A DNA stretch of 64,000 bases from Methanobacteriota archaeon (GTDB lineage: Archaea > Thermoplasmatota > Poseidoniia > Poseidoniales > Thalassarchaeaceae). Under the pieces are notes generated by a model that was given only the letters and a program-made list of their open reading frames with translations, did no database searches and was not told the DNA's origin. Made by a program: the position numbers and the translations under genes. Positions 1 through 64,000 of this stretch are shown in pieces; positions within the stretch are counted from its first letter, which is position 1, and each line of letters begins with the position of its first letter. The stretch covers positions 5,232 through 69,231 of the forward strand of contig PSPX01000003.1 of the NCBI GenBank assembly GCA_004195715.1, in the 5' to 3' direction.

Positions 1-1386
1 CTCGTCGACTGCCTCGACGTATGGAACGCCGAGACTGTCCAGTATGTTCCTGAGATAGTTCTCGGTGGCAGCCCAGTTCTCGGGCTGGTCGATGTACTTC
101 TCGGAGTTGGCAGGGTCCCAAAGAGAGAGCCGGAAGTGGTAACTCTCGAAGCCGAAGGCAGCATAGTAGTCTTGCACCATTCTGATATTGTCAGCGAATT
201 CTTGCGCCACTTGATCGAGGGTGCAGTAGATGTGAGCGTCGTTCATTGACAGCATCCTGACGCGCAGTAGCCCGGTGAGAGTTCCAGAGAGTTCGTTGCG
301 GTAGACAGTACCGTACTCGGCGATGCGCAGAGGAAGATCGCGGTAGGAACGTTTCTTGTTGCGGTATACGAGGTGATGCATCGGGCAATTCATTGCCTTC
401 AGGTAGTACGTCCCATCGTCCATTTCCATCGGAGGATACATTGAGTCGGCGTAGTGCGGCAGGTGCCCACTGGCCTCAAACAGCTGCTGCTTGGCGAGAA
501 CGGGGGTAGTCACCCTGACGTAGCCGTAGGCTTCCTCGGTCTCGACCGCGAAACGCTCAATCTCAGACTTGATGGTTTCACCGTTCGGTAACCACACCGG
601 TAACCCCTTGCCGATGAGTTCGTCAATCATATAGAGATCCATTTCCTTGCCAATTTTCTTGTGGTCGCGCTTGGCCGCCTCTTCCAGTTGGCGCACCCTC
701 TCCTGCAACGCCTCTTTGTTCGGGTAGCACATACCGTAGATCCGAACGAGGGACTCGCGCTTGCTGTCGGCCCTCCAGTAGGCTTGACTGGTGCTGGACA
801 ACCTGAACCAGCGCAGATGCGAGGTGCTGGGTACGTGCGGGCCACGGCACAAATCGACGAAGTCGCCCTGACGGTAAGCAGACGAACCTACGTCGTGACC
901 AATCTTGTCGTCCATTATCTCAAGTTTGAACGGGTTCGATGCGAACATCTCGCGCAACACGTCGTTGCCGTGATCTTCACGGATGATTGCATGGTTGGCC
1001 CGAACGTGCTCACTCATCTTCTTCTCAATCGCCCTGAGTTCCTCGTCACCAATCGGGTCCATGTGGAAGTCGTAGTAGAAGCCAGTCTCAATCGGTGGGC
1101 CAATGGTCGGCTTGGCATCAGGAAACAGTTCAGTCACGGCCTGGGCTAGCAGGTGAGCGCAAGAGTGACGCAGGATGTACAGGCCCTCATCGGAGGTCCC
1201 GGCGATGGTCTCGACTCCACAATTGGAATCGAGGATATGTGAAAAGTCCCGCTCGCTGCCGTCGACCAGGGCGGCAACGGCACCGGACTTCTTGCCGTGG
1301 ACATTCACGACGACCTCGCCGACTGTGACTCCTGAGGCGTACTCATGGACGCCCGCAGCGCCGACATCAACCGAAATCATCGCCAT
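1..1386 (-). CDS. thrS: Threonyl-tRNA synthetase, bacterial-type. Partial: the 3' end lies beyond window position 1.
   Basis: I translated the minus strand by hand from ATG at 1386 (complement). The product starts MAMISVDVGAAGV...GVTVGEV (TGS-like N-terminus), then RHSCAHLLAQAV (HxxxH of the ThrRS/AlaRS second additional domain), then a class II core (YGTVYRNELSG, RVRMLSMNDAHIY). The ORF track omits it because it runs off the window edge. Confidence 0.85.
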   Translation of the reverse strand, partial: MAMISVDVGAAGVHEYASGVTVGEVVVNVHGKKSGAVAALVDGSERDFSHILDSNCGVETIAGTSDEGLYILRHSCAHLLAQAVTELFPDAKPTIGPPIETGFYYDFHMDPIGDEELRAIEKKMSEHVRANHAIIREDHGNDVLREMFASNPFKLEIMDDKIGHDVGSSAYRQGDFVDLCRGPHVPSTSHLRWFRLSSTSQAYWRADSKRESLVRIYGMCYPNKEALQERVRQLEEAAKRDHKKIGKEMDLYMIDELIGKGLPVWLPNGETIKSEIERFAVETEEAYGYVRVTTPVLAKQQLFEASGHLPHYADSMYPPMEMDDGTYYLKAMNCPMHHLVYRNKKRSYRDLPLRIAEYGTVYRNELSGTLTGLLRVRMLSMNDAHIYCTLDQVAQEFADNIRMVQDYYAAFGFESYHFRLSLWDPANSEKYIDQPENWAATENYLRNILDSLGVPYVEAVDE

Positions 1387-1461
1387 CTAAGGTGTCCTCA
1401 GCGTGTTGGCGAAGCACATTGGATATGAAGCCAATCGCGAAAAACAGGCCGTAGGCCTGAA

Positions 1462-2370
1462 TCATTCGAGTACGAATTGAGTACCAGCGGTGCCAGCGAC
1501 CATGCCCTGCATGTCCGTGAGGGACCCTATCACCGCTCTGCCACCTGAGCGGCGCACGAAGCCGCAGGCAGCCTCCACCTTGGGCCTCATCGAACCCTCT
1601 TCAAACTCGTACTGCTCTATCTGCTCGGGTGTAACCCTCTCGATCCTGCGAGCATCTTCAGTCCCCCAGTCGAGGTAGACGCCATCGGTGTCAGTAGCGA
1701 GGATGAGCAGACCCGCGTCGAGCTCGAAGGCGAGCAGCGCGCTGGCCCTGTCCTTGTCAACCACCACCTCGACACCCTCTAGCGTCCCGTCCGGCTTGTA
1801 CACAGTCGGTATGCCACCGCCGCCAGCGCAAATTACGGTGGTGCCGTTCTCGAGCAGCCAGTGAATCGGTCTCATCTCGAAGATCCTCTGAGGCTCAGGG
1901 GATGCCACCACTCTCCTCCAATACTCGCCGTCGGGAGCAACGCTCCACCCCTTCTGTTTGGCCAGTGTCTTAGCCTCCTGCTCGCTGTAAACTGGACCTA
2001 TCGGCTTGGTCGGGTTGTCGAAGGCAGGATCCTCAGGATCGACTTCCACCATGGTCAGGATGGTCGCTAACGGCTCTTCCATCGGAAGCAGGTTGCCGAG
2101 TTCTTGTTCAATCATGTAGCCAATCATCCCCTCGGTCTGGGCCCCTAGGATGTCGAGCGGATACTCCTCGACTTCCTCGTAGGCCGCCGACTGCAATGAC
2201 AGCAGCCCGACCTGTGGGCCGTTGCCGTGAGAGATGACAAGCTGGTAGTCGTGTGCCAGTGGAGCTAACGCCTCGGCGGCTATCGCTACGTTGCGGCGCT
2301 GGTTCTCAGCCGTCAGTGGCTGACCGCGCTTCAGAAGTGCATTGCCTCCAAGCGCCACTACGACCCTCAT
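1462..2370 (-). CDS. arcC: Carbamate kinase
   Basis: 302 aa. N-terminus [13 protein letters not shown]...HGNGPQVG and the C-terminal half match the carbamate kinase / amino-acid kinase fold. Confidence 0.85.
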
Positions 2371-2417
2371 GAGTCCGGCGCGGAAGCGTGAAGCGATAAG
2401 AACACACGCCCTTTGGC

Positions 2418-3572
2418 ATGTCCATGGTGCGTCTTGGGCTGTTGGTTAATCCCGACGCCGGCCTCGGCGGCAGGCTGGGTCTGAAGGGCTCAGACGGTCA
2501 GGCCGAGTTGGCACGATCCATGGGGGCCGAGGACCGCTCAGGACCTCGACTGACCTTGATGCTTGAGCACTTCTCCAAGCTCCACAGAGCCAGCTTCGAT
2601 GACATCGAATGGCTGACTAGTGAGGGCAGTATGGGCACCGATTGGCTCCCTAAGGGAGCCAAAATCGGCTCTATCAGCACAGTTCACTCGGCTTCAGGTG
2701 GCACTTCCGCGTCCGACACCACCGCAGCGGTGGCGGCTCTTCTCGAGGGCGACATCGACCTGCTGGTCTACGCTGGCGGCGACGGCACCACGCGCGACAT
2801 CGTCGCCGCATTGGAGTCGACCGGTCATTCGAAGACCCCCGTAATCGGGGTCCCAACCGGAGTCAAGATGCACTCCGGCTGCTTTGCCGCCTCCCCGAGG
2901 GCCGCTGCAGAGGTACTTTCTGCATGGCTCAACGACGATTTGCTGCTGGCTAGTACCGAGGTGTTGGACCTCGACGAGGAGCGCTATCGGAAGGGCGAGT
3001 GGGTAGTGCAGTTGTACGCCGAGGCGATGACACCCGCCAGCCCGCGCTGGATGCAGGGTTCTAAGCAACGGATCGAGGCTACCGGTGAGGAGGACACCAC
3101 AGAAGGTCTGGCCGACCACATTGGAGAACTCATCATCAATGACGAGAGACTCGTCATCTGGGGATCGGGAGGGACATTACGGGCCATCGGAGAGATGAAC
3201 GGCTTTGAGATGACCAATCTCGGTATCGACGCTACTAGAGGCACAGAACAGGTCGGGATCGACCTAGATGAAGCAGGTCTGCTGAAGATTCTCTCATCAC
3301 ACACAGGATCGATCAAACTACTGCTTTCCCCTATGGGAGGCCAAGGGTTCCTGATTGGCAGAGGTAACCTGCAACTTTCCCCGGAGGTCCTGCGTGCGAT
3401 CGGCATAGACAATATACTCGGGGTTGTGACTCCAGCCAAACTGTTGACTGTCAGGAAACTACGCATCGAAACCGGTGATGCCGAACTCGATGAGGAGTTC
3501 GCGGCTAAGCGCTACATGAAGGTCCTACAGGGTTACAGGACCACCAGAGTCCTGCCGGTGTCAGTTGACTAG
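2418..3572 (+). CDS. ATP-NAD kinase family protein (COG3199-like, GGDGT motif)
   Basis: 384 aa. Contains [15 protein letters not shown], the GGDG motif of the NAD kinase / diacylglycerol kinase catalytic fold. The short antisense ORFs in this span are spurious. Confidence 0.55.
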
Positions 3573-5224
3573 ATTTCCAGTCCACATGCCGCCTTCATCA
3601 GACCGAGGAAAGGCGGGCTGGGTCTGCCCGGGCGCGATTTGAACTCGGGATGGTACTGGGTCCCGACAAAATAGGGGTGCTCGTCGAGTTCCATTATCTC
3701 GCAGCGCTGTCCAGTCTCGTCCTTGCCCACATACCTCAGGCCGGCACTTTCAATCTGCTCGATTAGTTCGGGATTGACCTCGTAGCGGTGGCGGTGGCGC
3801 TCATCTACGTGATCGGCGCCGCCATACAGCCGACGCATCTTGCAGTCATCAACGAGGAACGGAGTGGGTTTTGTCCCCAGACGCATGGTGCCTCCCATAT
3901 GGGTCTTGGAAATCTCCGGCATGAAAACTACAGCCTGGTGAGGGGTGTCTTCGTCAAACTCTGTTGAGTTCGCTCCTTCCATCCCGAGGACGTTGCGGCA
4001 GAACTCGATGGTAGCTACCTGTAGACCTAGGCAGACTCCGAGGTACGGCACCAAGTTCTTCCTTGCGAACTCGGCGGCCTTGATCTTGCCTTCTATCCCT
4101 CTGACTCCGAACCCCCCGGGGACAAGAATGCCGTTTGCACCTCTGAGGAGTTCCCATGCCCCCGCGTGGGCCCTGGGGTCGGAGGCAGCAGTTGCATCAT
4201 CTAGGTCGGCTGATTCTATCCAGTCGATGACGAGCTTTCGATTGACTGCATAGGAAGAGTGCTGCAGGGCCTTGATGACGCTCAGGTACGAGTCCGACAG
4301 GCCGGTGTATTTCCCCACCATAGCGATGTGAACCTCCTCCTCGACGTTGTCAACGCGGTCTGCCATCGCCTTCCACTCAGCGAGCAGAGGACGTTCTGCG
4401 ACTAACTCGAAGCCGAAGCACTCGGCTAATACTTCACTGACACCCTGTTCCTCAAACATGAGAGGAACTCGGTAAATGTTCGAGGAGTCGTGAGCGGACA
4501 CCACTGCCTCTTTGGAGACATGACAGAACTCGGCGAGTTTCGAACGCGTATCATCGTGCAGTGGGTTTGCCGATCTGCAAACGAGTATGTCGGGGATGAT
4601 TCCTAGCCCGCGCAATTCCTTCACGGTGTGCTGAGTCGGTTTGGTTTTCTGTTCACCGACCGGCCCCATCACAGGGACCAGACTGACATGGACGAAGCAG
4701 ATGTTATCCCTGCCAACTCTGAACTGAAACTGTCTGAGAGCTTCGATGAAAGGAGCACTTTCGATGTCGCCAACAGTCCCCCCTAACTCTATCACACAGG
4801 CGTCGGGAGTACCGTTGTTACCATCACTAGACTGGTGCGCGACCCTCTCAATCCACTCCTGAATCTCATCGGTGATGTGGGGGATAACTTGTACGGTCTT
4901 GCCGAGATAGTCGCCCCTCCGTTCGCGCTCGATTACGGTGGAGTACACCTTACCTGTGGTGATGTTGTTGTCCCTTGTCAGAGCTATGTCTAGGAATCTC
5001 TCGTAGTTACCTAGGTCTAAGTCAACTTCTCCCCCGTCATCGAGCACGAATACCTCCCCGTGCTCGAACGGACTCATGGTCCCAGCATCGATATTGAGAT
5101 AGGGATCTATCTTCACCGAAGTGACGCGCAGTCCAGCGGATTTGAGCAGGACGCCTATGCTGCTCGCAGTGACTCCCTTACCGAGTCCTGACAGCACACC
5201 TCCCGTGACCACGACATATTTCAT
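3569..5224 (-). CDS. pyrG: CTP synthase
   Basis: 551 aa. [25 protein letters not shown]-terminal synthetase domain, and a C-terminal glutamine amidotransferase with GVCLGLQ. Confidence 0.95.
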
Positions 5225-5332
5225 GCAATCAACGGGGTTTGAAGCCGTTGAGCCTCACATATCAAGGTTGGCTATGCGACTCGGTGGCCCGAACTACTCC
5301 ATGTTCAAGTATCGTCTGAATAACCGGAGTGC

Positions 5333-6292
5333 ATGGCCGAACCCCCCGGAGACAGAATTCTGGTAACCGGTGCTCTGGGGCAAATCGGAACTGATCTGGT
5401 TGGGGCCTTGAGGGATCGGCACGGTAGTGACTCGGTGATCGCCTCGGATGTTCGCGAGGTGCCTAGGCACCCATTGCTTGAGGACGGTCCGTTCCGATTA
5501 CTCAGCGTACTAGACGGAGATGGCATGGACTCGATGGTAAGGGAGGAGGAAGTCGGTGAGATATACCACCTCGCTGCGATTCTTTCGGCCACCGGAGAGA
5601 AGAAACCTGAACTGTGCCAGAGGGTCAACGTCGGCGGCACCATCACCGTGTTGGAGACCGCCAAGGAACACGGCCTGAGAGTATTCTCACCGTCTTCGAT
5701 AGCGGTCTTCGGCCCCGACGCTCCGAGAACCGCTCCGCAAGTGACGCCACTCAATCCTACCACCACCTACGGCATGACCAAAGTCACTGGGGAGATGATG
5801 GCACTGAACTACTGGAAGCAGTACGGCGTGGACGCCCGAGGAATTCGGTACCCAGGTTTGATTTCTTGGAAATCACCACCTGGAGGGGGGACTACCGATT
5901 ATGCAGTAGAGATCTTCCATGCCGCACTCAATGAGAGGCATTACGACTGCTTCGTTGGCCCCGATACGAGACTTCCCATGATGTACATCGACGATGCCAT
6001 CAGGGGTACGATAGAACTGATGGAGGCCCCCACTGAATCTATTGGACCGTCTAGGGGCGGATACAACCTCTCTGGGATGTCTTTCACCGCTGGGGATCTG
6101 GCTAATGCGATATCGGAGAGAGTGGATGGCTTCACCTGCGAGTTCAAGCCCGACGAGCGCCAACAGTACGCCGACTCATGGCCCGATGATGTTGACGATT
6201 CGACAGCCCGTGAGGATTGGGGCTGGAAAGCTGAATACGACTTGGGTCGAATGGTCAACGAGATGTTGGACAGACTGAATGATCAGTCCTGA
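5333..6292 (+). CDS. tdh: SDR-type NAD-dependent L-threonine 3-dehydrogenase (UDP-glucose-4-epimerase-like family)
   Basis: 319 aa. GALGQIG Rossmann motif, YGMTK catalytic YxxxK, and a C-terminal ...ADSWPDDVDDSTAREDWGW motif typical of short-chain TDH. Confidence 0.6.
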   Translation: MAEPPGDRILVTGALGQIGTDLVGALRDRHGSDSVIASDVREVPRHPLLEDGPFRLLSVLDGDGMDSMVREEEVGEIYHLAAILSATGEKKPELCQRVNVGGTITVLETAKEHGLRVFSPSSIAVFGPDAPRTAPQVTPLNPTTTYGMTKVTGEMMALNYWKQYGVDARGIRYPGLISWKSPPGGGTTDYAVEIFHAALNERHYDCFVGPDTRLPMMYIDDAIRGTIELMEAPTESIGPSRGGYNLSGMSFTAGDLANAISERVDGFTCEFKPDERQQYADSWPDDVDDSTAREDWGWKAEYDLGRMVNEMLDRLNDQS

Positions 6293-7896
6293 TCCTCCAT
6301 CTCACTCTGCCAGTCAGGAGTCTGAGCGTCTTGCTTGGCCCAGAGCACATCATCAATCCTCAGCACGCTGTTGGCAGCCTCGGTGGCTCCCGCAAGAGCA
6401 TGGTGAGCGACGAACAGTGGGTCGAATACTCCGACCTTATCCATTCTCACCTTATTCCCTGACGCCACATCCATCCCTATCCACGCACCTTCCTCAGCGG
6501 ATTCAGTCTGGGCTGCAGACAACTCGAGAATCTCATCTATTGGGTCGAGTCCGGAGTTCTCGGCGAGAGTTCTAGGCACAATCTCGAGAGCAGCCGCGAA
6601 AGCCTCTATGGCTAACTGTTCACGACCGGCCTGACTTGGAGCGAAGGCTCGCAGATGCCGAGCTAAGTGTGTCTGAGTAGCACCTCCTCCAGGTAGCATG
6701 CGTGAGTCGATTGAGAGTCTGTGGGCAACCCCTAGGGCGTCGTCAAAGGTACGCTTGACCTCTTCTCTGACAGAAGGAGAGGAACCCCGTATCAGAATCG
6801 TAACCGCTCCTCCTTCGGGACCTTCGATGTGAGTGTGCTTGACTCCAGAGTAGGAACACTCCGAGCGGGAACTGTAAGTGCCGATGTCCTTGTCTTTTAC
6901 CCTCTTGGCGTCGCGGACCATCACAGAGCCGGTGATTCTTGCCAATCTCTCAAGGTCCTCGCGATCGTAACGCCGGTACGCCGTGATACCGGCATCGGTC
7001 AGCATGGTCGTAGCGTCTTCGGCGATACCGTCGCGGACTATTAGAAGGTCGACACCGAGTGAGACCAGAAGATCGACCTGCTCACGCATGCGCTCCCTAG
7101 CCCGCTCGTGAAATCCTCTCAATGCATCCGTACTGGTGACTTCGATTGAGGCCTCGAAATCAAGTTTGGGACTCTCCATACCTCCATCGATGATGGCTAT
7201 CCGGCCTCCGTCGGATTCGGCCACTGATGCCATGTCCATCCTTGATTTAGGTAGAACGAGGCCGTGTATGACCTCAGAGTCCAACACACCACCGTCCTTG
7301 ATTAGTAGACGTTTCACCCGTAACCTCTCGAGATCTTGGCCACCGTTTTCGCCGGCGAGTGCCTCAGCGGCCTCGATAGCCAACTCCGTCAGGTGTCGAC
7401 TGACAGATGAGTCGACCTTCCCCGAAATCGAAGTGGCTACAGCTGCACGCATCTCGAAACCATCCTTGGGAATGCGTGAGATTCTCTCCATCTCATCGAG
7501 CGCCTCTGCCAGAGCAATCTGATACCCGTTCATAATAATTGACGGGTGCACACCGGAGCGAACCAGCTCAAGTGCGTTCTGCAGCAACTCGGAGGTCAGG
7601 ATTACCGTGGTCGTGGTGCCATCGCGAGCAGCACGATCCTGAGCCGACGCGGTTGAAATCAACAGTCGAGCAGTAGGATGCTCCACTTTGGCAGTCTCCA
7701 GCACGGTGACGCCATCGTTGGTTATCGTCGTCGAACCACCGTCCTCCACCAACATCTTGTCCAGGCCGCGCGGACCGAGCGTCGAACGGACCGCTTCTGC
7801 AAGCGCAGATGCGGCCTTGACGTTGTCGACCAGAGCTGAGCGCCCGTGCAGGCGGTCGGTGTCCTCTAGGGTCACATCATGCTCTGACTCGACCAT
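6283..7896 (-). CDS. ths: Thermosome subunit (group II chaperonin)
   Basis: The ORF runs to 8037, but the conserved N-terminus (MVESEHD...NVKAASALAEAVRSTLGPRGLDKML) begins at Met48 (ATG complement at 7896). The length upstream of the ...RTTLGP motif matches Thermoplasma thermosome. Equatorial and apical domain motifs are present throughout. Confidence 0.9.
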   Translation of the reverse strand: MVESEHDVTLEDTDRLHGRSALVDNVKAASALAEAVRSTLGPRGLDKMLVEDGGSTTITNDGVTVLETAKVEHPTARLLISTASAQDRAARDGTTTTVILTSELLQNALELVRSGVHPSIIMNGYQIALAEALDEMERISRIPKDGFEMRAAVATSISGKVDSSVSRHLTELAIEAAEALAGENGGQDLERLRVKRLLIKDGGVLDSEVIHGLVLPKSRMDMASVAESDGGRIAIIDGGMESPKLDFEASIEVTSTDALRGFHERARERMREQVDLLVSLGVDLLIVRDGIAEDATTMLTDAGITAYRRYDREDLERLARITGSVMVRDAKRVKDKDIGTYSSRSECSYSGVKHTHIEGPEGGAVTILIRGSSPSVREEVKRTFDDALGVAHRLSIDSRMLPGGGATQTHLARHLRAFAPSQAGREQLAIEAFAAALEIVPRTLAENSGLDPIDEILELSAAQTESAEEGAWIGMDVASGNKVRMDKVGVFDPLFVAHHALAGATEAANSVLRIDDVLWAKQDAQTPDWQSEMEDQD

Positions 7897-8027
7897 GCTG
7901 AGTCGCCGAATGACAGTCTTGCTTTGAACCCGTCCGTTCGGCGCGACATAGCCCGATTCTCGTGCATGCGTGACCGTGCGGTTCATATACGGCAGTACTG
8001 TCGTACTATACAACCTCAGGTTGAGTA

Positions 8028-8636
8028 GTGGTATCAATGGCTGACAGCGAGCGTGATGAGTGGGCTGACGACATGTTCGCCGAGATGGCGAGGATGTTCG
8101 AGCAAATGGGGATGCCCATCGACGTCAAGGCGCTTGAGGAGATGATGAAGAAGGTCATGGATCAGTTTGAGCAGATGGGCATTGACCCTACCAAGATCTC
8201 TCACTCACAATTCAAGGTCGAATCCAACACTGATCCCGAAGAACTGCGTCGGATGATGGATTCGATGATGAACAGCCCTGGGGGATTCTCAGACTTGTTC
8301 AAGAAGATGGGCGTCAATATCGAGGTAGAGAGTTCAGTCGAGCAGGCGGAGGCAGAGGTAGAGGAGCCCGAAGAGCACGAGGTCTCAGATCTGCCTGACG
8401 AGGATGTCTATGTGCATGGCAACACAATGGCTGTCACCATAGACATCTCTAGGATCCTCGACGTCAGGTCCGAGGACATCGAACTTGTACTCAGTAGTGG
8501 CGGCGAGGTGCTGCAACTGATGAGGCGAACCCAAACACGGCCTCTCAAGCGCTTCATACTCCCAGATGCAGCGAACCAGATTCGTGAGTGGCAACTGAAC
8601 AACGGCATCCTAGACATTACATTCGATTTGGCATAG
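8028..8636 (+). CDS. Small heat-shock protein-like: Met-rich N-terminal region plus Hsp20/alpha-crystallin-like C-terminal domain
   Basis: 202 aa. The C-terminus ...VHGNTMAVTIDISRILDVRSEDIELVLSSGGEVLQLMRRTQTRPLKRFILPDAANQIREWQLNNGILDITFDL fits the Hsp20 ACD beta-strand pattern. The N-terminus is methionine-rich and amphipathic (MFAEMARMFEQMGMP...EEMMKKVMDQFEQMG...RRMMDSMMNS). It sits 15 bp upstream of dnaK. Confidence 0.55.
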   Translation: MVSMADSERDEWADDMFAEMARMFEQMGMPIDVKALEEMMKKVMDQFEQMGIDPTKISHSQFKVESNTDPEELRRMMDSMMNSPGGFSDLFKKMGVNIEVESSVEQAEAEVEEPEEHEVSDLPDEDVYVHGNTMAVTIDISRILDVRSEDIELVLSSGGEVLQLMRRTQTRPLKRFILPDAANQIREWQLNNGILDITFDLA

Positions 8637-8666
8637 AGCCGAACGGAATCATTGGAGGAATTGAAA

Positions 8667-10544
8667 ATGAGCGAACCAGTAATCGGAATTGACCTTGGAA
8701 CAACTAACAGCTGCGTTGCTACCCTTGAAGGCGGACAAGCAGTGATAATTCCGAACTCGGAGGGTTCCCGAACCACCCCCAGCGTTGTGGCCTTCACCAA
8801 GGATGGCGAGCGTCTGGTTGGCATCATCGCGAAGCGCCAAGCAGTCACCAACTCCGACAGGACCATACTCTCCGTCAAGAGGGAGATGGGGACTAAGTGG
8901 AATAAGAAAATCGATAATGACAAATACACACCTCAGGAGATCTCCGCATTCGTGCTTCAGAAGTTAAAGTCCGATGCTGAGGAGTACCTAGGCAAGGAAG
9001 TGAAACAGGCAGTTATCACCTGTCCGGCTTACTTCAATGACGCACAGAGGAAGGCCACTCAAGACGCTGGTAGAATCGCCGGCCTCGAGGTACTAAGAAT
9101 CATCAACGAGCCTACTGCGGCGGCACTCGCCTATGGTGTCGACAAGGAAGAGGACCAGACCATCCTTGTGTTCGACCTCGGAGGCGGTACCTTCGACGTG
9201 TCCATCCTCGAGATCTATCAGGTCGATGGACAACCCCAGATCGAGGTCAAGGCAACCAACGGTGACCCCAAACTCGGAGGGGACGACTTCGACAAGAAGG
9301 TGATTGACTGGATTGTCTCGGAATTCAAGAAGTCCTCAGGAATCGACCTCTCAAAGGACCTGCAGGCCATGAGCCGGCTGCGAGAAGCGGCCGAGAAGGC
9401 CAAGATAGAACTCTCAGGAACCAACTCGACACAGGTCAACCTGCCTTTCATCACCATGAGGGACGGTCAGCCGGAGCACCTCGACATGGCCCTTTCACGG
9501 GCCAAGTTCGATGACCTCACCGCCGACCTCATCAGGAAGACGATGGAGCCAACGCGTCTAGCTATGAAAGACGCTGGCGTCAAGGCCGGCGACATCGACA
9601 AAATCCTCCTAGTTGGTGGCAGCACTCGTATTCCCGCGGTCCAAGACGCCGTCGAGAAGGAGACCGGCAAACCCTCGTTCAAGGGAATCAACCCAGATGA
9701 GGCCGTCGCTGCTGGGGCTGCCCTACAGGCTGGAATCATCGTCGGCGACGAGGGAGTCACAGATGTCCTACTGCTGGATGTCTCTCCATTGACTCTTGGA
9801 ATCGAGACGCTTGGTGGTGTAATGACTACGATGATCGAGCGCAACACCACGATTCCAACACGTCGCTCGGAGACCTTCTCCACCGCTGCTGACAATCAGC
9901 CAGCAGTAGAGGTCCATGTGCTACAGGGTGAGCGCGAGTTCGCCAAGGACAACGCTACTCTCGGGCGCTTCCACTTGATGGGCATCCCATCGGCACCACG
10001 TGGTATCCCCCAGATCGAAGTTACCTTCGACATAGACGCCAATGGCATTGTCGATGTTTCCGCCAAAGACCTAGGAACGGGTACAGAGCAGTCAATCAAG
10101 ATTGAGAGTCAGACCTCTTTGTCCGAAGACGATATCAAGCAGAAGATCGATGAAGCATCACAGTTCGCCAAGCAGGATAAGCTGCGAAGGGCTGGCATTG
10201 AACTCATCAACTCGGCCGACAGTATTGTCTACCAAACCAAGCGGATGCTCGAGGACGCTGCTGAGAAAGTCAGCGACCTCGATGCCGATCCAGTCCACTC
10301 TAAACTCGATGAATTGAGGGCGCTGATAACCAAGGAGGACGGCGAGACTACCATAGATGTCGAGGACCTCGACGAGGCTGCTGTTCAAACCAAAATTAGT
10401 GAACTCGAGCAGGAGATGCACGGTATCTCGACCAAGCTGTACGAGGCTGCAGCCGCCGAGATGGCCGAGCAGCAGGACGGGGAAAGCGACGATGATATCG
10501 TCGAGGCCGACTTTGAGGTCGTTGATTCGGACGAAGACGAGTGA
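8667..10544 (+). CDS. dnaK: Hsp70 chaperone DnaK
   Basis: The ORF starts at 8652, but the canonical N-terminus [18 protein letters not shown] starts at ATG 8667, preceded by GGAGG at -8. Full NBD, SBD and acidic C-terminal tail are present. Confidence 0.95.
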
Positions 10545-10545
10545 C

Positions 10546-12071
10546 TCAGTCATCTGTGATGAGCCGGTGCAGGGTCCTTACATGGACTCCTGAAACTCCG
10601 AACTCGAACAGCGGATTTGCACCCTCGGAGCGAGCCTTAGAACCCGGGCCCCAAGCAGTCCCGGCGATGTCGAGGTGCACCCAAGGGATCTTGTCTGCGT
10701 CCTCATCATAGCCACGGTGCGGCACGAAGTACTCGAGGAACGAGGCCGGTTGCGTATGTCGGCGAACGCCGAGTCAGTCATGTATTTCCTGAACTGGGCA
10801 TTCAGTGGCATTCTCCAGACTGACTCGCCCGACCTATTGGCAGCCTTCCTGACACGCTTTCCGATGCCTTCGTCGTTTGCCCACATGCCTGTAATCTGGT
10901 TGCCCAGTGCGACTACGACAGCACCTGTCAGGGTCGCAAGGTCGACGATGTACTCGGGATCGAATTCGCCAGCCTTCCATAGTCCATCAGCGAGTACGTT
11001 GCGCCCCTCGGCGTCGGTGCTGAACACCTCAATGGTCTTCCCCGAATATGTTTCGAACACGTCACCGGGGCGGTATGCTCCCGACCCGGGCATGTTCTCT
11101 GCTAGGCAGGCCAGTCCGTTCACACGACGCTCGTAACCAGTCGCGTGCAGGGCCTCCATGAGACCGAACACTGTGGCTGCCCCGCACATGTCGTACTTCA
11201 TGTCCCACATTCCGCTCGAGGGCTTGATTGAGATTCCACCAGTGTCGAAGGTGATTCCCTTGCCGACTATGCAGGGTCTCTGGACATTATCGTCGGCGTC
11301 AGGATTGAGTGTGAACAGCACCATGCAGGGCTTCCTGTCACTGCCCTTGCCTACGTTGATCAGACCGCCCATCCCGAGATCTCGTAGCTTGTCCCAGTCG
11401 TAGACCTCGACCACGACGTTGTCTTTGTTCTCTGCCCACTCGACAGCCCTGCGGGCGTATTCCATCGGGTACAGCACGTTTGCTGGTTCGTTGCCGAGGT
11501 CGCGAGCGAGATGGACCCCGCCTACAACCGAGTGGATTCTGGAGAGCCCGTCTGCGAGCGCATCCTGATGGCGTACGCTGGCTTGAAAGTCAGTCGACCA
11601 CGGCTCGGTGACATGCTCGTCATCGACCCCCTGGTGCGCGAGGAACTCGTAGTCGCGCAGCATCATGCCCTCAGCGAAGTCGAGCATGCGCTCGCTTGAC
11701 CAGCCTGAGGTGAAGCGTACAGTCAGTGCTAGCCCATTCTTCTTAGAGAGAGCAGCCATAACCCGAGCACCGATGTTCCGGGCCTTCCTGTGCCCGAAAT
11801 CAGTCTTCTTTCCCATGCCTACCAACAGCACCCTGCACCCGGGAGTCCAGACCGCCATCCGCTGACCTTTCTTTCCCTCAAAGTCGTCAGAGGCTATCGC
11901 CTCCCGGACTAGGCTTCGCTGACTCCGACTCAGCCCCGAAAGGGCGTTATTCGGAGCCTTACCGACACCCTCAAAGAGAGGTAGTAGCAGTTGTTTTCCG
12001 ACTTCTTCGAATTCGCTGTTGTTCCATTCCATGAATATTGCCAAAGCCTCTGATTCGGTAGTGATATACAA
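10546..12071 (-). CDS. Leucyl aminopeptidase (M17 family) with an apparent frameshift near 10745
   Basis: The ORF-track frame (10578..12071) carries the M17 core (GKGITFDTGGISIKP, NTDAEGR-like STDAEGRNVLADG). After ...ADIRNRP the conserved C-terminus continues in another frame (ASFLEYFVPHRGYDEDADKIPWVHLDIAGTAW...) to a stop at 10546. Confidence 0.75.
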
Positions 12072-12127
12072 AGAATTGCTTTTGAAAGATGAAGTTTCAA
12101 GGTCATTTTCAAAAAGAAAATATGTAA

Positions 12128-13468
12128 TTATTGCTCAAACTTGCGATTTCGGCTGTTTATCGCTGCAAGTGCGATGGAGATGATTACCATGAGTATTGAG
12201 GGAGCAGGTAGCAGCCATCCTGAATCCTCCTCCTGCAGCTTCACCATACTGTTGTTGATTGGCTCGTTGACCCATAGGGCAGCGTCAATCACACGCTTTT
12301 GGTAATGCAGTTCGAAGTATCCCCCATCCACCATGCTCAGCTCGCTCGCATCGAGCTTAGCCTTGGTGTGGTTGCTAGCGTTGACGCTGAAGTTTCCTGA
12401 GTGCCACTGCACTTCGCCCGCCCCGTCGATATAGTGAAGGGTGGCATTTGCTGTACTAGCCCGTCCTAGATTGCTCACGCTTAGGTCTACGAAATTACCA
12501 CCGAACTCCAGCGAATCAACACTGAGTCGGGCACGCCAGTACCAGACATTTGAGATCAAGTAGCGCATCACCTCGAGTTCAAGCGCCAACCGGTCGCTGA
12601 CCTCCTGGAGGCTGCCGAGCAAGAACTGCTCGTCGTCAGTCTCGAAGGTGAAGCACGGATACCCCATCACCCCGTAGCCGTAGTCGCGGCTGGTGCCGTG
12701 AGTAGGATATATGCCGGCGTTGGCGTTGCGGATTGGTAACTCTCCATCGATATTCTCGTGGATGTCGTCGCGGATGAACTCGAAGAGTTCGTAGTCCGAG
12801 GGCATGTTGGGAGTGAAGCCCCACGGATAGGCGAGAATCCACGTCCCGGTATGCATGGTGACATAGAGGTCGGCATCGGTAACCCACTCATGCATGTAGG
12901 CGGCATTGTTACTGGTCTCGGGCTCACTGAAAGGACCGTCACCACTTGCCGTTTCGTCGGTGGTCCAGTGATGGTCATAATTTCGATTCAGATCGACTTG
13001 GTTCATATTCCAACGCGAGTCGACATCATTGCCGTCCGCATTGAGCAGAATCATGATGTGTAATTCGGTGTTCTGCAGCACCTCGATAGCCACGGGGTCG
13101 CTTTCACTCCAGCCCTCGATGTAGAACTCGGCGGTAAGGAAAGCAAGTTCTGTCCCGAGGTGTTCATTGCCGTGGTGGCCACCGTCGATGTACACTTTCT
13201 CCTTGGGTGACCCGTCACTCTTGTTCTCGACGGACCAGTCGGAGATTTGCACGACCCACTGCTGCCTACCGTACAGGGTCGTGCCCGCACTGACCAAACG
13301 GACGACCTCAGGGTAGTCATCCTCCCAGGCCTGGACATCGATTGTGAGTGTTGCATAGGAGTGGTACCAGTGCTCTTGGGTGAAGTCGGGCTGCTGGGCT
13401 GTTGCTATCGGAGCGGCTCCAGCAACGAGCAGAACGACGACAAGCGCCAGTGCAGACGTGCCTCTCAT
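12128..13468 (-). CDS. Secreted zinc carboxypeptidase (M14 family) with C-terminal membrane anchor
   Basis: 446 aa. Signal peptide MRGTSALALVVVLLVAGAAPIATAQQ. IDGGHHGNEH (HxxE zinc site), NADGNDVDSRWNMNQVDLNRNY. C-terminal hydrophobic helix plus basic tail LLPAPSILMVIISIALAAINSRNRKFEQ. Several N-x-S/T sequons. Confidence 0.8.
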   Translation of the reverse strand: MRGTSALALVVVLLVAGAAPIATAQQPDFTQEHWYHSYATLTIDVQAWEDDYPEVVRLVSAGTTLYGRQQWVVQISDWSVENKSDGSPKEKVYIDGGHHGNEHLGTELAFLTAEFYIEGWSESDPVAIEVLQNTELHIMILLNADGNDVDSRWNMNQVDLNRNYDHHWTTDETASGDGPFSEPETSNNAAYMHEWVTDADLYVTMHTGTWILAYPWGFTPNMPSDYELFEFIRDDIHENIDGELPIRNANAGIYPTHGTSRDYGYGVMGYPCFTFETDDEQFLLGSLQEVSDRLALELEVMRYLISNVWYWRARLSVDSLEFGGNFVDLSVSNLGRASTANATLHYIDGAGEVQWHSGNFSVNASNHTKAKLDASELSMVDGGYFELHYQKRVIDAALWVNEPINNSMVKLQEEDSGWLLPAPSILMVIISIALAAINSRNRKFEQ

Positions 13469-13493
13469 AACAATCGGAGCGGGCGAAGCCCGT

Positions 13494-14429
13494 TCAATCC
13501 TTCTGATTCAGGCGTGTTGCGGTGTGACTAGCTACTATCTTTGTAGCAATCAGGGCTGCGTTGAACTGGGTGACCGAATCACTCTGACCAGGAACGATTT
13601 CGTTGACATCGGCTCCAATGACATTGGTTCCAGGTGCTAGGAACAGGCACTCGATGAGCTCGACTGCGGCCCAGTGGTACAACCCTCCCGGCACGGGCGT
13701 ACCGGTTGACGGGACCTGCGAACCATCCAACCCGTCGACATCGAAGGTGAGCCATACTGGGCCTTCGAGTTCATTGACTCTCTCAATCAGTCTAGCCCAT
13801 CCGGCCTGACCGTCGCAAACTCCCATGAAGTCGCGGGCGAACCAGGTCTCCACCCGCTCGTCGGCTTCGGCGAAGGCTGCCTCCTCGCGAGACAACGCCC
13901 GCGTGCCAATCTGTACTACTCTTCCAACACCCACATCGAGAGCCCGGCGCACAGCGGTGCCGTGCGAGAAGCGCTCCCCTCCCAACTCGTCCCTCAGGTC
14001 GGCATGGGCGTCGATCTGTACTAATGTCAGACGACCTAGGTCGCCTTCTATCTCAGGATGCTCGGCGGCGGCTTGCATCAGCGGAGGCAGGATGCCGTGC
14101 TCACCTCCAAGGAAGATTGGGAACTGAGATCCGTCGAGCCACTTTGCAGCGTAGTCACGAATCGAATCCAACTGCTCGAGCAGGGTGCCGGCTTCTGAGC
14201 CCCAAGCCACAGCGGTGTGAATATCGAGTCCGCACGGCAGGTCATAGGGAAGTATCGGGTCGTAGAGCTCGACTTGGGAACTCGCTTCTATGCAAGCTTT
14301 GGGCCCCTTCTCAGTGCCCTCGCCCCAACTTGTCGTCATCTCGTACGGCACCGGCAGGACCACCACGTCCCAAGGGCCTGAGTCGGACTCCTCCAACCCA
14401 AGAAATCTCGGTCTACTGGAGCCTTCCAT
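13494..14429 (-). CDS. Arginase/agmatinase family ureohydrolase (agmatinase-like)
   Basis: 311 aa. GGEHGI...QIDAHADLRD...SHGTAVRR...LTFDVDGLD are binuclear-Mn ureohydrolase motifs. Confidence 0.65.
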   Translation of the reverse strand: MEGSSRPRFLGLEESDSGPWDVVVLPVPYEMTTSWGEGTEKGPKACIEASSQVELYDPILPYDLPCGLDIHTAVAWGSEAGTLLEQLDSIRDYAAKWLDGSQFPIFLGGEHGILPPLMQAAAEHPEIEGDLGRLTLVQIDAHADLRDELGGERFSHGTAVRRALDVGVGRVVQIGTRALSREEAAFAEADERVETWFARDFMGVCDGQAGWARLIERVNELEGPVWLTFDVDGLDGSQVPSTGTPVPGGLYHWAAVELIECLFLAPGTNVIGADVNEIVPGQSDSVTQFNAALIATKIVASHTATRLNQKD

Positions 14430-14551
14430 GGCACTGCGAAAGTAGCGAGCAGATTAACCACTTCGGAGGGCAGAATGGCGAAAAACGAGGCTGTGCGAAG
14501 GACTGTTGAAATAGCGCGGCCTTCCATATTAGGCCACCGGGGGCGTATGCG

Positions 14552-14965
14552 ATGGGTCTGACGCTAGCACAACTCACACAGGCCATACGCCACAAGGTCG
14601 ACATCGACATGGAGACCGTTGTGGCTGAGTCGATAGCAGAGCACGCGCTGGGATTCTTCGGTTTCTCGAACCGCATCATTGACAATGCCCTAGAGCCAAC
14701 CGACCGCAACCTGTTCTACCAACTGCAGGACTACGACCTTCTGACCACCGAGTCAGAGGAGACAACGCTGTGGGACGGCAGGGAGTGGAGAATCCACTAC
14801 TGGAAATTCAAGTCTAACGCTGAGGAACTGGCTCTCCTGTGGGAGGCGAACGAGGCCTCCACCGTGGAAGAGGACCCATATGCTGGAATCTACGAAGACG
14901 TCCCGGTGTCTCTGTGGCGCGAGCGTTCCGGAGAGGATGACGACTACGAAGAGCCCCTATTCTGA
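14552..14965 (+). CDS. Hypothetical acidic protein
   Basis: 137-aa ORF with no recognizable motif. It ends 16 bp before the giant surface-protein gene and may be co-transcribed with it. Confidence 0.35.
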   Translation: MGLTLAQLTQAIRHKVDIDMETVVAESIAEHALGFFGFSNRIIDNALEPTDRNLFYQLQDYDLLTTESEETTLWDGREWRIHYWKFKSNAEELALLWEANEASTVEEDPYAGIYEDVPVSLWRERSGEDDDYEEPLF

Positions 14966-14980
14966 GTTACAACACCCCCA

Positions 14981-17900
14981 TTGGTTCATATCTTGAAGGT
15001 CGAGGCACGTTCCGTGCCTCGCGTGAGAACGGCCCTTACAGTGCTGACCGTCCTCTTGCTCAGTATCCCTGCTGCGATGGTAGTTGGAGAGGGAGACGAG
15101 CCTACGACCTGCACGGTACTGGTCGACTGGGACGTCGAGGGCTACTGGGACGGCGGATGGAATATGACCTACGACGTCCTGCACCGCTACCTCGTAGTCT
15201 TCGACCCACCGTTCATCAACGGCAGTTCGCCGAGCGCCCTCAACGTCGAGGTTCAACATCACAGAGAAGGTGAGCAGATAGCTGACACCTCCAACACCAC
15301 GGTGTTGAGCGCCGGAGGAGAGGTCGACATCACTCTCTCTACTGAGCCAGAGTTCGGCGACACGATTTCAATTTCTGTCGTTACTGGCGAGGCGTCCTGT
15401 TCTAGGATCCTCACCATCACTAACTGGAATCAGCCCATGGCCAATCACGAGATAACCCGCGAGACGACTTGGTCAATGGAAGGTGCTGAGCAAGGTAATG
15501 GAATCGACTTTGAGGGTCGAGGCTGGCAGAAGAGGACTGGCAGCATTCTCGAGTCTAACGAACTGGGTAATGGTACCCTGACTATGAACGGTACCGAGGG
15601 ACTAGTCCTTGAACTCAATCTCAATCGAATCTGGATGAACGAGACCTACGACGGTGTCGAATTGCTACGTCAAGACTTCGAGATGAGCGGCAATGGTTCG
15701 CTCTTCATCAACACCACCGAGGAGGGCGAGGGTGGTGAGGGCAGTGGTTTCTCAGTAGATGTCCAGGTCAACGACGTTTACGTCCTGCGCTCATGGGACG
15801 AAGGTAAACTCACCGAACGCTTTCTCATTGATGGCACAGGATGGCTCTCCTTCGGCGGTGGCGATAACAACAGCAACAGCGGAGGTTTCGGTCAGCTGTC
15901 ATCGTTCTACTACGAGACTTGGGATGAGGACGACCGCAGACGGCTACAACACCTGCAGTTAGAGGCCAACGCCACCCTGCGTCTGAATAACGGAGGGAGG
16001 GACTCGTTTTCATTCGATCTCGACGAGTTCAGGTTACTGGAGCGCTGGGAGGATGGTACGAGGGAGCAGCAGCACTTCCTGATACTTGGAGAGGGGGAAT
16101 TTGGCTTCGTTATCGAGGACGAGTTCTTTGAGGTCGAGGTCAATGGCACCATCCCGGTCATCCATATCGAAACTCAGGGTGGTGAGAACGTGGCGGAGAC
16201 CATACGGATCGACGGCACCTATGACGGCGACGCTGAGGGCAGTTTCGGCTTCATCAGGAGAATAGTCGATTCAGGCTCGCAAGAGAACGCGACCGGGGCT
16301 ATGTTCGAGGTTGATAAGATCGAGAACGAGTTCTGGTTCAATGTCTCTGCTACGCCGATTGGACCAATCACTGAGGAATGGGAGGCCGAGCACAACCTGA
16401 CTTACGAGTTCATCGTACCGCAGATCGACTGGGGAAACCGCACCATCCGCTATCAGTACATCGAGGACAACGGCACGATCACCAACGAGTACCCGGAGGT
16501 CTCGCCGATTATCATGCAGGCCGATGCCCCAGAGTCCCAGTTCGTGTTTGAGAACCACATCTCCAGAGAGACCGGCGCTGCCCCCGAGATCGTCGTCGCT
16601 GGCGACCGCTTCTCACTGGCCGGTAACGACGCAATGATACTGAGCATTGAGGTGACGGCCATTGTCGAGAGAGAGATGGACGGCCACATAGTCGAAGTCG
16701 CCGAGTGGCTCGGTGACTATGGCGAATACAGTCACGCCTCAGGGGGCATCGTCAATGAGGGGCCCCTCGCAGGCCTGCTCAACGAGGTTCACCGGTGGGT
16801 GGAGATCGAAATTGGCCAGAATGACTCGAGCGAGGGCATTGCCTTCGTCGAACATCAACTCGTTGACAGGGTACTGTCACCCTCAGTAGTTTCCGAGGAA
16901 GAGAATACCCCTCCCTCTCTGGTCTCGGTAGGCTTCCGTGAGGGCAGGCTGCTGACCGAGGGCGACTCAGCCCACTTAGAGGCCCTAGTCTACGACTTCG
17001 ATACAGATGTCACAGTTGTCACCATCGACCTGTCGGAGTTAGGACTTGGCACGGTCGAACTTTCTGACTCCGGTCTACAGGGCGACCACACCATCCACGA
17101 TGACATCTGGACGGCACTGATTACCTATGATGGCCTCAATCACGGAATGATGGACGCATCAGTAGTCATTGAGGACTTCTGGGTCGCAGTCGAGGAGCAG
17201 ACATCCATCGAGATCATCAATGCCGCGCCGAGGATGATTTCACTAGACTTCATGCCCGATACCGTCAGGCGCGGCGAGACAGTTGATGTCAGTGTCACCG
17301 CGCTGGACGGGCATGGCATCGACTCAGTCGGCATCGATTTGCTGAGTGCAGGCGGCGCGCTCAGCGCGCTCTCGGAGTCCGACGGAGTATGGAGTGGAAA
17401 TTTCGTGGTACCAGATGGGATTTCTCCCGGTGAACGTTCCATCCCAGTCAGAATCACGGACGGCGACGGCGAGACCGTGATGGCTGTTCATACTCACTTC
17501 GACGGCTTCCCAGTGGATGCGCCAATGCTGACCATCGAGAATGAGGCACCATCGGTCACCTCGGTCAGCTTGCTCAGATCCGGAGAGACGGCTGAGAAGA
17601 TTCACGTCCCTCACAGTGGCGACCCCATTCCTCATTCTCTTGAGGCAAGTATCGATGACCCGGACGGAATCTCGTCAGTGCAGGCTAAGATAGGCAGGCT
17701 GGCTCCGATTGGCAGCTCCGGAGCCTGGCTGTTGATGGTCGACGACGGCACCGGTGGAGACCGAGTATCAGGCGACGGAATCTACACTTTGCAGTTCGAT
17801 GTCAGGGCGAGTCTGCCCGAGGGCAACATCACCATCCAGATACGAGCTACAGACACCTACCTGTCCACTACGCCTACCCTCGAACAGCCACACATCCTCA

Positions 17901-18046
17901 AACTTGAGAAGCTAGGCGCGGGAGGAGGGAGTAACTGGTTCAGCGACAACTCGACGACCCTCGTGTTTGTGACTGTGGGCCTCTTGCTGATTGTCGGTAT
18001 CGCAGTCTTCGCGATTTCCTTGCGGAAATCAGATACCGAGTGGTGA
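14981..18046 (+). CDS. Large cell-surface glycoprotein (S-layer/adhesin-like), 1021 aa
   Basis: N-terminal signal/TM (RTALTVLTVLLLSIPAAMVVGEG). Roughly 20 or more N-x-S/T sequons. C-terminal TM anchor plus basic tail (LVFVTVGLLLIVGIAVFAISLRKSDTEW). No catalytic motifs. Confidence 0.6.
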   Translation: MVHILKVEARSVPRVRTALTVLTVLLLSIPAAMVVGEGDEPTTCTVLVDWDVEGYWDGGWNMTYDVLHRYLVVFDPPFINGSSPSALNVEVQHHREGEQIADTSNTTVLSAGGEVDITLSTEPEFGDTISISVVTGEASCSRILTITNWNQPMANHEITRETTWSMEGAEQGNGIDFEGRGWQKRTGSILESNELGNGTLTMNGTEGLVLELNLNRIWMNETYDGVELLRQDFEMSGNGSLFINTTEEGEGGEGSGFSVDVQVNDVYVLRSWDEGKLTERFLIDGTGWLSFGGGDNNSNSGGFGQLSSFYYETWDEDDRRRLQHLQLEANATLRLNNGGRDSFSFDLDEFRLLERWEDGTREQQHFLILGEGEFGFVIEDEFFEVEVNGTIPVIHIETQGGENVAETIRIDGTYDGDAEGSFGFIRRIVDSGSQENATGAMFEVDKIENEFWFNVSATPIGPITEEWEAEHNLTYEFIVPQIDWGNRTIRYQYIEDNGTITNEYPEVSPIIMQADAPESQFVFENHISRETGAAPEIVVAGDRFSLAGNDAMILSIEVTAIVEREMDGHIVEVAEWLGDYGEYSHASGGIVNEGPLAGLLNEVHRWVEIEIGQNDSSEGIAFVEHQLVDRVLSPSVVSEEENTPPSLVSVGFREGRLLTEGDSAHLEALVYDFDTDVTVVTIDLSELGLGTVELSDSGLQGDHTIHDDIWTALITYDGLNHGMMDASVVIEDFWVAVEEQTSIEIINAAPRMISLDFMPDTVRRGETVDVSVTALDGHGIDSVGIDLLSAGGALSALSESDGVWSGNFVVPDGISPGERSIPVRITDGDGETVMAVHTHFDGFPVDAPMLTIENEAPSVTSVSLLRSGETAEKIHVPHSGDPIPHSLEASIDDPDGISSVQAKIGRLAPIGSSGAWLLMVDDGTGGDRVSGDGIYTLQFDVRASLPEGNITIQIRATDTYLSTTPTLEQPHILKLEKLGAGGGSNWFSDNSTTLVFVTVGLLLIVGIAVFAISLRKSDTEW

Positions 18047-18085
18047 GGGGATGGAAGCTGTTAGCATCCTGCTGGTTGAATGCCT

Positions 18086-18547
18086 CTAGTCTAGTTCCCT
18101 AGGACATATTAAGTCCTCAATCAACCAGTCTCCTCCGGACTCTACTAGTAACGCAGCCGCCGCCGGAGGCATCGTGTGCCACTCTCCAGTAAGGTGGTTA
18201 ATCAGCACCTCCGAACCGGGATTGTGCCCGAGAATCATCGTTGTGCCTTCGCCCAACATTCCTTCTAGCTGGGTCAGCAGTGTGCTTATTCCAGCATGGT
18301 AGATTTCAGGCTTTATCTCTGTCCTCACACCTTCCATATGCTGAACCATTCCCTCCAGAGTCTCCAAAGTGCGTGTGGAACTACTCACTAGCACCAGCTG
18401 CGGCAACCACCCACGCCCGGCCAGAGCATCACCTACGAGACAAGCATCTCTCTGGCCTTGAGCGTTCAGAGGCCTGTCGTGATCGGGGAGGCCGTGGTAG
18501 TCTCTACTGCTCTCGGCGTGACGCATCACGATAAGTCGTCCAGTCAC
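18086..18547 (-). CDS. Histidine phosphatase family protein (SixA-like)
   Basis: 153 aa. LIVMRHAES plus the downstream GHNPG motif, consistent with the phosphohistidine phosphatase / PGAM branch. Confidence 0.6.
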   Translation of the reverse strand: MTGRLIVMRHAESSRDYHGLPDHDRPLNAQGQRDACLVGDALAGRGWLPQLVLVSSSTRTLETLEGMVQHMEGVRTEIKPEIYHAGISTLLTQLEGMLGEGTTMILGHNPGSEVLINHLTGEWHTMPPAAAALLVESGGDWLIEDLICPRELD

Positions 18548-18615
18548 ATATCCCTGAGGCCATCTCAGTTATTGAATTGCATGAATCTCATAAGACGCCA
18601 CGCAGTCGAGCAGGC

Positions 18616-20034
18616 ATGCACACGCGCGAGGAGTTGTACATCGGCGGCCAGTGGGTCGAACCTCTTGGCGAAGGCACGATCGAAGTGGCCAATCCAGCCA
18701 ATGATGAATTGATTGGCTCGGTGCCAGTTGGTTCGGCCGCAGACGTGGATGCCGCGGTGGCCGCAGCGCACTCCGCTTTCCCCTCTTGGTCGCAGACTCC
18801 GGTAGAAGAGCGTGCGGAGTTTCTGAACAGACTGTCCGCGGCCATAAAGGAGCAGACTGAGGAACTATCTCAATTGATTACGGCCGAGGTCGGCACTCCC
18901 ATCAACTACTGCAGGATGGCTATGGTGGGAACCCCGAAGGTGGTCTCGCGCTCATACGCAAAGATTCTCGATGGATTCGAGTGGGAGCAGGAGGTCCGCA
19001 ACTCACTTGTGGTCAAGGAGCCTATTGGCGTGGTAGCGATGATCACTCCCTGGAACTTCCCTCTTCACCAGATCATCGGTAAGGTGGCACCCGCCATCGC
19101 CGCCGGCTGCACCATGGTAGTCAAGCCATCCAAGGAGGCGCCACTGAACGCCTTCGCACTCGCAGACATCATCCACGACATCGGGTTGCCTGCTGGAGTG
19201 TTCAACCTAGTTTCTGGACACGGCAGGGAGATTGGGGAGGTTCTGAGTTGCCACCCCGATGTCGACATGGTCAGCTTCACTGGCTCCACCAGCGCTGGAG
19301 TAAGAGTCAGCGAATTGGCCTCCCCCAGCGTCAAGAGGGTCACCCTCGAGCTCGGCGGTAAGAGCGCCAACATCATCCTCGACGACGCCGACATCGCCAA
19401 GGCATCTGGCTCTGCAATATACTCCTGCTTCAGTAATTCCGGACAGGAGTGCTCGGCGCTGACGAGACTACTCATCCCCGAGTCCAAACGCGATGAGGTG
19501 ATTGAGATTATTTCCACCAAGGTGGCCAAGTACACCGTTGGTGACCCACTCGACGAATCGATGCGCTGCGGCCCTATGGTGTCAAAGCGGCAGCAACAGA
19601 GCGTGGCCTCGTACATCGCCAGTGGAATCGAGGAGGGCGCAACTCTGATTGCTGGGGGTCAGGGCATGCCCGAGGGGCTGGATTCAGGTTGCTTCGTCAG
19701 ACCCACCGTGTTCGCCGACGTTACTCCTGAGATGACTATCTTCCGAGAGGAGATATTCGGCCCCGTCCTCTCTATCACTACCTACTCGACCGAGGACGAG
19801 GCAGTTGCGCTGGCCAACGACTCCGAGTACGGACTCTCCGGAGGTGTCTGGTCGGGAGATGATGAACGGGCTATGCGGGTCGCCCGTCGGTTGCGCACCG
19901 GACAGGTAAGCATCAACGGAGGATTGTTCAACGTCTCAGCGCCATTCGGTGGTTACAAGCTCTCTGGGAACGGGCGCGAGCTCGGGGTTCACGGGCTTGA
20001 GGAATACCTCGAGATCAAGGCGATTCAACGCTGA
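18616..20034 (+). CDS. NAD(P)-dependent aldehyde dehydrogenase
   Basis: The ORF begins at 18577, but the conserved N-terminus MHTREELYIGGQWVEP begins at ATG 18616. ALDH motifs present: FTGSTSAG, ELGGKSA, catalytic Cys region GQECSA. Confidence 0.85.
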   Translation: MHTREELYIGGQWVEPLGEGTIEVANPANDELIGSVPVGSAADVDAAVAAAHSAFPSWSQTPVEERAEFLNRLSAAIKEQTEELSQLITAEVGTPINYCRMAMVGTPKVVSRSYAKILDGFEWEQEVRNSLVVKEPIGVVAMITPWNFPLHQIIGKVAPAIAAGCTMVVKPSKEAPLNAFALADIIHDIGLPAGVFNLVSGHGREIGEVLSCHPDVDMVSFTGSTSAGVRVSELASPSVKRVTLELGGKSANIILDDADIAKASGSAIYSCFSNSGQECSALTRLLIPESKRDEVIEIISTKVAKYTVGDPLDESMRCGPMVSKRQQQSVASYIASGIEEGATLIAGGQGMPEGLDSGCFVRPTVFADVTPEMTIFREEIFGPVLSITTYSTEDEAVALANDSEYGLSGGVWSGDDERAMRVARRLRTGQVSINGGLFNVSAPFGGYKLSGNGRELGVHGLEEYLEIKAIQR

Positions 20035-20042
20035 GGGCCAAT

Positions 20043-20624
20043 ATGAGTAGACCTCGACTACTGGTCATCACCGGCAGCAGCGGTGTCGGCAAGTCAACTA
20101 TCTCCGCCAGAGCAGCAGCAGCTCTGGGATTCTCCAAGAGTGCCTCCACCGATACTATTCGGGAGACTCTGAGGACCCAGTTCGATTCCGAGCAGGCACC
20201 TGCTCTGCACCGTTCTTCCTTTGAGCCTGCGGGAAGTGGGGCCATCGAGGACTGGCACGCGACCGTAGTAGTTCTCTCCAAGGCTATTCAGGCGGTTGTG
20301 AGCAGAGCGGTCTCGAAACGCTCTGACCTACTCCTAGAAGGTGTCCACATCATCCCCGGCAGCGGTATTCTCGAAGGTTGGAGGGAATCTGGGGGGGTTG
20401 CCAGTGGAGTGTTGTTACACGTGGGGGATGAAGACACCCACCGCCAGTTCATCAGGATGAGAGAGAAGCACAATGACCGCGGACTGGGCCACTATCTGGA
20501 CAATCTTGATCGCATCAGGGCGATTCAAGAAGAGATGTTGGGAAAGGCTGACGAATCCGGATGGCTCGTCCTCGATGCTAGCACCGGTGACCCGGTTGGA
20601 CAGATAGGCGATTCGTTTGAGTAA
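20043..20624 (+). CDS. 2-phosphoglycerate kinase family P-loop protein
   Basis: 193 aa. ITGSSGVGKSTISARAAAALGFSKSASTDTIRETLR...LHRSSF...LLLEGVHIIPG match the conserved blocks of the 2PGK family. Confidence 0.55.
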   Translation: MSRPRLLVITGSSGVGKSTISARAAAALGFSKSASTDTIRETLRTQFDSEQAPALHRSSFEPAGSGAIEDWHATVVVLSKAIQAVVSRAVSKRSDLLLEGVHIIPGSGILEGWRESGGVASGVLLHVGDEDTHRQFIRMREKHNDRGLGHYLDNLDRIRAIQEEMLGKADESGWLVLDASTGDPVGQIGDSFE

Positions 20625-21200
20625 TTAGAATCCCAGCGTTTCGAATATCATGTCGGACCTCTCCTCAAGTTCCTCGAGAGAACCCTCGTTGAGGATAATA
20701 GCGTGAGCCTGCTCCATCAGCATCTCAAGCCCCCATCCCCATTCGCGCTCCTCGCGTTCGGTGAACTCCGTTCCGCCGCCGTCCTCTCCTCGCCCGCGCC
20801 CCTCGAGCCATTCCGATCTCGATTGAGGCGTTGCTGACATCGCGACCACCGTGACATCGTCGACATGCTCCCTCAGTCGATCCATCTCTTCGGGCTGGCG
20901 CATTCCATCGATGAGAACATCTGACACCTCCAAGGTACTCATCAAACTCGGAATCAGCCTGTCAACAACAATCTCCTCACCATGCTCCTCGCGCATCGAG
21001 AGAGCAGTCTTACCTACGTTTGCGGGAGTCTCTGGCAAACCTTTCGAGGCCATCTCAGAGCGCACGATGTCACCCAGTGATAGGACACTCATCCCCCTCT
21101 CGGACGCTTTTCGTGCCACCACACCCTTGCCCGAGCCGGGCGGACCGCACAGCACCAACACACGCCCCGTCATGGCCTGCGGTGAAAGTTCCTCGAACAT
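20625..21200 (-). CDS. P-loop nucleoside/nucleotide kinase-like protein (adenylate/cytidylate-kinase-related)
   Basis: 191 aa. LVLCGPPGSGKG Walker A with an AK-like context. Convergent with the 2PGK-like gene and abutting its stop. Confidence 0.45.
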   Translation of the reverse strand: MFEELSPQAMTGRVLVLCGPPGSGKGVVARKASERGMSVLSLGDIVRSEMASKGLPETPANVGKTALSMREEHGEEIVVDRLIPSLMSTLEVSDVLIDGMRQPEEMDRLREHVDDVTVVAMSATPQSRSEWLEGRGRGEDGGGTEFTEREEREWGWGLEMLMEQAHAIILNEGSLEELEERSDMIFETLGF

Positions 21201-21219
21201 GACGCTTGCTGACCTTAGG

Positions 21220-22053
21220 CTATCTGCCGACCCATTCTGCGTCCTCGCGCCTGAGGAAGGCCGACACTCCGATTTCCTTATCCTCGGTGTCGAACAGAGC
21301 CACGAACTCCGAGCGCTCGGTGAGAACTCCCTCTGTGAACGGCAGATCTAGAGCGGCACGTACGGCACGCTTCGCGACCCTGACAGTGTAAGGTGACTTC
21401 CTAGCTATATTCTCCGCTAGCGCAAGCGCCTCCCTCTCGAGTTCTTCGGGCTCGACTACCTTGTTGACCAGACCAATGCTCAAGGCCTCCTCTGCCCCTA
21501 CCATTTCCCCGGTCAGAGTCATTTCCATCGCTTTGCCGTAGCCCAGCAGTCTGCACAGGCGCTGGGTCCCACCGCCACCCGGTATCAGTCCGAGGTTAAT
21601 TTCGGGCTGTCCGAACTTGGCTCGAGTAGAGGCGACTCTCAGGTCGCAGGCCAGCGCGAGTTCGGTGCCACCACCTAGTGCGAAACCATCTACCATTGCG
21701 ATAGTCGGCTTGGAAAGACCCCAGACCGCCTCCCAAGCATTGTTCGCGAAGAATTCACGTACATCGTCCGAGTTCTTGCCCGCGAACTCGGAGATATCTG
21801 CACCAGCAGCGAAGGCTGCCGGTTTGGGCCGCTTTCCTTCTTCAGGTGTTGGCGGGGCCGCACCTCGGATGACCACGGCCCTGACTGCGTCGTCCGACTC
21901 GACCCGCACGCACTGCTCCTTAATCGCCAAATGCGAGTCACGGTTCAGAGCGTTGAGCTTCTCGGGGCGGTTTAACGTCCAGACGGCCACGACTCCACCC
22001 GAGGGACTGCATCCCTCAACAGCGATGTCATCAGTAAGCAGCACCCCGCTCAT
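21220..22053 (-). CDS. Enoyl-CoA hydratase/isomerase (crotonase family)
   Basis: 277 aa. LNRPEKLNALN...AMVDGFALGGGTELALACDLRVAS...KFGQPEINLGLIPGGGGTQRL. Confidence 0.8.
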   Translation of the reverse strand: MSGVLLTDDIAVEGCSPSGGVVAVWTLNRPEKLNALNRDSHLAIKEQCVRVESDDAVRAVVIRGAAPPTPEEGKRPKPAAFAAGADISEFAGKNSDDVREFFANNAWEAVWGLSKPTIAMVDGFALGGGTELALACDLRVASTRAKFGQPEINLGLIPGGGGTQRLCRLLGYGKAMEMTLTGEMVGAEEALSIGLVNKVVEPEELEREALALAENIARKSPYTVRVAKRAVRAALDLPFTEGVLTERSEFVALFDTEDKEIGVSAFLRREDAEWVGR

Positions 22054-22097
22054 GCGACGTCCACAGTCCCCTTGCGCTTCAATTTTCAGTTACTCGA

Positions 22098-22979
22098 CTA
22101 ATTCTCTTCGCGTGTGACCGGCGGAGGCATTGGCGGCATTCCGGGAGGCGGAGGCATGCCCTCAAGAGGGGGCAAAGGCATCTTAGACACTTCCGGAGGA
22201 GCCTGTGTAGGTGTCTTCTTTACCAGCATTTCCAGAGGCAGTTTGACTTTCAGGATGCGCTCATCGTCGATTCGTATGTAGGAAACACCCTGTGGCTTGC
22301 TGGTATCTGCTTCTTCAGGCTCCTCGAGCACAGTCAGTCCATGATTTGGATCCTTCAGCAGAGCAGCGAGATCCTCGCCGTCCTCAACAGCCGACCATGC
22401 CCTCGCCTTGGACGCCCTCCTCTCTGCTAGTTCCATCCGACGCTTCCTAACTAGTTGGGAACGTATCTCGGCTCGCTTGACCCTCCTGTCGCTGACGTAC
22501 GCCTCGACTTCCGCCTCTTCCCCGGATTGCGGGTCCGATTCGGCCACGTATCTCGATGCCACAACGGTACCATCACCTGGAACGGGAGGCATAGGTGGAG
22601 TCGGCCCCCCTTCATCCTCAGTCGCTGAGACTGGCGGTGGCATAGGCATAGGTGGCGGCAGCGTCCCAGCGACGGGCTGCGCCACTTTCCCCCTGCTCCG
22701 CTTGATCTTGTCCTCGCGACGCTCGCTTGCTCCCTCGAGCTCAAGTACGGGCTCAGGCAAGTCAAATTCGGCCTGCGGCTCCTCCACAACCACAATCTCG
22801 GCCTTAGGTGGTTTGGGCACAGGAGAACGGCCTGAGAACATCAGAATCGATACCAGAGCGAGTAGTATTGTACCACCTGCGACCCTAGTAATCAGGTTCG
22901 CCTCGCCCTGCAGGATTAGAAACAGCGGAATACCTAGCAAAACCGCCGCCCAGAGGACCATACGAGTTAGCGAGACCAT
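22098..22979 (-). CDS. Membrane protein with proline-rich low-complexity region
   Basis: 293 aa. Two N-terminal TM helices, then PPPMPMPPPV / GMPPPPGMPPMPPP tracts and a charged helical segment. Confidence 0.4.
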   Translation of the reverse strand: MVSLTRMVLWAAVLLGIPLFLILQGEANLITRVAGGTILLALVSILMFSGRSPVPKPPKAEIVVVEEPQAEFDLPEPVLELEGASERREDKIKRSRGKVAQPVAGTLPPPMPMPPPVSATEDEGGPTPPMPPVPGDGTVVASRYVAESDPQSGEEAEVEAYVSDRRVKRAEIRSQLVRKRRMELAERRASKARAWSAVEDGEDLAALLKDPNHGLTVLEEPEEADTSKPQGVSYIRIDDERILKVKLPLEMLVKKTPTQAPPEVSKMPLPPLEGMPPPPGMPPMPPPVTREEN

Positions 22980-23012
22980 GCCTATCGGCCTGTCACGGAG
23001 AGCGCTCCGCCT

Positions 23013-23609
23013 TCACCTTGACGGGGAGTTGAGGAGGTCCGCGAGACGGTTCATCGCCCTCGCTCTGTGTGTGATTTCACTTCTTTTGCCTTCTCCCCAC
23101 TCTCCGAAGGTGCGCCCGTCGCCCTCGTCAGGGATGAATATAGGGTCGTAGCCGAACCCCTGAACTCCCCTCACTGTCTCGGAGATCCTGCCTCTGCAAA
23201 CACCTGTACTGCTCCACGTCACGACTCCATCGGACACAATGGCGACGGCCCTGTACTCAGCGCCCCTCTGCCGATTGTCGGTCAGCATCTCGAGCAACCC
23301 TTCCAGACCGATTTCCCTCTCGACATCCGATGATGCAGCTCCTGGCCAGTTCTCGAAGGCATCGAGGAAGATCCCTGAATCCTCGACCATGATTGCGGAT
23401 CCCTCGAACTCGGTGCCGTGTATGAGTTCGAGCGCCTGCTCGATCTTGGCCCCAGCCACAGCCTCTAGGCCGAGTTCCTTCGGCTCCTTGAAGTCAGGCG
23501 GAACGCCCTCGACCAGCAATTGCTCGACGCGGTGGCCGGATAGTTCCAGTACTATGGACGCCTCTTCCACTTTGTTGGGATTGCTGGTTGCGAACAGTAT
23601 CCTCATCAC
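23013..23609 (-). CDS. Non-canonical purine NTP pyrophosphatase (Ham1/RdgB/ITPase family)
   Basis: 198 aa. ILFATSNPNKVEE N-terminus and GFGYDPIFIP motif. Confidence 0.85.
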   Translation of the reverse strand: MMRILFATSNPNKVEEASIVLELSGHRVEQLLVEGVPPDFKEPKELGLEAVAGAKIEQALELIHGTEFEGSAIMVEDSGIFLDAFENWPGAASSDVEREIGLEGLLEMLTDNRQRGAEYRAVAIVSDGVVTWSSTGVCRGRISETVRGVQGFGYDPIFIPDEGDGRTFGEWGEGKRSEITHRARAMNRLADLLNSPSR

Positions 23610-23614
23610 ATCGC

Positions 23615-24250
23615 CTATCCGTGATACCTGACCCTGCCTCTGATAGCGTCGAACCTAGAGATGACATCACTGGCTCCGAATTCGCCCCCTCCGTCCCCGA
23701 GGTAACCCTCGACCATTGCCTCCACAGCGCCCTCAAACTCGGAGTGACTAGCCGTCAGACATTCGTTGAGGACCTGTAGATCCAGTCCCATGTGCTCGAG
23801 TTCGGGTGAAATCCTAGCGAGGCCAAAATCAATCAGACTCAGGGAACCTGAGGCATCGATTAGTATGTTGTGCGTGGTCAGGTCTCCATGGGAGAAACCT
23901 TCCTCATGCAACCTCCTGATTAGCGCCCCGGTGGACTTGACCGCGGTGAGATCTGCTGAACCGTCCCTGAGAGCATCGCACAGGGGCCTGCCATCCATGC
24001 GAGAGAGCAGCATCCAGCCCCCTTCGACATCTAAATCGTACAGAGAGGGAGAGGGAAAACTAATGAGGTGCAGTTTGCCAAGAACTCGGGCCTCCACTGA
24101 TAGGCGCTGGCGTGTCAGCCTGCGGTCTAAATCAGGGTGCCTGTAGCCTCGAGGCCTGCGCATTTTCAGGACTGCTGGCTTGCCCATCCAGGTACCAGCT
24201 GTGACAGTAGCCTCTGCACCCTCATGAAGCACTTCGAAAGGTTCCCACAT
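23615..24250 (-). CDS. Kae1-associated kinase Bud32 (KEOPS component)
   Basis: The ORF extends to 24310, but the conserved start MWEPFEVLHEGAEATV is at Met21 (complement ATG 24250). ~211 aa minimal kinase with KMRRPRGYRHPDLDRRL, HGDLTTHN, LIDFGLA. Confidence 0.7.
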   Translation of the reverse strand: MWEPFEVLHEGAEATVTAGTWMGKPAVLKMRRPRGYRHPDLDRRLTRQRLSVEARVLGKLHLISFPSPSLYDLDVEGGWMLLSRMDGRPLCDALRDGSADLTAVKSTGALIRRLHEEGFSHGDLTTHNILIDASGSLSLIDFGLARISPELEHMGLDLQVLNECLTASHSEFEGAVEAMVEGYLGDGGGEFGASDVISRFDAIRGRVRYHG

Positions 24251-24292
24251 CGATATGGTGGCGGTGTCCATGCAACTCCGAGATGAGATGCC

Positions 24293-25432
24293 TTGAAAGC
24301 GGTTGCACATAACGAAGGCCCGGGAGACATGACAATCGAGCTTCCGTCCGCTCCGATGCCCCGTGGCAGCCTGATTCCAGGTTCTTACTCAGAATTTGAG
24401 ATTGAGATGGAGGCAAGACGTTTGCAAAGCGCCATTAAGCAGCCAGTGAGGTGGAGTCTGGGCACCTGCAGGGCGATTGCACCGCTCACTCTCGAGATTA
24501 ACGATTTGAAGCGGAAGAACGACGTTTTTCTAATCGCCCACTCCTATCAGACCCCTGACATCACTTACGGCGTAGCCGACTCGGTGGCCGACAGTTACGC
24601 GCTTTCGAAGGAGGCCCGGGATGCCCCACAGCAGACTATCCTGTTCTCCAGCGTTCGTTTCATGGCCGAGACCGCTAAGATAGTCAGTCCGCACAAGATT
24701 GTACTCCACCCATCTCCCAAGGCAGGCTGCTCTTTGAGCGATGGTATCGTCGCTCAGGACATCCTCAACCTCAGGGAGAAACACCCCGGAGTCCCCGTCG
24801 TGTGCTACATCAATACCAGTGCCGAGGTCAAGGCCGAGTGTGATGTCTGCGTAACCAGCAGTAACTACATGAAAATCTGTGAGATGCTTCCGGGGGACAG
24901 TCTAATCTTCGTCCCGGATCGTTTCATGGGTAAGCACCTGCAGAACCACTTGGCAGGAAAGAAGAAAATTATCGTGTTCGATGGGGAGTGCGAGGTGCAT
25001 GCTGCATTCACCGGCGATAAGATTCGCAACTGGAGGAAGCGCACTGCTGCGGTCGGCATCGATCTGAAGGTGCTCAGTCACCCCGAGTGCGATGCCGAGG
25101 TAATAGAGGAGAGTGACTTCGTTGGTAGCAGCGAGGTGCTGATGAACGAGGCACTCCGGCTCGCCTCGGAGGGAAACAAGGATCTGATGCTAATCACCGA
25201 GTGTGGCACTGTTGACAGGGTGATGGCGGAGTCCGATTACGATTTGAACCTAATAGGAGCATGTGTGATGTGCCCTCACATGAAGACGACCCAGCTTGAG
25301 GACATTCTACAGGCACTCAGAAATCCTCGTCCCGAGCAGGTCATCGAACTCGATGCAGACGTCATAGAGAGGGCGAGAAGCAGCCTTGACGAGATGTTTC
25401 GACTCGCCGAGAATTCAGCCCCGACGTTCTGA
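24293..25432 (+). CDS. nadA: Quinolinate synthase
   Basis: ILFSSVRFMAETAKI...LHPSPKAGCSLSD...VVCYINTSAEVKAECDVCVTSSN...MCPHMKTT match NadA. The true start is probably internal, because the ORF would overlap the Bud32 ORF. Confidence 0.8.
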   Translation: MKAVAHNEGPGDMTIELPSAPMPRGSLIPGSYSEFEIEMEARRLQSAIKQPVRWSLGTCRAIAPLTLEINDLKRKNDVFLIAHSYQTPDITYGVADSVADSYALSKEARDAPQQTILFSSVRFMAETAKIVSPHKIVLHPSPKAGCSLSDGIVAQDILNLREKHPGVPVVCYINTSAEVKAECDVCVTSSNYMKICEMLPGDSLIFVPDRFMGKHLQNHLAGKKKIIVFDGECEVHAAFTGDKIRNWRKRTAAVGIDLKVLSHPECDAEVIEESDFVGSSEVLMNEALRLASEGNKDLMLITECGTVDRVMAESDYDLNLIGACVMCPHMKTTQLEDILQALRNPRPEQVIELDADVIERARSSLDEMFRLAENSAPTF

Positions 25433-27502
25433 GGCGGCTTGGTACGCCCACAGGAATAACAGCGGTATCAGCATCAGGATTGCTGCTTGCAAAATCACCG
25501 ATGAGTACGGCTGAAAAGTATCCCCCGAATATACCTTGAGAGTAGATGTCCCGTCAGAATCAACCTCGACCCAAGCTACGTCCTCCAGCAGCACCTGTGG
25601 GTCTAACTGATCGACGTCGTCGTCGTGGGTTATCGCCAGAGTGGTGTTCGCCTCGATGTCATGTAGGTAGACGTCTCTGGCTGTTGCTACTTCTTCAGGG
25701 TCCAGCGACGGGTCCCATAACGGTATCTGGAGGAATGCCACGCGCCCGTGAGCGACGCTTGGAGATGATGACTGCCACTTCGGGTCGGAGAGCAAGGTCT
25801 GCTCTCCGGTTAGTATGTCCACCAGAACAGTTCGGTTAACTGGGCCGACATCGACTACCGCGACAACCCAAGACGGATCCATGTCGATGTCGATAACCTC
25901 CGCTTCACTGTAGTTTACTGCGATGCCGGAGATTTCTTCCAAGTACTCGTCCTCGTCTTCGGAAGCCGTCACATCCAGAGTCAGACTGATGGAGATACTA
26001 CCTGAAATCGAAGTCACGTTGACAGTAGGTGAGGACGATGCCCCAACAGCCCACGCCACCAACTGCTCGGATGCGGCTACGATTGAGAATATCCCTCCGG
26101 ATACTACTGTGCCGACAGGTACTTGCTCATCATCCACGACCTCTAGGTAATCTTCGTGAACCATAATCAGCAGAGGTTGCCCTGTCGCCGACTCGGCTAT
26201 GGCGACATCGAGCAACACCTCGCTCTCGTTGCGACTGAACTTCGGAGAGAACTCGGTGCTAATTGACTCGAGTTCGTAGTAATCCAGCCTATGCGAGTCG
26301 TGAAGCACCAACGAGGAGCCCGAGATAACGACGGCCGGTGAAGACCCCCATGGCTCACCCGATATCCTACTGCCTTGCTCGACACTCACATTCCAGACGT
26401 TTATCGAGACGCTCATAGATTCAGGGTCCTCCTCGACCGAGACCAGCCACCCGTCAGAGCCGGCAGCGGACGTCGGCCACTCCACTCCCTCGACAGGGAA
26501 GTCCTGATGTGTGGCGTCCCATAGCAACACTAAGCCAGTGGAGAGGAGCAGTGCTGCGATTATCGCACTGGTCTGTTTCCTGTTCGGTTCTTTCAGTGGT
26601 CTGAACACAGAGATAATGCTGCTGACCGTGCCTCGGATTGACTTGCCCGGATCCGCGATAGTGCGCGCCAGTCTGCGGCTGAATAAACGCTCGTCTACGA
26701 CATTCCATAATGGCTGATTGGTCTTGGAGGTCATCTGGACTGCTATGATGCCTACCACCATGCCACCGATGATGTCGACTATCCAGTGAATGCCGAGGTA
26801 GATGATGGCGAAAGCAGTCAACATTGTGAACGCCATCAGGAAGTTGCGGTACTTCTCCCACCTACCGTCATCGTCCCATCTCTGCATGGTCAGCCAGATC
26901 GCGAATGGTAGCCCAATGTGTAGGCTGGGCATGCCGTTTGAGAAAGGGTCGATGCGGGTGAACCAGTTGTTGATCTCGGGAGTCAGGTCGTAAGCGATGG
27001 TCTGCATAGCCGGAATGTGGGCCCCGGTCACTCCTACGTTGAAGAACAGGTAGAATGGGATGGCTATGACGTAGACCCAGAACATCGACAGCGACACCCT
27101 GTCCGCCATGTGCCTGTCATCGAAATATATTGGGTACAGGAAGGAGGCGAAGGTGGCGGTCATGAAGCCCATGACGTAGAAGTGAGTGAGAGCTTCGTCG
27201 AGGAACGCGTTGCGGAGCCCCTGCTGTACCCACAGCACGATGTCACCCTCTACGGCGTACACATAGGGAGTCATATCGATCTGGGTGTTGGCCATCAGGG
27301 CCCTGTCTATACCATCCAGCAGATCCTTCCAGAGATAGACCGAGAAGACCACAATCATATGCGCCCAGTAGCGCCTGAACATGTCGATGAAACCGTCAAG
27401 GCTGAGTTTCGCATACTTCGGCTTGAACAGCGGCATCATCGCTATGCTGAGTATGATCGCACCTGTGACCCAGGTGATGTAGATGCCAGTGCCCGCTGCC
27501 AT
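25415..27502 (-). CDS. Multi-pass membrane protein: PAP2 (type 2 phosphatidic-acid-phosphatase superfamily)-like N-terminal domain fused to a large extracellular domain
   Basis: 695 aa. Around 6 TM helices carrying PSLHIGLPF (PSGH-like) and IHWIVDIIGG (HxxxD-like) motifs, then a ~400-aa region with N-x-S/T sequons and a C-terminal TM (ILQAAILMLIPLLFLWAY). Confidence 0.5.
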   Translation of the reverse strand: MAAGTGIYITWVTGAIILSIAMMPLFKPKYAKLSLDGFIDMFRRYWAHMIVVFSVYLWKDLLDGIDRALMANTQIDMTPYVYAVEGDIVLWVQQGLRNAFLDEALTHFYVMGFMTATFASFLYPIYFDDRHMADRVSLSMFWVYVIAIPFYLFFNVGVTGAHIPAMQTIAYDLTPEINNWFTRIDPFSNGMPSLHIGLPFAIWLTMQRWDDDGRWEKYRNFLMAFTMLTAFAIIYLGIHWIVDIIGGMVVGIIAVQMTSKTNQPLWNVVDERLFSRRLARTIADPGKSIRGTVSSIISVFRPLKEPNRKQTSAIIAALLLSTGLVLLWDATHQDFPVEGVEWPTSAAGSDGWLVSVEEDPESMSVSINVWNVSVEQGSRISGEPWGSSPAVVISGSSLVLHDSHRLDYYELESISTEFSPKFSRNESEVLLDVAIAESATGQPLLIMVHEDYLEVVDDEQVPVGTVVSGGIFSIVAASEQLVAWAVGASSSPTVNVTSISGSISISLTLDVTASEDEDEYLEEISGIAVNYSEAEVIDIDMDPSWVVAVVDVGPVNRTVLVDILTGEQTLLSDPKWQSSSPSVAHGRVAFLQIPLWDPSLDPEEVATARDVYLHDIEANTTLAITHDDDVDQLDPQVLLEDVAWVEVDSDGTSTLKVYSGDTFQPYSSVILQAAILMLIPLLFLWAYQAASERRG

Positions 27503-27562
27503 GCCCCATCCTTTTCGGGTCGTGAGCGCGTCATCAAATCGACCCCTCTGCGAGAGGCTCCG

Positions 27563-28576
27563 TCAAGTAATGCGCACCTGAGGCCCAGAACCCTCTTCGA
27601 GGGTGGCCAGAATGTTGTCCACTATCGAGTTGAACGACCTCGCCGTCTCACCGTCGGGCTCAGCAATAATCCGATGCACCCCGTCATCACCCCCTCTGAC
27701 TACCCCCGGATCGAAAGGCAGGGAGCCGAGGAACGGCACATCCAGTTCTGTGGCGGCGGAGGCACCACCTCCGGACTTGAAGATATCCAGAGTTAGCGAC
27801 CAGTCGCCTGCCTCATCAGCCAACGCCTGTAGAGGTACACCTGCTGGCCCCATTACCGAGACTTCGGTACTAGGCTCGGCTGTGCCTCGGATGGTGTAAC
27901 CGCTCATGTTCTCGACCACGCCCAGCACCGGGACAGAGAGAGTCTTGGAGAAGTTGATCGACTTGCGACTATCGAGCAGCGCTACTTCCTGAGGCGTAGT
28001 GACGATTACCATGCCGTCAATTCCTGGCAGGTTCTGGCTAACTGTAAGGGGTTCGTCGCTGGTTCCGGGGGGGAAATCGATGATGAGGGCGTCAAGTTCG
28101 CCCCAAGCCACGTCGCCAATGAACTGTTGAACGGCTCCGAGCTTGATTGGACCCCTCCATATGACCGGCTTGTCAGGGTCCTCGAGCAGGAAGGCCATCG
28201 AGATTACTTTCACCCCATGAGGGCCAAGTGCTGGATGTATCTGTCCGTCCTCGACATTCAGCTCGGCTGCCTCTATACCAAGCATCTTTGGTACATTCGG
28301 GCCGGTGATGTCGATGTCCATCAAACCGACGCTCATGCCCCTGCGTGCGAGGCACAATGCGAGCCCAGTTGCGACGGTGGACTTGCCCACTCCGCCCTTG
28401 CCGGAGAGTACCATGATCTTGTGCTTGATGTCCTCGTCCAGCTTGGTTATCCGCAACTTGCGTTGCATCTGTTGGTAGGCCTGCTCCATCTGCGCTTTCT
28501 GCTCGGGAGAGCCATCATCTTCAGCGGGCTTCTCGACCGAGCCTCCCGTATGGTGGCTGATCGGTGAATCTGTCAT
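27563..28576 (-). CDS. Mrp/NBP35 family Fe-S cluster carrier ATPase (ApbC-like)
   Basis: 337 aa. MVLSGKGGVGKSTVATGLA deviant Walker A and a C-terminal CxxC region. Confidence 0.85.
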   Translation of the reverse strand: MTDSPISHHTGGSVEKPAEDDGSPEQKAQMEQAYQQMQRKLRITKLDEDIKHKIMVLSGKGGVGKSTVATGLALCLARRGMSVGLMDIDITGPNVPKMLGIEAAELNVEDGQIHPALGPHGVKVISMAFLLEDPDKPVIWRGPIKLGAVQQFIGDVAWGELDALIIDFPPGTSDEPLTVSQNLPGIDGMVIVTTPQEVALLDSRKSINFSKTLSVPVLGVVENMSGYTIRGTAEPSTEVSVMGPAGVPLQALADEAGDWSLTLDIFKSGGGASAATELDVPFLGSLPFDPGVVRGGDDGVHRIIAEPDGETARSFNSIVDNILATLEEGSGPQVRIT

Positions 28577-28684
28577 GTCACGCTCGCGACATGAGACATA
28601 CTTGAATTCTATTCATACCGTCTCAGACTCCGTATTACGAATATTGCGGTTTAGTTCATTAAATCCGGACCGCACAGGGTTGTC

Positions 28685-29044
28685 ATGCGACTGCTGTTTA
28701 TCTGTGTCGGCAACACCTGTCGCAGTCAGATGGCTGAGGCTGTAGCCAAGCACATGGGCCACGAGGCTCAATCTGCTGGAACGAACCCCGGTTCTGCAGT
28801 GGCACAGGACGCGATTAAGGCGACCGGAGAGGCCGGCATAGAAATGAGCGGCCAGTACCCAAAATCAATCGATGATATCGACACCACATGTTTCGACCGG
28901 ATAGTCAGCATGGGCTGTGGTGTCGAATGCCCGACCCTGCCGCTGGACGACGATTGGGGACTTGAGGATCCGATGGGTCGGGGTGAGGCTTTCTACAGAA
29001 AAACTCTCGAAGAAATCAAGCAGCGGCTCCTAACGCTGGACTGA
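28685..29044 (+). CDS. LMW protein-tyrosine-phosphatase family protein, likely thioredoxin-coupled arsenate reductase
   Basis: 119 aa. LLFICVGNTCRSQMAEA (CxGNxCRS P-loop) plus downstream Cys residues (CFDRIVSMGCGVEC). Confidence 0.65.
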   Translation: MRLLFICVGNTCRSQMAEAVAKHMGHEAQSAGTNPGSAVAQDAIKATGEAGIEMSGQYPKSIDDIDTTCFDRIVSMGCGVECPTLPLDDDWGLEDPMGRGEAFYRKTLEEIKQRLLTLD

Positions 29045-29090
29045 GATAAACCGACGCTTAGAAAAGCGATTCTAGTTTCCCAGATTCCGC

Positions 29091-29165
29091 ACGAGTGTAG
29101 TGTAGTGGTTATCACCGGGCGTTGCCAACGCCTGAACCCGGGTTCAAATCCCGGCACTCGTACCA
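29091..29165 (+). tRNA. tRNA-Gly (anticodon GCC), CCA encoded
   Basis: Hand-folded. Acceptor ACGAGTG/CACTCGT, anticodon stem GGGCG/CGCCT with loop TTGCCAA, T-arm CCGGG-TTCAAAT-CCCGG, discriminator A, CCA. Confidence 0.75.
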
Positions 29166-29245
29166 TTCGATTGTTCCAGATGCCCTCGAATCGCTCGTAG
29201 AGGTGACTTCGACAGATTCAATATGTAATGCCATGACTCCACTTC

Positions 29246-29590
29246 ATGAAAGAATTCAGAATCAACATGAGTGATGAACCCGGTTCTCTAGCTGAGCTCT
29301 GCGAGACTATCGCTTCGAAAGACGTCAACATACTGACTATCGTTGCAATATCGGGAGAACCCGCATCTGCTGCAATCTTGACCGACAACGCAGATGCCAC
29401 CTCTGCGGCGCTTGATGGAATGGGTGCTAAATACTCGGTAGCAGATCTCAAGTCAGCCAAGTTGGATCACAAGCCGGGCTCACTGGCCGCCTTCACAAGA
29501 GGGATGAGCAACTCCGAAGTCAACCTCACATCGCTATACGTCATGTCAATGGATGGCGACAGCGCCACCATCGGTTACACTACTGACTGA
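29246..29590 (+). CDS. ACT-domain protein (small amino-acid-binding regulatory domain)
   Basis: 114 aa. RINMSDEPGSLAELCETIASKDVNILTIVAIS fits the ACT beta-alpha-beta-beta-alpha-beta pattern. It sits between two tRNA genes. Confidence 0.5.
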   Translation: MKEFRINMSDEPGSLAELCETIASKDVNILTIVAISGEPASAAILTDNADATSAALDGMGAKYSVADLKSAKLDHKPGSLAAFTRGMSNSEVNLTSLYVMSMDGDSATIGYTTD

Positions 29591-29595
29591 TGCAA

Positions 29596-29670
29596 GCGGA
29601 CATGGTCTAGTGGTTATGACAGTAGGTTCCCAACCTGCTAACCCGGGTTCAACTCCCGGTGTCCGCACCA
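29596..29670 (+). tRNA. tRNA-Gly (anticodon CCC), CCA encoded
   Basis: Acceptor GCGGACA/TGTCCGC, anticodon stem GTAGG/CCTGC with loop TTCCCAA, T-arm CCGGG-TTCAACT-CCCGG, discriminator A, CCA. Confidence 0.75.
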
Positions 29671-29728
29671 ATCGCACGCGTGAGGGTTTAGCAACGCTAA
29701 TGCGCGAATCTGAATTCGAACGGCCACA

Positions 29729-29806
29729 GGGCCCGTGGGTTAGCTTGGCCTATACTTGGCGCTTCGGGGGCGTTAGACCTCAGTTCAAATCTGGGCGGGC
29801 CCACCA
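29729..29806 (+). tRNA. tRNA-Pro (anticodon CGG), CCA encoded
   Basis: Acceptor GGGCCCG/CGGGCCC, anticodon stem GGCGC/GCGTT with loop TTCGGGG, T-arm CTCAG-TTCAAAT-CTGGG, discriminator A, CCA. The D-arm pairing is irregular by hand-folding and needs tRNAscan confirmation. Confidence 0.6.
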
Positions 29807-29808
29807 CT

Positions 29809-30138
29809 TCAGTAGTTGCCGATGGTCGATAGGCAGCGCTCTATCAGAGTGCCAAGCTCGCCAATCATCGCATCCTCTTCGTTTGTGAATCTGAGTGTCG
29901 CAGCTCCGGACTTCTTTGACTCAAGACTGGATGGTAGTATGTAGGGGTAGTAGTACAGCGGCAGCAGGTAGACCCCAACGTGGTGGAGCTGTATCCTGAC
30001 GCTGGCGAAGGGCCTGCCCGCTCCGGTCTCGATCCTGAGGTCTCCTGGTTCGTCCACGGTGACCGGCAGGCCTGCAGAGCCATCTCTTACTATCTCAGCC
30101 AACCTAGCCCAGAGGAACAAGTGGCCGGGGTTCTTCAT
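29809..30138 (-). CDS. Hypothetical protein (109 aa), translationally coupled to the upstream 3-hydroxyacyl-CoA dehydrogenase
   Basis: Its start overlaps the HBD stop (ATGA). No confident family assignment. Confidence 0.35.
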   Translation of the reverse strand: MKNPGHLFLWARLAEIVRDGSAGLPVTVDEPGDLRIETGAGRPFASVRIQLHHVGVYLLPLYYYPYILPSSLESKKSGAATLRFTNEEDAMIGELGTLIERCLSTIGNY

Positions 30139-31010
30139 CGCTCGACCTTCTTGCCGCTGGTCCAGTCGTAGATGCCCTCACCGGTCTTCTTGCCTAGGTC
30201 ACCTGCTTCGACCAATCGGTCAAGCAAAGGGTGCGGTCTGTAACTCTCGTCATCAAAGGCATCCGCGAGGTTGTTGAGAATGTCACGTCGCACATCCAGG
30301 CCAACGAGGTCGCTGAGTTCCAACGGCCCCATCGGATGCCTGTAACCCAGACGCATCGCTGTGTCTATGTCGCTTGCCGAGGCAACTCCGTCAGCCAGCA
30401 TGCGAATCGCCTCGTTGCCGAGCACGACCCCGAGGCGACTTGTCGCGAAACCCGGGACGTCGCGCACCACGATGGTTGTCTTTCCCATCGCAGAACCGAT
30501 TGATTGTGCGGCTGCGATGGTCTCCTCGGAGACAGTGTCGTGGCGCACCAACTCAAGCAGGCTCATCAGCGGTACTGGATTGAAGAAGTGCATCCCGATG
30601 ACCCTCTCGGGGCAGCCTGTCGATTGCGCTATCTCGGAAATCGAGAGCCCTGAGGTGTTGGTCGCGAGCATCGCGTGACTCGGTGCTAGACGCTCCAGTT
30701 TGGCGAAGATGTCCTGCTTCAACTGCATGCTCTCCGGCACCGCCTCGATAACAAGATCGGCGCCTTCGACCGCCTCAGCCAAGTCATTGACGCCCCTCAG
30801 GTTTTCCGACCACTCGGCCTTCTGAGTGGATGTGGTCTTGCCTCGCTCGATGCCTTTGTCCCAGAAAGCCTCGATTGCAACCATCCCCTTGGTAAGGCTC
30901 TCTGGAAACGCATCGTACAAACGGGTATTCCACCCAGTCTGGGCGCAAACTTGAGCTATCCCTGCACCCATAGTCCCAGCGCCGATGACGGCGACGCTTC
31001 GAACATCCAT
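30135..31010 (-). CDS. 3-hydroxyacyl-CoA dehydrogenase (3-hydroxybutyryl-CoA dehydrogenase-like)
   Basis: Conserved start MDVRSVAVIGAGTMGAGIAQV at Met22 (complement ATG 31010). NAD-binding and C-terminal dimerization domain present. Confidence 0.85.
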   Translation of the reverse strand: MDVRSVAVIGAGTMGAGIAQVCAQTGWNTRLYDAFPESLTKGMVAIEAFWDKGIERGKTTSTQKAEWSENLRGVNDLAEAVEGADLVIEAVPESMQLKQDIFAKLERLAPSHAMLATNTSGLSISEIAQSTGCPERVIGMHFFNPVPLMSLLELVRHDTVSEETIAAAQSIGSAMGKTTIVVRDVPGFATSRLGVVLGNEAIRMLADGVASASDIDTAMRLGYRHPMGPLELSDLVGLDVRRDILNNLADAFDDESYRPHPLLDRLVEAGDLGKKTGEGIYDWTSGKKVER

Positions 31011-31014
31011 CCGA

Positions 31015-31575
31015 TTACTCCCTACCATAGGCTGCAAGCGCGGCTTGGAATAGTCGCTGGCGGGGCACGTCATGCTCTAGAAAACAAGTGAATGGAGCGA
31101 CGTCCTTCAGTAATTCGATGGCGCTGACATAGGCGCCGTAGACGAATGGATCAGCTGATTCGGTTGCAGGGATTTCGATTCCGAGCTTGACCAGTCCCTT
31201 GCGGGTGTCTTCGTCCCAGATTGCGTAGGTATGGTTGGTGAAGTGGAGATAGGCAGACAGTCTGCGCAGATCCGACCTAGCCTTCTCGGTAAAACTCTCT
31301 ATCAGAAGCGTATCAGGGTACCTAATGGCGTACAACGCCAACATGACCTCTCTCTGGGTCTCTTCGCTCCAGTCACGCTCTGTTAGGCCCATCCAAGAAT
31401 CAATCATGTCGAGCATCTTGGGAGTGTACGGTCTACGAATCCTGTACAGCAGTTCCTCGTAACCCCCTGCATCTCCCTCCTCGGAGTGATGGTGCTGGTG
31501 GAAGTATTCGGTCAATCTTTCAAAGAACGGCCCGCACCGCTCCTTGTCAAATGATATCAGCGCGACGTGCTGCAT
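31015..31575 (-). CDS. Hypothetical protein (186 aa), possibly an accessory subunit of the adjacent PaaA-like oxygenase
   Basis: No diagnostic motif. It is histidine-rich near the N-terminus and sits 19 bp downstream of the PaaA-like gene in the same orientation. Confidence 0.3.
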   Translation of the reverse strand: MQHVALISFDKERCGPFFERLTEYFHQHHHSEEGDAGGYEELLYRIRRPYTPKMLDMIDSWMGLTERDWSEETQREVMLALYAIRYPDTLLIESFTEKARSDLRRLSAYLHFTNHTYAIWDEDTRKGLVKLGIEIPATESADPFVYGAYVSAIELLKDVAPFTCFLEHDVPRQRLFQAALAAYGRE

Positions 31576-31594
31576 ATCAAGGCCTCCAGCCGAG

Positions 31595-32737
31595 TCAGTC
31601 TCCCTTCCATTCTCGGTATTGAATCCATTCTTGTTGCATGTACTCGTTTACCAACTGATGCTCGTCCTCGTCTGATGGGAGGACTGACGAGAGGTACTCT
31701 TCCCAAGACTCTTCATCTCCCTCGAACTCCTCGCCGTGTACGGTGTAGCGCTTGCCGGCGAACCTACCTATGCCTCGCTCGAACTTGTCTGAGGGGATGT
31801 AGAGTTCCGGCTCCCCCTTCTTGCGAACTTTGCTGATTCTTCGCATCTCATCTCGAAGTTCTTGGAAGTACAACTCCCTACTGGCTTCGTTCAGGTGCTC
31901 CCTGTCCGCGTCCTCCCGTGCCTCACGCTCATCGTAGCGGCCCTTGACCCCGTAGACGTATGCCCACTGGGCGCTCGCCGAGTCATCGGTCCCAAACAAA
32001 TCGAGTCCGGTGCTCACCCACTTGTTGACATATTTCTGAATGAGGTCGCATGGGATGACGCCCTGCTTCACTATCCGACGCAGGCCGTTAGCTCCGGTTC
32101 CGAGGTGAAAAGACTCCTCCTTCAGCATTGGCCCCATGCTCGCAGCCAGCGGTTTGAACGACGAGGTACTAAGCATCTTGAGTTGGTACTTGCCGTCACG
32201 ATCAATGAAGTGAGTGAACATGAAGAAGTCGAGCCAGTGATCAATCGGCTCGTTGAACGAGCCCAGTATCCTCGTCCCTTCCTGAGCGTTTCTCTCGAGC
32301 AGCTTGGCGGCTTCGCGAACCCCCTGCTCGCCGAAGAATGTGCACAATAGGTAGGCCATCTGCCAACCGTGCCGCTGCTCCTCGCACATAATTCGTAGAG
32401 CGGACTTGCGGTCGTATTCAGTCGGAGCTGAGGCGAGCAGGTGATTCTGCTGCTCAACTGAGGCGAATTCGGTGTCGCCCTGAACACTGACCATATTGAT
32501 AATCGCATCGCGAATGGTCTGCTGAGGAATTTGCATCCTGCGATCCCACTTCGGTTTGCCTACGAAGTCGCCAAACTCGATTTGGTTGCCAGCTGTATCC
32601 CAATCGAACTTGATGTCGAAGCGGTAGTCGCCGAGCCATGAGGGGTCGAAGCCTATTCTGGTCTGCCACTCGCTGAAGTCGTGAATCCACGTCTCGAAGT
32701 TCTGAGTGTAGTCCTTGACAATCTCTGCGTCTGCCAT
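31595..32737 (-). CDS. Ferritin-like diiron oxygenase of the PaaA (1,2-phenylacetyl-CoA epoxidase subunit A)/BoxB family
   Basis: 380 aa. MCEEQRHGWQM (ExxH), GPMLKEESFHLGTG (the KEESFH block of PaaA), and a C-terminal ...FEGDEESWEEYL reminiscent of the PaaA C-terminus. Confidence 0.55.
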   Translation of the reverse strand: MADAEIVKDYTQNFETWIHDFSEWQTRIGFDPSWLGDYRFDIKFDWDTAGNQIEFGDFVGKPKWDRRMQIPQQTIRDAIINMVSVQGDTEFASVEQQNHLLASAPTEYDRKSALRIMCEEQRHGWQMAYLLCTFFGEQGVREAAKLLERNAQEGTRILGSFNEPIDHWLDFFMFTHFIDRDGKYQLKMLSTSSFKPLAASMGPMLKEESFHLGTGANGLRRIVKQGVIPCDLIQKYVNKWVSTGLDLFGTDDSASAQWAYVYGVKGRYDEREAREDADREHLNEASRELYFQELRDEMRRISKVRKKGEPELYIPSDKFERGIGRFAGKRYTVHGEEFEGDEESWEEYLSSVLPSDEDEHQLVNEYMQQEWIQYREWKGD

Positions 32738-32807
32738 GCAATATCGGCAGCAAGAACTGGTATATCAAACGCTGTATCAATATTCGCACTCTTTAGAGTG
32801 CGTTCAT

Positions 32808-33647
32808 TTAATTTCCATCGAATTCGGGAACTTCTCTGTTGACGTAGGCCGCAATCCCCTTCTTGGCATCGTCGCTCTGGAACAAGTCCGATTGCAACTC
32901 CCTCTCTAGGGCGAGATGGTACTCAAGAGGTATCTCCATCCCACTTTGGACGCTGCGCTTGATGTTCCCGATGGCCTTGCTGGCCGCATAGGGCAAAGTG
33001 AATTGTCCGGCGTAGTCAAGAGTGTCTTGACGAAACTCGTCGAGACTGCCGGCCCAGACGTCATGAACTAGGTCCATTTCCTTGGCTTCCTCGTACGAGA
33101 ACTTGCGTCCTGTAACCATTATCTCCATCGCCTTCGCCTTGCCGACTAGACGAGACAGTCTGGCAGTCCCGCCGGTGCCGGCGAGAACACCCAGAGATAC
33201 TTCGGGCAAACCCACCTGACCCGAGTCCTTACGGCCGATTCGGATATCGGCTGCCATGGCGATCTCAAGGCCGCCTCCTACGGCGTGTCCATTGAGAGCG
33301 GCGATTACTAGTTTGGGTGTCTGCTCTAGCCTGCTTAGAGTCTCATTGGCATGAAGGCAGAAGAAGTACTTGAAGCCGGGAGTGACTGAGTCTAGCATGC
33401 TGATGCTGGCTCCGGCAGAGAAGAACTTCTCGCCGTGCCCAGTCAGCATAATCACGGTGACGTCATCGTCGAAGCGAGCCTTAAGCACGGCTTCATCGAT
33501 GTCGCGCATCATCGAGTGGGTGTAGGTGTTCACGGGAGTCTTTCCCTCTGTGAGGGGTTCTCCAGTTGAATCCGAGCACAGTTCAATGACGGCTATCCCG
33601 TTGTCCGTCACTCCGTAGTTCACAAGGTTGTTCGTCATCGGCTCCAT
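32808..33647 (-). CDS. Enoyl-CoA hydratase/isomerase family protein
   Basis: The ORF extends to 33776, but the crotonase N-terminus (MEPMTNNLVNYGVTDNGIAVIEL) starts internally. ALNGHAVGGGLEIAMAADIRIG...GLPEVSLGVLAGTGGTARL. Confidence 0.75.
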   Translation of the reverse strand: MEPMTNNLVNYGVTDNGIAVIELCSDSTGEPLTEGKTPVNTYTHSMMRDIDEAVLKARFDDDVTVIMLTGHGEKFFSAGASISMLDSVTPGFKYFFCLHANETLSRLEQTPKLVIAALNGHAVGGGLEIAMAADIRIGRKDSGQVGLPEVSLGVLAGTGGTARLSRLVGKAKAMEIMVTGRKFSYEEAKEMDLVHDVWAGSLDEFRQDTLDYAGQFTLPYAASKAIGNIKRSVQSGMEIPLEYHLALERELQSDLFQSDDAKKGIAAYVNREVPEFDGN

Positions 33648-33718
33648 TTCGGGCCAAGAGGTCATGCTAGCGCCACAGAGGGACGCCATATCAATCAAAC
33701 GGAGTTGGAGGGACGCCT

Positions 33719-34945
33719 TTAGGCGTCGTTCTCGCTGAAAGAGGTCTTCCCCCCGCCCTTGCGAACGAGGTCCCAATGTTCTGCAATTTCATTGCCTCTG
33801 GCGCTTGGTTCCCAGACGTCCCTAGAAAGTGCCTTCCTGAATGGCATGCGACTAACCATCCTGCTGTCCGCGAGCCGTTTGCGCCTCAACATGCCGAGTC
33901 TGACTACTGGCCACAGCATTCTCCGAACTAGTCCAGGCTTGTACACCCAGCGCATGAACACGAGACCATCTCCCTTCTTGCGCTGGTCACGCATCCAGTG
34001 ATTAGCCACCATCTTGAATCCCCGATTGCCAACTCTGTTCATCAGGAAACGGTTGACGGCGCTAGCTCTGACAAGGGGAACGAGACGCCCCCTCACCTCG
34101 CTCTCGTAGTCGCACTCGCCTAGAACGGCCTTGGCGGCCATAACGCCGCTGGTGACTGCGTAACGCATCCCGAAGCCCCACATGAAGTCCTGTAGTCCAC
34201 CCGCCTCGCCAACGTAGTAGCGGCCCTCGTGTACGTACTTGTCAGGCAGCGAAAAGTCGCCTTTGCCGCCGACCCTCTTAATCGGTCTGCGATTCAGGTC
34301 GTAGTGCTGTTCGTACCACGCGATGGTTTCGTTGAGGTAGCGCGAGGTCTTCTTCTGCTGGCGCCACAGGCAGGTGCAAATCAGACCTATGCCATCGATG
34401 ATGATGAGATAGGAGTAGGCCCCCGGAGCCAGTTTGTCATTCAGTTGGAAGGTGACATGATTGGGATGGTCTGTGTGAAAGATCTCCCCGAACGCCACCG
34501 CACTGGACTCCTTTGGACCGGCGGCGATAATATGGCAGTCCTTGGGATCCCTGCGGGTATCGTAGTGGATTTCTGCGCCTGCATCGAGTGCCATCCGCTT
34601 GAAGCCCTGGTCGATGCAATGTCCAGCGGTCCCACGCTCTACGACACGGAAAGCAAGTCCTGAGGTTCGAGGTTGAGTTATTTCGTCGTCAGGGTGTACG
34701 AGGTCAATCACATCGAACCCATTGGACTTGAATTCCTCTGGGTCGAAGCCCCATTCTCGTATCTCATCGAAGAAGTCGGAGTCACTGGTCCAGTTCTCTA
34801 TGCCTTGGAAATCACCGTCGAAGCGAGCCCCACTATCTGAGCGGATCTCGTGTACATGCACCTCCCGTCCCGCATTCGCGAGATAGGTAGCTGCAGCGAG
34901 ACCCGAGAGGCCTGCCCCTAGTATGTGGACTGGCTCACTGCTCAT
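33719..34945 (-). CDS. FAD-dependent oxidoreductase, geranylgeranyl-reductase-like
   Basis: 408 aa. HILGAGLSGLAAATYLA FAD dinucleotide fold, YVGEAGGLQDFMWGFGMRYAVTSG (GGR-like GDAAG region), and an Arg-rich C-terminal extension. Confidence 0.55.
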   Translation of the reverse strand: MSSEPVHILGAGLSGLAAATYLANAGREVHVHEIRSDSGARFDGDFQGIENWTSDSDFFDEIREWGFDPEEFKSNGFDVIDLVHPDDEITQPRTSGLAFRVVERGTAGHCIDQGFKRMALDAGAEIHYDTRRDPKDCHIIAAGPKESSAVAFGEIFHTDHPNHVTFQLNDKLAPGAYSYLIIIDGIGLICTCLWRQQKKTSRYLNETIAWYEQHYDLNRRPIKRVGGKGDFSLPDKYVHEGRYYVGEAGGLQDFMWGFGMRYAVTSGVMAAKAVLGECDYESEVRGRLVPLVRASAVNRFLMNRVGNRGFKMVANHWMRDQRKKGDGLVFMRWVYKPGLVRRMLWPVVRLGMLRRKRLADSRMVSRMPFRKALSRDVWEPSARGNEIAEHWDLVRKGGGKTSFSENDA

Positions 34946-35025
34946 GTTACTTCGACTTCAGGCCCTCCGCTTGAACGGTTGGGTCGCGTCCGTCGCGTTC
35001 AAGCGCAGCACCTCGATGGCTCTGC

Positions 35026-35448
35026 ATGACTCACGTACGAGTACTCATCGAGTCCGAGCGACTCGACCCCGAGGAACTGAGGAAGATGCTCACTGCGGAT
35101 GGCTGCGGCAGCGTAGTCTCTTTCGTAGGACTCACCCGAGGGGAGGACCATGGAGTGGCTGTCGAGCGACTAGAGTTCGACGCTTGGGAGAAAAGACTCC
35201 CAGAGGTACTGAACGAGCTCGCCGAGCAGGCTCTGGGCCAGTTCGGAGTGAGTTCGGTGGTGCTGGCCCACCGCACTGGTTCGGTCGGGCCAGGCGAACC
35301 CATAGTATGCATCCACGTCGGCTCGCCCCATAGGGCCGAGGGCTTCGAAGCCTGTAGTTGGCTGATAGATGAGCTGAAGCGGCAGGCTCCATTGTGGAAG
35401 AAGGAGATCCGGGCCGATGGTGAGATCTGGAAGGCCGGTCTTGGATGA
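35026..35448 (+). CDS. moaE: Molybdopterin synthase catalytic subunit
   Basis: 140 aa. VSFVGLTRG...LEFDAWEK...VLAHRTGSVGPGEPIVCIHVGSPHRAEGFEACSWLIDELKRQAPLWKKE matches the conserved MoaE blocks. Confidence 0.75.
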   Translation: MTHVRVLIESERLDPEELRKMLTADGCGSVVSFVGLTRGEDHGVAVERLEFDAWEKRLPEVLNELAEQALGQFGVSSVVLAHRTGSVGPGEPIVCIHVGSPHRAEGFEACSWLIDELKRQAPLWKKEIRADGEIWKAGLG

Positions 35449-36795
35449 TTATATCGTGTCCATCACACCACTGACACTGGCCACTGCCTCAGGCACGTTC
35501 GATGCTATTCCTTCTACCATCATCCAGCCGTGTCCCTTGACCCCGTCGCCAACGAGACGAACTCCCTCTATGCCGACATCTGAGGGCAGTTCGGCGCCCT
35601 GTGGGGCGCGATTGCAAGGCCAGTTCCTGTGGTAGGTGTGAACACACAACTCTTCTCCATGGTCAGCGAGCCACGGGATGGCATTGTAGAGATCCTCGCG
35701 CCCCTTCGTTATCTCCGATTTCACGCTCGGGTCCGGCACATACTGGTGTGTGATCATCATGTGCTTGCCCTCAGGTGCGAGGCTCGGATCAGAAAAGGTT
35801 GGAATTACATATCCGCCAACTCTTTCCAAGCCTGGCAGCATGGTTACTCCACTGCCGCGGTGAGGAATATCGTCGTCTAGCGCGAACACGAAGCCGATGC
35901 CCCCGACTGCTTGAGTGTCACGGACCTGCTCTCTGATTCCCGTAGATACCTCAAAGTCGTCCGAGAGCGCCTTGAGCAGGTTAGGGTGTCCGCCATTGTG
36001 GATAATCGCATCAGCACCAACCCAAACCCCCTCATCCCGACCGCGCCGCCTGATGCCGATACAGAAGCGGTTTCCCTTGGTCGACTCCTCTGCGTCACCG
36101 GGCAGTATCTCGGTAATCTCGTGGGACAGCTTGACGCGGGCTCCGTTCTCCCGCAGGTCGCTTCGCAGCCCGTCGATGACCCCCTTGCACCCGCCCTTGG
36201 GGACATGAGGACGGTCGCTCCAGAACGAATTCTGAAGCATCCTCACGACTGTTGATGCAGGCATCTGCTCGAACCTCAAGCTGATGGCGAAATTGGCAAA
36301 AGCATCGACAAAGTCGATGAAGTCATTGGAGAAGTACCTCGACATCCAAGTTCTGCCGTCCTCGGTCTCGTTGCCCCATGGCTGTTTGGCGGGCTTCATC
36401 AACAACCGCGGCAGGTTCAGCGTGTCCTTGAGCGAGAACCACGGTAAGACCCCGTAGACCGAGTTGGCCCGTTGAAGTTTACCATCCTTGATCTGGCAGG
36501 CGAACTTGGTGGTTGGCAGGAAGTCGACTCCATGGCGCCCAAGGTCGAGCCCACCGCTGCTCCGTTTGCCGAGTATCAGTTTTGCGAAGGGCCCCTTCTT
36601 GCCATGCGGGATCATGTGGACCGCGCCGGTTGGAATCTGAAAACCGTCGTGGTCGTGCTGAGTGAACCTGCCCCCGGCGAAAGACATCCTCTCGTAGACT
36701 GTGACATCGTACTTCTGTGTCTGTGCGAGACTTGCAGCTGATGCCAGCCCTCCTACTCCGGCGCCGATGACCACTGCCTTTGCTCGCTCGCTCAT
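35449..36795 (-). CDS. Phytoene-desaturase-family FAD-dependent oxidoreductase (CrtI-like, COG1233)
   Basis: 448 aa. AVVIGAGVGGLASAASLA...YERMSFAGGR and overall length/architecture of amine-oxidase-fold desaturases. Confidence 0.55.
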   Translation of the reverse strand: MSERAKAVVIGAGVGGLASAASLAQTQKYDVTVYERMSFAGGRFTQHDHDGFQIPTGAVHMIPHGKKGPFAKLILGKRSSGGLDLGRHGVDFLPTTKFACQIKDGKLQRANSVYGVLPWFSLKDTLNLPRLLMKPAKQPWGNETEDGRTWMSRYFSNDFIDFVDAFANFAISLRFEQMPASTVVRMLQNSFWSDRPHVPKGGCKGVIDGLRSDLRENGARVKLSHEITEILPGDAEESTKGNRFCIGIRRRGRDEGVWVGADAIIHNGGHPNLLKALSDDFEVSTGIREQVRDTQAVGGIGFVFALDDDIPHRGSGVTMLPGLERVGGYVIPTFSDPSLAPEGKHMMITHQYVPDPSVKSEITKGREDLYNAIPWLADHGEELCVHTYHRNWPCNRAPQGAELPSDVGIEGVRLVGDGVKGHGWMMVEGIASNVPEAVASVSGVMDTI

Positions 36796-36804
36796 CCTGC
36801 CACC

Positions 36805-37065
36805 TCAGGAGTACACTAGGGCTCCTGTCGGACACCAAAGGAGGCACCTCAGGCAGTCAGTGCAGTTATCCTCGATGACCTCGCAAAGTCCCTCGACGAT
36901 TAGCGCATCGTCCTTACAGGTCATCAGACAGTAAGAGCAGCCAACACAGAGTTCGTCGATTACCTGCAGTTTCAGGCCGTCAGTGATAGGCCTGTCATGG
37001 GCGATACCAGATTCCAACTCGGGGACAGCGCCCGGAGTCGCCTTGTTTCGAAACGCCTCGGCCAC
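36805..37065 (-). CDS. 2x[4Fe-4S] ferredoxin
   Basis: 86 aa. CVGCSYCLMTC and CTDCLRCLLWCP cluster motifs. It lies 9 bp upstream of the CrtI-like gene. Confidence 0.7.
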   Translation of the reverse strand: MAEAFRNKATPGAVPELESGIAHDRPITDGLKLQVIDELCVGCSYCLMTCKDDALIVEGLCEVIEDNCTDCLRCLLWCPTGALVYS

Positions 37066-37194
37066 GCCACCCCATTGCCGCCGACTATTTCAGATGTTAT
37101 CCACCAACTCACTACAACTACGACTCCGCCGATAGGCCGGTTTGCTGAATAGTAATGATGAACTCGCAAGCACACAGGCGAGAGAGGCGATCGA

Positions 37195-37656
37195 TTGGAC
37201 GAGGAGTCGTGGACCGGGATAATCGATGTGGGATCTAAGCCCGTTGTCGCTCGCGAGGCGGTAGCCACTGGCCTGCTTGTCCTCTCCGAGAGAGGTATCG
37301 ATGTCGTGGCAAACGGTCGCTCCCCAAAGGGCGATGTCAGAGAAGCCTCGACGGTAGCCGCTATCCAAGCGGTAAAGGAGACGCCCCGAACCTTACCTCA
37401 CTGCCATCCAATTCCCATCGAGGGCTGCACGGTTGATTGGAGGATAGAGGAGAACGGTCTGCGCTGTACAGTCTCCGTGCGCACCCACTGGATCACTGGG
37501 GTGGAGATGGAGGCACTGTGCGGAGTCAACGCAGGGCTGCTGTGTGCCTGGGACATGCTCAAGTCAATTGAGAAGGACTCCGAGGGGCAGTATCCGACTT
37601 CTACGATAGAAGGAGTACGGGTCTTGCGCAAGAGCAAGGGTGACCCGCATGATTGA
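37195..37656 (+). CDS. moaC: Cyclic pyranopterin monophosphate synthase
   Basis: 153 aa. KGDVREASTVAAIQAVKETPRTLPHCHPIPIEG...TGVEMEALCGVNAGLLCAWDMLKS. Confidence 0.8.
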   Translation: MDEESWTGIIDVGSKPVVAREAVATGLLVLSERGIDVVANGRSPKGDVREASTVAAIQAVKETPRTLPHCHPIPIEGCTVDWRIEENGLRCTVSVRTHWITGVEMEALCGVNAGLLCAWDMLKSIEKDSEGQYPTSTIEGVRVLRKSKGDPHD

Positions 37657-38628
37657 ATGCTAAGGCTCGTTCGGAACAGCATGGCGACCACCGACCTCAT
37701 TGAGCACTTTCTACAGGCCACTGAGGCCGCTGCGGTAGCAGCTTCGGCTTGGAGGGGACTGGAGGACCGCAAGGCCGCAGACGGAGCAGCCGTCGAAGCC
37801 ATGCGTACCGTATTCGACAGCGTGCCCTTTGACGGGCGCGTGGCTATAGGCGAGGGCGAGCGCGATGATGCACCAATGCTTTGGATTGGCGAACCCCTAG
37901 GCTCGATGCAAGGTGTCACCGGGGCACCGACAATCGACATAGCCGTCGATCCTCTGGAGTGTACTAACCACGTCGCCCTCGACCTGCCCAATGCGATGGC
38001 AGTTCTCGCTGCAGCTCCTCGCGGTAATTTGCTGCACGCCCCCGACTGCTACATGGACAAGATAGCCGGTCCGGCCGCCCTCGCAGGCGAGGTTAGCCTT
38101 GAGGCCGACACTTCTTACAACGTTGAGGCTGCCTGCGCCGCTCTCGGAAAAACCACTTCACAGCTCCGCGTGGTGGTGATGGACCGGCCGCGACACGAAC
38201 AGCTGATACGCGAGCTGAAGCAGCACAATGTCAACATCATCCTCATTGGCGACGGCGACATCGCCGCGGCTCTGAACGCCGCCGACCCTGATTCGGACAT
38301 TGACATGCTGATGGGGATAGGGGCAGCCCCCGAGGGAGTAATCACAGCGACTGCCCTCAGGGGGCTGAAGGCTCCCTTTGAGGGACGACTAGTGTTCAAA
38401 AACGAAGGTCATCGCGAGCGCGCTGAGAGTATGATTGAGGGTGATGTGGACAGAATCTGGAATCGCGATGAGTTATGCTCGTCGGACGATTCAGTATTCA
38501 TCGGCTCCGGAGTCTGCCCAGGACGGACCCGCGGTGTCGAGGAAACCGATGACGGAAGGTACTCAGTTCACTCAGAAGTGATTGATGTTAAATCCGGTGA
38601 GCATTACTTCGTGTCCTCGGTGCGATGA
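37657..38628 (+). CDS. glpX: Fructose-1,6-bisphosphatase class II
   Basis: 323 aa. AAVEAMR...GRVAIGEGERDDAPMLWIGE...IDIAVDPLECTN match the conserved GlpX blocks. Confidence 0.85.
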   Translation: MLRLVRNSMATTDLIEHFLQATEAAAVAASAWRGLEDRKAADGAAVEAMRTVFDSVPFDGRVAIGEGERDDAPMLWIGEPLGSMQGVTGAPTIDIAVDPLECTNHVALDLPNAMAVLAAAPRGNLLHAPDCYMDKIAGPAALAGEVSLEADTSYNVEAACAALGKTTSQLRVVVMDRPRHEQLIRELKQHNVNIILIGDGDIAAALNAADPDSDIDMLMGIGAAPEGVITATALRGLKAPFEGRLVFKNEGHRERAESMIEGDVDRIWNRDELCSSDDSVFIGSGVCPGRTRGVEETDDGRYSVHSEVIDVKSGEHYFVSSVR

Positions 38629-38669
38629 GTTCTTCTCCTACTGCTCGCACGTGCTCACGAGGTCATCGG

Positions 38670-39689
38670 ATGGACATTGAACTCCTTGAGAAGACCGCAA
38701 GCGAACTGGTGGCTCCGGGCAAGGGAATACTCGCCGCTGATGAGAGCAACGGGACGATGTCGAAGCGCTTGGCTGCTGCCGGAGTCGAGCCCTCGTCTGA
38801 GTCTCGGCGCTCGTACCGAGCAAACTTGCTTGATACAGCAGGATACGAATCTGCTGTCGGAGGCGTCATATTGTTCGATGAGACAATCAGACAGAACATG
38901 GACGACGGCTCTCTCATAGCTGAGGCACTGAGTTCCAGAGGAATCCACCCAGGAATCAAGGTTGACACAGGGGCAAAGGATCTCGCCAATCACCCGGGTG
39001 AGAAAATTACAGAGGGTCTCGATGGACTTAGGGAACGCTGCATCGAGTATTTCGAGATGGGCGCGCGTTTCGCCAAGTGGCGAGCTGTCATCCGTATCTC
39101 TGAGGGGATACCTAGTCCTGCCTGCATATCTACCAACGCACACGCGCTGGCCCGATACGCTGCAATCTGCCAGGAGCAGGGGCTGGTCCCCATCATCGAG
39201 CCAGAGGTACTGATGGATGGCTCCCATGACGCGCAGCGCTGCTATGACGCCACAGCCGAGATTCTCGATGCGACCTTCGCCGCTTGCGCTGAGCAGGGCA
39301 TCCACATCCCGGGAGCACTGCTCAAACCCAACATGATCATCGCTGGCAACGACTGCCCCAACCAAATCTCGAGGGAAGAAGTGGCTAGGATGACAATCGA
39401 CTGTCTGATCAATCACGTCCCGCAAGACCTGCCGGGCATAGTCTTCCTCTCAGGAGGCCAGTCTGACAAGGATGCGACAGCCCACCTCAATCTGATGAAC
39501 CAGATGGATGTCGAGCACCCTTGGCAACTTTCTTACTCCTACGGCCGGGCACTGCAGGCACACGCCCTCACGACTTGGGCCAAAGGAGGTTCCGAGTCTG
39601 CAGCCGCTAGCCAGCGGATGTTCGCTCACCGGGCCGGCATGAACAGCCTAGCTCGAAGCGGTGATTGGGGACCCGACTTAGAGGTCTGA
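38670..39689 (+). CDS. Fructose-bisphosphate aldolase class I (bacterial/eukaryotic-type)
   Basis: Conserved start MDIELLEKTASELVAPGKGILAADES at ATG 38670. GIKVDTG, GLDGLRERC...GARFAKWR, and the Schiff-base Lys region LLKPNM. Confidence 0.85.
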   Translation: MDIELLEKTASELVAPGKGILAADESNGTMSKRLAAAGVEPSSESRRSYRANLLDTAGYESAVGGVILFDETIRQNMDDGSLIAEALSSRGIHPGIKVDTGAKDLANHPGEKITEGLDGLRERCIEYFEMGARFAKWRAVIRISEGIPSPACISTNAHALARYAAICQEQGLVPIIEPEVLMDGSHDAQRCYDATAEILDATFAACAEQGIHIPGALLKPNMIIAGNDCPNQISREEVARMTIDCLINHVPQDLPGIVFLSGGQSDKDATAHLNLMNQMDVEHPWQLSYSYGRALQAHALTTWAKGGSESAAASQRMFAHRAGMNSLARSGDWGPDLEV

Positions 39690-39941
39690 TTAGTTTTCGT
39701 CCAAGGCCCCAGGTCTCAGTTGCCAGACACAGATTTCGTAGCGACCGGAGAGGGCACCGCCACGTTTTGTCGTTGCGACCTTCATGATGTCCTTGTCTTT
39801 AGACAGGACGTTCCCCAGTTGCTGGGGAGTAGTCCCATGACGCATGGTGGAGTTCACGTGCTCAAGAATCTCTGTCGTGTTGGCTTCTCCTCTGTCATCC
39901 AAGAATTTTTTTATCTTCTGTCGTAGTCTGGTTGTCCTCAT
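39690..39941 (-). CDS. Small winged-helix DNA-binding protein (83 aa)
   Basis: Basic N-terminal helix (RLRQKIKKFL), TTEILEHV, and a putative recognition helix/wing. Paralogous to the adjacent 88-aa ORF and to the N-terminus of the 873-aa protein. Confidence 0.4.
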   Translation of the reverse strand: MRTTRLRQKIKKFLDDRGEANTTEILEHVNSTMRHGTTPQQLGNVLSKDKDIMKVATTKRGGALSGRYEICVWQLRPGALDEN

Positions 39942-39951
39942 TTAATTCCTC

Positions 39952-40218
39952 CTATTTGTTGTCGGGCTTAGCACGCTCATGGTGCTGTACCCACTCCTTG
40001 GTCGCCCATTCCGAGAGTGGGGGGGTACTGCCGGTCATTCCGCTCTTGCGAACAGTTCCGATGCGGACGATACTCGTGTCTGTCTCCATCAGTGATGCTA
40101 GATCCAAGCTTCCAGAGTAGCCTTCCTGATCACTCAGCCAAGTTGCGATCTCAGCACTGTTCCTAGGCTGCTCAGAGATGTATTTGCGAATGATAAGTCG
40201 GATTTTTTCCACTTCCAT
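39952..40218 (-). CDS. Small winged-helix DNA-binding protein (88 aa), tandem paralog
   Basis: KIRLIIRKYISEQPRNSAEIATWLS... aligns with the 83-aa neighbour. Confidence 0.4.
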   Translation of the reverse strand: MEVEKIRLIIRKYISEQPRNSAEIATWLSDQEGYSGSLDLASLMETDTSIVRIGTVRKSGMTGSTPPLSEWATKEWVQHHERAKPDNK

Positions 40219-40472
40219 CTGTCTCCCTCAAGCATACTCTCGGACCCGGCAGTCGGCCCGATGCGCATAGGATGGCGGGCGCTGATATAACCGTTCTGCA
40301 CGAAATCACACCTTTTCGTTACAAATAGTTGCTAGAAATGAGGGAGTTTTCAGGTTTGAACCAAGTGTGGAAATGAAACTGATATATTCTCCATAGGAAA
40401 TATGTAATTAACTGTAACTAAACAACATAATTTAATACATCAACTTTAGTAAGATGTATTGAGAGGTGGCGA

Positions 40473-43094
40473 GTGGTGCCAAATGAATCCCCTGAGCCAC
40501 TGAAACCCGATTATTCAGGCAGTGCTTGGAAAATCAGGAGCAAGCATCGCAGGAGACTCCTTGACCGGCTAACTGAGGGCGGTGACACCGTCAGTGTGCT
40601 GGCTAGGGATGTTGAACTCAGGGTCCCGCACGCCTCAGCAGAGATAAAACGATTGAGAAACGATGGACTGGTCTCCAGCGACCTATCTGCTGGGAGTCGT
40701 GGAGCTAGGATTCACCTGACCGAATTGGGCTGGGAGTCAGTGAGTGCTGACGAGTGGTCCAGGGCATCCGAGGCCTCTCCCTTGCCCGAAGACTCTAGCA
40801 TGTGCTGCCTGCTGTTTCGTGATGGTCCAAACCTCCTGCTTGGAGTTATGGAGCCTTGCGACTCCCCATTACTGTTGATTCCGGATCGCCCCCCTGTTTC
40901 GATTCTGGGCAATTCTGGTTCCACCGGAAGCGATGGGGTCCTTTGGAGCTGGGCGGTACTCAGGGAGAGGGAACCCCGGTGGTTCGACCTCTCGTCAATG
41001 GAGCCCAAGCCAAGCCCTCCGCCTCCTTCCGATCCGGAGAACATAGCGGCTTACTCGGGACAGCGCACTGTCGTCGGGATAATCCGCGCTAGGCTGCTTG
41101 ACGCCGAGCGACCGATTGCCATAGCGCCGGGTCAGTGGTTCGGGTCTCCGGACTTCCGGCCCGCGCCCCCGTTGCCTGAGGGCGGCTATCATCGGGGCCC
41201 GTGGGTACTTGGTGCGTGCCACGAGATGTCACCGGAGATTAGGCCGAAGGAACCAGTGGTCGCTGTGATGGAAGACAGGCTCCCCCGCTCCATGCTGCTT
41301 AGGACAGCGAGGAATAATTCTCTGGTCATCGCGGATCTCGGAGGGCTGGACACCGAGGGTGACCCGTACCCATTGGCAGCCCTTGACCCATGGATCGAAA
41401 GGGCCCACCCGCGTCTGAGCGATGCTGAGAGGAAACGGAGACTAGGTGCCCTGAAGGACAGGGTCAGCAAGGCGAGAAAGGTCAGGACCGAGGATTCCAC
41501 CTGGCGTCGATTCAGACAAGATTGGGGTGAGTCGGTGTTCACCGAGGAAGGAGATTCAATCAGGATCCTTGACCTAAGGGGGCTGGGTGACACGGCGGCT
41601 GAGGCATTAGTGAGATGGGCAATCAATGACGATGGCAAACGCCCGCTGACTATCGAAGTCGGGGTTGATATGCCCGAGGAACTAATCTCTTCAATCGCTT
41701 CTCACTCCAATCTCCGAATGGCTCTCCTCGAGGGTGAAGCATCTGCGTTCTCCAGCTTCGACATACTGGATGCTGATCCCCTGAGGCCGCTGCCTTGGCT
41801 GCGCCTGACAACTAGGGGGGGGAGGGTACTGCCAATGCGACTGGTCGATCCAGCCCAGGTCCCTGAGTTTTCAGAATCCGATGAACCGGTCGTACTAGAG
41901 TGGGAATCCCTAGGCATCGACATCGAGTTGGTCGGGAATATCGAAGAGGGCCACCTCTCAGTCATCAATTCAGCTGTAGTTCAATATCCCACAGGCAATG
42001 AGGAGTGGGCCAACCAAATGGAAGCCAGATACCCAATTGCGGCTTGGATAGCATCTCCCGCTAGGACTAGATGGCCACGCTGGCAGAGACTCAGGAACCG
42101 ACTCAGTCCGGAGTGGCTAGCACTCATGAATCTGGACGACCTCCCGCTGGAGAGGCTGTCAGAGGTCGCCGACGAGGCACCCGACTCGGTTTTGGAAGAA
42201 TTCTCCAAGAAGATTACCAACAGATTCAGACAGGATTCCGATGCAGCACTCAGAACGAGACCAGCGACGGATCCGAAGCAAGCAACCCGCGGAGCCGCTT
42301 GGGTAGCAGCTCAACTGCTGTCAAACGCCCCCTGGCTACCTGAGCACATGCACTCGGACTTGCTCCATTGGGCACTGGAGGCATGGCTCTCCGAGCCCCC
42401 AAGCGATTCGATGCCTGCACTGCAGGGAGTCGCGTGGCTTTATTCTCCGGGCCGCAGCGATGAATCCAGTTTCAGACCAATACTTGAGGGGATTCGGAGC
42501 AAGGGAAAGGAATCTCCTTCTGGCCATGACCTGCACACTTGGGCCAGCCTAGCAGACATGATGCTGGACGATTCGAAGATGAATCTCGATGAATTGGAGA
42601 GAATACTGGAACTACCTCCCGGCTGGTGGGCACCGATTTCCGTCAAGATACTCTCTGGGCTATTGGAGGAGGAGGATTCTACAGATTGGGTCATCGCCAA
42701 TACCGTCCCCTGGTGTGCGGCAGTGCTGCGTCCGATAGGCGATTGCTGTCAGGCACCCGGACTCCGTTCCTACGAGCATCCCGGATGCGACTCAGAACTG
42801 TACTCCCGCCTTTCCCGGAGGTTGAGGGGCAGGCGTGAGCGTCAGGGCATGCCCGATACCGCTGAACCACTGCTCGATTTACTCGACGCCCTAGACGCGG
42901 TGAATGATGGCAAATCTCCTTCGCCGGGAAAGACGCATCCCCTATCGGGGTGGCTCGCCCAGCCGTTGGAGAAATGGCCGGAGTTCTCTTCGTCCGAGAT
43001 CATGGACGGCGATGTTCACATCACTGAGAGGCTGCTCTTGAGGAGCTCAGGGTATCATCCAAAAATCGTCCCTTCAATCTCGATTTCGGGTTGA
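40473..43094 (+). CDS. Large orphan protein (873 aa) with N-terminal winged-helix domain
   Basis: GTG start preceded by GAGGTGG. N-terminus KIRSKHRRRLLDRLTEGGDTVSVLARDVELRVPHASAEIKRLRNDGLV is the same wHTH family as the two small upstream proteins. The remainder has no recognizable catalytic motif, with a Cys cluster near the C-terminus (WCAAVLRPIGDCCQAPG...HPGC). Confidence 0.5.
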   Translation: MVPNESPEPLKPDYSGSAWKIRSKHRRRLLDRLTEGGDTVSVLARDVELRVPHASAEIKRLRNDGLVSSDLSAGSRGARIHLTELGWESVSADEWSRASEASPLPEDSSMCCLLFRDGPNLLLGVMEPCDSPLLLIPDRPPVSILGNSGSTGSDGVLWSWAVLREREPRWFDLSSMEPKPSPPPPSDPENIAAYSGQRTVVGIIRARLLDAERPIAIAPGQWFGSPDFRPAPPLPEGGYHRGPWVLGACHEMSPEIRPKEPVVAVMEDRLPRSMLLRTARNNSLVIADLGGLDTEGDPYPLAALDPWIERAHPRLSDAERKRRLGALKDRVSKARKVRTEDSTWRRFRQDWGESVFTEEGDSIRILDLRGLGDTAAEALVRWAINDDGKRPLTIEVGVDMPEELISSIASHSNLRMALLEGEASAFSSFDILDADPLRPLPWLRLTTRGGRVLPMRLVDPAQVPEFSESDEPVVLEWESLGIDIELVGNIEEGHLSVINSAVVQYPTGNEEWANQMEARYPIAAWIASPARTRWPRWQRLRNRLSPEWLALMNLDDLPLERLSEVADEAPDSVLEEFSKKITNRFRQDSDAALRTRPATDPKQATRGAAWVAAQLLSNAPWLPEHMHSDLLHWALEAWLSEPPSDSMPALQGVAWLYSPGRSDESSFRPILEGIRSKGKESPSGHDLHTWASLADMMLDDSKMNLDELERILELPPGWWAPISVKILSGLLEEEDSTDWVIANTVPWCAAVLRPIGDCCQAPGLRSYEHPGCDSELYSRLSRRLRGRRERQGMPDTAEPLLDLLDALDAVNDGKSPSPGKTHPLSGWLAQPLEKWPEFSSSEIMDGDVHITERLLLRSSGYHPKIVPSISISG

Positions 43095-43454
43095 AAGCCA
43101 GTAAATATCTGACCGAGGGGTTCTTGACCACCCCCCATGGCCGATGTTTGCCCGAGCTGCAACACCGTGGCGACGAAGCCCCCCGCTGGAGGAATAGGAT
43201 GAATCACGGTACCAAGTTCGGGTCACCACTTGCCGAAGACCAGTGTGACCAGCTGCAACGGAATGATCACTGGAGCAAATCAAGTGGCCGGATTGTGTTA
43301 GGTCCCCCGATGACCGGAAGGAATGACTCAAGGGACTACCCCACAGTTCGACAGACGTCCCGGGGTGGGTCAGGCGCCCGAGCTTTGCTGTGAAGGACCG
43401 CCGTTACGCCCCGGGGCACACACACTCCATTTGTCCAAAAAAGGCGGGAATCTG

Positions 43455-44471
43455 ATGCACGACATCGGCCTAATCGGCGGCACCTTTGACCGCTTCCATG
43501 CCGGACACCTATCGCTGATGGAGGCCGGTCTGTCCAAATGCTCCTTCATTGAGGCCTGGCTCACCGCAGATAGCCTTGCTCACTCGAAGGATCCGCGGGT
43601 GAATTCATGGGGTACAAGGGCTCAGGAGATGAAGGAGGCGTTGGGGGACGATGCTGGCAGAGTTAGATTCCATACCCTCGAAGATAACCACGGACCCGCA
43701 CCGGCGCATGCTGATGCCACAGCGATTATTTGCACCGGCGAGACCCGCGCCGAGTGTGAGGAAATTAACCGACTAAGAGAAGGCAGCGACCTGCCACCGC
43801 TACACATCATCAGCGTAGGACACGTACTCGCATGGGACGACAAGCCGATATCCAGCTCTAGAATCAGAGCAGGAGAGATCGACCGTAACGGAAAACCATG
43901 GATTCCAAACTCGATTAGGGCGGGCAGAGTGGTCTTGACATCCCAGATCGAAGCAGAACTCAAGGAGCCCTTCGGTCAGTTGGTTTCTGGCCCGGAAGAC
44001 AATCCCTCCGTTGCAATGACAGAAGTCCTCACCCATGTCGAAGGGGAGTCGGGGCCGGTCATCGCTGTCGGCGATGTGACAGTCCGCACTCTGCAGGACC
44101 TCAATCGGCCAGCCGACATCGCCCTCATCGATGGACTCACTAGGAGGGAGCCTTGGGAGGGCGCAGACGGAATCGACTCGTCTCTGTATGACAAGACCCT
44201 GCAGTGTTCCAGCCCTGCTGGTTCCCTGACGCCTTCGTTGCTGGAGGCCTGTGAGCGGGCAATGAAATCCTGGAAGGAAGGGCGGTTAACCCATCTAATT
44301 CAGGTCGAAGGTGAGGAAGATCTAGCCCCACTTATTTTGCATCCACTGGCTCCCTTGGGTGCTGTTGTGCTATATGGCCAACCAGGAAAAGGAGTCGTAG
44401 TCAGATGGTGTGGAGAGGACGCCAAACAGCGTTGTCGCAGACTGCTCAGCGAATTCGTTCCCGCCGAATGA
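43455..44471 (+). CDS. Bifunctional CoA biosynthesis protein: archaeal-type phosphopantetheine adenylyltransferase fused to a DUF359-type GTP-dependent dephospho-CoA kinase
   Basis: Conserved start MHDIGLIGGTFDRFHAGH (nucleotidyltransferase H-x-G-H) at ATG 43455. C-terminal half has VIAVGDVTV...ALIDGLTRRE...QVEGEEDLAPL...VVLYGQP blocks of DUF359 / archaeal DPCK. Confidence 0.65.
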   Translation: MHDIGLIGGTFDRFHAGHLSLMEAGLSKCSFIEAWLTADSLAHSKDPRVNSWGTRAQEMKEALGDDAGRVRFHTLEDNHGPAPAHADATAIICTGETRAECEEINRLREGSDLPPLHIISVGHVLAWDDKPISSSRIRAGEIDRNGKPWIPNSIRAGRVVLTSQIEAELKEPFGQLVSGPEDNPSVAMTEVLTHVEGESGPVIAVGDVTVRTLQDLNRPADIALIDGLTRREPWEGADGIDSSLYDKTLQCSSPAGSLTPSLLEACERAMKSWKEGRLTHLIQVEGEEDLAPLILHPLAPLGAVVLYGQPGKGVVVRWCGEDAKQRCRRLLSEFVPAE

Positions 44472-45005
44472 TCAGGACTCGGAATCAACCATCGTGTGGA
44501 TAGCGAAGCCGAAACTCACCATCACGATCATTACAGCGTAAACCCCTGGGTCGACCCAAGTCGTGTTCATCAAGCTCCAATAGAGGTAGAATCCAACACC
44601 GAGGGCGATGAGCCAACTTGCGATGGTGCGGTTGAAGCCTCCGTCAGGGGAGAACAGACTGGATGCAATTGTCCCTTGAGGGATGCCATTGACCCAAGCC
44701 GAGAAGCCACCTTCTACAGCCTTGCCTATTCCCATGGCACCTAGGCCTAGGAGGGCTACACCTATCAGTCCGAAGACGATGTCATCTGCGACCACTTCAA
44801 ACCCGTCATGGACAACGTTCGAAGCAGCGCTGTCACCAGTGATGAATCCGATCCACAGAACCTTGAATCCTGAGGAGTAGGCCCCGGAGAAGAGGTTCAC
44901 TGCAGTCAGCAATAGCACCCAGACACCGAGCAAGACGGCGGCGCTGGACGCAGTGCTACTGGGTCTGGTCAGGGCACTGCCCCACTCGGATTCTTGCATG
45001 GACAT
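44472..45005 (-). CDS. Hypothetical integral membrane protein
   Basis: About 4-5 predicted TM helices. The likely start is internal (MSMQESEW), which avoids overlap with orc1/cdc6. Confidence 0.4.
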   Translation of the reverse strand: MSMQESEWGSALTRPSSTASSAAVLLGVWVLLLTAVNLFSGAYSSGFKVLWIGFITGDSAASNVVHDGFEVVADDIVFGLIGVALLGLGAMGIGKAVEGGFSAWVNGIPQGTIASSLFSPDGGFNRTIASWLIALGVGFYLYWSLMNTTWVDPGVYAVMIVMVSFGFAIHTMVDSES

Positions 45006-45060
45006 CGAGCCGGCGACCTTGACCTTCGGTTTAACGATTGTCTGAGGGAAGAACAGCTTC

Positions 45061-46299
45061 TCAGAGTTGACCCTGCAGGTTGTATCTGCCGAGCGCGGCC
45101 TCGGCAATCATAGGTTCACTCTCACTCATTGTAGCGATGGCGTCCACCGCCTTGGGTATGGCCGAGTTGACCTGTTTACTCCTACCGCCGCGGCCCTTGC
45201 TGACGTTCCTAGCCATAATCAGCCCGAGCGTATCGAGTTCGTTGAGCAGCGAAGATATCCTCCTAGGGGTGAGCGGCTCGACACTGATCTTCATGCATGC
45301 TTCGGCATAAGTCCGGTAAGTCTCCCCAGTGGAGATGTTCCTCAGGCCGTTATCTTCGTTCATCCTAATTGAGAATAGCAACAACTTTTGGTGCAGTGGC
45401 AGAGTCTTCAGCACAGGAGTAACTTGGTCGTACTCCAACTGACTCTGCGCCAATCTGACGTGCCTGGGGTCTACAACCTTCTGAGCTCGCTGCTCTGCCT
45501 TCTGCACTGAGATGCGTAACAGGTCGAGCGCTCTGCGCGCGTCCCCGTGCTCCTGTGCGGCCAGTGCCGAGCAGAGTTCGAGCACACCAGAATCGAGGAC
45601 CCCCTCGCGAAGACCGGTGCTAACACGCTCGGTTAGGATGTCCTGAATCTCTGGAGCCCCGTAGGGGTGGAAGACGACATCCTCCTGACTGAGCCTCGAG
45701 CTGACCCGAGGATCGAGCTGCTGAGTGAAGTGCAGATCGTTGCTGATCCCGATGAGACAGCAGCGGGCGTTTTTCAGAGAGGTATTCAAGCTGGTCAGGT
45801 TGTACAGCAAACCATCTCCAGCTCTGGCCACGAGATTGTCGATCTCGTCCAGCACTAGAATGTGCACCCCTCCTGCCCGATCCATCCTCTCAATCAGAAC
45901 TTCGAGAACCCTGTCGGTGGGCCAACCGGTGAATGGGATTGGAGTATCTCCCCGTCGAGCGAGTTGGGAGGCGATACTCTGAACGACGCGATACTTGGTG
46001 TCCACGACACGGCAGTTGATCTCGTAGGTCTCAACGCTCTGCCCCATCTCCTTGCCCTTGTCGAGAAGCTGCCCTAAGACGAATCTTGTGACCACGGTTT
46101 TGCCTGACCCGGGTACTCCATAGAGCAGCATGTTCGAAGGGATGTGGCCATTCAAGGCATCAACCATATTGCGTACCAAAGCATCCACTTCGTGTTCTCT
46201 GTGAGGCAGGGTAGATGGCTCGAAGGCGTGATCAAACGCTCGCCTGTCGACGAAGAGACTGTCTTGCCCGAGAATCTTTTCGAAAATGTTTCCTTCCAT
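45061..46299 (-). CDS. cdc6: Orc1/Cdc6 replication initiator
   Basis: 412 aa. LLYGVPGSGKT (Walker A), VLDEID (Walker B), sensor regions, and a C-terminal winged helix. Confidence 0.9.
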   Translation of the reverse strand: MEGNIFEKILGQDSLFVDRRAFDHAFEPSTLPHREHEVDALVRNMVDALNGHIPSNMLLYGVPGSGKTVVTRFVLGQLLDKGKEMGQSVETYEINCRVVDTKYRVVQSIASQLARRGDTPIPFTGWPTDRVLEVLIERMDRAGGVHILVLDEIDNLVARAGDGLLYNLTSLNTSLKNARCCLIGISNDLHFTQQLDPRVSSRLSQEDVVFHPYGAPEIQDILTERVSTGLREGVLDSGVLELCSALAAQEHGDARRALDLLRISVQKAEQRAQKVVDPRHVRLAQSQLEYDQVTPVLKTLPLHQKLLLFSIRMNEDNGLRNISTGETYRTYAEACMKISVEPLTPRRISSLLNELDTLGLIMARNVSKGRGGRSKQVNSAIPKAVDAIATMSESEPMIAEAALGRYNLQGQL

Positions 46300-46700
46300 T
46301 TTCTTTCACCAAGGGTCCAGTCGCGTATCCAGCTCCCTCTTACTCTGGTCGAGTAGGTGTCGGCGAACGCGGATTCTCAGCGAGGGTGCAGGGGGTAATA
46401 AGACTGTCCGAGAAGAACGAAATCTTGCTTGATTATCATGCCCTCTAATGCCTCAGTACCATGGCCCTCTAACATCCGCCTAAGAACTCTCTTAGTTGTA
46501 CTCAGTCAGGCTTTTTTATCAATATAATTTCAGTGTATTTATTGCATCTAATTCATTCATTCATGTATTTCTCCCGCCCCTGTCACTATGGCAAGTGATC
46601 GAACCTGCCGAGGCTTCTTCGACAGCGATATTCGACACTATCTCTGTGAACTACTCAGGGCTCCGATGTAAGCTAATATAAAACAAGATAAATTATTCAC
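46300..46700. other. Candidate replication origin (oriC): AT-rich intergenic region adjacent to orc1/cdc6
   Basis: ~400-bp non-coding region, markedly AT-rich at 46510-46575 (DUE-like). Direct repeats GCCCTCTAA x2 (46441-46473). Palindrome CTAAGAactcTCTTAG (46480-46495). ORB-like dyad TCACTatggcaAGTGA next to a C/G-string CTCCCGCCCC (46571-46598). Confidence 0.45.
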
Positions 46701-47512
46701 GAATTTCTTTGCAGAGATAGTTGGCCATCGTCGCCTATATTCAGGTAGTCACCATCCTCGAGTTGGATGATCGAATCGGGCAGATCAGGCATCCTAAAAC
46801 CCGCTTCCACTCCAGTGGCGCTCGCAAAGTTATGAGTCACTAAGACCAGCGCGTGAGGATGCCTCTGAGCGAATGTAATCGCATCCGATGGAGTATGGTG
46901 ATGGGGACTGTTCACGAAGTCTGGGATACCCATCTCGAGCAGCACGACATCGGCATTCTGGGCCCGCTGCTCGATGCCTTCGCAAGGACCCGAGTCTCCG
47001 CAGTGGAGGAACCTGAATCCACTTGAGTGAATGAACTCATAGCCATGCGGGTCGGTCTCCAGAGTGTGACTCACCGGAAACCTCTCAAAACTCCAGTCCG
47101 TTCCTGCCAGTTCACCCGACTCCGACTCCGACCAGTCGACCCCACTCTCTAGGACGCCATCGAGACTCCCTGGGAATCCCGTTCTGCACAAGTCACTGAG
47201 CAGTTCCCTGCCACCTGGCCTGAGGCAAACTCCCAACGCATTCTCAGATTTTGGGTCTGAGATGTACTTCCTCTCGAGCAGTATGAATGGGAAGCCGAAG
47301 ATGTGGTCGGCGTGCCAGTGGGTGATCAAGAGGTGCTTGAGATTAGCGGGCGAGATATCGACCCTTTGCAGTTGGACCAGCGCTGTTGGTGGCGCGTCTA
47401 CTAGCACGCTGCCGTCCAGCAGTGCCAGCGCATGCATCCTACCAGGCGGTGAGAAGGCATTCCCTGTGCCGAGGAAGTCGATACGCGCCACGAGCCGCGA
47501 TGAGGGCATCAT
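46697..47512 (-). CDS. MBL-fold metallo-hydrolase
   Basis: 271 aa. LLITHWHADHIFG (HxHxDH) and downstream His/Asp ligands. Confidence 0.65.
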   Translation of the reverse strand: MMPSSRLVARIDFLGTGNAFSPPGRMHALALLDGSVLVDAPPTALVQLQRVDISPANLKHLLITHWHADHIFGFPFILLERKYISDPKSENALGVCLRPGGRELLSDLCRTGFPGSLDGVLESGVDWSESESGELAGTDWSFERFPVSHTLETDPHGYEFIHSSGFRFLHCGDSGPCEGIEQRAQNADVVLLEMGIPDFVNSPHHHTPSDAITFAQRHPHALVLVTHNFASATGVEAGFRMPDLPDSIIQLEDGDYLNIGDDGQLSLQRNS

Positions 47513-47582
47513 GACTTGACCCCATCGCCTTACCTCTCTCGGCTCTCGCAGTACCCGTTCAGCATTTCTTCATAAACAGGTC

Positions 47583-48899
47583 GTGTCTCGCGGAGAGCGA
47601 GCATTCAGGAGGCTTGACGTGTCGGATTGGAGCGCAAAGAATCCATACTCTTCTAATCTGAATGAGAACTACGTTCTCAATGGTGAGGGATCACTCAAAG
47701 AGACCCGGCACATTGTATTCGATCTCGGCGACTCCGGTCTGCAGTACAAGGCCGGCGATGCACTTGGGGTGATTCCACGCTGTCCGCCTGAACTGGTTGA
47801 GGGGATTCTGACCACCTGTGGCTTCTCAGGTGAGGAAGAGGTCGAGACCCATCTAGGGGCTTGCAGTTTGCGCGAGGCGCTCACTGATCGATACGAGATT
47901 CACAGGATTTCGAAGAAGTGGATTAAGGGACTCGGATCAAGACTGTCGTCCGGTTCGGGCAGCATCGAGATCCGAATCGTCCATCGGCAGCGAACCTCGT
48001 CACAAGATGGTTCAGTAGTGATGGACTGGAGGGGGAGCGGAGTCGAGGATGACATTCCAGACGGCTATGTCGAAATCGGCTCAGCCAGAGATCCTGCCGA
48101 GGTACTCTGGGCTGAACTGACAGAGGACCCCAAGGCAATGGAGGACTACATCTGGTCGCGTGACTACATCGACGGTCTCGCAGACTTCGGGCACATCGGT
48201 TTCACTCCTCAGCAGCTCGTCGAGGACATGGACAGGCTCAAGCCAAGACTCTACTCTATTGCCAGCAGCCCCGACTTCGAGCCGGGCGCAATCCACCTCA
48301 CAGTCGCTATCGTCCGTTACAATCACCACGAGCGCGATCGGGCCGGGCTTTGCACCGGATTCATGGCGGACCGCTGCGAGATCGACGAAACCGAGATCGG
48401 CGTATTCATGTCTCCGACCCGGTCGTTCGTCCTGCCCGAGGATGGCTCAACAGACGTCATAATGGTAGGCCCGGGAACGGGAATCGCTCCATTCAGGGCC
48501 TTCCTGCAGCAGCGTGAGATCGACGGCGCAAGTGGGCGCAACTGGCTGTTCTTTGGCGACTGGACCGAAGAGGGAGAGTACCTGTATCGTGAAGAGATGG
48601 AGGCATGGAGGGATAGCGGATTCATCGATCGCCACGACCTAGCTTGGTCTCGTGCAGGCTCGGAGAAGGTCTACGTCCAGCATCTGATGAAGCAGAACGG
48701 TGAGCAGATTTGGAATTGGATTGACGGTGGCGGGTACTTCTACGTCTGCGGCGACAAGAACTACATGGCCAGAGACGTCCACACCACCCTCATTGAAATC
48801 TGTTCAGAGTTTGGTGGTATGTCAGAAGATGAGGCTAAGGAGTTCGTCGAGACCGGTCTGATGAAGACCGAGAAGCGATATCTCAGAGATGTCTACTGA
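47583..48899 (+). CDS. Diflavin-reductase-type FAD/NADPH-binding oxidoreductase (CysJ/CPR C-terminal module without FMN domain)
   Basis: 438 aa. RLYSIASSP (RxYS), GPGTGIAPFRAF, and C-terminal YVCGDKNYMARDVHTTL...RYLRDVY typical of sulfite reductase flavoprotein / CPR. No flavodoxin-like N-terminus. Confidence 0.7.
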   Translation: MSRGERAFRRLDVSDWSAKNPYSSNLNENYVLNGEGSLKETRHIVFDLGDSGLQYKAGDALGVIPRCPPELVEGILTTCGFSGEEEVETHLGACSLREALTDRYEIHRISKKWIKGLGSRLSSGSGSIEIRIVHRQRTSSQDGSVVMDWRGSGVEDDIPDGYVEIGSARDPAEVLWAELTEDPKAMEDYIWSRDYIDGLADFGHIGFTPQQLVEDMDRLKPRLYSIASSPDFEPGAIHLTVAIVRYNHHERDRAGLCTGFMADRCEIDETEIGVFMSPTRSFVLPEDGSTDVIMVGPGTGIAPFRAFLQQREIDGASGRNWLFFGDWTEEGEYLYREEMEAWRDSGFIDRHDLAWSRAGSEKVYVQHLMKQNGEQIWNWIDGGGYFYVCGDKNYMARDVHTTLIEICSEFGGMSEDEAKEFVETGLMKTEKRYLRDVY

Positions 48900-48949
48900 C
48901 CTCTAATGCTCCGCATTGCTCATACGGCGTACGCTAGGAGCGGTTCACC

Positions 48950-50293
48950 ATGTTCCGCCGAGTGCTCATCGCCAATCGCGGCGAAATCGCGCTTCGCATA
49001 CTCCGCTCTCTACGTTCACTGGGTGTCGAAGTCGTAGTCACTCACGGGCGCGACGACAGGCTGACACTCCCGGTCCGACTGGCCGATGAGGGTGTGTTCA
49101 TCGCACGCGATGATCCACTGGCTTCCTACCTCGACATCGAAGCCGTCGTCTCCGCTGCCAAGGAGGTCGGTGCAGATGCAGTGCATCCCGGATACGGGTT
49201 CTTAGCCGAGAATTCTACTCTAGCCGAGAGGCTAGCCGAGGAGGGTATAGCCTTCATCGGACCAAGCCCCGAGGTTCTCAGACTTCTTGGAGACAAGCTA
49301 TCCGCCAGAGATGCGATGGTGAGGGCAGGCCTGCCCGTCGCCCAAGGCTCTGGTAAGCCGATTTCGAACGAGAGGGAAGCTTGGGCCATGGCTGAAGACA
49401 TCGGCTATCCAGTGATGCTCAAGGCGGCGGCCGGCGGCGGAGGGATAGGCATGCAGATTGTAGAGTCTGCTGACGACTTCGAAACTGCACTGAGGCTGTG
49501 CCAAGGTCGCGCACTGTCGGCTTTCGGGGATGATAGGGTGTTCGTGGAGAAATACATCGAAGGGGCCCAGCACATCGAATTTCAAGTGCTTGGCGATGGT
49601 TCCAAGGCTATTCACTTCGGCGAGAGGTTTTGCTCCATCCAACGGAGGCATCAGAAAATCATCGAGGAGGGTCCTTGGCTATCTGAAGAAGTACGTGAGG
49701 AACTCGGCGCCAAGGTGGTAGCCGGTGCCGAGGCGGTGGGCTACAAGGGGTTAGCCACCTTTGAGTTCCTGCGAGATGCCGACGGTGAGTTCTACTTCCT
49801 CGAGGTGAATCCGAGGGTGCAGGTCGAGCACACGGTCACAGAGATGATAGCCGGTGTCGACCTAGTTTCTCTTGGCATCAGAGTAGCGGCAGGAGAGTCA
49901 CTCCCCATCACACAATCCGAGGTCAGTATCTCCGGCCATGCCATCCAGACTAGGATAAACGCGGAGAACCCGTTCACTCTCGAACCTTCACCCGGACGCA
50001 TTTGGGAGTGCCACTGGCCAGGCGGTCCAGGCGTGCGCGTAGATACGCATGCGCACACGGGGTATGACATGCCACCCTCCTTCGACTCCTTGTTGGCCAA
50101 GGTGATCGTATGGGCACCCACCCGCAGCGAAGCCATAGCCAAGATGGATTCGGCCTTGAAAGAGACACTAATCATTGGGGTTGACACCCTGATACCGCTT
50201 CACCGCGCAATCCTCAATGAGACCGATTTCCGAAATAGAGAAATCACAATCAGTTACCTCGACGAGCACCCGGGACTGTTGGATGGAGCGTGA
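48950..50293 (+). CDS. accC: Biotin carboxylase (ATP-grasp) subunit
   Basis: 447 aa. RVLIANRGEIALRI, ATP-grasp glycine-rich loop, biotin carboxylase C-terminal domain. No fused BCCP or carboxyltransferase, and none adjacent. Confidence 0.85.
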   Translation: MFRRVLIANRGEIALRILRSLRSLGVEVVVTHGRDDRLTLPVRLADEGVFIARDDPLASYLDIEAVVSAAKEVGADAVHPGYGFLAENSTLAERLAEEGIAFIGPSPEVLRLLGDKLSARDAMVRAGLPVAQGSGKPISNEREAWAMAEDIGYPVMLKAAAGGGGIGMQIVESADDFETALRLCQGRALSAFGDDRVFVEKYIEGAQHIEFQVLGDGSKAIHFGERFCSIQRRHQKIIEEGPWLSEEVREELGAKVVAGAEAVGYKGLATFEFLRDADGEFYFLEVNPRVQVEHTVTEMIAGVDLVSLGIRVAAGESLPITQSEVSISGHAIQTRINAENPFTLEPSPGRIWECHWPGGPGVRVDTHAHTGYDMPPSFDSLLAKVIVWAPTRSEAIAKMDSALKETLIIGVDTLIPLHRAILNETDFRNREITISYLDEHPGLLDGA

Positions 50294-51260
50294 TTACGTG
50301 GAGATGGTGATTGTCGGAAGCATCGGTTTCGATGACATTGACACCCCCGAGGCGAGTGGCTCCGACCTTCTCGGAGGTGCCGCTACCTACGCCGGTCTAG
50401 CTTCGGGATTCCACCTGCCTCCGACGCCGCGCAAGCCACCAAGAATCGGACTGGTCAGCGCGGTCGGCACTGACTTCCCAGAGGAAGCTCAAGAGATACT
50501 TGAGGACTCAGGACTAAACCTCGCAGGAGTGGTCCGAAGAGATGGACGCACGTTCCGTTGGGCGGGACGTTACGAGGGTTCTATGGAAGAGGTGCAGACC
50601 ATATCGACAGAGGTCAACGTGCTCGAGGATTTTAGCCCCGAGATCCCGCCGTCGTGGCGCACCCCCGGGGTTCTGCTCTGTGCCAACACGCACCCACGCA
50701 CTCAGGTTTTGGTACTCGATCAGTGCCCGGGTGCGGGGGTAACCGCCCTGGATACGTTCATGCTTTGGATAGACACAGAGTTTGAGTTGCTGTCGGAAGC
50801 CCTGCGCAAGGTGGACATGGCCATCCTCAACGAAGAGGAGGTGTGCTCTCTAGCCGATGAGGAGGTGCTTCACCGTGCAGTCGAGGCGATTCGCTCGGGC
50901 GCGGCGCTTTATGGAGGACAGGAGGCCGGCCCCGGGCCTCGGAGCATGGTCATCAAGCGTGGTGGCAGCGGCTCAGTAGCCTACCTGCCATGCGGTACTA
51001 TCACCCTGCCCGCCTTTCCAACTGACGATCTAGTCGACCCTACAGGTGCCGGCGACTCGTTTGCTGGGGCCCTGCTAGCCAACATAGTCGGCAGGAAGGG
51101 CGCCTTGAACCAGGCAGAGACCATGCGTAACGCGCTAGTACACGCGACAGTGACTGCGTCTTTCGCCATAGAGGGACTCGGCGCCTCTGCCCTGTACGGT
51201 CTTGAGAGAGGAAGGTACCACGCGAGGGTGGACAAATACCGGAGAATGGTCGGGCTGTAA
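50283..51260 (+). CDS. PfkB-family carbohydrate/nucleoside kinase
   Basis: The ORF runs from 50217; plausible starts are ATG 50283 or 50304. DPTGAGDSFAGALLA (GAGD anion hole) and N-terminal GG motif region. Confidence 0.75.
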   Translation: MERDYVEMVIVGSIGFDDIDTPEASGSDLLGGAATYAGLASGFHLPPTPRKPPRIGLVSAVGTDFPEEAQEILEDSGLNLAGVVRRDGRTFRWAGRYEGSMEEVQTISTEVNVLEDFSPEIPPSWRTPGVLLCANTHPRTQVLVLDQCPGAGVTALDTFMLWIDTEFELLSEALRKVDMAILNEEEVCSLADEEVLHRAVEAIRSGAALYGGQEAGPGPRSMVIKRGGSGSVAYLPCGTITLPAFPTDDLVDPTGAGDSFAGALLANIVGRKGALNQAETMRNALVHATVTASFAIEGLGASALYGLERGRYHARVDKYRRMVGL

Positions 51261-52949
51261 TCACTCGAGCCGCTTGATTCCGGGAAGCGGGTGCGGGTCG
51301 CCCTTGGATGACGTTCTCCTGAGTTGCGAGAACCTGAGTCCACCTTCCTGATTAGGAAGTTGGGTGGGCCTGCTCTCACCTCCGCTCGATACTCTGTTCA
51401 CGAGATGGTCCAATGCGTCCTGTGCTGAATGAGGGTGGGGCGCCCGCGACTCTCTCGCTCTACCAGCCACATCCGCCTGGTGATCTTGGTCACTGCGAAG
51501 ACGGATGTGCTGTGAGGATTGGAACCTAGCTCCCGACTGTACTTCCCCTCCATCTCCATCTCCGTACTCAGAAGCGTAAGAGTCGGTGGTTCTGTCAACC
51601 GCCCGAGCCGCCGGACCTAGTAGGGCACCAATCCAACTGGTTCGTCTGAGGGGTGTCTTCCTACTACTGGTTTTGACCCTGCCCGAACTCATCGAGTTGG
51701 CGATTCTGGATAGCCCCGGGAATTCCTCGAGACTCGAGGCATCGAGCGCAGGCTGGGACATCTCGCCGCTAGTCAGCAGCGCCTGCTTGGCTCGTGCCTG
51801 CTTGACGACACCGGGTCGACATTCCTCCCGTATCGCTGCCTCAGTGGGGGCCGGCAGACCGGGCCCGGCGTAGGGGCCTGAGGTCCCGAACCTATCTTGA
51901 GCCCGTCTAATCAACTGCGAGCTGGTCGGATCTCGTTTGAAAGCAGGAGGGTCTGTAGCGTTGATGTAGGTCTCAGAAGGAGCGTAACTTGCCGCAGGTG
52001 TGGCGAACTCAGAGGGAGGAGGAGTCGTGGGCGGCGAGTAACTGGTCGCAGGTTCAGCATCGAACATACCGCCCTCACTGAACATGCCCATTCCGGTAGC
52101 AGCCTCATCCAGCGCCGAGTCTATCCTGCTGCCAGCCGGCTTCTCTTCGTACCACGATGGGGACTCATTCTTCCCCCAAGCCCTCTCATAAGCCGAGCGA
52201 ACATCCTCCTGAGGAGAGGGGGGCGGCTCGTAACTTGGAAACGATTCTGTAGGAATCTTGCCTTCCCACGGGAAGATCGACTCAGCCTCAGCCATCGCAG
52301 GTGCTGGGGGAGTAGGTGACGGTGGGGCGGCGAAGCCGTCGAACAACGACTCTCCTACCGACTCTGACTCAGCACCGAGCAGCAACTCTTCCTCTGGTGC
52401 GACCAGCAGGCCCTTTGGTTCTGACAGTCCGCCTCCGGCGTCTCTGAAAGCGGGGTAGTTCGACAGTTCCGCATCGATGTGCTCAAGCCCCCTGCGGGCT
52501 TCATCTATCGAATTACCGTGGCGGACTCTATCGACCATCAGACACAACCTGAGCAGTATTCCTTCGCTGCCAGATATGATATGTCGGTCCCCAGCCTCTG
52601 TCTCGATAGCAAGGACCGAGGTCCTAGATAGCACGTATCCTAGTAGTGTCAGAGATCCTCCCGCCAGCGCCACCATGGCGTAAGGAGGCATCAGAACGTT
52701 CATGCCGAGATAGATTGCCAACAGCCCAATGGGAACGGCTCCCGAGGGAAACATCGGGACTTTCATGTGTCGCATTCTTGATATCGAACCCAGAGATAGT
52801 CGGATGCCATGTCCATCAAATCTCTCCAGCGTTAGCTGACGCTTAGTGAGGACCGCTACGAACCTACCTCCAGACCCGACCAGACTCAGATTGCCGAACA
52901 GTTCCGACTTCTCCTCATCTCGGTCGGGCGTTAGCCCGACTGAATACAT
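51261..52949 (-). CDS. Hypothetical membrane protein with long disordered Pro/Ser/Ala-rich C-terminal region
   Basis: 562 aa. N-terminal ~60-aa soluble segment, 2-3 TM helices, then a ~400-aa low-complexity tail (PPSPTPPAPA, SPPTTPPPSEF). Confidence 0.4.
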   Translation of the reverse strand: MYSVGLTPDRDEEKSELFGNLSLVGSGGRFVAVLTKRQLTLERFDGHGIRLSLGSISRMRHMKVPMFPSGAVPIGLLAIYLGMNVLMPPYAMVALAGGSLTLLGYVLSRTSVLAIETEAGDRHIISGSEGILLRLCLMVDRVRHGNSIDEARRGLEHIDAELSNYPAFRDAGGGLSEPKGLLVAPEEELLLGAESESVGESLFDGFAAPPSPTPPAPAMAEAESIFPWEGKIPTESFPSYEPPPSPQEDVRSAYERAWGKNESPSWYEEKPAGSRIDSALDEAATGMGMFSEGGMFDAEPATSYSPPTTPPPSEFATPAASYAPSETYINATDPPAFKRDPTSSQLIRRAQDRFGTSGPYAGPGLPAPTEAAIREECRPGVVKQARAKQALLTSGEMSQPALDASSLEEFPGLSRIANSMSSGRVKTSSRKTPLRRTSWIGALLGPAARAVDRTTDSYASEYGDGDGGEVQSGARFQSSQHIRLRSDQDHQADVAGRARESRAPHPHSAQDALDHLVNRVSSGGESRPTQLPNQEGGLRFSQLRRTSSKGDPHPLPGIKRLE

Positions 52950-53031
52950 CCCAATGCGTCAGCAACTCCGATTGGCTATAACTGCTCGGGGTGCTGAGTA
53001 CTCGCGCGCGCCCCTTACGCGCACGAGAGAC

Positions 53032-54018
53032 TCATGCCAAGGTCATTTCTGAGGCTATACCCATGATGCGCATCGGCACAGCATCGAGATGAACTATCAA
53101 AATGGGTTCAGTACCACGTTTTCTCAGTAAAAGAGGGGTCTCCCAATCAATCAATACAAAGTCTTCCTTAACCTCTCTGACTCTTCCGACATTGAACTGT
53201 AGGTTGACGGCAGCGTGGACTACATCGTCCAGTGATAATCCTCGCTTCTGAAACGGGGCCTCGATTAATCTGAAACGGGACGATTCATGACTTTCAATGG
53301 CATCCGAATCTTGGTGTACTATCATGCAGCCCTTGTGTAGCGACTCTTCCTTGAGATTCCGCAATGCTAGGCCGACCCTGTCACCAGTAACCGCAGTGTC
53401 CACATCATCGTCCATCACTTGTAGACTTCTGACTATGCCGAAATCTCCTGCGGGATGAGATTCGATAGCATCGTGCTTGTTGACTGAACCGGACTGTACA
53501 TATCCAATGCCCACCAGCCCTATTCCTCGAACGACGAAGTGCTGATCGATAGGAATCACCAGTGCCTCTGAAACCGAGTTTTTCTCAACGCTCAAGAATT
53601 TGAGTAAAGTCTCTCTGAGATCGTGAGAATCAGGAGTCCCTTCCAAGACGGTCCAAGGCAAACCCGCTTGAGATAAAATCACCCTGACCTGGTCTGGATC
53701 CACCCAACCACCGTCTTCTGGATTGATGACTACTATCCCATCTGTGATGCCTGCGCATCCGAAGGATACCAAAACCTCCCCAAGAGCAGCATCCACTTTA
53801 GTAATCTCGACTAATCCCGCCTTGGCGACATTCAACACCGATAACAACGGGCGGATACTATCGGGGAACTTGAGAGGACGGAGCAATGAGATGATGCGAG
53901 TTTCACCACCAGACATCTCCTTGTACACGTACGACTCGATATCACGAACGTCTCCAAGCTTAGCGATACTTCGAGCCAATTCTTTCGAACCTACGTATCC
54001 AACGTTGAGGACAGGCAT
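53032..54018 (-). CDS. EF-Tu/EF1A-like protein with degenerate GTPase motifs (SelB-like pseudo-GTPase)
   Basis: Domain 2 beta-barrel VIPIDQHFVVRGIGLVGIGYVQSGSVNKHD...GDRVGLALRN is strongly EF-Tu-like, and a domain 3-like C-terminus follows. The N-terminal domain has NVGYVGSKELARSIAKLG instead of GHVDHGKST, and other G motifs are degenerate. Likely start at Met35 (complement ATG 54018). Confidence 0.55.
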   Translation of the reverse strand: MPVLNVGYVGSKELARSIAKLGDVRDIESYVYKEMSGGETRIISLLRPLKFPDSIRPLLSVLNVAKAGLVEITKVDAALGEVLVSFGCAGITDGIVVINPEDGGWVDPDQVRVILSQAGLPWTVLEGTPDSHDLRETLLKFLSVEKNSVSEALVIPIDQHFVVRGIGLVGIGYVQSGSVNKHDAIESHPAGDFGIVRSLQVMDDDVDTAVTGDRVGLALRNLKEESLHKGCMIVHQDSDAIESHESSRFRLIEAPFQKRGLSLDDVVHAAVNLQFNVGRVREVKEDFVLIDWETPLLLRKRGTEPILIVHLDAVPMRIMGIASEMTLA

Positions 54019-54064
54019 GCGCCCGCGAATGGTCTGAACTTGTTGAACCGAACGGTCGCGAACA

Positions 54065-54541
54065 TCATCCCATGGCGTCGCGGGCGGCTTGAGCCCTAGT
54101 CCAGAGCTCTTTCTCCTCATTGGTCACAGGTGAGAACTGGGGAACCCCGGTCGGCCGCATATCTGAGTCGACCGCCACCATGAAGAAGAAACCCGAGCAG
54201 ATCTCCTCTCCCTCCCACTCCGAGCGTGACAGCCTGCACGATACCACGTGGACCCCAGTGGTGTGAGGAGAGGTCCAGACCACTCTGGAGGTGGTGCGGA
54301 TGATGTCCCCTTGGTAAGCCGGTCTGCGGAACTTGAGGGAGTCGACGGAGACGGTTACGAATTCACTGTGTGCGAACTTGCTTGAGACCATCCCGGCTGC
54401 GGTGTCCATGATTGACATCAGACGCCCTCCATACAGCGTATCCATCGAGTTGGTGTGCTCCGGGAAGACCTCATTCAGCAGCACGACGGGCTCGAGAGAG
54501 TGGGGTTCGGACATCTTTCTCATCCGCTCTCGAGAGCCCAC
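54065..54541 (-). CDS. Acyl-CoA thioesterase (hotdog fold, YciA/BFIT-like)
   Basis: 158 aa. GGRLMSIMDTAAGMVSSKF...VTVSVDSLKFRRPAYQGDII...FFFMVAVDSDMRPTGVPQ. Confidence 0.75.
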   Translation of the reverse strand: MGSRERMRKMSEPHSLEPVVLLNEVFPEHTNSMDTLYGGRLMSIMDTAAGMVSSKFAHSEFVTVSVDSLKFRRPAYQGDIIRTTSRVVWTSPHTTGVHVVSCRLSRSEWEGEEICSGFFFMVAVDSDMRPTGVPQFSPVTNEEKELWTRAQAARDAMG

Positions 54542-54720
54542 CCCCCTTCAATCCTACATTTCAGCAATCTTCTCCGAATCGGTTCTTCGACCGTTGTCTT
54601 CAATCGAGGGAGGCCGCTCGCAGAGCCGTGGAAGTGCCCCAGCTACGTTGGAATCCAACCGCCCTAGACGACCCAGACGGCGGACGCATAGTTCTGTGGC
54701 CGCACCTACCGTGCGTCCGC

Positions 54721-55428
54721 ATGCCGTCTTCACTGAGGTACAGGGACGCGTGGGACGGGCTCGCACTTTTGTTCAGTCCGAGCGATCTCAGTGGATGGCG
54801 GCAGGACGAGGAGCAGGACAGAGAGAGTCCTGGCGTACACATCGAGGCGGCCATCACTTCGGGCACTGTGCTCGGTCGGTTGATGAAAGACCTGCAAGAA
54901 TACGAGGTCGACGGACCGAAGATTCCCGACCCGGAACAGGTCCGGCTGTTGCTGCACGCCGACAACGCGAGGGGTGGGATGCCAATCTACGCAATCGAAC
55001 CGGAACTGGATGATGCCGATTGGGTAAATTGGTTCGAAAGGAGTGCTGATGAGCAGTCACGGGTAACCAATCTTCTCTCAACTTTGACCACTCCACGACG
55101 CTGGCGCAAGACTCGTTCTGCGGCTGTAGCGATGGTTGAGATGTCGAAAGGTGTGAACTCGCATATGGGCGCAGCAGCAGCATCTTGTGCGACTTGGTGG
55201 ATCGAAGAGCAGGGAGCGCTGACTACCGAACTGATATCCGAGCGCAACAGCCGCTTTGCGGCTCGTTTGCGCGGCGCCCTCGCAAATTTGAGGGACAGCA
55301 GGGTTGATGATGCGAAGGCATCTGACTGCACCTTACTGGTACCGGTCCACCAAGCCTGGTTGCCCTCCTTGGAGGCAGCAGTCAGAGCATGGCCGGACGC
55401 AGAACCGGTTAGCAAGGAGGAGCGATGA
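54721..55428 (+). CDS. Hypothetical protein
   Basis: The ORF-track entry (54412..) overlaps the thioesterase by 130 nt. An internal ATG at 54721 gives ~236 aa. No family assignment. Confidence 0.3.
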   Translation: MPSSLRYRDAWDGLALLFSPSDLSGWRQDEEQDRESPGVHIEAAITSGTVLGRLMKDLQEYEVDGPKIPDPEQVRLLLHADNARGGMPIYAIEPELDDADWVNWFERSADEQSRVTNLLSTLTTPRRWRKTRSAAVAMVEMSKGVNSHMGAAAASCATWWIEEQGALTTELISERNSRFAARLRGALANLRDSRVDDAKASDCTLLVPVHQAWLPSLEAAVRAWPDAEPVSKEER

Positions 55429-55955
55429 TGGAGGAAGGGAGGATAGTGGTCGGCATTGAGACCCAGACCTTCAGGTTCACGCCTTCTTCACCGATTAATC
55501 ATCACGATGCAGTGTCCCTAGCCGGTGGAACGGTGAGCGGCCCCTATGTCGTGGTCAGTCACGAGCAGCCTCGTGCCACCTTCGTCATCGAGCCCGACGG
55601 CTCTGTACTTGTGCATGGCATCGCAAGGACCGAAGTCGCAAGGATCGCAATGCAGGAGCTATTGTTGACCCTTGGAATGTCGGAGGAGAATCTGACAATA
55701 GAGATGGGAGGGATGCTAATCAGATTCTCAATTGGTAGGGCGGTGATGTTGAATCTCGCCGCAGATAGATTCGCTGATATCGAGTTCGATGACAGACTAG
55801 GAGCCCTGAGAATCAACGCCGCTCTACACAACGCACAGATCCTGATGTTCAACAACGGCCACGGTGTCGTACTGGGCCAGTCCTCGAAGAAGATAGCCGA
55901 GATGGCCGTGCGTCACTGGGCCGGCCTTCTCGATGAAGAGGGAGCCCTAGCGTGA
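55425..55955 (+). CDS. Divergent TBP-fold protein with two internal repeats (TBP-like)
   Basis: 176 aa. The two halves align to each other and to the two TBP repeats: PRATFVIEPDGSVLVHGIARTEVARIAMQELLLTLG vs TBP [20 protein letters not shown]...; IRFSIGR...ILMFNNGHGVVLGQSSKKIAEMAVRHWAGLL vs TBP DIGRE...[27 protein letters not shown]. Identity to canonical archaeal TBP is low. Confidence 0.45.
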   Translation: MMEEGRIVVGIETQTFRFTPSSPINHHDAVSLAGGTVSGPYVVVSHEQPRATFVIEPDGSVLVHGIARTEVARIAMQELLLTLGMSEENLTIEMGGMLIRFSIGRAVMLNLAADRFADIEFDDRLGALRINAALHNAQILMFNNGHGVVLGQSSKKIAEMAVRHWAGLLDEEGALA

Positions 55956-55959
55956 GACC

Positions 55960-56850
55960 ATGTTGCTGGACGGGCGCTGGACAGGCCCCATCCTCGACCA
56001 GCACATGCACCTCGATCGTTCCAATAGGTTCCTCGACGCAGTCTCGGAATTCACTCTCGCCGGTGGCACCGGGATTATGCTAGTCCACAAGCCTAGCTTC
56101 TCTTCGGACTTGCCTACAGATTTAGACGGCTACCGGAGAGCCTACTCGGACACACTTAGTATGGCTGAGGAAGTGAGGGCTGCATACGGAATCGAAGTGA
56201 GAGTCGTACTCGGCCCACACCCCGTCGTCTGGGAGCACCAGATCGAGCCGCTTGGCCTCAAGAGAGCGACAGAGCTCCACCTCGAAGCAGTAAACCTCGC
56301 GCTTGACCACATAGAAGCAGGAGATGCTGTCTGCCTCGGAGAGGTAGGAAGGCCGCACTACCCGGTCTCGGATGAGATTTGGAGCGCTGCCAATGAGATG
56401 CTCAGAGAGGTCATGACGATGGCTGCCGGAGCCGGCACGTCGATACAACTGCATGTCGAGGACAACGGTGAGGCTACCTGTCGAGAACTCGCAACTCTGT
56501 GTGACGAGGCGGGACTTGCTCGCAACCGAGCGATTCGTCACTACGCGCCCGCTGACGTCGGCACCAACTTCACACACGGTCTCGCCGCCACCGTGAGTGT
56601 TGGCAGAGGAAGTGTGGAAACCATCACTGCTACCGCTGCCAGTGCCAGCGCCCCTTGGGGTATGGAGACCGACTTCCTCGACGACCCGCGCAGACCGGGT
56701 GCGGTTCTCGGCCCCAAGACCGTGCCCAAGCGCACGCAGCAACTGTGTGCTGCTCTGCAGGCATCCGGTTGGGACGATGACGAGGTGAGCGAGCTGATGA
56801 GTAGCATCCACAATGATTGGCCGGCACAGCTCTACTCAGTAGGTAACTGA
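55960..56850 (+). CDS. TatD-family metal-dependent hydrolase
   Basis: 296 aa. N-terminal ILDQHMHLD (HxH) and downstream metal-ligand His/Glu/Asp pattern of TIM-barrel amidohydrolase / TatD. Confidence 0.6.
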   Translation: MLLDGRWTGPILDQHMHLDRSNRFLDAVSEFTLAGGTGIMLVHKPSFSSDLPTDLDGYRRAYSDTLSMAEEVRAAYGIEVRVVLGPHPVVWEHQIEPLGLKRATELHLEAVNLALDHIEAGDAVCLGEVGRPHYPVSDEIWSAANEMLREVMTMAAGAGTSIQLHVEDNGEATCRELATLCDEAGLARNRAIRHYAPADVGTNFTHGLAATVSVGRGSVETITATAASASAPWGMETDFLDDPRRPGAVLGPKTVPKRTQQLCAALQASGWDDDEVSELMSSIHNDWPAQLYSVGN

Positions 56851-57081
56851 AGCTTAGGGGAAATCACCATCGCGGCCCCTATCACGAATAGCAGGAGAGT
56901 CAACGCGAAACCTTGAAACTCACCCAACGGAATCTCGTACCCCAGCTCCGATAGACCCATTCTCCAGAGGGGTCCATTGATTGGCATAAACACCAGCATC
57001 AGCACGACTCCGAGCTTCTGTCGCGTCTGCACGTGAGTTCGACAGAGGTCCGGTAAATGAACTGAGCGCAGGAGGATTTGA

Positions 57082-57158
57082 TGGTGCGCTCTGGGGAATT
57101 CGAATCCCCGTGGACGGGTTGGAAACCCGTAATCATAACCAGACTAGATCAAGAGCGC
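57082..57158 (-). tRNA. tRNA-Gly (anticodon TCC), CCA encoded
   Basis: Reverse complement reads GCGCTCT...acceptor/AGAGCGC, anticodon stem ACGGG/CCCGT with loop TTTCCAA, T-arm GGGGA-TTCGAAT-TCCCC, discriminator A, CCA. Confidence 0.75.
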
Positions 57159-57251
57159 GTTGACTCTCCGAACCGAGACATCCTCTAAACCGATTCGGTG
57201 AGAAAATTACCAGAGTGAAGCATTCAAACACCTCCCTCCTACCGGGGGGAT

Positions 57252-59144
57252 GTGTCACAGGACGACGATGCTCCCGCTCCGGGTATAGCAATCAGCAAGG
57301 ATGCCTCCGACACCATCGACGAGAAACAGATAATCGGCCGCAAGATATGGCGAATAGTGCCCTATATCAAGCGTTATTGGAGGCGTGCCGTCGGAGGTTT
57401 TGCTGCTAACGCAGCGGCACGAGCATTCGATTTGATTCCATTCGTGATGATTGGGGCAGCAGCGGATTGGTACCAGAGTGAGACGTACACAAATTCCACT
57501 CTCAAGTCCCTAGTAAATTCAGAGCACCTGCCTTCGTTAGGCCCTATTGGATCCATAGAGTTTGGCTTCGGTCTGCTAATTCTAGTATCATTCGTATTCC
57601 TTGCTGTCTTCCAAGGAATCAGCGAGTACCTATGGCAGTCTACTGCATACAAGGTCCAGCACGATATCCGGATGGAGGCGACGACCAGTCTTATGGCAAT
57701 GGAGGCGTCCTACTTCGAGACTAGGCAGACAGGGAATCTGATGGCTGTTCTCTCTGCAGACGTGGCTCAGTTAGAGGACATAGTATCCGACTCATCGACC
57801 TCGATAATTCGAATTTTAATTACTTTCACCACGGCTTTCGCCATCATGTACTGGATGTCCCCTACTTTGGCGCTCATTCTCTTCATCCCACTTGTCCTAG
57901 TGATTCCCATGGTAATATGGTTCAGTACGCGCGTGCAGCGCCGCTACAGGAAACAGCGTGAGAGCACCGGTGGAATCGTCGCCATACTCGAGAACGTTCT
58001 AGCAGGAATCGTCACCGTTCAGGCCTACAATGCAGGCGATTTCGAGCGTTCTCGCGTTGAGAGAGAGAGTGCTGACTACCGCGACCAGGCCATCCATGCC
58101 GCTAATCTGCGCAACCGATTCATCCCAGGCATCTATGTGGTCGCAGGACTCTCATTCGGACTGTTGGTATCCGCAGGTGGTTGGCTCATGGAGTCCGGAG
58201 AGATCACGGTTGGTCAGTTCGTGACCTTCCTTTTGATCAGCACGCGTATGACGATGCCCATGTTCATTTTGGGGATGCTTCTAAACCAACTCCAGAGGGG
58301 AGAAGCCGCCTCCAAGCGAGTGTTTGCACTAATCGACCTCGAACCGTCTATTTTTGACAAGCCAGACGCTATCCCTCTCGCCAGCCCGATTCGCTCGATT
58401 TCGTTTGACGACGTCACCTTCGCCTATCCTACATCGAAGGCCAACGTGCTCAATGGAATCTCGTTCTCCGCATCATCGGGAGAGTTCCTCGGGGTGATGG
58501 GGCACACCGGTGCCGGCAAGAGCACCATCCTCAAGCTGGTCGAGAGATTCTATGAGCCCCAGCATGGCACAGTGAAGATCAACGGCATAGACATCAACGA
58601 CTACGCCATCGCCTCAGTACGCGACAGAATCGGCTTCGTATCTCAAGATCCCTTCATGTTCTACGGCGACGTGAAGTCCAACGTCTCCTATGCCCGTGAG
58701 GCATCAGACGACGAGATTCAGAAAGCCCTCGAGACCGCAGGTGCGTGGGAGTTCGTCTCCCGACTCCCAGACGGCGTCGACACGATGGTCGGCGATCGCG
58801 GCGTCATGCTGTCCGGGGGGCAGAGGGCCCGTATCGCTCTGGCTCGCGCCCTTCTCAAGAGCCCAGACTTGCTCATTCTCGATGAGGCCTCAGCGGCTCT
58901 TGACGCCGAGACCGAGAAGCGCATACAGATGTCTCTCTTCGACGGCTCAAACGGGGATTCGAATAGAATTACCATCGCTGTAGCCCACCGGCTTGCGACT
59001 ATACGCAAGGCCGATGAGATAGTGGCTATGGTCGATGGTGTGATTGTCGAACGAGGTATTCACCGAGAACTCTTAGACAATGAAAACGTGTACGCATCGC
59101 AGTGGATGATACAGACTGGTGAACTAGGTACGGCAGAGATCTAG
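57252..59144 (+). CDS. ABC transporter, fused permease/ATP-binding (ABCB/MsbA-like exporter)
   Basis: 630 aa. 6-TM N-terminal domain, then GHTGAGKST (Walker A), LSGGQRARIALARAL (signature), LILDEASAALD (Walker B). Confidence 0.85.
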   Translation: MSQDDDAPAPGIAISKDASDTIDEKQIIGRKIWRIVPYIKRYWRRAVGGFAANAAARAFDLIPFVMIGAAADWYQSETYTNSTLKSLVNSEHLPSLGPIGSIEFGFGLLILVSFVFLAVFQGISEYLWQSTAYKVQHDIRMEATTSLMAMEASYFETRQTGNLMAVLSADVAQLEDIVSDSSTSIIRILITFTTAFAIMYWMSPTLALILFIPLVLVIPMVIWFSTRVQRRYRKQRESTGGIVAILENVLAGIVTVQAYNAGDFERSRVERESADYRDQAIHAANLRNRFIPGIYVVAGLSFGLLVSAGGWLMESGEITVGQFVTFLLISTRMTMPMFILGMLLNQLQRGEAASKRVFALIDLEPSIFDKPDAIPLASPIRSISFDDVTFAYPTSKANVLNGISFSASSGEFLGVMGHTGAGKSTILKLVERFYEPQHGTVKINGIDINDYAIASVRDRIGFVSQDPFMFYGDVKSNVSYAREASDDEIQKALETAGAWEFVSRLPDGVDTMVGDRGVMLSGGQRARIALARALLKSPDLLILDEASAALDAETEKRIQMSLFDGSNGDSNRITIAVAHRLATIRKADEIVAMVDGVIVERGIHRELLDNENVYASQWMIQTGELGTAEI

Positions 59145-60226
59145 TCTCTAGTCCGGTCGTCTATCTGGAGGCCTGAGTTTCCAGTGAATATCCTCCACCA
59201 GCCCCGTAGCACACCCATTCCATAGTTCCAGTGCAGGACGAAAGTGGTAATCGAGGATAGGAAGACAGTCTTGGGCGTCCGGCAAGGTGAGCTGCCCTTG
59301 GCAGCGCCGTACCAGGCAATCAGGTTGTACAGCACGATGAGGCTGACCAAGGAATGAACTCCTGCCCTCGGCCAGCCCATCGGAACAGCCTCTAGCGAGA
59401 TGTCCCACCACGGCGAGCCTAGCCCGCCGTTGTCCAGCCCCCAGAAGAAGAACACGAAGGCACTGACAACAAGTGGCGGGAACATAGCTACCATGACGTG
59501 ACTCCAGGTTCTCAGTTCGTGATGCTCGTGGCTGGCCAGACTTCTGACCAGTCCGTAGTTTCGAATCTGTTTCTTGACACTCGACAGGTCGCGCCTGCGG
59601 TGCCACATCACTGCTTCCGGATCTGTCCAAAGTCGATATCCGGCCTGTCTTATCCTGTGGTCGAGAATCACATCTTCGGCCCCGATGCATCCGTCTGGGA
59701 ATCCACCAACCTCTGCGAGGACAGAACGGCGGTAGGCCGAATTGACACCGGGCAGTTGATCGACCTCTTCGAGCGCGCCCTCCCCCTTCCTACCGTAGTT
59801 GGTTCCGGCAGTGAATATCCTGCTGCAGAAGCTGACGTCGATAATCTGCTGCTGCAGCGTCGAGCTCTCTGGGGGTGCGAAGTTCGGGCCGCCTACGCCT
59901 GCGACTTCGGACTGCTCGAACCAGTGGGCCAGTTTCTCTACCCATTCCTTGGGCACGATGACATCGTCATCAGTAAACATCACCAGATCTGATTCCGTCG
60001 AATCAAGTGCGATGTTGCAGGCATCAGCGCGAGTGCGTGAGCCAGCATCGTCGATGAATCGAAGACTTCTGGATTCAGCCTGCTGTCTGCCGGAATCTCC
60101 ACTCGGTCCAACCACTACAACCTCAAGCGGGCCGTAGTAGGTCTGGGCCATCAGACCGTCCAGCGCAATGCCAAGTTCGTTTGCATTGCCAACACTCGGT
60201 ATTACAACGCAGACAGAGCGGCCCAT
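59141..60226 (-). CDS. Family 2 glycosyltransferase with C-terminal membrane domain (dolichyl-phosphate sugar synthase / AglD-like)
   Basis: 361 aa. VCVVIPSVGN...LVMFTDDDVIVP (DxD), GT-A fold, and 3-4 C-terminal TM helices. Confidence 0.8.
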   Translation of the reverse strand: MGRSVCVVIPSVGNANELGIALDGLMAQTYYGPLEVVVVGPSGDSGRQQAESRSLRFIDDAGSRTRADACNIALDSTESDLVMFTDDDVIVPKEWVEKLAHWFEQSEVAGVGGPNFAPPESSTLQQQIIDVSFCSRIFTAGTNYGRKGEGALEEVDQLPGVNSAYRRSVLAEVGGFPDGCIGAEDVILDHRIRQAGYRLWTDPEAVMWHRRRDLSSVKKQIRNYGLVRSLASHEHHELRTWSHVMVAMFPPLVVSAFVFFFWGLDNGGLGSPWWDISLEAVPMGWPRAGVHSLVSLIVLYNLIAWYGAAKGSSPCRTPKTVFLSSITTFVLHWNYGMGVLRGWWRIFTGNSGLQIDDRTRD

Positions 60227-60263
60227 GGCTCGCCGCCCTAGTCCGACCTCAAGAGTTCACGGG

Positions 60264-61010
60264 TCAGTCGTTAGTCACTCGGGGCGCTAGGAAGTACGTC
60301 CAACTCGCTCCGCCATCATTACTGTTCCAGTCCAGCCTCAATGGGTACTTGTCTTGAAACTGCATACGAATGTCTTGGGTCAATCCAGAGGCGAGTTTCC
60401 TCGTCAGAGGGTCGAGGAATTGCAGGCTGTAGGTGCCTTGGGTAGGCGAGGGGCAGACCAACTCGCTGAGTTCACCGGACTCGAAGCGTACATTGACTCC
60501 TTCGCCAGCCTCAACGGTCACGCTTATCCGCAGCTCCTTACTGTCAAGGCTTAGATCTACTAACTCACCTACAAACTTGGCCGCCCTGAGTGCTCTGGAG
60601 AGCTTCTCCGCCCCGATGGCGGCACTGCAGTCGAAATCAAGAACTGGAAGTTTAGGTTCCTGCATGGAACCGGTGTCGAGTCCGCGCAGTATTCTGTGGA
60701 CCTCGCCGACTCTTACATTGACTGCTCCGACCGCGTCATCGTAGTCAATTTCGACCAGGTCGCCCGGGCCAGCGAGAGTCAGGAGGTCACGCAGTTTGCC
60801 TAGTTCCAGTCCAATTTCGACCGGCTCGACTTCGTAGGTCTCGAAGCAGGCGTCTGAGATGGTAGCGCTAAGGAGGGCAACGTGAGAACCGTCGACAACG
60901 TTCACTGTCAGTCCTTTCTCTCCCCAGCTCAACTTCGCTTCTTCGGTCAGGACCGAGAGCAAATCGACAATCTCCCTCATCAGTTGAGTATTTGCCGTCA
61001 CTCTCAGCAT
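60264..61010 (-). CDS. pcn: DNA polymerase sliding clamp PCNA
   Basis: 248 aa. Two-domain PCNA fold with N-terminus MLRVTANTQLMREIVDLLSVLTEEAKLSWGEKGLTVNVVD. Confidence 0.9.
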   Translation of the reverse strand: MLRVTANTQLMREIVDLLSVLTEEAKLSWGEKGLTVNVVDGSHVALLSATISDACFETYEVEPVEIGLELGKLRDLLTLAGPGDLVEIDYDDAVGAVNVRVGEVHRILRGLDTGSMQEPKLPVLDFDCSAAIGAEKLSRALRAAKFVGELVDLSLDSKELRISVTVEAGEGVNVRFESGELSELVCPSPTQGTYSLQFLDPLTRKLASGLTQDIRMQFQDKYPLRLDWNSNDGGASWTYFLAPRVTND

Positions 61011-61068
61011 GGAATCACCTCGTTACATATCTCCTATAAATCGAAGGTCTTTCATTCATTCGGGACAC

Positions 61069-61449
61069 TTATTGGTATTCTCGGAAACGCTTGTCACAAT
61101 TTTTGCATTGGCAAATTTTAGTTTCTGGTTCATCACTTGACCTAGTTTGCTTGAGTTCGACGAATATCTCGTTACAATCACACACAGGGCAGCGAATGTC
61201 CCCCACTCTGAGAGTACCTCGAGCTATTTCCGGCTCAACGACTTCGGTTAAATGCTTGAGCGATTTTTCATCGCCTGTGGCAGTGGCGCTGGTCAGATCC
61301 ACCGTCTCTCCAGTCATCGGGTCGGTGAAAGTGCCTCCTGAACCGTCTCTGCCAGTCAGAGGTCCCTCGTATTTACACTGGTAATTGTCGCATCTGATGT
61401 TCCCTGAAGAATCGGGGTATGACAGTGCACCACATTCAGGACAAAACAC
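61069..61449 (-). CDS. tfs: Transcription factor S (TFS) / RNA polymerase subunit M
   Basis: 126 aa. N-terminal Zn ribbon CPECG...CDNYQC and C-terminal TFIIS-type ribbon CPVCDCNE...QTRSSDEPETKICQCKNC with the acidic hairpin. Confidence 0.9.
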   Translation of the reverse strand: MFCPECGALSYPDSSGNIRCDNYQCKYEGPLTGRDGSGGTFTDPMTGETVDLTSATATGDEKSLKHLTEVVEPEIARGTLRVGDIRCPVCDCNEIFVELKQTRSSDEPETKICQCKNCDKRFREYQ

Positions 61450-61614
61450 CGCTATCGAACACCTAGTCGGTTAAACGCCAACCGAACAGCGACATCCAAA
61501 CCATCTATTGAACTATCGCTTATGCGCACCAGTGGAAAAGCCCGAACTCAGTCCCTATTGAGCGACTTAAATGGGACCGCACCGTTGAAGCGAAGCCGGC
61601 ACTACGGAGTAATC

Positions 61615-62616
61615 ATGCGTATTCACTACGATTGGAGGCTTGCTAGAGTCGTCGATTCCGACGGCGAAGTCTTTGACGAGTTGGGTTGGTCGCCCAAAAG
61701 GTCTGTCCGCGCTTTGGCAGACCGACTGTCAGACCTGCAATCGGGCAGGATGAGCCCCGAGGCGAGAACCCTCAGTAAGAGATTCCCGGATGCTGAGGCG
61801 GATGGAATGGCGGCGATGTCGGACCCCGACTGGCCCGAGCTTGAGGCTGAGGAACAAGAGATGCTCTCTGAGGCAGCGGCTATACTGGCCAAGCGAGGAG
61901 TGGCCGATGCCGCTGCCGACCTCGACCGACGACTCGACATGCTGTCTTCGGCGGCGATTGAACTGAGGTCATCGTGGACCACCAGTGAGGCGAGATGTAT
62001 CGAATGGGCAGGGCTGTTTTTGTCCGAGGTGGATTTAGATGGGCAGAGGCGAGAAATTCCAGCAGCTGTAGCTGAGGCTGAATCGATTGATGCAGTCGCT
62101 GTCGCACTCGATGTCGCAACCCCCGCACACCAGCCCGAGCAGGCCGAGTGGGTGGCCTTGAATGGCCATGCGGTTGGCGTTGTTGCTCTGGCAGAGAGGC
62201 TGGGAGTGGCCGAGGCGGCCACGCGTGAACTCGCGCGTCAGTACGTACCCACCCTGAGTATGCTAGTCGGCCCGTTAGGAGCTGCTAGGCTAGTGGTGTT
62301 AGCAGGAGGTCGCGAGAGACTGGCCAGAATGCCGAGCGGCAGCCTACAGGTCCTCGGGACCCGTGGTGCCATGGCTGCCCATCGCAGGGGCGCTCCCTCG
62401 CCCAAGCATTCGCCCGTTCTGTTCTCTCTGCCACAGGTCTCGAGATCTCCTCGATGGGTCAGGGGAAAGATTGCCCGATACATGGCTGGTAAGTGTTCGA
62501 TTGCGGTTCGCGTCGATCACTTCGACGGCGAGTCGTGGAGTGAGGAAAGGATAGCAGAGATCAACCAAGAGTGCGAGAACATCCGCGAGAGGTTCCCAAA
62601 GCCACCAAGGAGGTGA
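61615..62616 (+). CDS. C/D box snoRNP protein Nop5 (Nop56/58 homolog)
   Basis: The ORF runs from 61522, but the conserved start MRIHYDW... is at ATG 61615. C-terminal Nop domain: LVGPLGAARLVVLAGGRERLARMPSGSLQVLGTRGAMAAHRRGAPSPKHSPVLFSLPQV...RGKIARYMAGKCSIAVRVD. Confidence 0.85.
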   Translation: MRIHYDWRLARVVDSDGEVFDELGWSPKRSVRALADRLSDLQSGRMSPEARTLSKRFPDAEADGMAAMSDPDWPELEAEEQEMLSEAAAILAKRGVADAAADLDRRLDMLSSAAIELRSSWTTSEARCIEWAGLFLSEVDLDGQRREIPAAVAEAESIDAVAVALDVATPAHQPEQAEWVALNGHAVGVVALAERLGVAEAATRELARQYVPTLSMLVGPLGAARLVVLAGGRERLARMPSGSLQVLGTRGAMAAHRRGAPSPKHSPVLFSLPQVSRSPRWVRGKIARYMAGKCSIAVRVDHFDGESWSEERIAEINQECENIRERFPKPPRR

Positions 62617-62620
62617 GAGG

Positions 62621-63334
62621 TTGGCGCGTAAGCCAGTAAAACTCGCTTGGGGGGTCCGTCGTGAGGGTCGTTCTCTGTGGACTAGGAACGCCGTTCGCGG
62701 AGTCTCAGTCAGAGGCGAGCGCAGAAAGACGGATTCTCGAATAGAATGGAGGTCTTGGGATCCCACGCGCTCCAAGGTCGCAGCAGCCCTGCTGCGAACC
62801 AACGGCGACCCCTCGAGGCTGCTTCCAGAGACAGGCTCGACATGCCTCTATCTGGGTGCGTCGTTCGGCTCTACAGTTTCACACATACACGACCAAGTCT
62901 GTGGATCTCAAAATCACCACGGAGGACAAGTCGTGGCAGTGGAGATAGCTCCTCGAGCTATGCGCGACCTGTCGGAACTGTCTTGCCGCAGGCCCGGACT
63001 CGTCCCTGTTCTCGGCGATGCTAGGCAGCCACAGACAATAGCTCCCTACATCCGCAGTCAGGCAGACTGGATGCATCAGGACCTCAGTATCGCAGATCAG
63101 GCCAAGACCTTCGTTAGAATGGCCGGTGCGTTTCTCAGACCCGGCGGCACTGGTCTGTTGTCACTGAAGGCGGCAAGCGAGAGATCTTCGGACGGCGATG
63201 ACGACAGCAGGTTCGCGAAGGCCGCGAAGATACTCCAAGAGTCCAACCTCGAAGTGGTCGAAAGAATCGACCTGAAAGGGCTCGAAGAACAGCACGTTGT
63301 TTTCCTAGTTAGGAAGACAGCCCATTCAGGTTAA
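62621..63334 (+). CDS. flpA: Fibrillarin-like rRNA/tRNA 2'-O-methyltransferase
   Basis: 237 aa. RIEWRSWDPTRSKVAAALL, CLYLGASFGSTVSHIHD, VVAVEIAPRAMRDL, VPVLGDARQP. Confidence 0.9.
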   Translation: MARKPVKLAWGVRREGRSLWTRNAVRGVSVRGERRKTDSRIEWRSWDPTRSKVAAALLRTNGDPSRLLPETGSTCLYLGASFGSTVSHIHDQVCGSQNHHGGQVVAVEIAPRAMRDLSELSCRRPGLVPVLGDARQPQTIAPYIRSQADWMHQDLSIADQAKTFVRMAGAFLRPGGTGLLSLKAASERSSDGDDDSRFAKAAKILQESNLEVVERIDLKGLEEQHVVFLVRKTAHSG

Positions 63335-63736
63335 TTCAGACCATCCAACGCCGAGTAAAGCCGCGCCGAACACCACGCCGATGACATACATAGCCAGTGA
63401 CAAATAATTCATCACTAAGCCAGCAAGGGCCTCGTTACGAGAGAGACCATTCATCTCTTTTGAGGCTTTGAAACCCATATGACCAAACACAATTCCAGCA
63501 ATGGTCGTGAATGGTGCAAGACATGCGGTGAAGCACACAAAACCGGCTGTTATATGGCAAACCCAAGTTGCAATTCCCAGCCACATTGAATATGTGGCGA
63601 AGTCGTTCGCCTGCGGGACCGGAAGCATCGGCTGTTGGTAGGCCCCGGTTCCAGCATACGGGTTGAACTCTTGAGAATTTCCAGATTCGGCACTCGGCGT
63701 GCCGGAGAGTACCACCGTCTCTGGAGCATCTTCCAT
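63326..63736 (-). CDS. Small membrane protein (DUF4190-like)
   Basis: 136 aa. Gly/Gln-rich N-terminus, then two TM helices with GIVFGHMGF and [10 protein letters not shown]. Confidence 0.4.
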
Positions 63737-63810
63737 GGACCCCGATACTGATAGTGCAATTGAAACTATCTTGGCGTCAGTATCATGGAGTCGAATGGGT
63801 TCAGCGGGTC

Positions 63811-64000
63811 ATGCCAGAGTTACCGGAGGTCGAGACTGTCAGACGAGGTCTTGAACGCCATCTCAACGGTCAGCGCATAGAAAATGTCGAACTGCGCCGA
63901 CCCGATCTTCGTTTCTCGTTTCCCGAAGGATTCGCGTCTAGACTGAAGGGCAGATTGGTCGAGCGCATAGATAGGCGCGCGAAATACCTCCTGATTAGAC
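63811..64000 (+). CDS. mutM: Formamidopyrimidine-DNA glycosylase (Fpg/MutM). Partial: runs off the window end.
   Basis: Starts [28 protein letters not shown], the canonical Fpg/Nei N-terminus with catalytic Pro2 and Glu3. Confidence 0.75.

What the first reader, a model, noticed from the sequence alone, without database searches (positions are those of the whole stretch)
43095..43454. 360-bp GC-rich non-coding gap with ~60-bp periodic degenerate repeats
In a compact genome where most intergenic gaps are under 130 bp, 360 bp of GC-rich sequence lies between the 873-aa gene and the true start (ATG 43455) of the PPAT/DPCK gene. It contains the motif GGAATGA-N-TCA three times at ~61-bp spacing (ggatgaatcacgg ~43197, ggaatgatcactgg ~43260, ggaatgactcaaggg ~43320). 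AGCTGCAAC occurs twice (43155, 43250). A strong potential stem CCCGGGG...CCCCGGGG sits at ~43358-43415. The only ORFs here are an in-frame upstream extension of the PPAT gene (43323 ATG) and low-complexity reading frames. This suggests a structured ncRNA, a degenerate repeat array, or iterated regulator binding sites.
Basis: seen in the sequence. Interest (0 to 1): 0.55.

Follow-up and report, generated by a model that had tools for sequence, protein, structure and literature searches.

The report
Four-hairpin H/ACA pseudouridylation guide RNA
The "empty" 360-bp gap encodes an unannotated small RNA of about 275 nt, conserved in every Marine Group II archaeon examined, which most likely directs conversion of specific uridines to pseudouridine in the catalytic core of the large ribosomal RNA; this is a known kind of RNA that had not been recognised in this uncultured lineage.

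Summary
The window comes from a Marine Group II archaeon (Poseidoniales, Thalassarchaeaceae). A block of about 310 bp (43112-43425, + strand) is conserved upstream of the PPAT/DUF359 gene in all 80 related genomes fetched, more strongly than the protein itself.

It folds into four consecutive hairpins, each with a lower stem, internal loop, 6-bp upper stem and kink-turn. In 64 sequences 95% of cells are paired, against 31-45% when partners are slid. 25 pairs show compensatory changes.

The GA and UGA dinucleotides are invariant in all four hairpins.

The last three hairpins match Rfam HgcG/Pab40 (RF00064) at E about 1e-4 in two clades, below the gathering score. ACA boxes follow hairpins c and d at 16 and 15 nt.

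The internal loops are complementary to Marine Group II 23S rRNA. Hairpin d targets helix 69 (E. coli U1915, 11 bp). Hairpin b targets the Pab40 motif-1 site. Hairpin c targets the A-loop U2555 or U2586. Hairpin a targets the U2604/2605 region, weakly.

The in-frame "N-terminal extension" is not coding. This is a new, divergent member of a known family, with an extra hairpin and two ACA-less hairpins.

The parts
43112..43128 (+). Putative promoter (BRE-like ACCGAG plus TATA-like TTCTTGAC) of the sRNA gene. The variable spacer 43129-43149 follows.
   Evidence: The block ACCG(A/T)(G/T)GGGTTC(T/A)T is conserved in 64 genomes. A 22-nt spacer follows that varies in sequence but has no indels. The spacer region folds poorly (mean z -0.74). 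The same ACCGA-N3-5-TT motif lies 41 nt upstream of two tRNA genes in the window and upstream of the 23S rRNA of Marine Group II contig L199. This part is inferred, not shown.
43150..43423 (+). Predicted mature multi-hairpin box H/ACA guide sRNA (about 275 nt; the ends are inferred).
   Evidence: Conserved in 80 of 80 loci. Four hairpins are joined by linkers of only 2-7 nt. Frequent G-U pairs fix the + strand. HgcG matches.
43151..43222 (+). Hairpin a. Lower stem 43151-57 with 43216-22. Pocket TGCAAC 43158-63 and ACCAA 43211-15. Upper stem 43164-69 with 43205-10. Kink-turn GA 43172-73 and T-GA 43200-02. No ACA box follows.
   Evidence: Pair 49-117 switches A-U to G-C (35 vs 29 sequences). Pair 62-104 switches G-C to A-U (43 vs 13). 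GA and UGA are invariant. The upper stem is 6 bp. The predicted target AGGU-UU-GUUGCU lies in Marine Group II 23S (3+6 bp). It is weak: 41 of 300 shuffled guides do as well.
43226..43287 (+). Hairpin b. Lower stem 43226-32 with 43281-87. Pocket CCGAAGA 43233-39 and AGCAAAT 43274-80. Upper stem 43240-45 with 43268-73. Kink-turn GA 43247-48, C-stem 43249-51 with 43259-61, bulge AAT plus GA 43262-66. No ACA box follows.
   Evidence: 12 of its 16 pairs have compensatory changes. Fold z is -2.6. It aligns to HgcG model positions 58-123. The target is GCUUGC-UA-CUUCG in Marine Group II 23S.
43290..43353 (+). Hairpin c. Lower stem 43290-97 with 43342-49. Pocket TTAGGTC 43298-304 and ACTACCC 43335-41. 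Upper stem 43305-10 with 43328-34. Kink-turn GA 43312-13 and bulge AAT plus GA 43322-26. ACA box 43351-53.
   Evidence: Covariation in the lower stem (pairs 197-263, 198-262, 199-261) and in pair 212-249. Fold z is -3.0. It aligns to the middle hairpin of HgcG. The ACA lies 16 nt from the upper stem.
43357..43420 (+). Hairpin d. Lower stem 43357-66 with 43408-17. Pocket GGGTCA 43367-72 and GTTAC 43403-07. Upper stem 43373-78 with 43395-402. Kink-turn GA 43380-81 and bulge TGT plus GA 43389-93. ACA box 43418-20.
   Evidence: Compensatory pairs 281-330 and 294-319. Weak Pab160 match and HgcG match to model positions 200-268. The ACA lies 15 nt from the upper stem. 11 contiguous Watson-Crick pairs flank U-A of the helix 69 loop, GUAAC-UA-UGACCC.
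43455..44471 (+). PPAT (cytidylyltransferase-like) / DUF359 gene with its true start at ATG 43455. It is a neighbour, not part of the RNA.
   Evidence: Pfam PF01467 plus PF04019. Most homologs are 337-340 aa and start with MH. The upstream frame is not conserved.

Best explanation
The gap holds the gene for a box H/ACA guide sRNA with four tandem hairpins. It is probably transcribed from its own promoter (about 43112-43128) starting near G43150, and it ends just after the terminal ACA (about 43423).

By analogy with characterised archaeal H/ACA RNPs, each hairpin would bind L7Ae at its kink-turn and the Cbf5-Nop10-Gar1 pseudouridine synthase on its lower stem and pocket. The two strands of each internal loop pair with 23S rRNA on either side of an unpaired U-N dinucleotide, and that U is isomerised to pseudouridine.

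Predicted targets, in E. coli numbering:
- Hairpin d: U1915 in helix 69.
- Hairpin b: the position equivalent to 2496, which is P. abyssi pseudouridine 2588.
- Hairpin c: U2555 in the A-loop, or U2586.
- Hairpin a: the 2604/2605 region.

Shown here: conservation, secondary structure with covariation, invariant kink-turn dinucleotides, ACA boxes on hairpins c and d, similarity to RF00064, and complementarity to Marine Group II 23S rRNA. Inferred: expression, RNA ends, protein binding, and that the modifications actually occur.
For: - Organism and conservation. The flanking protein's named homologs are Thalassarchaeaceae/Poseidoniales. The 3' anchor GGGGCACA sits 20-92 nt upstream of PPAT in 80 of 80 genomes. 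The roughly 310-nt block is conserved while the flanks are not.
- Structure. 69 pairs in 13 helices give 95.0% paired cells, against 31-45% when partners are slid. 25 pairs have double changes. The covariation score is 0.268 against at most 0.052 for slid controls, and 0 of 500 shuffles reach it. RNAalifold independently found hairpins b-d. Mean fold z is -2.6 to -3.0 for b-d.
- H/ACA hallmarks. Upper stems are 6 bp, matching the 5-6 bp rule of PMC2377435. GA stems have 9-10 layers, close to the 10 of PMC4652768. Lower stems are 7-10 bp. GA and UGA are invariant in all four hairpins. ACA lies 15 and 16 nt from the pocket in hairpins d and c.
- Family similarity. RF00064 HgcG (Pab40) scores 22 bits (E = 2.6e-4) in the window and 23 bits (E = 1.3e-4) in the MGIIb-O1 locus L027. 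Both match model positions 58-268, with the three hairpins in the same order.
- Hairpin d target. The predicted target sequence exists as the helix 69 loop of archaeal 23S rRNA, including Marine Group II contig L199. It gives 11 bp, and 2 of 300 shuffled guides do as well.
- Target offsets. The candidate targets of hairpins b and c lie at the same offsets from helix 69 as Pab40 motif 1 (2588) and the two published proposals for motif 2 (2647, 2678). These are L199 positions 2580, 2639 and 2670.
- Guide-target match. Guide CGAAG pairs with target CUUCG in Marine Group II. The Rfam consensus CGAGG pairs with CCUCG, which is the form in most other archaeal 23S loci fetched.
Against: - The Rfam score is far below the gathering score (22-23 bits against 77). 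No family reaches gathering score in the window or in 20 related loci.
- Hairpins a and b have no ACA/ANA box at the expected place in any of the 64 sequences.
- The hairpin a target is statistically weak: 41-71 of 300 shuffled guides do as well. No Marine Group II 16S rRNA was available to scan.
- The hairpin c target is ambiguous. With the window's own guide, both candidates need mismatches or a 3-nt unpaired stretch.
- The 23S sequences used come from other Marine Group II genomes, not from the window's genome.
- There are no expression data. A clear oligo-T terminator is absent in the window, and T4 occurs within 25 nt in only 30 of 80 loci.
Confidence: 0.85

Rival explanations
1. A cis-acting leader or riboswitch of the PPAT/DPCK (coenzyme A pathway) mRNA: a structured 5' UTR that senses a metabolite or protein and controls the downstream gene.
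For: The RNA lies on the same strand, 20-92 nt upstream of PPAT, in 80 of 80 genomes. The window has no strong oligo-T terminator between the RNA and the gene.
Against: The architecture is four autonomous H/ACA-type hairpins with kink-turns and terminal ACA boxes. It matches the HgcG family. The loop sequences that are invariant are exactly those complementary to rRNA. No riboswitch family matches beyond noise. 30 of 80 loci have a T-run just after the ACA box.
Confidence: 0.05
2. Part of the gap (43323-43454) encodes an N-terminal extension of PPAT, as some public gene calls have it.
For: An ATG at 43323 is in frame. Database proteins of 359-384 aa carry a similar peptide, M(N/T)xGTTPQxDxRPGVGQAPE...RYAPGHT.
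Against: Most homologs are 337-340 aa. The open frame reaches 130 nt in only 16 of 80 loci, and it stops before the RNA in 24 of 80. Indels are not multiples of three (alignment columns 202, 218-219, 285, 316). Substitutions are compensatory across stems, not synonymous. Conservation extends 170 nt further upstream across all frames.
Confidence: 0.02
3. A different conserved RNP RNA (SRP 7S RNA or RNase P RNA) that Rfam misses, or a novel structured RNA that only resembles H/ACA guides.
For: The size of about 300 nt, deep conservation and kink-turns also occur in archaeal RNase P RNA. Short strings resemble SRP helix 8 (CCGGAAGG) and RNase P CR-V (GAAUGACU...CGACAGA), as recalled from memory.
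Against: No SRP or RNase P match appears even at E <= 10 on short stretches. The covariation-supported fold is four independent hairpins, with no long-range helices such as P1/P4 or helix 5. The CCGGAAGG string is a variable apical loop.
Confidence: 0.03
4. A degenerate tandem DNA repeat, or iterated binding sites for a DNA-binding regulator such as the upstream 873-aa protein.
For: A short motif recurs about every 60 bp.
Against: TRF finds no array. Outside the kink-turn nucleotides the units share no sequence. Base-pair covariation and G-U pairs show selection at the RNA level on one strand. The upstream gene differs between clades while the RNA is kept.
Confidence: 0.02

Closest known systems
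Pab40 / Pf7 / Afu4 / HgcG (Rfam RF00064): the three-motif box H/ACA sRNA of Thermococcales, Archaeoglobus and Methanocaldococcus
   Same: Hairpins b, c and d align in the same order to model positions 58-268. The pocket sequences are similar (CGAAGA / GCAA; GGUCCCC...ACCC; GGGUCAG / GUUAC). The predicted targets coincide with Pab40 motif 1 (23S 2588), the two proposals for motif 2 (2647 or 2678) and motif 3 (2016, helix 69) (PMC2377435). The upper stems are 6 bp, each hairpin has a kink-turn, and an ACA follows the last hairpin.
   Different: The score is only 22-23 bits against a gathering score of 77. An additional 5' hairpin (a) has no counterpart in the match. The ACA after the hairpin equivalent to motif 1 is missing, and the next hairpin follows after 2-3 nt. 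The organism is a mesophilic, uncultured marine lineage.
Haloferax volcanii sR-h45: a double stem-loop H/ACA RNA
   Same: One RNA guides both the helix 69 pseudouridines and the pseudouridine between helices 90 and 93 (H. volcanii 1940/1942 and 2605; PMC7075261). These correspond to hairpin d and to one of the two candidate targets of hairpin c.
   Different: sR-h45 has two hairpins. Its helix 69 pocket leaves UVUN unpaired and makes two pseudouridines. Here the pocket pairs with U1917, so only U1915 is presented in the typical way. An ANA/H box is needed in sR-h45, whereas hairpins a and b here have none.
[quoted passage not shown]
   Same: These guides have degenerate or absent ANA boxes and rely on the kink-turn hairpin and the pocket strands (PMC4652768). 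In that respect they resemble hairpins a and b.
   Different: The Pyrobaculum motifs have lost the lower stem. Hairpins a and b keep lower stems supported by covariation, and they are embedded in a multi-hairpin RNA.
Pab35 (Pf6) motif 2 and eukaryotic snoRNAs that guide the pseudouridine equivalent to E. coli 2604/2605
   Same: Hairpin a's best target (L199 U2690) is the neighbour of P. abyssi pseudouridine 2697, and corresponds to the U2698 position that PMC2377435 describes as often modified in eukaryotes.
   Different: No sequence similarity was detected. The complementarity is short (3+6 bp) and not significant on its own.

Membership tests
Archaeal box H/ACA guide sRNA | Hairpin-pocket-hairpin motif: a lower stem of about 7-9 bp, an internal loop of 5-11 nt per strand, and an upper stem of 5-6 bp. 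| tested here: met
   There are four such motifs, with lower stems of 7, 7, 8 and 10 bp, loops of 5-8 nt and upper stems of 6 bp. They are supported by covariation in 64 sequences. The criteria are from PMC2377435.
Archaeal box H/ACA guide sRNA | A kink-turn or K-loop (tandem sheared G-A pairs) in the apical part, about 10 stacked layers from the pocket, which binds L7Ae. | tested here: met
   The pattern 5'-GA-[C-stem] ... [C-stem]-NNU-GA-3' is invariant in all four hairpins. The C-stem of hairpin b covaries. There are 9-10 layers from the closing pair to the second G-A pair (rule from PMC4652768). L7Ae binding itself cannot be tested here.
Archaeal box H/ACA guide sRNA | An ACA/ANA box 14-16 nt 3' of the base of the upper stem. 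| tested here: inconclusive
   Met for hairpin d (ACA at 15 nt) and hairpin c (ACA at 16 nt). Not met for hairpins a and b, where CC-G or UCA/UGA/UAG sits at that place in all 64 sequences. PMC7075261 reports that the ACA is dispensable for typical single stem-loop guides but that ANA is needed in a double stem-loop guide.
Archaeal box H/ACA guide sRNA | Bipartite complementarity of the pocket strands to rRNA flanking an unpaired U-N. | tested here: met
   Hairpin d: 5+6 Watson-Crick bp on the helix 69 loop (2 of 300 shuffled guides do as well). Hairpin c with the MGIIb-O1 clade guide: 8+7 bp on the A-loop (1 of 300). Hairpin b: 4+5 bp at the Pab40 motif-1 site. Hairpin a: 3+6 bp, weak. The 23S sequences come from other Marine Group II genomes, and 16S was not available.
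Archaeal box H/ACA guide sRNA | Expressed as a stable small RNA associated with Cbf5, Nop10, Gar1 and L7Ae, with pseudouridine present at the targets. | not testable with these tools
   No transcriptome, RNP or modification data were available.
Rfam RF00064 HgcG (Pab40) | A covariance-model score at or above the curated gathering score (77 bits). | tested here: not met
   22.0 bits in the window and 23.0 bits in L027. No hit appears at gathering threshold in the window or in 20 loci. The E-values of 1.3-2.6e-4, the same hairpin order and the same targets argue for distant homology. By Rfam's rule it is not a member.
Archaeal SRP RNA / RNase P RNA | A match to the family covariance models, and long-range helices (SRP helix 5/8; RNase P P1-P4). 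| tested here: not met
   No match appears even at E <= 10. The covariation supports only local hairpins.

The most novel reading that the evidence does not exclude
A four-motif H/ACA RNA would exceed the one to three motifs described so far for archaea. Its two 5' motifs would work without any ACA/ANA box while keeping full lower stems. That implies a mode of Cbf5 loading that depends on the kink-turn/L7Ae and on the neighbouring ACA-bearing hairpins.

In addition, the invariant linkage to the PPAT/DPCK gene (80 of 80 genomes) might reflect a second, cis-regulatory role through read-through transcription.
Probability: 0.2. Interest if true: 0.55.

Novelty: new member of a known kind. Interest (0 to 1): 0.4.

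Why it matters
- Marine Group II archaea are among the most abundant planktonic archaea and are uncultured, so their non-coding RNAs are essentially unannotated. This gives them a first rRNA-modification guide RNA.
- It predicts three to four pseudouridines in the peptidyl-transferase centre and helix 69.
- It explains a conserved "gap".
- It corrects a recurrent mis-annotation: N-terminally extended PPAT proteins in public databases are translations of this RNA gene.
- It shows that the helix 69 / domain V multi-hairpin guide (Pab40, Afu4, sR-h45) extends to Thermoplasmatota-related plankton in a form that Rfam thresholds miss.
- The ACA-less internal hairpins are natural test cases for the debated requirement for the ACA box.

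Tried and rejected
- An Rfam gathering scan of the window and of 20 related loci found nothing in the region. Only E-value scans of short stretches revealed HgcG.
- TRF found no tandem repeat.
- The whole-gap fold is not significant (z = -0.29 on the + strand, +2.0 on the - strand). Only the individual hairpins are.
- SRP RNA and RNase P RNA were considered because of short similarities recalled from memory. They were rejected for lack of model hits and of long-range helices.
- My first target guess for hairpin c was the P-loop region, GGGUAGU-UU-GAC. That sequence is absent from all fetched archaeal 23S rRNAs (the L199 sequence shows GGGCAGUUUGGGUGGGG there).
- An alternative hairpin b target at L199 U2694 (7+3 bp) was rejected. 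It needs pairing by guide positions that vary among genomes, whereas the U2580 site uses only invariant positions.
- RNAalifold's pairing of columns 81-84 with 104-107 in hairpin a was replaced by 59-64 with 102-107, which has G-C to A-U covariation.
- A 5' hairpin ('HP0', 43113-43142) is weak (z = -0.74) and has no consistent partner columns. It was reinterpreted as promoter plus spacer.
- Long-range pairing of GGGGUUC with GAAGCCCC in the apical region of hairpin a is not compensated in the L067 clade.
- Marine Group II 16S primer sequences recalled from memory failed to identify Marine Group II contigs. A neighbouring aIF6 gene was used instead.
- A viral-contig scan for the hairpin d core gave no match.
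- A literature search for H/ACA RNAs in Marine Group II returned no paper.

Full report
**Observation.** The 360 bp between the stop of an 873-aa ORF (43094) and ATG 43455 of the PPAT/DUF359 gene contain only short or low-quality ORFs. The three motif copies are at 43197, 43260 and 43320, 63 and 60 nt apart. The strict motif GGAATGA-N0-1-TCA occurs only here in the 64-kb window: 2 matches, with 0.36 expected. The GC-rich stem at 43357-43417 is real. The gap is not richer in GC than its flanks. There is no tandem DNA repeat. The duplicated AGCTGCAAC is a coincidence, because its second copy lies in a non-conserved loop.

**Organism and conservation.** Homologs of the downstream protein are named Candidatus Thalassarchaeaceae or Poseidoniales, that is, Marine Group II archaea. 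Most are 337-340 aa and start at the methionine encoded at 43455. The longer database entries carry a "conserved" extension. A scan of one genome per species returned 261 relatives, of which 80 loci were kept. In all 80 the string GGGGCACA lies 20-92 nt upstream of the PPAT start. An alignment of the upstream 420 nt shows a block of about 310 nt that is far better conserved than its flanks, even where the PPAT proteins are only 51-60% identical. That pattern indicates an RNA gene rather than a coding extension. The in-frame open stretch reaches 130 nt in only 16 of 80 loci and ends before the RNA in 24 of 80. Indels are not multiples of three.

**Structure.** RNAalifold on 64 distinct copies found three hairpins with 19 compensatory pairs. 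I added a fourth hairpin (a) and the kink-turn stems by inspection and tested the whole structure:
- 69 pairs in 13 helices, with 95.0% of cells paired against 31-45% when the 3' partners are slid by 1-3 columns.
- 25 pairs with changes on both sides.
- A covariation score of 0.268 against at most 0.052 for slid controls, reached by 0 of 500 shuffles.

Hairpins b, c and d fold better than shuffled sequence in essentially every genome (mean z -2.6 to -3.0). Hairpin a is weaker (-1.2). Many G-U pairs fix the + strand.

Each hairpin has a lower stem (7, 7, 8 and 10 bp), an internal loop, a 6-bp upper stem and then a canonical kink-turn. The unbulged strand reads ...GA followed by the C-stem. The bulged strand reads C-stem, three nucleotides ending in U, then GA. 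These GA and UGA nucleotides are invariant in all 64 sequences. That explains the period of about 61 nt: it is the length of one hairpin unit.

**Family.** At gathering thresholds Rfam finds nothing. On short stretches, RF00064 HgcG (also called Pab40, a multi-hairpin box H/ACA sRNA) matches 43226-43416 at 22 bits, E = 2.6e-4. It matches the MGIIb-O1 locus L027 at 23 bits, E = 1.3e-4. Both hits cover model positions 58-268, hairpin for hairpin. Pab160, a single-hairpin H/ACA RNA, weakly matches hairpin d. The geometry fits published rules for archaeal H/ACA motifs:
- Helix H2 of 5-6 bp, and ANA 14-15 nt from the target (PMC2377435).
- A 14-16 nt range for that distance, and about 10 layers in the GA stem (PMC4652768).

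ACA follows hairpin d after 15 nt and hairpin c after 16 nt. Hairpins a and b have no ACA/ANA in any genome.

**Targets.** From the pocket of hairpin d (5' strand GGGUCA, 3' strand GUUAC) I predicted the target GUAAC-UN-UGACCC. A metagenome scan for GTAACTATGACCCNNNTAAGGTAGC returned at least 120 archaeal 23S loci, in which this is the helix 69 loop. One of them, L199, is a Marine Group II contig. Its neighbouring aIF6 gene is 85% identical to that of Candidatus Poseidonia. It carries a 23S-5S unit that is unlinked from 16S. Scanning that 23S gave the following:
- **Hairpin d.** 5+6 Watson-Crick pairs around U2006, which is E. coli U1915. Two of 300 shuffled guides do as well.
- **Hairpin b.** 4+5 pairs around U2580 (GCUUGC-UA-CUUCG), using exactly the invariant guide positions.
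- **Hairpin c.** With the MGIIb-O1 clade guide, 8+7 pairs around U2639, the A-loop (E. coli U2555). One of 300 shuffled guides does as well. The alternative is 4-5+4 pairs around U2670 (E. coli U2586).
- **Hairpin a.** 3+6 pairs around U2690, in the E. coli 2604/2605 region. This is not significant on its own (41 of 300).

These four target sequences are identical in the Marine Group II-type 23S loci. GUUGC at the hairpin a site is specific to them.

The offsets from helix 69 match those in P. abyssi. Motif 3 of Pab40 targets 2016. Motif 1 targets 2588 (+572, against +574 here). The two published proposals for motif 2 of Afu4/Pf7 are 2647 and 2678 (+631 and +662, against +633 and +664 here). 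U2678 is the site modified in Haloarcula. So hairpins b, c and d are the counterparts of Pab40 motifs 1, 2 and 3, and they inherit the same motif-2 ambiguity. The guide CGAAG pairs with CUUCG in Marine Group II. The Rfam consensus CGAGG pairs with CCUCG, which is found in most other archaeal 23S loci fetched. That is consistent with guide-target co-variation, though this step is an inference.

**5' part.** The conserved ACCG(A/T)(G/T)GGGTTC(T/A)T (43112-43127) is followed by a spacer that varies in sequence but has a fixed length, up to the first stem. The region folds poorly. The same ACCGA-N3-5-TT motif lies 41 nt upstream of two tRNA genes in the window and upstream of the L199 23S rRNA. 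I therefore read it as a BRE/TATA-type promoter, with transcription starting near G43150. This is inferred, with about 60% confidence.

**Mechanism.** By analogy with characterised archaeal H/ACA RNPs (PMC2377435, PMC7075261), L7Ae binds each kink-turn. Cbf5-Nop10-Gar1 binds the lower stem, the pocket and, where present, the ACA box. The pocket strands clamp 23S rRNA, and the unpaired U is isomerised. Hairpin d pairs with U1917, so only U1915 is presented in the typical way. This differs from Haloferax sR-h45, which leaves UVUN unpaired and modifies both uridines (PMC7075261). Whether the ACA-less hairpins a and b are active is open. PMC7075261 reports that the ACA is dispensable for typical single stem-loop guides but that ANA is required in a double stem-loop guide.

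**Comparison and novelty.** This is a divergent member of the Pab40/Pf7/Afu4/HgcG lineage of multi-hairpin H/ACA guides, and it is related in function to sR-h45. Three things differ:
- An extra 5' hairpin makes four motifs. [quoted passage not shown]
- The internal ACA boxes are lost.
- The linkage to the PPAT gene is invariant.

No paper in the searchable library mentions H/ACA RNAs in Marine Group II. I classify it as a new member of a known kind. Interest is moderate (0.4). It is useful for annotation and for predicting rRNA modification in an abundant uncultured lineage, and it has a modest architectural twist. It is not a surprise in kind.

Noticed in passing
window 29050-29066 (+), 57199-57183 (-), 43112-43128 (+); L199 about 40 nt upstream of the 23S rRNA: A shared motif, ACCGA-N3-5-TT(T)AGA / TTCTTGA / TTACTCAT, lies 38-41 nt upstream of two tRNA genes, the sRNA and a Marine Group II 23S rRNA. 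It may be the BRE/TATA promoter consensus for stable-RNA genes in Marine Group II archaea.
   Followed up: partly
proteins P0001, P0002, P0022, P0025, P0067, P0085; window 43323-43454: Public gene calls give PPAT an N-terminal extension of about 40 aa (MNxGTTPQSDxRPGVGQAPE...RYAPGHT). This is a translation of hairpins c and d of the sRNA gene, and is a recurrent mis-annotation.
   Followed up: yes
window 45064-46299 (-): A Cdc6/Orc1 replication-initiator gene lies 0.6 kb downstream of PPAT (Pfam Cdc6_lid, Cdc6_C, AAA). A replication origin with ORB repeats may be nearby; I did not look for one.
   Followed up: no
window 40473-43094 (+): The 873-aa ORF directly upstream of the sRNA has no Pfam match. 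It is present upstream in the closest relatives but not in other clades.
   Followed up: no
window 39690-40472: Another large gap of about 780 bp lies between the class-I aldolase gene and the 873-aa ORF. It holds only small ORFs of 60-90 aa on either strand and has no Rfam hit at gathering score.
   Followed up: no
L199 (metagenome contig Ga-type, 13 kb), 23S at about 5150-8250: In this Marine Group II contig the 23S rRNA is followed by 5S and has no 16S gene on either side. It is flanked by aIF6 and other protein genes, so the rRNA genes are unlinked, as in Thermoplasma.
   Followed up: partly
window 43139-43147 and 43462-43470: A perfect 9-nt inverted repeat (GGCCGATGT / ACATCGGCC) joins the putative promoter spacer and the first codons of PPAT. 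The first arm is not conserved in relatives, so this is probably chance.
   Followed up: partly
A2 columns 225-236 (loci L027, L028, L031, L032, L035-L037, L039, L040, L043, L056-L059, L062, L068): Most MGIIb-O1 clade loci carry a 12-nt insertion that lengthens the apical C-stem of hairpin c (L075 lacks it). All of them, including L075, carry guide changes (G204, A255) that give near-perfect 15-bp complementarity to the A-loop of 23S rRNA.
   Followed up: partly

What the first reader, a model, noticed from the sequence alone, without database searches (positions are those of the whole stretch)
43455..44471. Single polypeptide fusing archaeal PPAT with DUF359-type GTP-dependent dephospho-CoA kinase
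The N-terminal ~150 aa is the archaeal cytidylyltransferase-like PPAT (GGTFDRFHAGH). The C-terminal ~190 aa carries the DUF359 blocks (VGDVTV, GEEDLAPL, YGQP) that characterize the archaeal DPCK. A fusion would channel the last two steps of CoA biosynthesis in one protein. That is analogous in logic to eukaryotic CoA synthase, but built from archaeal, non-homologous parts.
Basis: partly seen in the sequence, partly recalled or inferred. Interest (0 to 1): 0.55.

Follow-up and report, generated by a model that had tools for sequence, protein, structure and literature searches.

The report
Known archaeal PPAT–DPCK fusion enzyme
This gene from a Marine Group II archaeon really does join the last two enzymes of coenzyme A synthesis in one protein, but the same fusion in the same group of archaea was published in 2019 as the clue that identified the archaeal kinase, so it is an ordinary member of a known family.

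Summary
Window 43455-44471 (+) is one uninterrupted 338-aa ORF. Its N-terminal half is an archaeal/eukaryotic-type phosphopantetheine adenylyltransferase (PPAT). Its C-terminal half is a DUF359/arCOG04076 dephospho-CoA kinase (DPCK). Both pass Pfam cut-offs and both match solved structures (3DO8, 8JVC). All catalytic residues are invariant across 115 homologues.

It is not an artefact. The same gene, in the same five-gene neighbourhood, occurs in 11 independent Marine Group II (Poseidoniales/Thalassarchaeum) genomes at 62-95% identity.

It is not new either. Shimosaka, Makarova, Koonin and Atomi (mBio 2019, PMC6650551) reported PPAT fused to arCOG04076 in uncultured group II/III euryarchaeota. 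They used that fusion to predict, and then prove, that TK1697 is the archaeal GTP-dependent DPCK. The comparison with eukaryotic CoA synthase is only half right, because the PPAT half is homologous to the eukaryotic one. No fused enzyme has been assayed as far as I could find, so channelling and GTP preference are inferences.

Two side observations:
- The same fusion, and an NMNAT-PPAT-DPCK triple fusion, are widespread in CPR bacteria.
- The 310 nt just upstream of the gene hold a highly conserved four-hairpin H/ACA-like small RNA that Rfam does not call.

The parts
43455..44471 (+). Complete coding sequence of the bifunctional PPAT-DPCK protein (338 aa plus stop)
   Evidence: The ORF is intact. 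It carries two Pfam domains. Full-length orthologues at 54-95% identity occur in Marine Group II genomes and metagenomes.
43470..43898 (+). PPAT domain (residues 6-148), nucleotidyltransferase Rossmann-like fold
   Evidence: NF001985 scores 105.2 bits against a cut-off of 104, and PF01467 scores 31.3 bits. phmmer matches A. fulgidus PPAT 3DO8 at E=3.6e-10. Foldseek gives TM 0.76-0.83 to 3DO8, followed by bacterial PPATs.
43497..43508 (+). HxGH nucleotide-binding motif (H15-A-G-H18)
   Evidence: It aligns to HEGH of 3DO8. H15, G17 and H18 are invariant in 115 homologues and also across the archaeal plus CPR alignment A2.
43848..43868 (+). ISSSRIR motif (residues 132-138), the second signature of this nucleotidyltransferase superfamily
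   Evidence: It aligns to ISSTRIK of 3DO8. S133, S134 and R138 are 100% conserved and R136 is 97% conserved.
43893..43934 (+). Short ordered junction (residues 147-160) between the two domains
   Evidence: The AlphaFold2 model gives pLDDT 92-97 through this stretch and a pTM of 0.89 for the whole chain, with no disordered linker. The junction length is fixed at 22 residues between the two flanking motifs in 103 of 104 scorable MGII homologues.
43935..44453 (+). DPCK domain (residues 161-333), DUF359/arCOG04076, thiamine-pyrophosphokinase-like fold
   Evidence: PF04019 scores 86.2 bits. NF041125 covers positions 5-168 of its 176. phmmer matches T. kodakarensis DPCK 8JVC at E=3.2e-22. Foldseek gives TM 0.88-0.94 to 8JVG, 8JVC and 8JVF.
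44073..44075 (+). Asp207, equivalent to catalytic Asp48 of TK1697
   Evidence: The alignment to 8JVC pairs VGDV with VGDV. The D48A mutant is severely growth-defective (PMC6650551). Asp207 is invariant in 115 of 115 homologues.
44130..44132 (+). Asp226, equivalent to catalytic Asp67 of TK1697
   Evidence: The alignment pairs IALID with IALYD. The D67A mutant is severely growth-defective. Asp226 is invariant.
44319..44321 (+). Asp289 (in GEEDLA), equivalent to Asp125 of TK1697
   Evidence: The alignment pairs GEEDLA with GEEDLA. The D125A mutant grows more slowly. Asp289 is invariant.

Best explanation
The gene encodes a bifunctional enzyme that finishes coenzyme A synthesis in a Marine Group IIb archaeon (Candidatus Thalassarchaeum). 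The N-terminal domain (residues ~1-148) transfers AMP from ATP to 4'-phosphopantetheine and makes dephospho-CoA. The C-terminal domain (residues ~161-338) phosphorylates the 3'-hydroxyl of dephospho-CoA to give CoA, probably with GTP as donor, as in the characterised T. kodakarensis homologue.

Shown here: both domains are present, full length and in one frame; every known catalytic or signature residue is conserved under strong purifying selection; and the two domains are predicted to pack into one rigid body with a short ordered junction.

Inferred: both activities themselves, the GTP preference, and any kinetic advantage of the fusion (proximity or channelling of dephospho-CoA, or fixed 1:1 stoichiometry).

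This is the fusion family already reported by Shimosaka et al. 2019.
For: Domain calls come from Pfam and NCBIfam. Sequence matches to solved DPCK 8JVC (E=3.2e-22) and PPAT 3DO8 (E=3.6e-10) pair all motif residues. H15, H18, S133, S134, R138, D207, D226 and D289 are invariant in 115 homologues and in a joint archaeal and bacterial alignment.

The AlphaFold2 model has pLDDT 95.3 and pTM 0.89. Foldseek's top hits are 8JVG/8JVC/8JVF for the C-terminal half and 3DO8 for the N-terminal half.

The fusion is present in 11 species-level MGII genomes with conserved synteny and in all 120 hits listed of 706 metagenomic hits. No second PPAT-like or DUF359-like sequence and no CoaE match was found in the 64-kb window.

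In the literature, TK1697 has GTP-dependent DPCK activity, its knockout is a CoA auxotroph and the D48A/D67A/D125A mutants are defective. The PPAT-arCOG04076 fusion in group II/III euryarchaeota is explicitly described there.
Against: No fused protein has been assayed, and I found no such report in the searchable library. The PPAT subfamily score is only just above its cut-off (105.2 against 104), and the Pfam hit is to the generic cytidylyltransferase-like family, so substrate specificity of the N-terminal half rests on best-hit logic and on the fusion partner. The DPCK equivalog cut-off (300 bits) is not met, as expected for a model built on Thermococcales only. GTP-specificity residues could not be checked because the structure paper for 8JVC is not in the library. 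Only 64 kb of the genome was visible, so a second standalone PPAT or DPCK elsewhere cannot be excluded.
Confidence: 0.9

Rival explanations
1. The join is an artefact: two adjacent genes (PPAT and DPCK) were merged by a sequencing frameshift or a chimeric assembly.
For: One of the 11 orthologous loci (L011) shows a frameshift inside the gene. A few database entries are short fragments that carry only one domain.
Against: The same single-frame 337-340 aa protein is found in 10 of 11 independent MAGs from different studies, and in hundreds of metagenomic clusters down to 54% identity. L011 is also frameshifted in the neighbouring MBL gene, which points to errors in that MAG. The junction has a fixed length and is confidently structured.
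Confidence: 0.01
2. The N-terminal domain is not PPAT but another nucleotidyltransferase of the same superfamily, such as an NMN adenylyltransferase, an FAD synthetase-like enzyme or a cytidylyltransferase. The protein would then couple a different pair of reactions.
For: The Pfam hit is to the generic CTP_transf_like family at 31 bits. The PPAT subfamily model is passed by only 1 bit. Weak hits to nicotinate-nucleotide adenylyltransferase models also appear.
Against: The best NCBIfam, PDB-sequence and Foldseek hits are all PPATs, while the NMNAT hits have E-values between 1e-3 and 1e-2. In the CPR triple fusions a separate archaeal-type NMNAT domain sits next to this PPAT-like domain, so the two are distinct paralogues. 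Fusion to the enzyme of the next pathway step is the expected pattern.
Confidence: 0.05
3. One of the two domains is catalytically dead and serves only as a regulatory or scaffolding module, for example a CoA or dephospho-CoA sensor.
For: There is no direct evidence. Bifunctional cofactor enzymes with a degenerate domain do exist in general.
Against: Every signature residue of both active sites is 100% conserved over 115 sequences that have otherwise diverged to about 54% identity, and also over bacterial homologues at about 30% identity. No alternative PPAT or DPCK was found in the window.
Confidence: 0.03

Closest known systems
PPAT-arCOG04076 fusion proteins of uncultured group II/III euryarchaeota (e.g. 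AIF21550.1), described in Shimosaka et al., mBio 2019 (PMC6650551)
   Same: The domain pair, the domain order and the lineage (Marine Group II) are all the same. The window protein belongs to this family and has 94-95%-identical relatives in public data.
   Different: Nothing substantive differs. I could not retrieve AIF21550.1 itself for a direct alignment.
TK1697, the GTP-dependent dephospho-CoA kinase of Thermococcus kodakarensis (PDB 8JVC/8JVF/8JVG)
   Same: It is homologous to residues 161-333 (E=3.2e-22, about 33% identity, TM 0.88-0.94). The catalytic residues Asp48, Asp67 and Asp125 are conserved.
   Different: TK1697 is a standalone 177-aa monomer. Here the domain is covalently joined to PPAT. 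GTP preference is untested for the fused form.
Archaeal 'eukaryotic-like' PPAT (Pyrococcus abyssi PAB0944; T. kodakarensis TK2128; A. fulgidus structure 3DO8)
   Same: It is homologous to residues 6-148, and the HxGH and ISSxRI motifs are conserved.
   Different: These enzymes are standalone proteins of about 150-160 aa.
Eukaryotic CoA synthase (COASY), a bifunctional PPAT-DPCK
   Same: It catalyses the same two consecutive reactions in one chain, with the same domain order (PPAT then DPCK). The PPAT domains are homologous (established knowledge; Armengaud 2003 title).
   Different: The kinase domain of COASY is a P-loop CoaE-type DPCK that has been assayed with ATP. Here the kinase is a thiamine-pyrophosphokinase-like DUF359 domain. 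The two fusions therefore arose independently.
NCBIfam NF002250 (PRK01170), 'bifunctional pantetheine-phosphate adenylyltransferase/NTP phosphatase', 322 aa
   Same: It is another archaeal-type PPAT fused to a C-terminal domain, and it is of similar length.
   Different: Only the PPAT part (model positions 2-149 of 322) matches the window protein, at 85 bits against a cut-off of 489. Its C-terminal domain is a different family.

Membership tests
Archaeal DPCK (DUF359 / PF04019 / arCOG04076) | Match to the family profile above the curated threshold, over the whole domain | tested here: met
   PF04019 scores 86.2 bits against a cut-off of 25, covering profile positions 4-125 of 126. NF041125 positions 5-168 of 176 are matched.
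Archaeal DPCK (DUF359 / PF04019 / arCOG04076) | Three conserved acidic residues shown by mutagenesis to matter (TK1697 Asp48, Asp67, Asp125) | tested here: met
   D207, D226 and D289 align to them and are invariant in 115 homologues. The mutant data come from PMC6650551.
Archaeal DPCK (DUF359 / PF04019 / arCOG04076) | Thiamine-pyrophosphokinase-like fold, as in the solved TK1697 structure | tested here: met
   In the AF2 model (pLDDT 95.3) the C-terminal half superposes on 8JVG, 8JVC and 8JVF with target TM 0.88-0.94.
Archaeal DPCK (DUF359 / PF04019 / arCOG04076) | Dephospho-CoA kinase activity with preference for GTP | not testable with these tools
   This needs an enzyme assay. The structure paper that defines GTP contacts is not in the library.
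Archaeal/eukaryotic-type PPAT (NF001985; PF01467 superfamily) | Match to the PPAT subfamily model above its cut-off | tested here: met
   NF001985 scores 105.2 bits against a cut-off of 104, which is a marginal pass, over residues 6-148. The Thermococcales equivalog NF041124 is not met (48.7 against 290).
Archaeal/eukaryotic-type PPAT (NF001985; PF01467 superfamily) | (H/T)xGH and ISxxxxR nucleotidyltransferase signature motifs | tested here: met
   HAGH is at residues 15-18 and ISSSRIR at 132-138. Both align with 3DO8 and are invariant.
Archaeal/eukaryotic-type PPAT (NF001985; PF01467 superfamily) | Adenylyl transfer to 4'-phosphopantetheine | not testable with these tools
   This needs an enzyme assay.
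PPAT-DPCK fusion family of Marine Group II/III archaea (Shimosaka 2019) | Both domains in one reading frame, PPAT N-terminal, in a Marine Group II/III genome | tested here: met
   There is a single ORF. Orthologous loci are titled Thalassarchaeum, Marine Group II or Poseidoniales, and synteny is conserved.
Eukaryotic CoA synthase (COASY) | P-loop CoaE-type DPCK domain | tested here: not met
   The protein gives no CoaE or P-loop kinase match in Pfam or NCBIfam. Its kinase half is DUF359. It works like CoA synthase but is not a member.

The most novel reading that the evidence does not exclude
The evidence does not exclude two linked ideas. First, the fused protein may be a rigid two-domain machine whose fixed geometry hands dephospho-CoA directly from the PPAT site to the kinase site. 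Second, this 'CoA-finishing module' may have arisen once and moved between Marine Group II archaea and CPR/Patescibacteria bacteria. In those bacteria it is also found extended by an archaeal-type NMN adenylyltransferase into a three-enzyme NAD-plus-CoA finishing protein. That would let organisms with reduced genomes make CoA from scavenged 4'-phosphopantetheine. The bacterial distribution and the triple fusion were not mentioned in the 2019 paper, and I found no report of them.
Probability: 0.3. Interest if true: 0.4.

Novelty: already known. Interest (0 to 1): 0.15.

Why it matters
For this window it matters little, because the gene is a routine member of a published fusion family. It serves as a worked example of why that family was historically useful: the Rosetta-stone fusion revealed the long-missing archaeal DPCK.

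Two practical points remain. First, public annotation mostly calls these proteins just 'pantetheine-phosphate adenylyltransferase' or 'hypothetical'. The kinase function is therefore systematically under-annotated in Marine Group II genomes, and metabolic reconstructions may wrongly score the last step of CoA synthesis as missing. Second, no fused enzyme appears to have been characterised, so the questions of channelling and nucleotide preference in a mesophilic fused form are open but incremental.

Tried and rejected
- **Frameshift or assembly artefact.** Rejected by 11 independent genomes and by conserved synteny.
- **Longer 382-aa ORF starting at 43323.** Rejected, because the extension lies in a conserved non-coding RNA and its frame is broken in L001, L002, L006 and L008.
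- **Second PPAT, DPCK or CoaE in the window.** tblastn with each half found only the gene itself. The P-loop kinase at 20628-21200 (-) gives weak adenylate-kinase-like hits and no CoaE hit. The other ORFs scanned are housekeeping genes with no CoA-pathway members.
- **Literature on a characterised fused enzyme, on the 8JVC structure, or on the bacterial occurrence.** Six searches found nothing beyond the 2019 paper. The DUF359 search was swamped by DUF3594 and similar terms.
- **AIF21550.1 among the cluster members.** Not found among the 10 clusters read.
- **Distance between the two active sites.** Model coordinates are not exposed to the sandbox, so this could not be measured.
- **RNase P or SRP RNA identity for the upstream conserved block.** I considered this from motifs. 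It is not supported, because Rfam gives no such hit and the best weak hit is an H/ACA sRNA.
- **Direction or number of transfers between archaea and CPR bacteria.** Not resolved. Equal modal junction length is suggestive only, and I did not have a broad set of standalone archaeal sequences for a tree.

Full report
**1. The observation**

Window 43455-44471 on the + strand is a single open reading frame of 338 codons.

Pfam finds CTP_transf_like over residues 6-139 (31.3 bits, cut-off 21) and DUF359 over residues 212-334 (86.2 bits, cut-off 25). NCBIfam places residues 6-148 in the pantetheine-phosphate adenylyltransferase subfamily NF001985 (105.2 bits, cut-off 104). It aligns residues 161-333 with almost the whole Thermococcales GTP-dependent dephospho-CoA kinase model NF041125 (83.8 bits, below that narrow model's 300-bit equivalog cut-off).

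**2. Is the join real?**

A search of 5.8 billion proteins gave 706 hits. The 120 best are almost all 337-381 aa and carry both Pfam domains at 54-94% identity. Their source names include Candidatus Thalassarchaeaceae, Poseidoniia, Marine Group II and Euryarchaeota.

A scan of species-representative genomes found the gene in 11 MAGs from independent studies at 62-95% identity, including Candidatus Thalassarchaeum and Marine Group II MED-G34. In all of them the neighbourhood is the same: an 873-aa protein with an ArsR-like N-terminus, the fusion, a 211-aa membrane protein, Orc1/Cdc6 and an MBL-fold hydrolase. The fusion is in one frame in 10 of the 11. The exception, L011, is also frameshifted in the MBL gene, which points to errors in that MAG. 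The window therefore comes from a Marine Group IIb archaeon, and the fusion is a genuine, conserved gene.

**3. Start codon**

The mechanical ORF list also offers an ATG at 43323. The 132 nt between it and 43455 are highly conserved as nucleotides. In frame, however, they contain stops or shifts in L001, L002, L006 and L008. 70 of 120 homologues place the GGTF motif at residue 8-9, as here. The start is 43455.

**4. Active sites**

phmmer against PDB sequences matches residues 161-333 to T. kodakarensis DPCK (8JVC, E=3.2e-22) and residues 7-146 to A. fulgidus PPAT (3DO8, E=3.6e-10).

The alignment pairs Asp207, Asp226 and Asp289 with TK1697 Asp48, Asp67 and Asp125. These are the residues whose Ala substitution impaired complementation of the CoA-auxotrophic knockout (PMC6650551). 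It also pairs HAGH(15-18) and ISSSRI(132-137) with HEGH and ISSTRI of the PPAT.

In an alignment of the query with 114 full-length homologues, H15, G17, H18, S133, S134, R138, D207, D226, E288, D289 and YGQP(307-310) are 100% conserved, while mean column conservation is only 0.67-0.75. The same residues are invariant when bacterial homologues at about 30% identity are added. Both active sites are under strong purifying selection.

**5. Structure**

AlphaFold2 with a 70-sequence alignment gives mean pLDDT 95.3 and pTM 0.89. No segment falls below pLDDT 70, and the junction (residues 147-165) scores about 92-97.

Foldseek against the PDB ranks the T. kodakarensis DPCK structures first (8JVG/8JVC/8JVF, target TM 0.88-0.94), then archaeal PPAT 3DO8 (TM 0.76-0.83), then bacterial PPATs. 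No solved chain spans both halves.

The high pTM suggests a fixed inter-domain packing rather than a flexible tether. That is compatible with channelling but does not demonstrate it.

**6. Mechanism**

The N-terminal domain should adenylylate 4'-phosphopantetheine with ATP. The C-terminal domain should phosphorylate the resulting dephospho-CoA at the 3'-OH. By analogy with TK1697, which strongly prefers GTP and is a monomer, GTP is the likely donor.

The fusion guarantees 1:1 stoichiometry and proximity. These steps are inferred from homology. No fused enzyme has been assayed in any paper I could find.

**7. Comparison with what is known**

[quoted passage not shown] This fusion led them to test TK1697, which proved to be the missing archaeal DPCK. 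The window protein is a member of that family from the same lineage.

Members have been in public databases since at least a 2008 marine fosmid entry (ABZ07503.1). One JGI annotation already reads 'UPF0218 family/phosphopantetheine adenylyltransferase'.

The analogy to eukaryotic CoA synthase holds for logic and domain order. The PPAT halves are homologous, since archaeal PPAT was described as 'eukaryotic-like', and only the kinase halves are analogous. Another catalogued archaeal PPAT fusion (NF002250, PPAT/NTP phosphatase) shares only the PPAT part.

**8. Context in the window**

No other CoA-pathway gene is nearby. The scanned ORFs include the following:
- Central and nucleotide metabolism: GlpX-type FBPase, class I aldolase, biotin carboxylase, CTP synthase, NAD kinase and NadA.
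- Protein folding: thermosome and Hsp70.
- Information processing: Orc1/Cdc6, PCNA, TBP, Nop56/58 and fibrillarin.

A small P-loop kinase at 20628-21200 (-) is weakly adenylate-kinase-like and gives no CoaE hit. tblastn with either half of the fusion finds no paralogue in the window.

**9. Side observation A: the fusion outside archaea**

An exhaustive phmmer search of 1.84 billion 50%-identity representatives found 2611 hits. More than 100 distinct clusters of about 325-350 aa align end to end with the query at 29-37% identity. All 10 that I checked carry both Pfam domains.

A profile of 45 of them retrieves proteins that NCBI names Candidatus Roizmanbacteria, Woesebacteria and Microgenomates group bacterium. 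These are CPR/Patescibacteria bacteria. One sits on a 299-kb Microgenomates contig.

Many are about 490-535 aa and have an added N-terminal archaeal-type NMN adenylyltransferase domain (NF002243 at 129.6 bits against a cut-off of 127 in P0385; just below the cut-off, at 118-122 bits, in P0294 and P0300). That makes an NMNAT-PPAT-DPCK triple fusion.

The spacing between the end of PPAT and the start of DPCK is 22 residues in 103 of 104 scorable MGII proteins, and it is also the modal value in the CPR set (46 of 96). This is compatible with a single fusion event followed by inter-domain transfer, but it is not proof. The 2019 paper reports that PSI-BLAST retrieved only archaeal members. I found no paper describing the bacterial occurrence, though the searchable library is limited.

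**10. Side observation B: a conserved small RNA just upstream**

The intergenic block at about 43112-43420 is nearly invariant across nine MGII genomes whose flanking proteins are only 50-63% identical. Rfam at gathering thresholds calls only four tRNAs in the window. A relaxed search gives a sub-threshold match to the archaeal multi-hairpin H/ACA sRNA HgcG/Pab40 (22 bits, E=2.9e-4, gathering 77). It also gives a much weaker match (16.8 bits, E=3.8) of the last hairpin plus its ACA box (43357-43420...CCCCGGGGCACA) to Pab160.

RNAalifold predicts a small 5' stem followed by four consecutive hairpins of 60-75 nt, 83 pairs in all, 8 of them with compensatory double changes. The upper stems carry (A/G)UGA elements of the kind that form K-turns or K-loops. 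The most likely reading is a four-hairpin H/ACA-type pseudouridylation guide RNA that current Rfam models do not reach. It ends about 35 nt before the fusion gene's ATG.

**11. Verdict**

The finding is accurate but already known. Interest is low for the gene itself. The CPR distribution with its triple fusion, and the unannotated H/ACA-like sRNA, are the only parts that might merit follow-up.

Noticed in passing
window 43112-43420 (+), between the 873-aa ORF and the PPAT-DPCK start: A block of about 310 nt is nearly invariant in nine MGII genomes although the flanking proteins are only 50-63% identical, and its reading frame is not conserved. It gives a sub-threshold Rfam match to the archaeal H/ACA sRNA HgcG/Pab40 (22 bits, E=2.9e-4), and its last hairpin ends in CCCCGGGGCACA. 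RNAalifold predicts a small 5' stem and four consecutive hairpins, with 8 compensatory pairs. It is probably an unannotated multi-hairpin H/ACA guide RNA.
   Followed up: partly
outside the window: proteins P0138-P0269 and P0294-P0403; locus L012:6001-6999: The same PPAT-DUF359 fusion is widespread in CPR/Patescibacteria bacteria (Roizmanbacteria, Woesebacteria, Microgenomates) at about 30% identity, including on a 299-kb bacterial contig. The junction length matches that of the archaeal proteins. I found no published report of this in the searchable library.
   Followed up: partly
outside the window: P0385, P0294, P0300, P0219, P0235 and about 30 others of 490-535 aa: These are triple fusions in CPR bacteria: archaeal-type NMN adenylyltransferase plus PPAT plus DUF359 DPCK. 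One chain would finish both NAD and CoA synthesis.
   Followed up: partly
window 40473-43094 (+): An 873-aa ORF has no Pfam family and only a weak ArsR/SmtB-like HTH at residues 23-70. It is conserved and syntenic with the fusion gene in all MGII loci that extend far enough upstream (50-94% identity). Its function is unknown.
   Followed up: no
window 20628-21200 (-): A 191-aa P-loop kinase gives only weak adenylate-kinase-like hits plus a hit to the uncharacterised NF006226, and no CoaE match. It may belong to the archaeal P-loop kinases that were once mis-annotated as DPCK.
   Followed up: partly
outside the window: P0134, P0167, P0204 (175-192 aa): These standalone-looking DUF359 proteins are 40-48% identical to the kinase half of the window protein and begin exactly at the domain boundary. 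They could be real unfused relatives or split gene calls. They would be useful for dating the fusion.
   Followed up: no
public annotation of homologues: NCBI names most members 'pantetheine-phosphate adenylyltransferase', 'DUF359 domain-containing protein' or 'hypothetical protein'. The kinase function is rarely annotated, so automated pathway reconstructions for Marine Group II may score the DPCK step as missing.
   Followed up: no
window 29091-29803 (+) and 57085-57158 (-): There are four tRNA genes. Three are clustered at 29.1-29.8 kb.
   Followed up: no

What the first reader, a model, noticed from the sequence alone, without database searches (positions are those of the whole stretch)
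45061..46740. orc1/cdc6 adjacent to a ~400-bp AT-rich region with dyad and G-string elements: candidate oriC
Archaeal origins are typically AT-rich intergenic regions beside an orc1/cdc6 gene and carry origin recognition boxes (dyad plus G-string). This is established knowledge. Directly upstream of orc1/cdc6 here is a non-coding region containing three elements. First, an AT-rich DUE-like stretch (46510-46575). Second, an ORB-like element read on the reverse strand: a GGGGCGGGAG string next to the dyad TCACTtgccatAGTGA, at 46571-46598. Third, direct repeats GCCCTCTAA x2 and the palindrome CTAAGAactcTCTTAG. This is the second AT-rich island in the window and the one with a canonical initiator gene.
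Basis: partly seen in the sequence, partly recalled or inferred. Interest (0 to 1): 0.6.

Follow-up and report, generated by a model that had tools for sequence, protein, structure and literature searches.

The report
Orc1 upstream spacer lacks origin boxes
The gene is a genuine replication-initiator gene (Orc1/Cdc6) of a Marine Group II archaeon, but the AT-rich DNA in front of it looks like promoter and leader sequence, not initiator-binding sites. The only canonical origin recognition box in the 64-kb window lies about 5.4 kb away, beside a far better conserved AT-rich region that is the more likely replication origin.

Summary
The window comes from a Marine Group IIb (Thalassarchaeaceae) archaeon. 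ORF 45061-46299(-) is a true Orc1-1-class initiator.

The proposed "ORB-like" element is not an origin recognition box (ORB):
- It scores nothing against an ORB weight matrix.
- 5-bp dyads and G-runs occur at chance frequency.
- Only 17 of its 28 bases are invariant among the five closest genomes, and 4 of 28 among eight.

Across about 115 related loci, the conserved parts of the spacer are single-copy and promoter-like:
- a BRE/TATA-like block about 100 nt upstream of the ATG;
- a leader carrying GAATCCGCGTT and a Shine-Dalgarno sequence;
- two further TATA-like boxes.

About ten species lack the middle of the spacer altogether.

The one canonical ORB in 64 kb is GTTCCACCGGAAGCGATGGGGT at 40918-40939.
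- It lies inside a conserved 873-aa HTH protein gene.
- It is present at the same codon in 77 of 77 related loci.
- Its synonymous sites are frozen.

About 520 bp upstream of it lies a highly conserved AT-rich intergenic region (40270-40440). This region holds a mini-ORB and the least stable duplex in the window.

That region is the better oriC candidate. This is inferred from sequence, not shown by experiment.

The parts
45061..46299 (-). orc1/cdc6 gene, 412 aa, Orc1-1 (ORB-binding initiator) class
   Evidence: Pfam and NCBIfam hits. Best PDB relatives are 2v1u_A and 2qby_A. Identity is 75-99% across 71 related genomes, while the neighbouring genes fall to 42-57%. It is the only orc1 copy in the window.
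46300..46310 (-). GGTGAAAGAAA immediately before the ATG; contains the Shine-Dalgarno-like GGTGA
   Evidence: GTG is conserved in nearly all of 45 aligned leaders. The function is inferred.
46341..46355 (-). Small hairpin in the orc1 leader (TACTC-gacca-GAGTA)
   Evidence: Different subfamilies have different stems at the same place, for example TAACTC/GAGTTA and CTGCTC/GAGCAG (by eye). The mean MFE z-score for positions -78..-1 is -1.22, against +0.27 for a coding control. RNAalifold found no single consensus structure.
46365..46375 (-). Conserved GAATCCGCGTT in the presumed 5' leader
   Evidence: Its core 9-10-mers (AATCCGCGT, GAATCCGCGT) occur exactly in 28 of 68 spacers, with close variants in most others. 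Always single-copy and at the same position.
46393..46409 (-). Proximal orc1 promoter-like block CGGACAGTCTTATTACC (purine-rich BRE-like stretch plus TATA-like TCTTATTA), followed 8-9 nt later by conserved CTCG
   Evidence: CTTATTACC is the most widespread 9-mer in the spacers, found in 41 of 68. The position about 100 nt upstream of the ATG is fixed in all loci. 47 of 56 bases of 46360-46415 are invariant in the 8 closest genomes. The promoter role is inferred.
46440..46472 (.). Direct repeat GCCCTCTAA x2 (longer unit TTAGAGGGC[C]ATGRTA on the orc1 strand)
   Evidence: Exact copies. 3.7% of shuffles reach 9 nt. Conserved only in the closest clade, L001-L004.
46501..46548 (-). AT-rich core. 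On the orc1 strand it reads: dyad GATGCAataaaTACAC (46533-46548), an A/T box TTATATTGATAAAAAA (46513-28), and CTGACTGAG (46501-09).
   Evidence: The family-wide pattern is RTGYA-N5-7-TACAY, then an A/T box, then ACTG about 25 nt downstream. 56 of 61 bases are invariant in the 5 closest genomes. It is the second least stable 60-mer of the window. It is missing from the roughly 205-nt spacer class.
46571..46598 (.). Not an ORB.
   Evidence: No weight-matrix match. Dyads occur at chance frequency. 17 of 28 bases are invariant in the 5 closest genomes, and 4 of 28 in 8.
46674..46683 (-). TATA-like box (TTTTATATTA on the orc1 strand) just after the stop codon of the upstream gene
   Evidence: A box of the form AAAWTAACTTSTATAAATA / TTTATATT lies at the same place in nearly all loci. 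Its function is not known.
46697..47512 (-). Upstream neighbour: a metallo-beta-lactamase-fold hydrolase. Its 3' end bounds the spacer.
   Evidence: Pfam Lactamase_B_2. Syntenic in 68 of 71 genomes.
40270..40440 (.). Highly conserved AT-rich intergenic region between the DUF3860 genes and the 873-aa gene. Contains divergent TATA-like boxes (40283-91 and 40427-37), GTTCTGCA (40293-40300), and an inverted GTTACA (40318-23) facing TGTAAT (40403-08) and TGTAAC (40413-18).
   Evidence: Many columns are at least 90% identical in 62 unique sequences, even where the flanking protein is only 51-55% identical. No RNA structure signal and no Rfam hit.
40365..40381 (+). GTGTGGAAATGAAACTG. It matches the right half and spacer of published ORBs (…CAGTGGAAATGAAGGGGT) but lacks the left arm and the G-string.
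   Evidence: Unique in the window. Conserved across the family. ORB sequences are taken from PMC4153887 Table 2.
40388..40401 (+). Mini-ORB-like dyad TCTCCATAGGAAAT (TTTTCCATAGGAAAT in most relatives)
   Evidence: It holds the only exact TCCANNGGAAA in 64 kb (40390-40400). A core-matrix hit of at least 10 bits occurs at this position in 68 of 78 loci. It contains the TTCC…GAA cores that are invariant in Pyrococcus mini-ORBs (PMC1904270).
40400..40459 (.). Least stable duplex of the whole window (80% AT). The best DUE candidate.
   Evidence: Nearest-neighbour free-energy scan, z = 5.5. It abuts the mini-ORB.
40918..40939 (+). Canonical full ORB GTTCCACCGGAAGCGATGGGGT (dyad plus G-string), embedded in codons 149-156 of the 873-aa gene
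   Evidence: Best hit of a heterologous ORB matrix in the window: 21.4 bits, with the next hit at 12.4. Present at the same codon in 77 of 77 related loci, in some almost perfect (ATTCCAGTGGAAATGAAGGGGT, 33.1 of 34.9 bits). Third-position entropy of its conserved 4-fold codons is 0.48, 0 and 0 bits, against a gene median of 1.78.
40473..43094 (+). 873-aa protein of unknown function with a weak N-terminal ArsR-type HTH. It hosts the ORB in a variable linker.
   Evidence: Pfam HTH_20 and HTH_5 hits below the cut-off. Homologues are about 870 aa and are named 'hypothetical' or 'ArsR family' by their sources. No relative in the PDB. Codon-periodic conservation shows that it is coding.
39690..40218 (-). 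Two tandem DUF3860 genes (83 aa and 88 aa), transcribed away from the conserved intergenic region
   Evidence: Pfam PF12976, E = 4e-39 and 3e-20. PDB 2od5, labelled 'hypothetical protein'.

Best explanation
The interval holds the single Orc1-1-type initiator gene of a Marine Group IIb archaeon and its 397-nt upstream spacer.

The spacer is best read as transcription-control DNA for orc1. It has these parts:
- a proximal BRE/TATA-like promoter block about 100 nt upstream of the ATG;
- a modestly structured leader of about 80 nt, with a conserved GAATCCGCGTT and a Shine-Dalgarno sequence;
- an AT-rich core further upstream that has the anatomy of a second, regulated promoter: a dyad, an A/T box, and ACTG about 25 nt downstream;
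- a third TATA-like box at the far end of the spacer.

The spacer contains no Orc1 recognition boxes.

The ORB-type origin candidate of this chromosome segment lies 4-6 kb downstream of orc1, at about 40.27-40.94 kb. It consists of a highly conserved AT-rich intergenic region and a full ORB:
- a mini-ORB at 40388-40401;
- an ORB half-site at 40365-40381;
- the least stable duplex of the window at 40400-40459;
- a full canonical ORB at 40918-40939, about 520 bp to the right, written into a variable linker of the neighbouring 873-aa gene.

The inferred mechanism is that Orc1 binds these boxes, the adjacent AT-rich DNA melts, and MCM is loaded there.

Shown here: sequence identity of the boxes to published ORBs, their family-wide conservation, DNA-level selection on the intragenic box, and duplex instability. 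Inferred: Orc1 binding, origin firing, and the promoter roles.
For: Against ORBs in the spacer:
- No ORB matrix hit, and no mini-ORB core at a consistent position in 78 loci.
- No k-mer recurs within the spacers of 68 genomes.
- Orc1 itself is 75-99% identical across these genomes, so its cognate sites should be conserved too.

For a promoter/leader reading of the spacer:
- The conserved elements are single-copy, fixed in position and TATA-like.
- The leader folds better than shuffled sequence (mean z = -1.22), while the middle of the spacer does not.
- There is no conserved ORF. Substitutions in the 61-aa ORF fall 12:9:9 over the three codon positions, and relatives carry a frameshift or stops.
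- No RNA consensus structure and no Rfam hit.
- About 10 species lack the middle ~190 nt but keep the promoter block.

For the 40-kb locus as the origin candidate:
- The heterologous ORB matrix has its one strong hit in the window at 40918-40939: 21.4 bits, against 12.4 for the next.
- The same site is present in 77 of 77 loci, reaching 33.1 of 34.9 bits.
- The family consensus CTTCCACCGGAAGCGAAGGGGT is close to the archaeal consensus CTTCCAGTGGAAACGAAAGGGGT (PMC4153887).
- Its synonymous sites are frozen: 0-0.48 bits, against a median of 1.78 over 130 control codons.
- The intergenic region is conserved far beyond its flanking genes.
- It contains the least stable 60-mer of the window.

Precedents:
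- An intragenic ORB cluster in Pyrococcus dp1 is bound by Cdc6 (PMC1904270).
- oriC is not adjacent to cdc6 in T. litoralis and T. sibiricus (PMC4640148).
- ORBs lie downstream of orc1/cdc6.1 in Methanomassiliicoccales.
Against: - Only one full ORB was found, plus one mini-ORB and one half-site. All read best on the same strand. Characterised origins usually have two or more ORBs in inverted orientation close around the DUE.
- About 460 bp of coding sequence separates the full ORB from the AT-rich stretch.
- The conserved intergenic region also has to hold two divergent promoters. Some of its conservation may therefore be regulatory, and a lone ORB could serve Orc1-dependent gene regulation.
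- The orc1-proximal AT-rich core is almost as unstable (z = 5.2 against 5.5). It is well conserved among the closest genomes, and the spacer length (394-404 nt) is unexplained, so a role in initiation is not excluded.
- Strand-asymmetry tests were uninformative. The cumulative GC skew has a broad trough over about 36-47 kb, and 4-fold-site skew per gene shows no replichore signal.
- The archaeal promoter assignments rest on consensus resemblance only.
Confidence: 0.6

Rival explanations
1. One reading: the orc1-proximal spacer is oriC. Its AT-rich core (46510-46575) is the DUE, and Orc1 or another factor binds lineage-specific, non-canonical sites there.
For: - It is directly upstream of the only orc1 gene.
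- It holds the second least stable duplex of the window.
- The AT-rich core is 56/61 invariant in the closest genomes and keeps a conserved dyad family-wide.
- The spacer length is conserved at 394-404 nt.
Against: - No ORB or mini-ORB match and no repeated motif.
- The proposed ORB is not conserved although Orc1 is.
- The middle of the spacer is deleted in about 10 species.
- A canonical, selected ORB exists elsewhere.
Confidence: 0.15
2. An extended or bipartite initiation zone, as in Thermococcales, where cdc6 sits between two Cdc6-bound clusters. Orc1 would be anchored at the 40-kb boxes, and the orc1-proximal AT-rich core would be a second unwinding or loading site, or a weak second origin.
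For: - orc1 lies between the two most unstable AT-rich stretches of the window, about 6 kb apart.
- The gene order MBL - spacer - orc1 - p211 - CoA gene - p873 - conserved intergenic region is kept across the family.
- Pyrococcus is a precedent (PMC1904270).
Against: In Pyrococcus both clusters carry ORBs; here one side has none. Nothing links the two regions except a shared short TGTA half-site, which is weak evidence in AT-rich DNA.
Confidence: 0.12
3. The 40.9-kb ORB and the mini-ORB are regulatory Orc1 sites that control the 873-aa gene or the DUF3860 genes. The chromosomal origin lies outside this window.
For: - There is a single full ORB with no inverted partner.
- The boxes straddle the promoter and 5' part of the 873-aa gene.
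- The skew analyses give no origin signal here.
Against: - ORB plus an AT-rich minimum plus a nearby orc1 is the established signature of archaeal origins (PMC4010727 abstract; PMC4153887).
- Conservation of the box at synonymous sites over the whole family argues for an essential role.
- Orc1-1-type proteins are the initiators.
Confidence: 0.1
4. The fixed-length spacer encodes a non-coding RNA (for example a C/D-box-like sRNA around 46500-46550) or a small protein.
For: - The length is conserved.
- A TATA-like box sits at its start.
- The motifs RTGAUGY…CUGA resemble C and D boxes in some loci.
- There is a weak Rfam snoRNA hit (E = 5).
Against: - The C-box and D-box consensus is not kept across the family: AGTGTA, GGTGAA, ACTGC and ACTAA occur instead.
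- RNAalifold predicts 0 base pairs.
- MFE z-scores are about 0 on both strands.
- No conserved ORF, and the local ORF shows no codon-position bias.
Confidence: 0.03

Closest known systems
ORB-type archaeal replication origins (S. solfataricus oriC1, Pyrococcus oriC; predicted origins of Methanomassiliicoccales, the sister Thermoplasmata order)
   Same: - An Orc1-1-class initiator gene lies nearby.
- The 22-nt box has the TTCCA-NN-GGAA dyad, a short spacer and a GGGGT string. It shares the one-base-shorter spacer of the Methanomassiliicoccales ORB (GTTCCAGTGGAAATGG-AGGGGTA).
- An AT-rich, unstable stretch lies next to a mini-ORB.
- As in Methanomassiliicoccales, the boxes lie downstream of orc1/cdc6.1.
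   Different: - Only one full ORB was found, not inverted pairs 39-256 nt apart.
- The full ORB lies inside a coding sequence, about 460 bp from the AT-rich stretch and 4.1 kb from the 3' end of orc1.
- The spacer directly upstream of orc1 carries no ORB at all.
- No experimental data exist for this lineage.
Intragenic ORB cluster in the Pyrococcus/Thermococcus dp1 gene (Matsunaga et al. 2007, PMC1904270)
   Same: ORB sequences are embedded in a protein-coding gene a few kb from cdc6/orc1, conserved across an order, on the opposite side of cdc6 from another AT-rich region. In Pyrococcus these are bound by Cdc6 in vivo and in vitro.
   Different: - In Pyrococcus the main oriC, with ORB1, ORB2 and many mini-ORBs, is the intergenic region directly upstream of cdc6, and dp1 holds a secondary cluster. 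Here the orc1-proximal region has no ORB.
- The host gene here is an uncharacterised HTH protein, not a polymerase subunit.
Thermococcus litoralis and T. sibiricus, where the predicted oriC is not adjacent to cdc6 (Cossu et al. 2015, PMC4640148)
   Same: They show that linkage between orc1 and the origin can be loose, and that mini-ORB clusters predict the origin better than adjacency or skew does.
   Different: Those predictions required more than 4 clustered mini-ORBs in an intergenic region. This locus has far fewer boxes.

Membership tests
Orc1/Cdc6 initiator (Orc1-1 class) - gene 45061-46299 | AAA+ ATPase domain, Cdc6 lid and C-terminal winged-helix domain, scoring above the family cut-offs | tested here: met
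   Pfam AAA/AAA_22, Cdc6_lid (81 bits) and Cdc6_C (80 bits). TIGR02928 scores 377 bits against a cut-off of 181.
Orc1/Cdc6 initiator (Orc1-1 class) - gene 45061-46299 | Closer to the ORB-binding Orc1-1/ORC1 proteins than to the Orc1-2/Orc1-3 paralogues | tested here: met
   2v1u_A at 7e-89 and 2qby_A at 3e-84, against 2qby_B (Orc1-3) at 9e-39 and 1w5s (ORC2) at 2e-21. It also evolves slowly, 75-99% identity across the family, as described for orc1/cdc6.1 (PMC4153887).
   Directly upstream of the orc1 ATG at 46299.
   46512-46571 is 80% AT, z = 5.2, second in the window. Composition alone does not show unwinding.
   No full-matrix hit of at least 8 bits and no core hit of at least 9 bits. No consistently placed core hit in 78 loci. 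No recurring k-mer in 68 spacers.
   The proposed element is 17/28 invariant in 5 genomes with Orc1 at least 98% identical, and 4/28 in 8 genomes. The middle of the spacer is absent in about 10 species.
   The organism is uncultured and only 64 kb are in hand. Cumulative GC skew and 4-fold-site skew were uninformative.
ORB-type archaeal oriC - tested on 40270-40940 | Sequence matching the ORB consensus (dyad plus G-string) | tested here: met
   40918-40939 scores 21.4 bits with a matrix from another order and is the top hit of the window. Present in 77 of 77 loci, up to 33.1 of 34.9 bits. DNA-level selection is shown.
ORB-type archaeal oriC - tested on 40270-40940 | Several ORBs or mini-ORBs in inverted orientation around the DUE | tested here: inconclusive
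   One full ORB, one mini-ORB (a palindromic core, so its orientation is ambiguous) and one half-site. No inverted full partner within ±6 kb in any locus.
ORB-type archaeal oriC - tested on 40270-40940 | AT-rich DUE adjacent to the boxes | tested here: met
   40400-40459 is the least stable 60-mer of 64 kb (z = 5.5) and abuts the mini-ORB.
ORB-type archaeal oriC - tested on 40270-40940 | Orc1 binding and initiation in vivo | not testable with these tools
   No experimental data. No paper on a Marine Group II origin was found in the searchable library.
C/D-box sRNA (considered for 46500-46550) | Conserved C (RUGAUGA) and D (CUGA) boxes with a terminal stem | tested here: not met
   The boxes degrade to AGTGTA/GGTGAA and ACTGC/ACTAA across the family. 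The Rfam hit has E = 5. No structure signal.

The most novel reading that the evidence does not exclude
The origin of Marine Group IIb archaea may be built unusually. It would have a single full ORB kept by selection inside the reading frame of a lineage-specific 870-aa HTH protein. It would also have an almost invariant 170-bp intergenic module: a mini-ORB, GTTCTGCA, and inverted TGTAAC sites. That module would be read by additional, still unknown origin-associated factors; the neighbouring DUF3860 proteins or the HTH protein itself are candidates. Separately, the orc1-proximal spacer, with its length fixed at about 400 bp, would be a distinct architectural or regulatory device that couples initiator expression to the origin. 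This would be the first origin architecture proposed for the most abundant planktonic archaea of the surface ocean. It would also give a sequence marker for replication-rate (peak-to-trough) estimates from metagenomes.
Probability: 0.25. Interest if true: 0.6.

Novelty: new member of a known kind. Interest (0 to 1): 0.38.

Why it matters
Marine Group II archaea are abundant and uncultured, and no origin has been described for them in the literature I could search. The usual shortcut, 'the AT-rich region next to orc1 is oriC', would place the origin about 6 kb off in this lineage and would name the wrong sequence elements. The conserved ORB at a fixed codon of a family-specific gene, together with the invariant intergenic module beside it, gives three things:
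- a concrete, testable origin candidate;
- a simple marker for orienting MAG contigs and for coverage-based growth-rate estimates;
- a clear natural example of a protein-coding sequence constrained at synonymous sites by a DNA-binding site.

For the finding as submitted, the result is mostly corrective. The gene call is right, the ORB call is wrong, and the feature class is ordinary.

Tried and rejected
- Small protein in the spacer: no ORF is conserved across 68 loci. In the clade-specific 61-aa ORF 46496-46681(+), substitutions fall evenly over codon positions, and relatives carry a frameshift or stops. Rejected.
- Known RNA family: Rfam finds only tRNAs in the window at gathering threshold. 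At permissive threshold it finds only noise in 46200-46800 and nothing in 39650-41000.
- Structured ncRNA in the middle of the spacer or in the 40-kb intergenic region: RNAalifold gives 0 pairs for the spacer, and 15 invariant pairs with no compensatory change for the intergenic region. MFE z-scores are about 0. Rejected.
- C/D-box sRNA at 46500-46550: the boxes are not conserved. Rejected.
- Conserved leader hairpin: stems are visible by eye in the subfamilies and the mean z-score is -1.22, but there is no single alignable consensus. Kept only as 'modestly structured leader'.
- Regular ~132-nt phasing of three TATA-like boxes: on recounting, the spacings are about 166 and 114 nt. Dropped.
- Second full ORB or an inverted partner: none found within ±6 kb in 77 loci or anywhere in the 64-kb window. 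The second-best matrix hit (61363-61393) lies inside a TFS zinc-ribbon gene and is taken as chance.
- Strand asymmetry: cumulative GC skew has broad minima at about 37 kb and about 61.5 kb. Pooled 4-fold-site GC skew per gene across up to 80 loci ranges from -0.02 to -0.43 with no replichore pattern. Inconclusive.
- Other orc1 paralogues in the window: none.
- Whole-contig skew on the long related contigs (up to 1.68 Mb) could not be computed, because only ±10 kb of such contigs can be fetched.
- I could not check whether the ~205-nt-spacer species keep the intragenic ORB. The loci I hold for those species stop about 120-200 nt short of it.

Full report
**Source and gene content.** The Orc1 protein of the window recovers 71 loci from species-representative genomes. 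All are Marine Group II / Thalassarchaeaceae (Poseidoniales) MAGs, at 75-99% identity. The window is therefore a Marine Group IIb archaeal chromosome segment with 56.4% GC.

**The gene.** ORF 45061-46299(-) encodes 412 aa.
- Pfam finds AAA+, Cdc6_lid and Cdc6_C domains, and TIGR02928 scores 377 bits against a cut-off of 181.
- Its closest solved relatives are the two ORB-bound initiators, A. pernix ORC1 (2v1u, 7e-89) and S. solfataricus Orc1-1 (2qby_A, 3e-84). These are far ahead of Orc1-3 and ORC2.
- It is the only copy in the window.
- It evolves much more slowly than its neighbours, as reported for orc1/cdc6.1 in Thermoplasmata (PMC4153887).

**Check of the observation.**
- The spacer 46300-46696 lies between the orc1 ATG and the stop codon of a co-oriented metallo-beta-lactamase-fold gene.
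- Every quoted string is at the quoted place.
- The spacer has 44.8% GC, and 46512-46571 is the second least stable 60-mer of the 64 kb (z = 5.2).
- The structural arguments do not exceed chance. There are 4 inverted repeats (arm at least 5 bp, loop at most 10 nt) against 4.04 in shuffles, and 3 G4/C4 runs against 2.95 expected. The 9-nt direct repeat is reached by 3.7% of shuffles.

**Is the proposed element an ORB?**
- Published ORBs of the sister order Methanomassiliicoccales, and the archaeal consensus CTTCCAGTGGAAACGAAAGGGGT, are listed in PMC4153887 Table 2.
- Pyrococcus mini-ORBs have invariant TTCC and GAA cores (PMC1904270).
- A weight matrix from the ten Methanomassiliicoccales ORBs gives no hit of at least 8 bits in the spacer. 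Its 14-nt core gives none of at least 9 bits.

**Comparative test of the spacer.** In 68 of the 71 genomes the upstream neighbour is the same hydrolase. Aligned spacers show the following.
- The ORB-like element changes even in genomes whose Orc1 is 98-99% identical. 17 of 28 positions are invariant in the five closest genomes and 4 of 28 in eight.
- No 8-10-mer recurs within spacers across the family.
- The GCCCTCTAA repeat and the palindrome are confined to the closest clade.

What is conserved is single-copy and fixed in position:
- a block CGGACAGTCTTATTACC-N9-CTCG about 100 nt upstream of the ATG (46393-46409), a purine-rich stretch plus a TATA-like box;
- GAATCCGCGTT (46365-46375);
- GGTGA before the ATG;
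- a TATA-like box just after the hydrolase stop codon (46674-46683);
- in the AT-rich core, a dyad RTGYA-N5-7-TACAY, an A/T box, and ACTG about 25 nt further on (46501-46548).

By established knowledge of archaeal promoters (BRE/TATA about 25-30 nt upstream of the start), these look like promoters. That assignment is an inference.

**Other readings of the spacer.**
- No ORF is conserved. The local 61-aa ORF shows no third-position excess and is broken in relatives.
- Rfam gives nothing significant.
- RNAalifold predicts no pairs in the middle of the spacer, and its folding energies equal those of shuffles on both strands.
- The last 78 nt before the ATG fold somewhat better than shuffles: mean z = -1.22, with 26% below -2, against +0.27 for a coding control.
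- Subfamily-specific stems occur at the same place, but no single consensus could be aligned.
- A C/D-box reading of the AT-rich core fails because the boxes are not kept.

One feature remains unexplained. The distance from the end of the hydrolase gene to the orc1 ATG is 394-404 nt in about 100 loci, although the middle is barely alignable.

**Where the ORBs are.** The same matrix has one outstanding hit in the 64 kb: GTTCCACCGGAAGCGATGGGGT at 40918-40939(+), scoring 21.4 bits against 12.4 for the next. It lies in codons 149-156 of an 873-aa ORF (40473-43094) that has a weak N-terminal ArsR-type HTH.

I fetched 80 metagenome loci with an alignment of this protein.
- In all 77 loci that include the 5' part of the gene, the box sits at the same codon on the same strand. 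It is the best hit in 72 loci and the second best in 5.
- Some copies are almost identical to published ORBs, for example ATTCCAGTGGAAATGAAGGGGT at 33.1 of 34.9 bits.
- The family consensus is CTTCCACCGGAAGCGAAGGGGT.

The region is coding, because third positions vary periodically around it. The box lies in a variable linker. Among 130 conserved four-fold-degenerate codons of the gene (72 unique sequences), third-position entropy has a median of 1.78 bits and a 5th percentile of 1.22. The three such codons inside the box have 0.48, 0 and 0 bits. The amino acids encoded there differ between lineages (STGSDGV against SSGNEGV), while TCC, GGA and GGG stay fixed. This shows selection on the DNA itself.

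**The neighbouring intergenic region.** The region 40219-40472 lies between two DUF3860 genes and the 873-aa gene. It is the most AT-rich part of the window (27.5% GC in 120 nt) and contains its least stable 60-mer, 40400-40459 (z = 5.5).

Unlike the orc1 spacer, it is conserved almost base for base over about 170 nt, even where the flanking protein is 51-55% identical. It contains:
- TCTCCATAGGAAAT (TTTTCCATAGGAAAT in most relatives), which includes the only exact TCCANNGGAAA of the window. A core hit occurs at this position in 68 of 78 loci.
- GTGTGGAAATGAAACTG, which equals the right half plus spacer of published ORBs.
- Two divergent TATA-like boxes.
- An invariant GTTCTGCA.
- An inverted GTTACA … TGTAAT/TGTAAC arrangement.

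There is no RNA-structure or Rfam signal. No further full ORB exists within ±6 kb in any locus or anywhere in the window. The only two consistently placed mini-ORB cores are these two sites.

**Interpretation.** Because Orc1 is 75-99% identical across the family, its recognition sites should be conserved. The conserved consensus boxes are at 40.37-40.94 kb and not in the orc1 spacer.

The best-supported reading is that the origin candidate of this segment is the 40.27-40.94-kb locus. The orc1-proximal spacer would then be chiefly the control region of orc1.

There are precedents for both unusual aspects:
- Cdc6-bound ORBs inside the dp1 coding sequence in Pyrococcus (PMC1904270).
- Origins not adjacent to cdc6 in two Thermococcus species (PMC4640148).
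- ORBs downstream of orc1/cdc6.1 in Methanomassiliicoccales.

**Limits.**
- There is one full box rather than inverted pairs.
- The boxes straddle a promoter and 460 bp of coding DNA.
- The boxes could serve regulation instead of initiation.
- The orc1-proximal AT-rich core is nearly as unstable and cannot be excluded as an unwinding site.
- Skew analyses were uninformative: there are broad cumulative GC-skew troughs and no replichore signal at four-fold sites pooled over up to 80 loci.
- No binding or initiation data exist, and no paper on a Marine Group II origin was found.

**Verdict.** The feature is a new member of a known kind, an ORB-type archaeal origin candidate in an undescribed lineage. 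It has two modestly unusual traits: an ORB maintained inside a reading frame, and an ORB-free, fixed-length spacer next to orc1.

Noticed in passing
window 46300-46696; loci L001-L071 and L072-L151: The distance from the end of the hydrolase gene to the orc1 ATG is held at 394-404 nt in about 100 loci, although the middle ~250 nt is barely alignable. A second discrete class of ~205 nt (L020, L025, L027, L031, L033, L037, L041, L064, L066; 174 nt in L063) lacks the middle. No ORF or RNA-structure signal explains the fixed length.
   Followed up: partly
window 40293-40300, 40318-40323, 40403-40408, 40413-40418: Invariant GTTCTGCA, plus an inverted arrangement GTTACA … TGTAAT/TGTAAC that flanks the mini-ORB pair about 90 bp apart. 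It shows no covariation, so these are probably protein-binding sites. A TGTA-N5-7-TACA dyad with the same half-site also sits in the orc1 spacer (46533-46548). The same factor might bind both, but this was not tested.
   Followed up: no
window 40665-40672 (codons 65-67 of the 873-aa gene): A second short run, GGACTGGT, is conserved at synonymous positions (third-position entropy of Gly65 is 0.3 bits). It lies inside the HTH-coding part and is the only other such outlier in the gene. It could be another DNA-level signal or a codon constraint.
   Followed up: no
window 39690-39941(-) and 39952-40218(-): Two tandem DUF3860 genes (Pfam PF12976; PDB 2od5, 'hypothetical protein') are transcribed away from the conserved AT-rich region. 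Their function is unknown and their position beside the ORB locus is conserved.
   Followed up: partly
window 40473-43094(+): A family of ~870-aa proteins with a weak N-terminal ArsR-like HTH and many invariant Trp, Pro and Gly residues. No Pfam domain covers the remaining ~660 aa and there is no PDB relative. All listed homologues are at least 54% identical, and those with a source name come from Thalassarchaeaceae, Marine Group II or Thermoplasmatota MAGs, always in synteny with orc1.
   Followed up: partly
window 43323-44471(+): A fused coenzyme-A gene: an N-terminal cytidylyltransferase-like domain (phosphopantetheine adenylyltransferase) joined to a C-terminal DUF359 domain (GTP-dependent dephospho-CoA kinase), in one 382-aa ORF.
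   Followed up: no
window 60264-62616: More information-processing genes lie about 14 kb from orc1: PCNA (60264-61010, -), a TFS/TFIIS-type zinc-ribbon protein (61069-61449, -) and a Nop56/58-type protein (61522-62616, +). The second-best ORB-matrix hit of the window (61363-61393, palindrome TTTACACTGGTAAT) lies inside the TFS gene and is probably chance.
   Followed up: partly
window 29091-29806 and 57082-57158: A tRNA cluster (Gly-GCC, Gly-CCC, Pro-CGG) at about 29 kb, and tRNA-Gly-TCC at 57.1 kb.
   Followed up: no
window 36796-37194: Another 399-nt intergenic gap, at the main gene-orientation switch (genes mostly on the - strand to the left, + strand to the right) and at a cumulative GC-skew minimum. 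It is not AT-rich and has no ORB hit.
   Followed up: no
window 46341-46355 and the homologous positions in L001-L071: The orc1 leader carries small hairpins whose stems differ between subfamilies (TACTC/GAGTA, TAACTC/GAGTTA, CTGCTC/GAGCAG, CCTCTC/GAGAGG), often with a G-rich loop (GATGGGG). This suggests post-transcriptional control of the initiator.
   Followed up: partly
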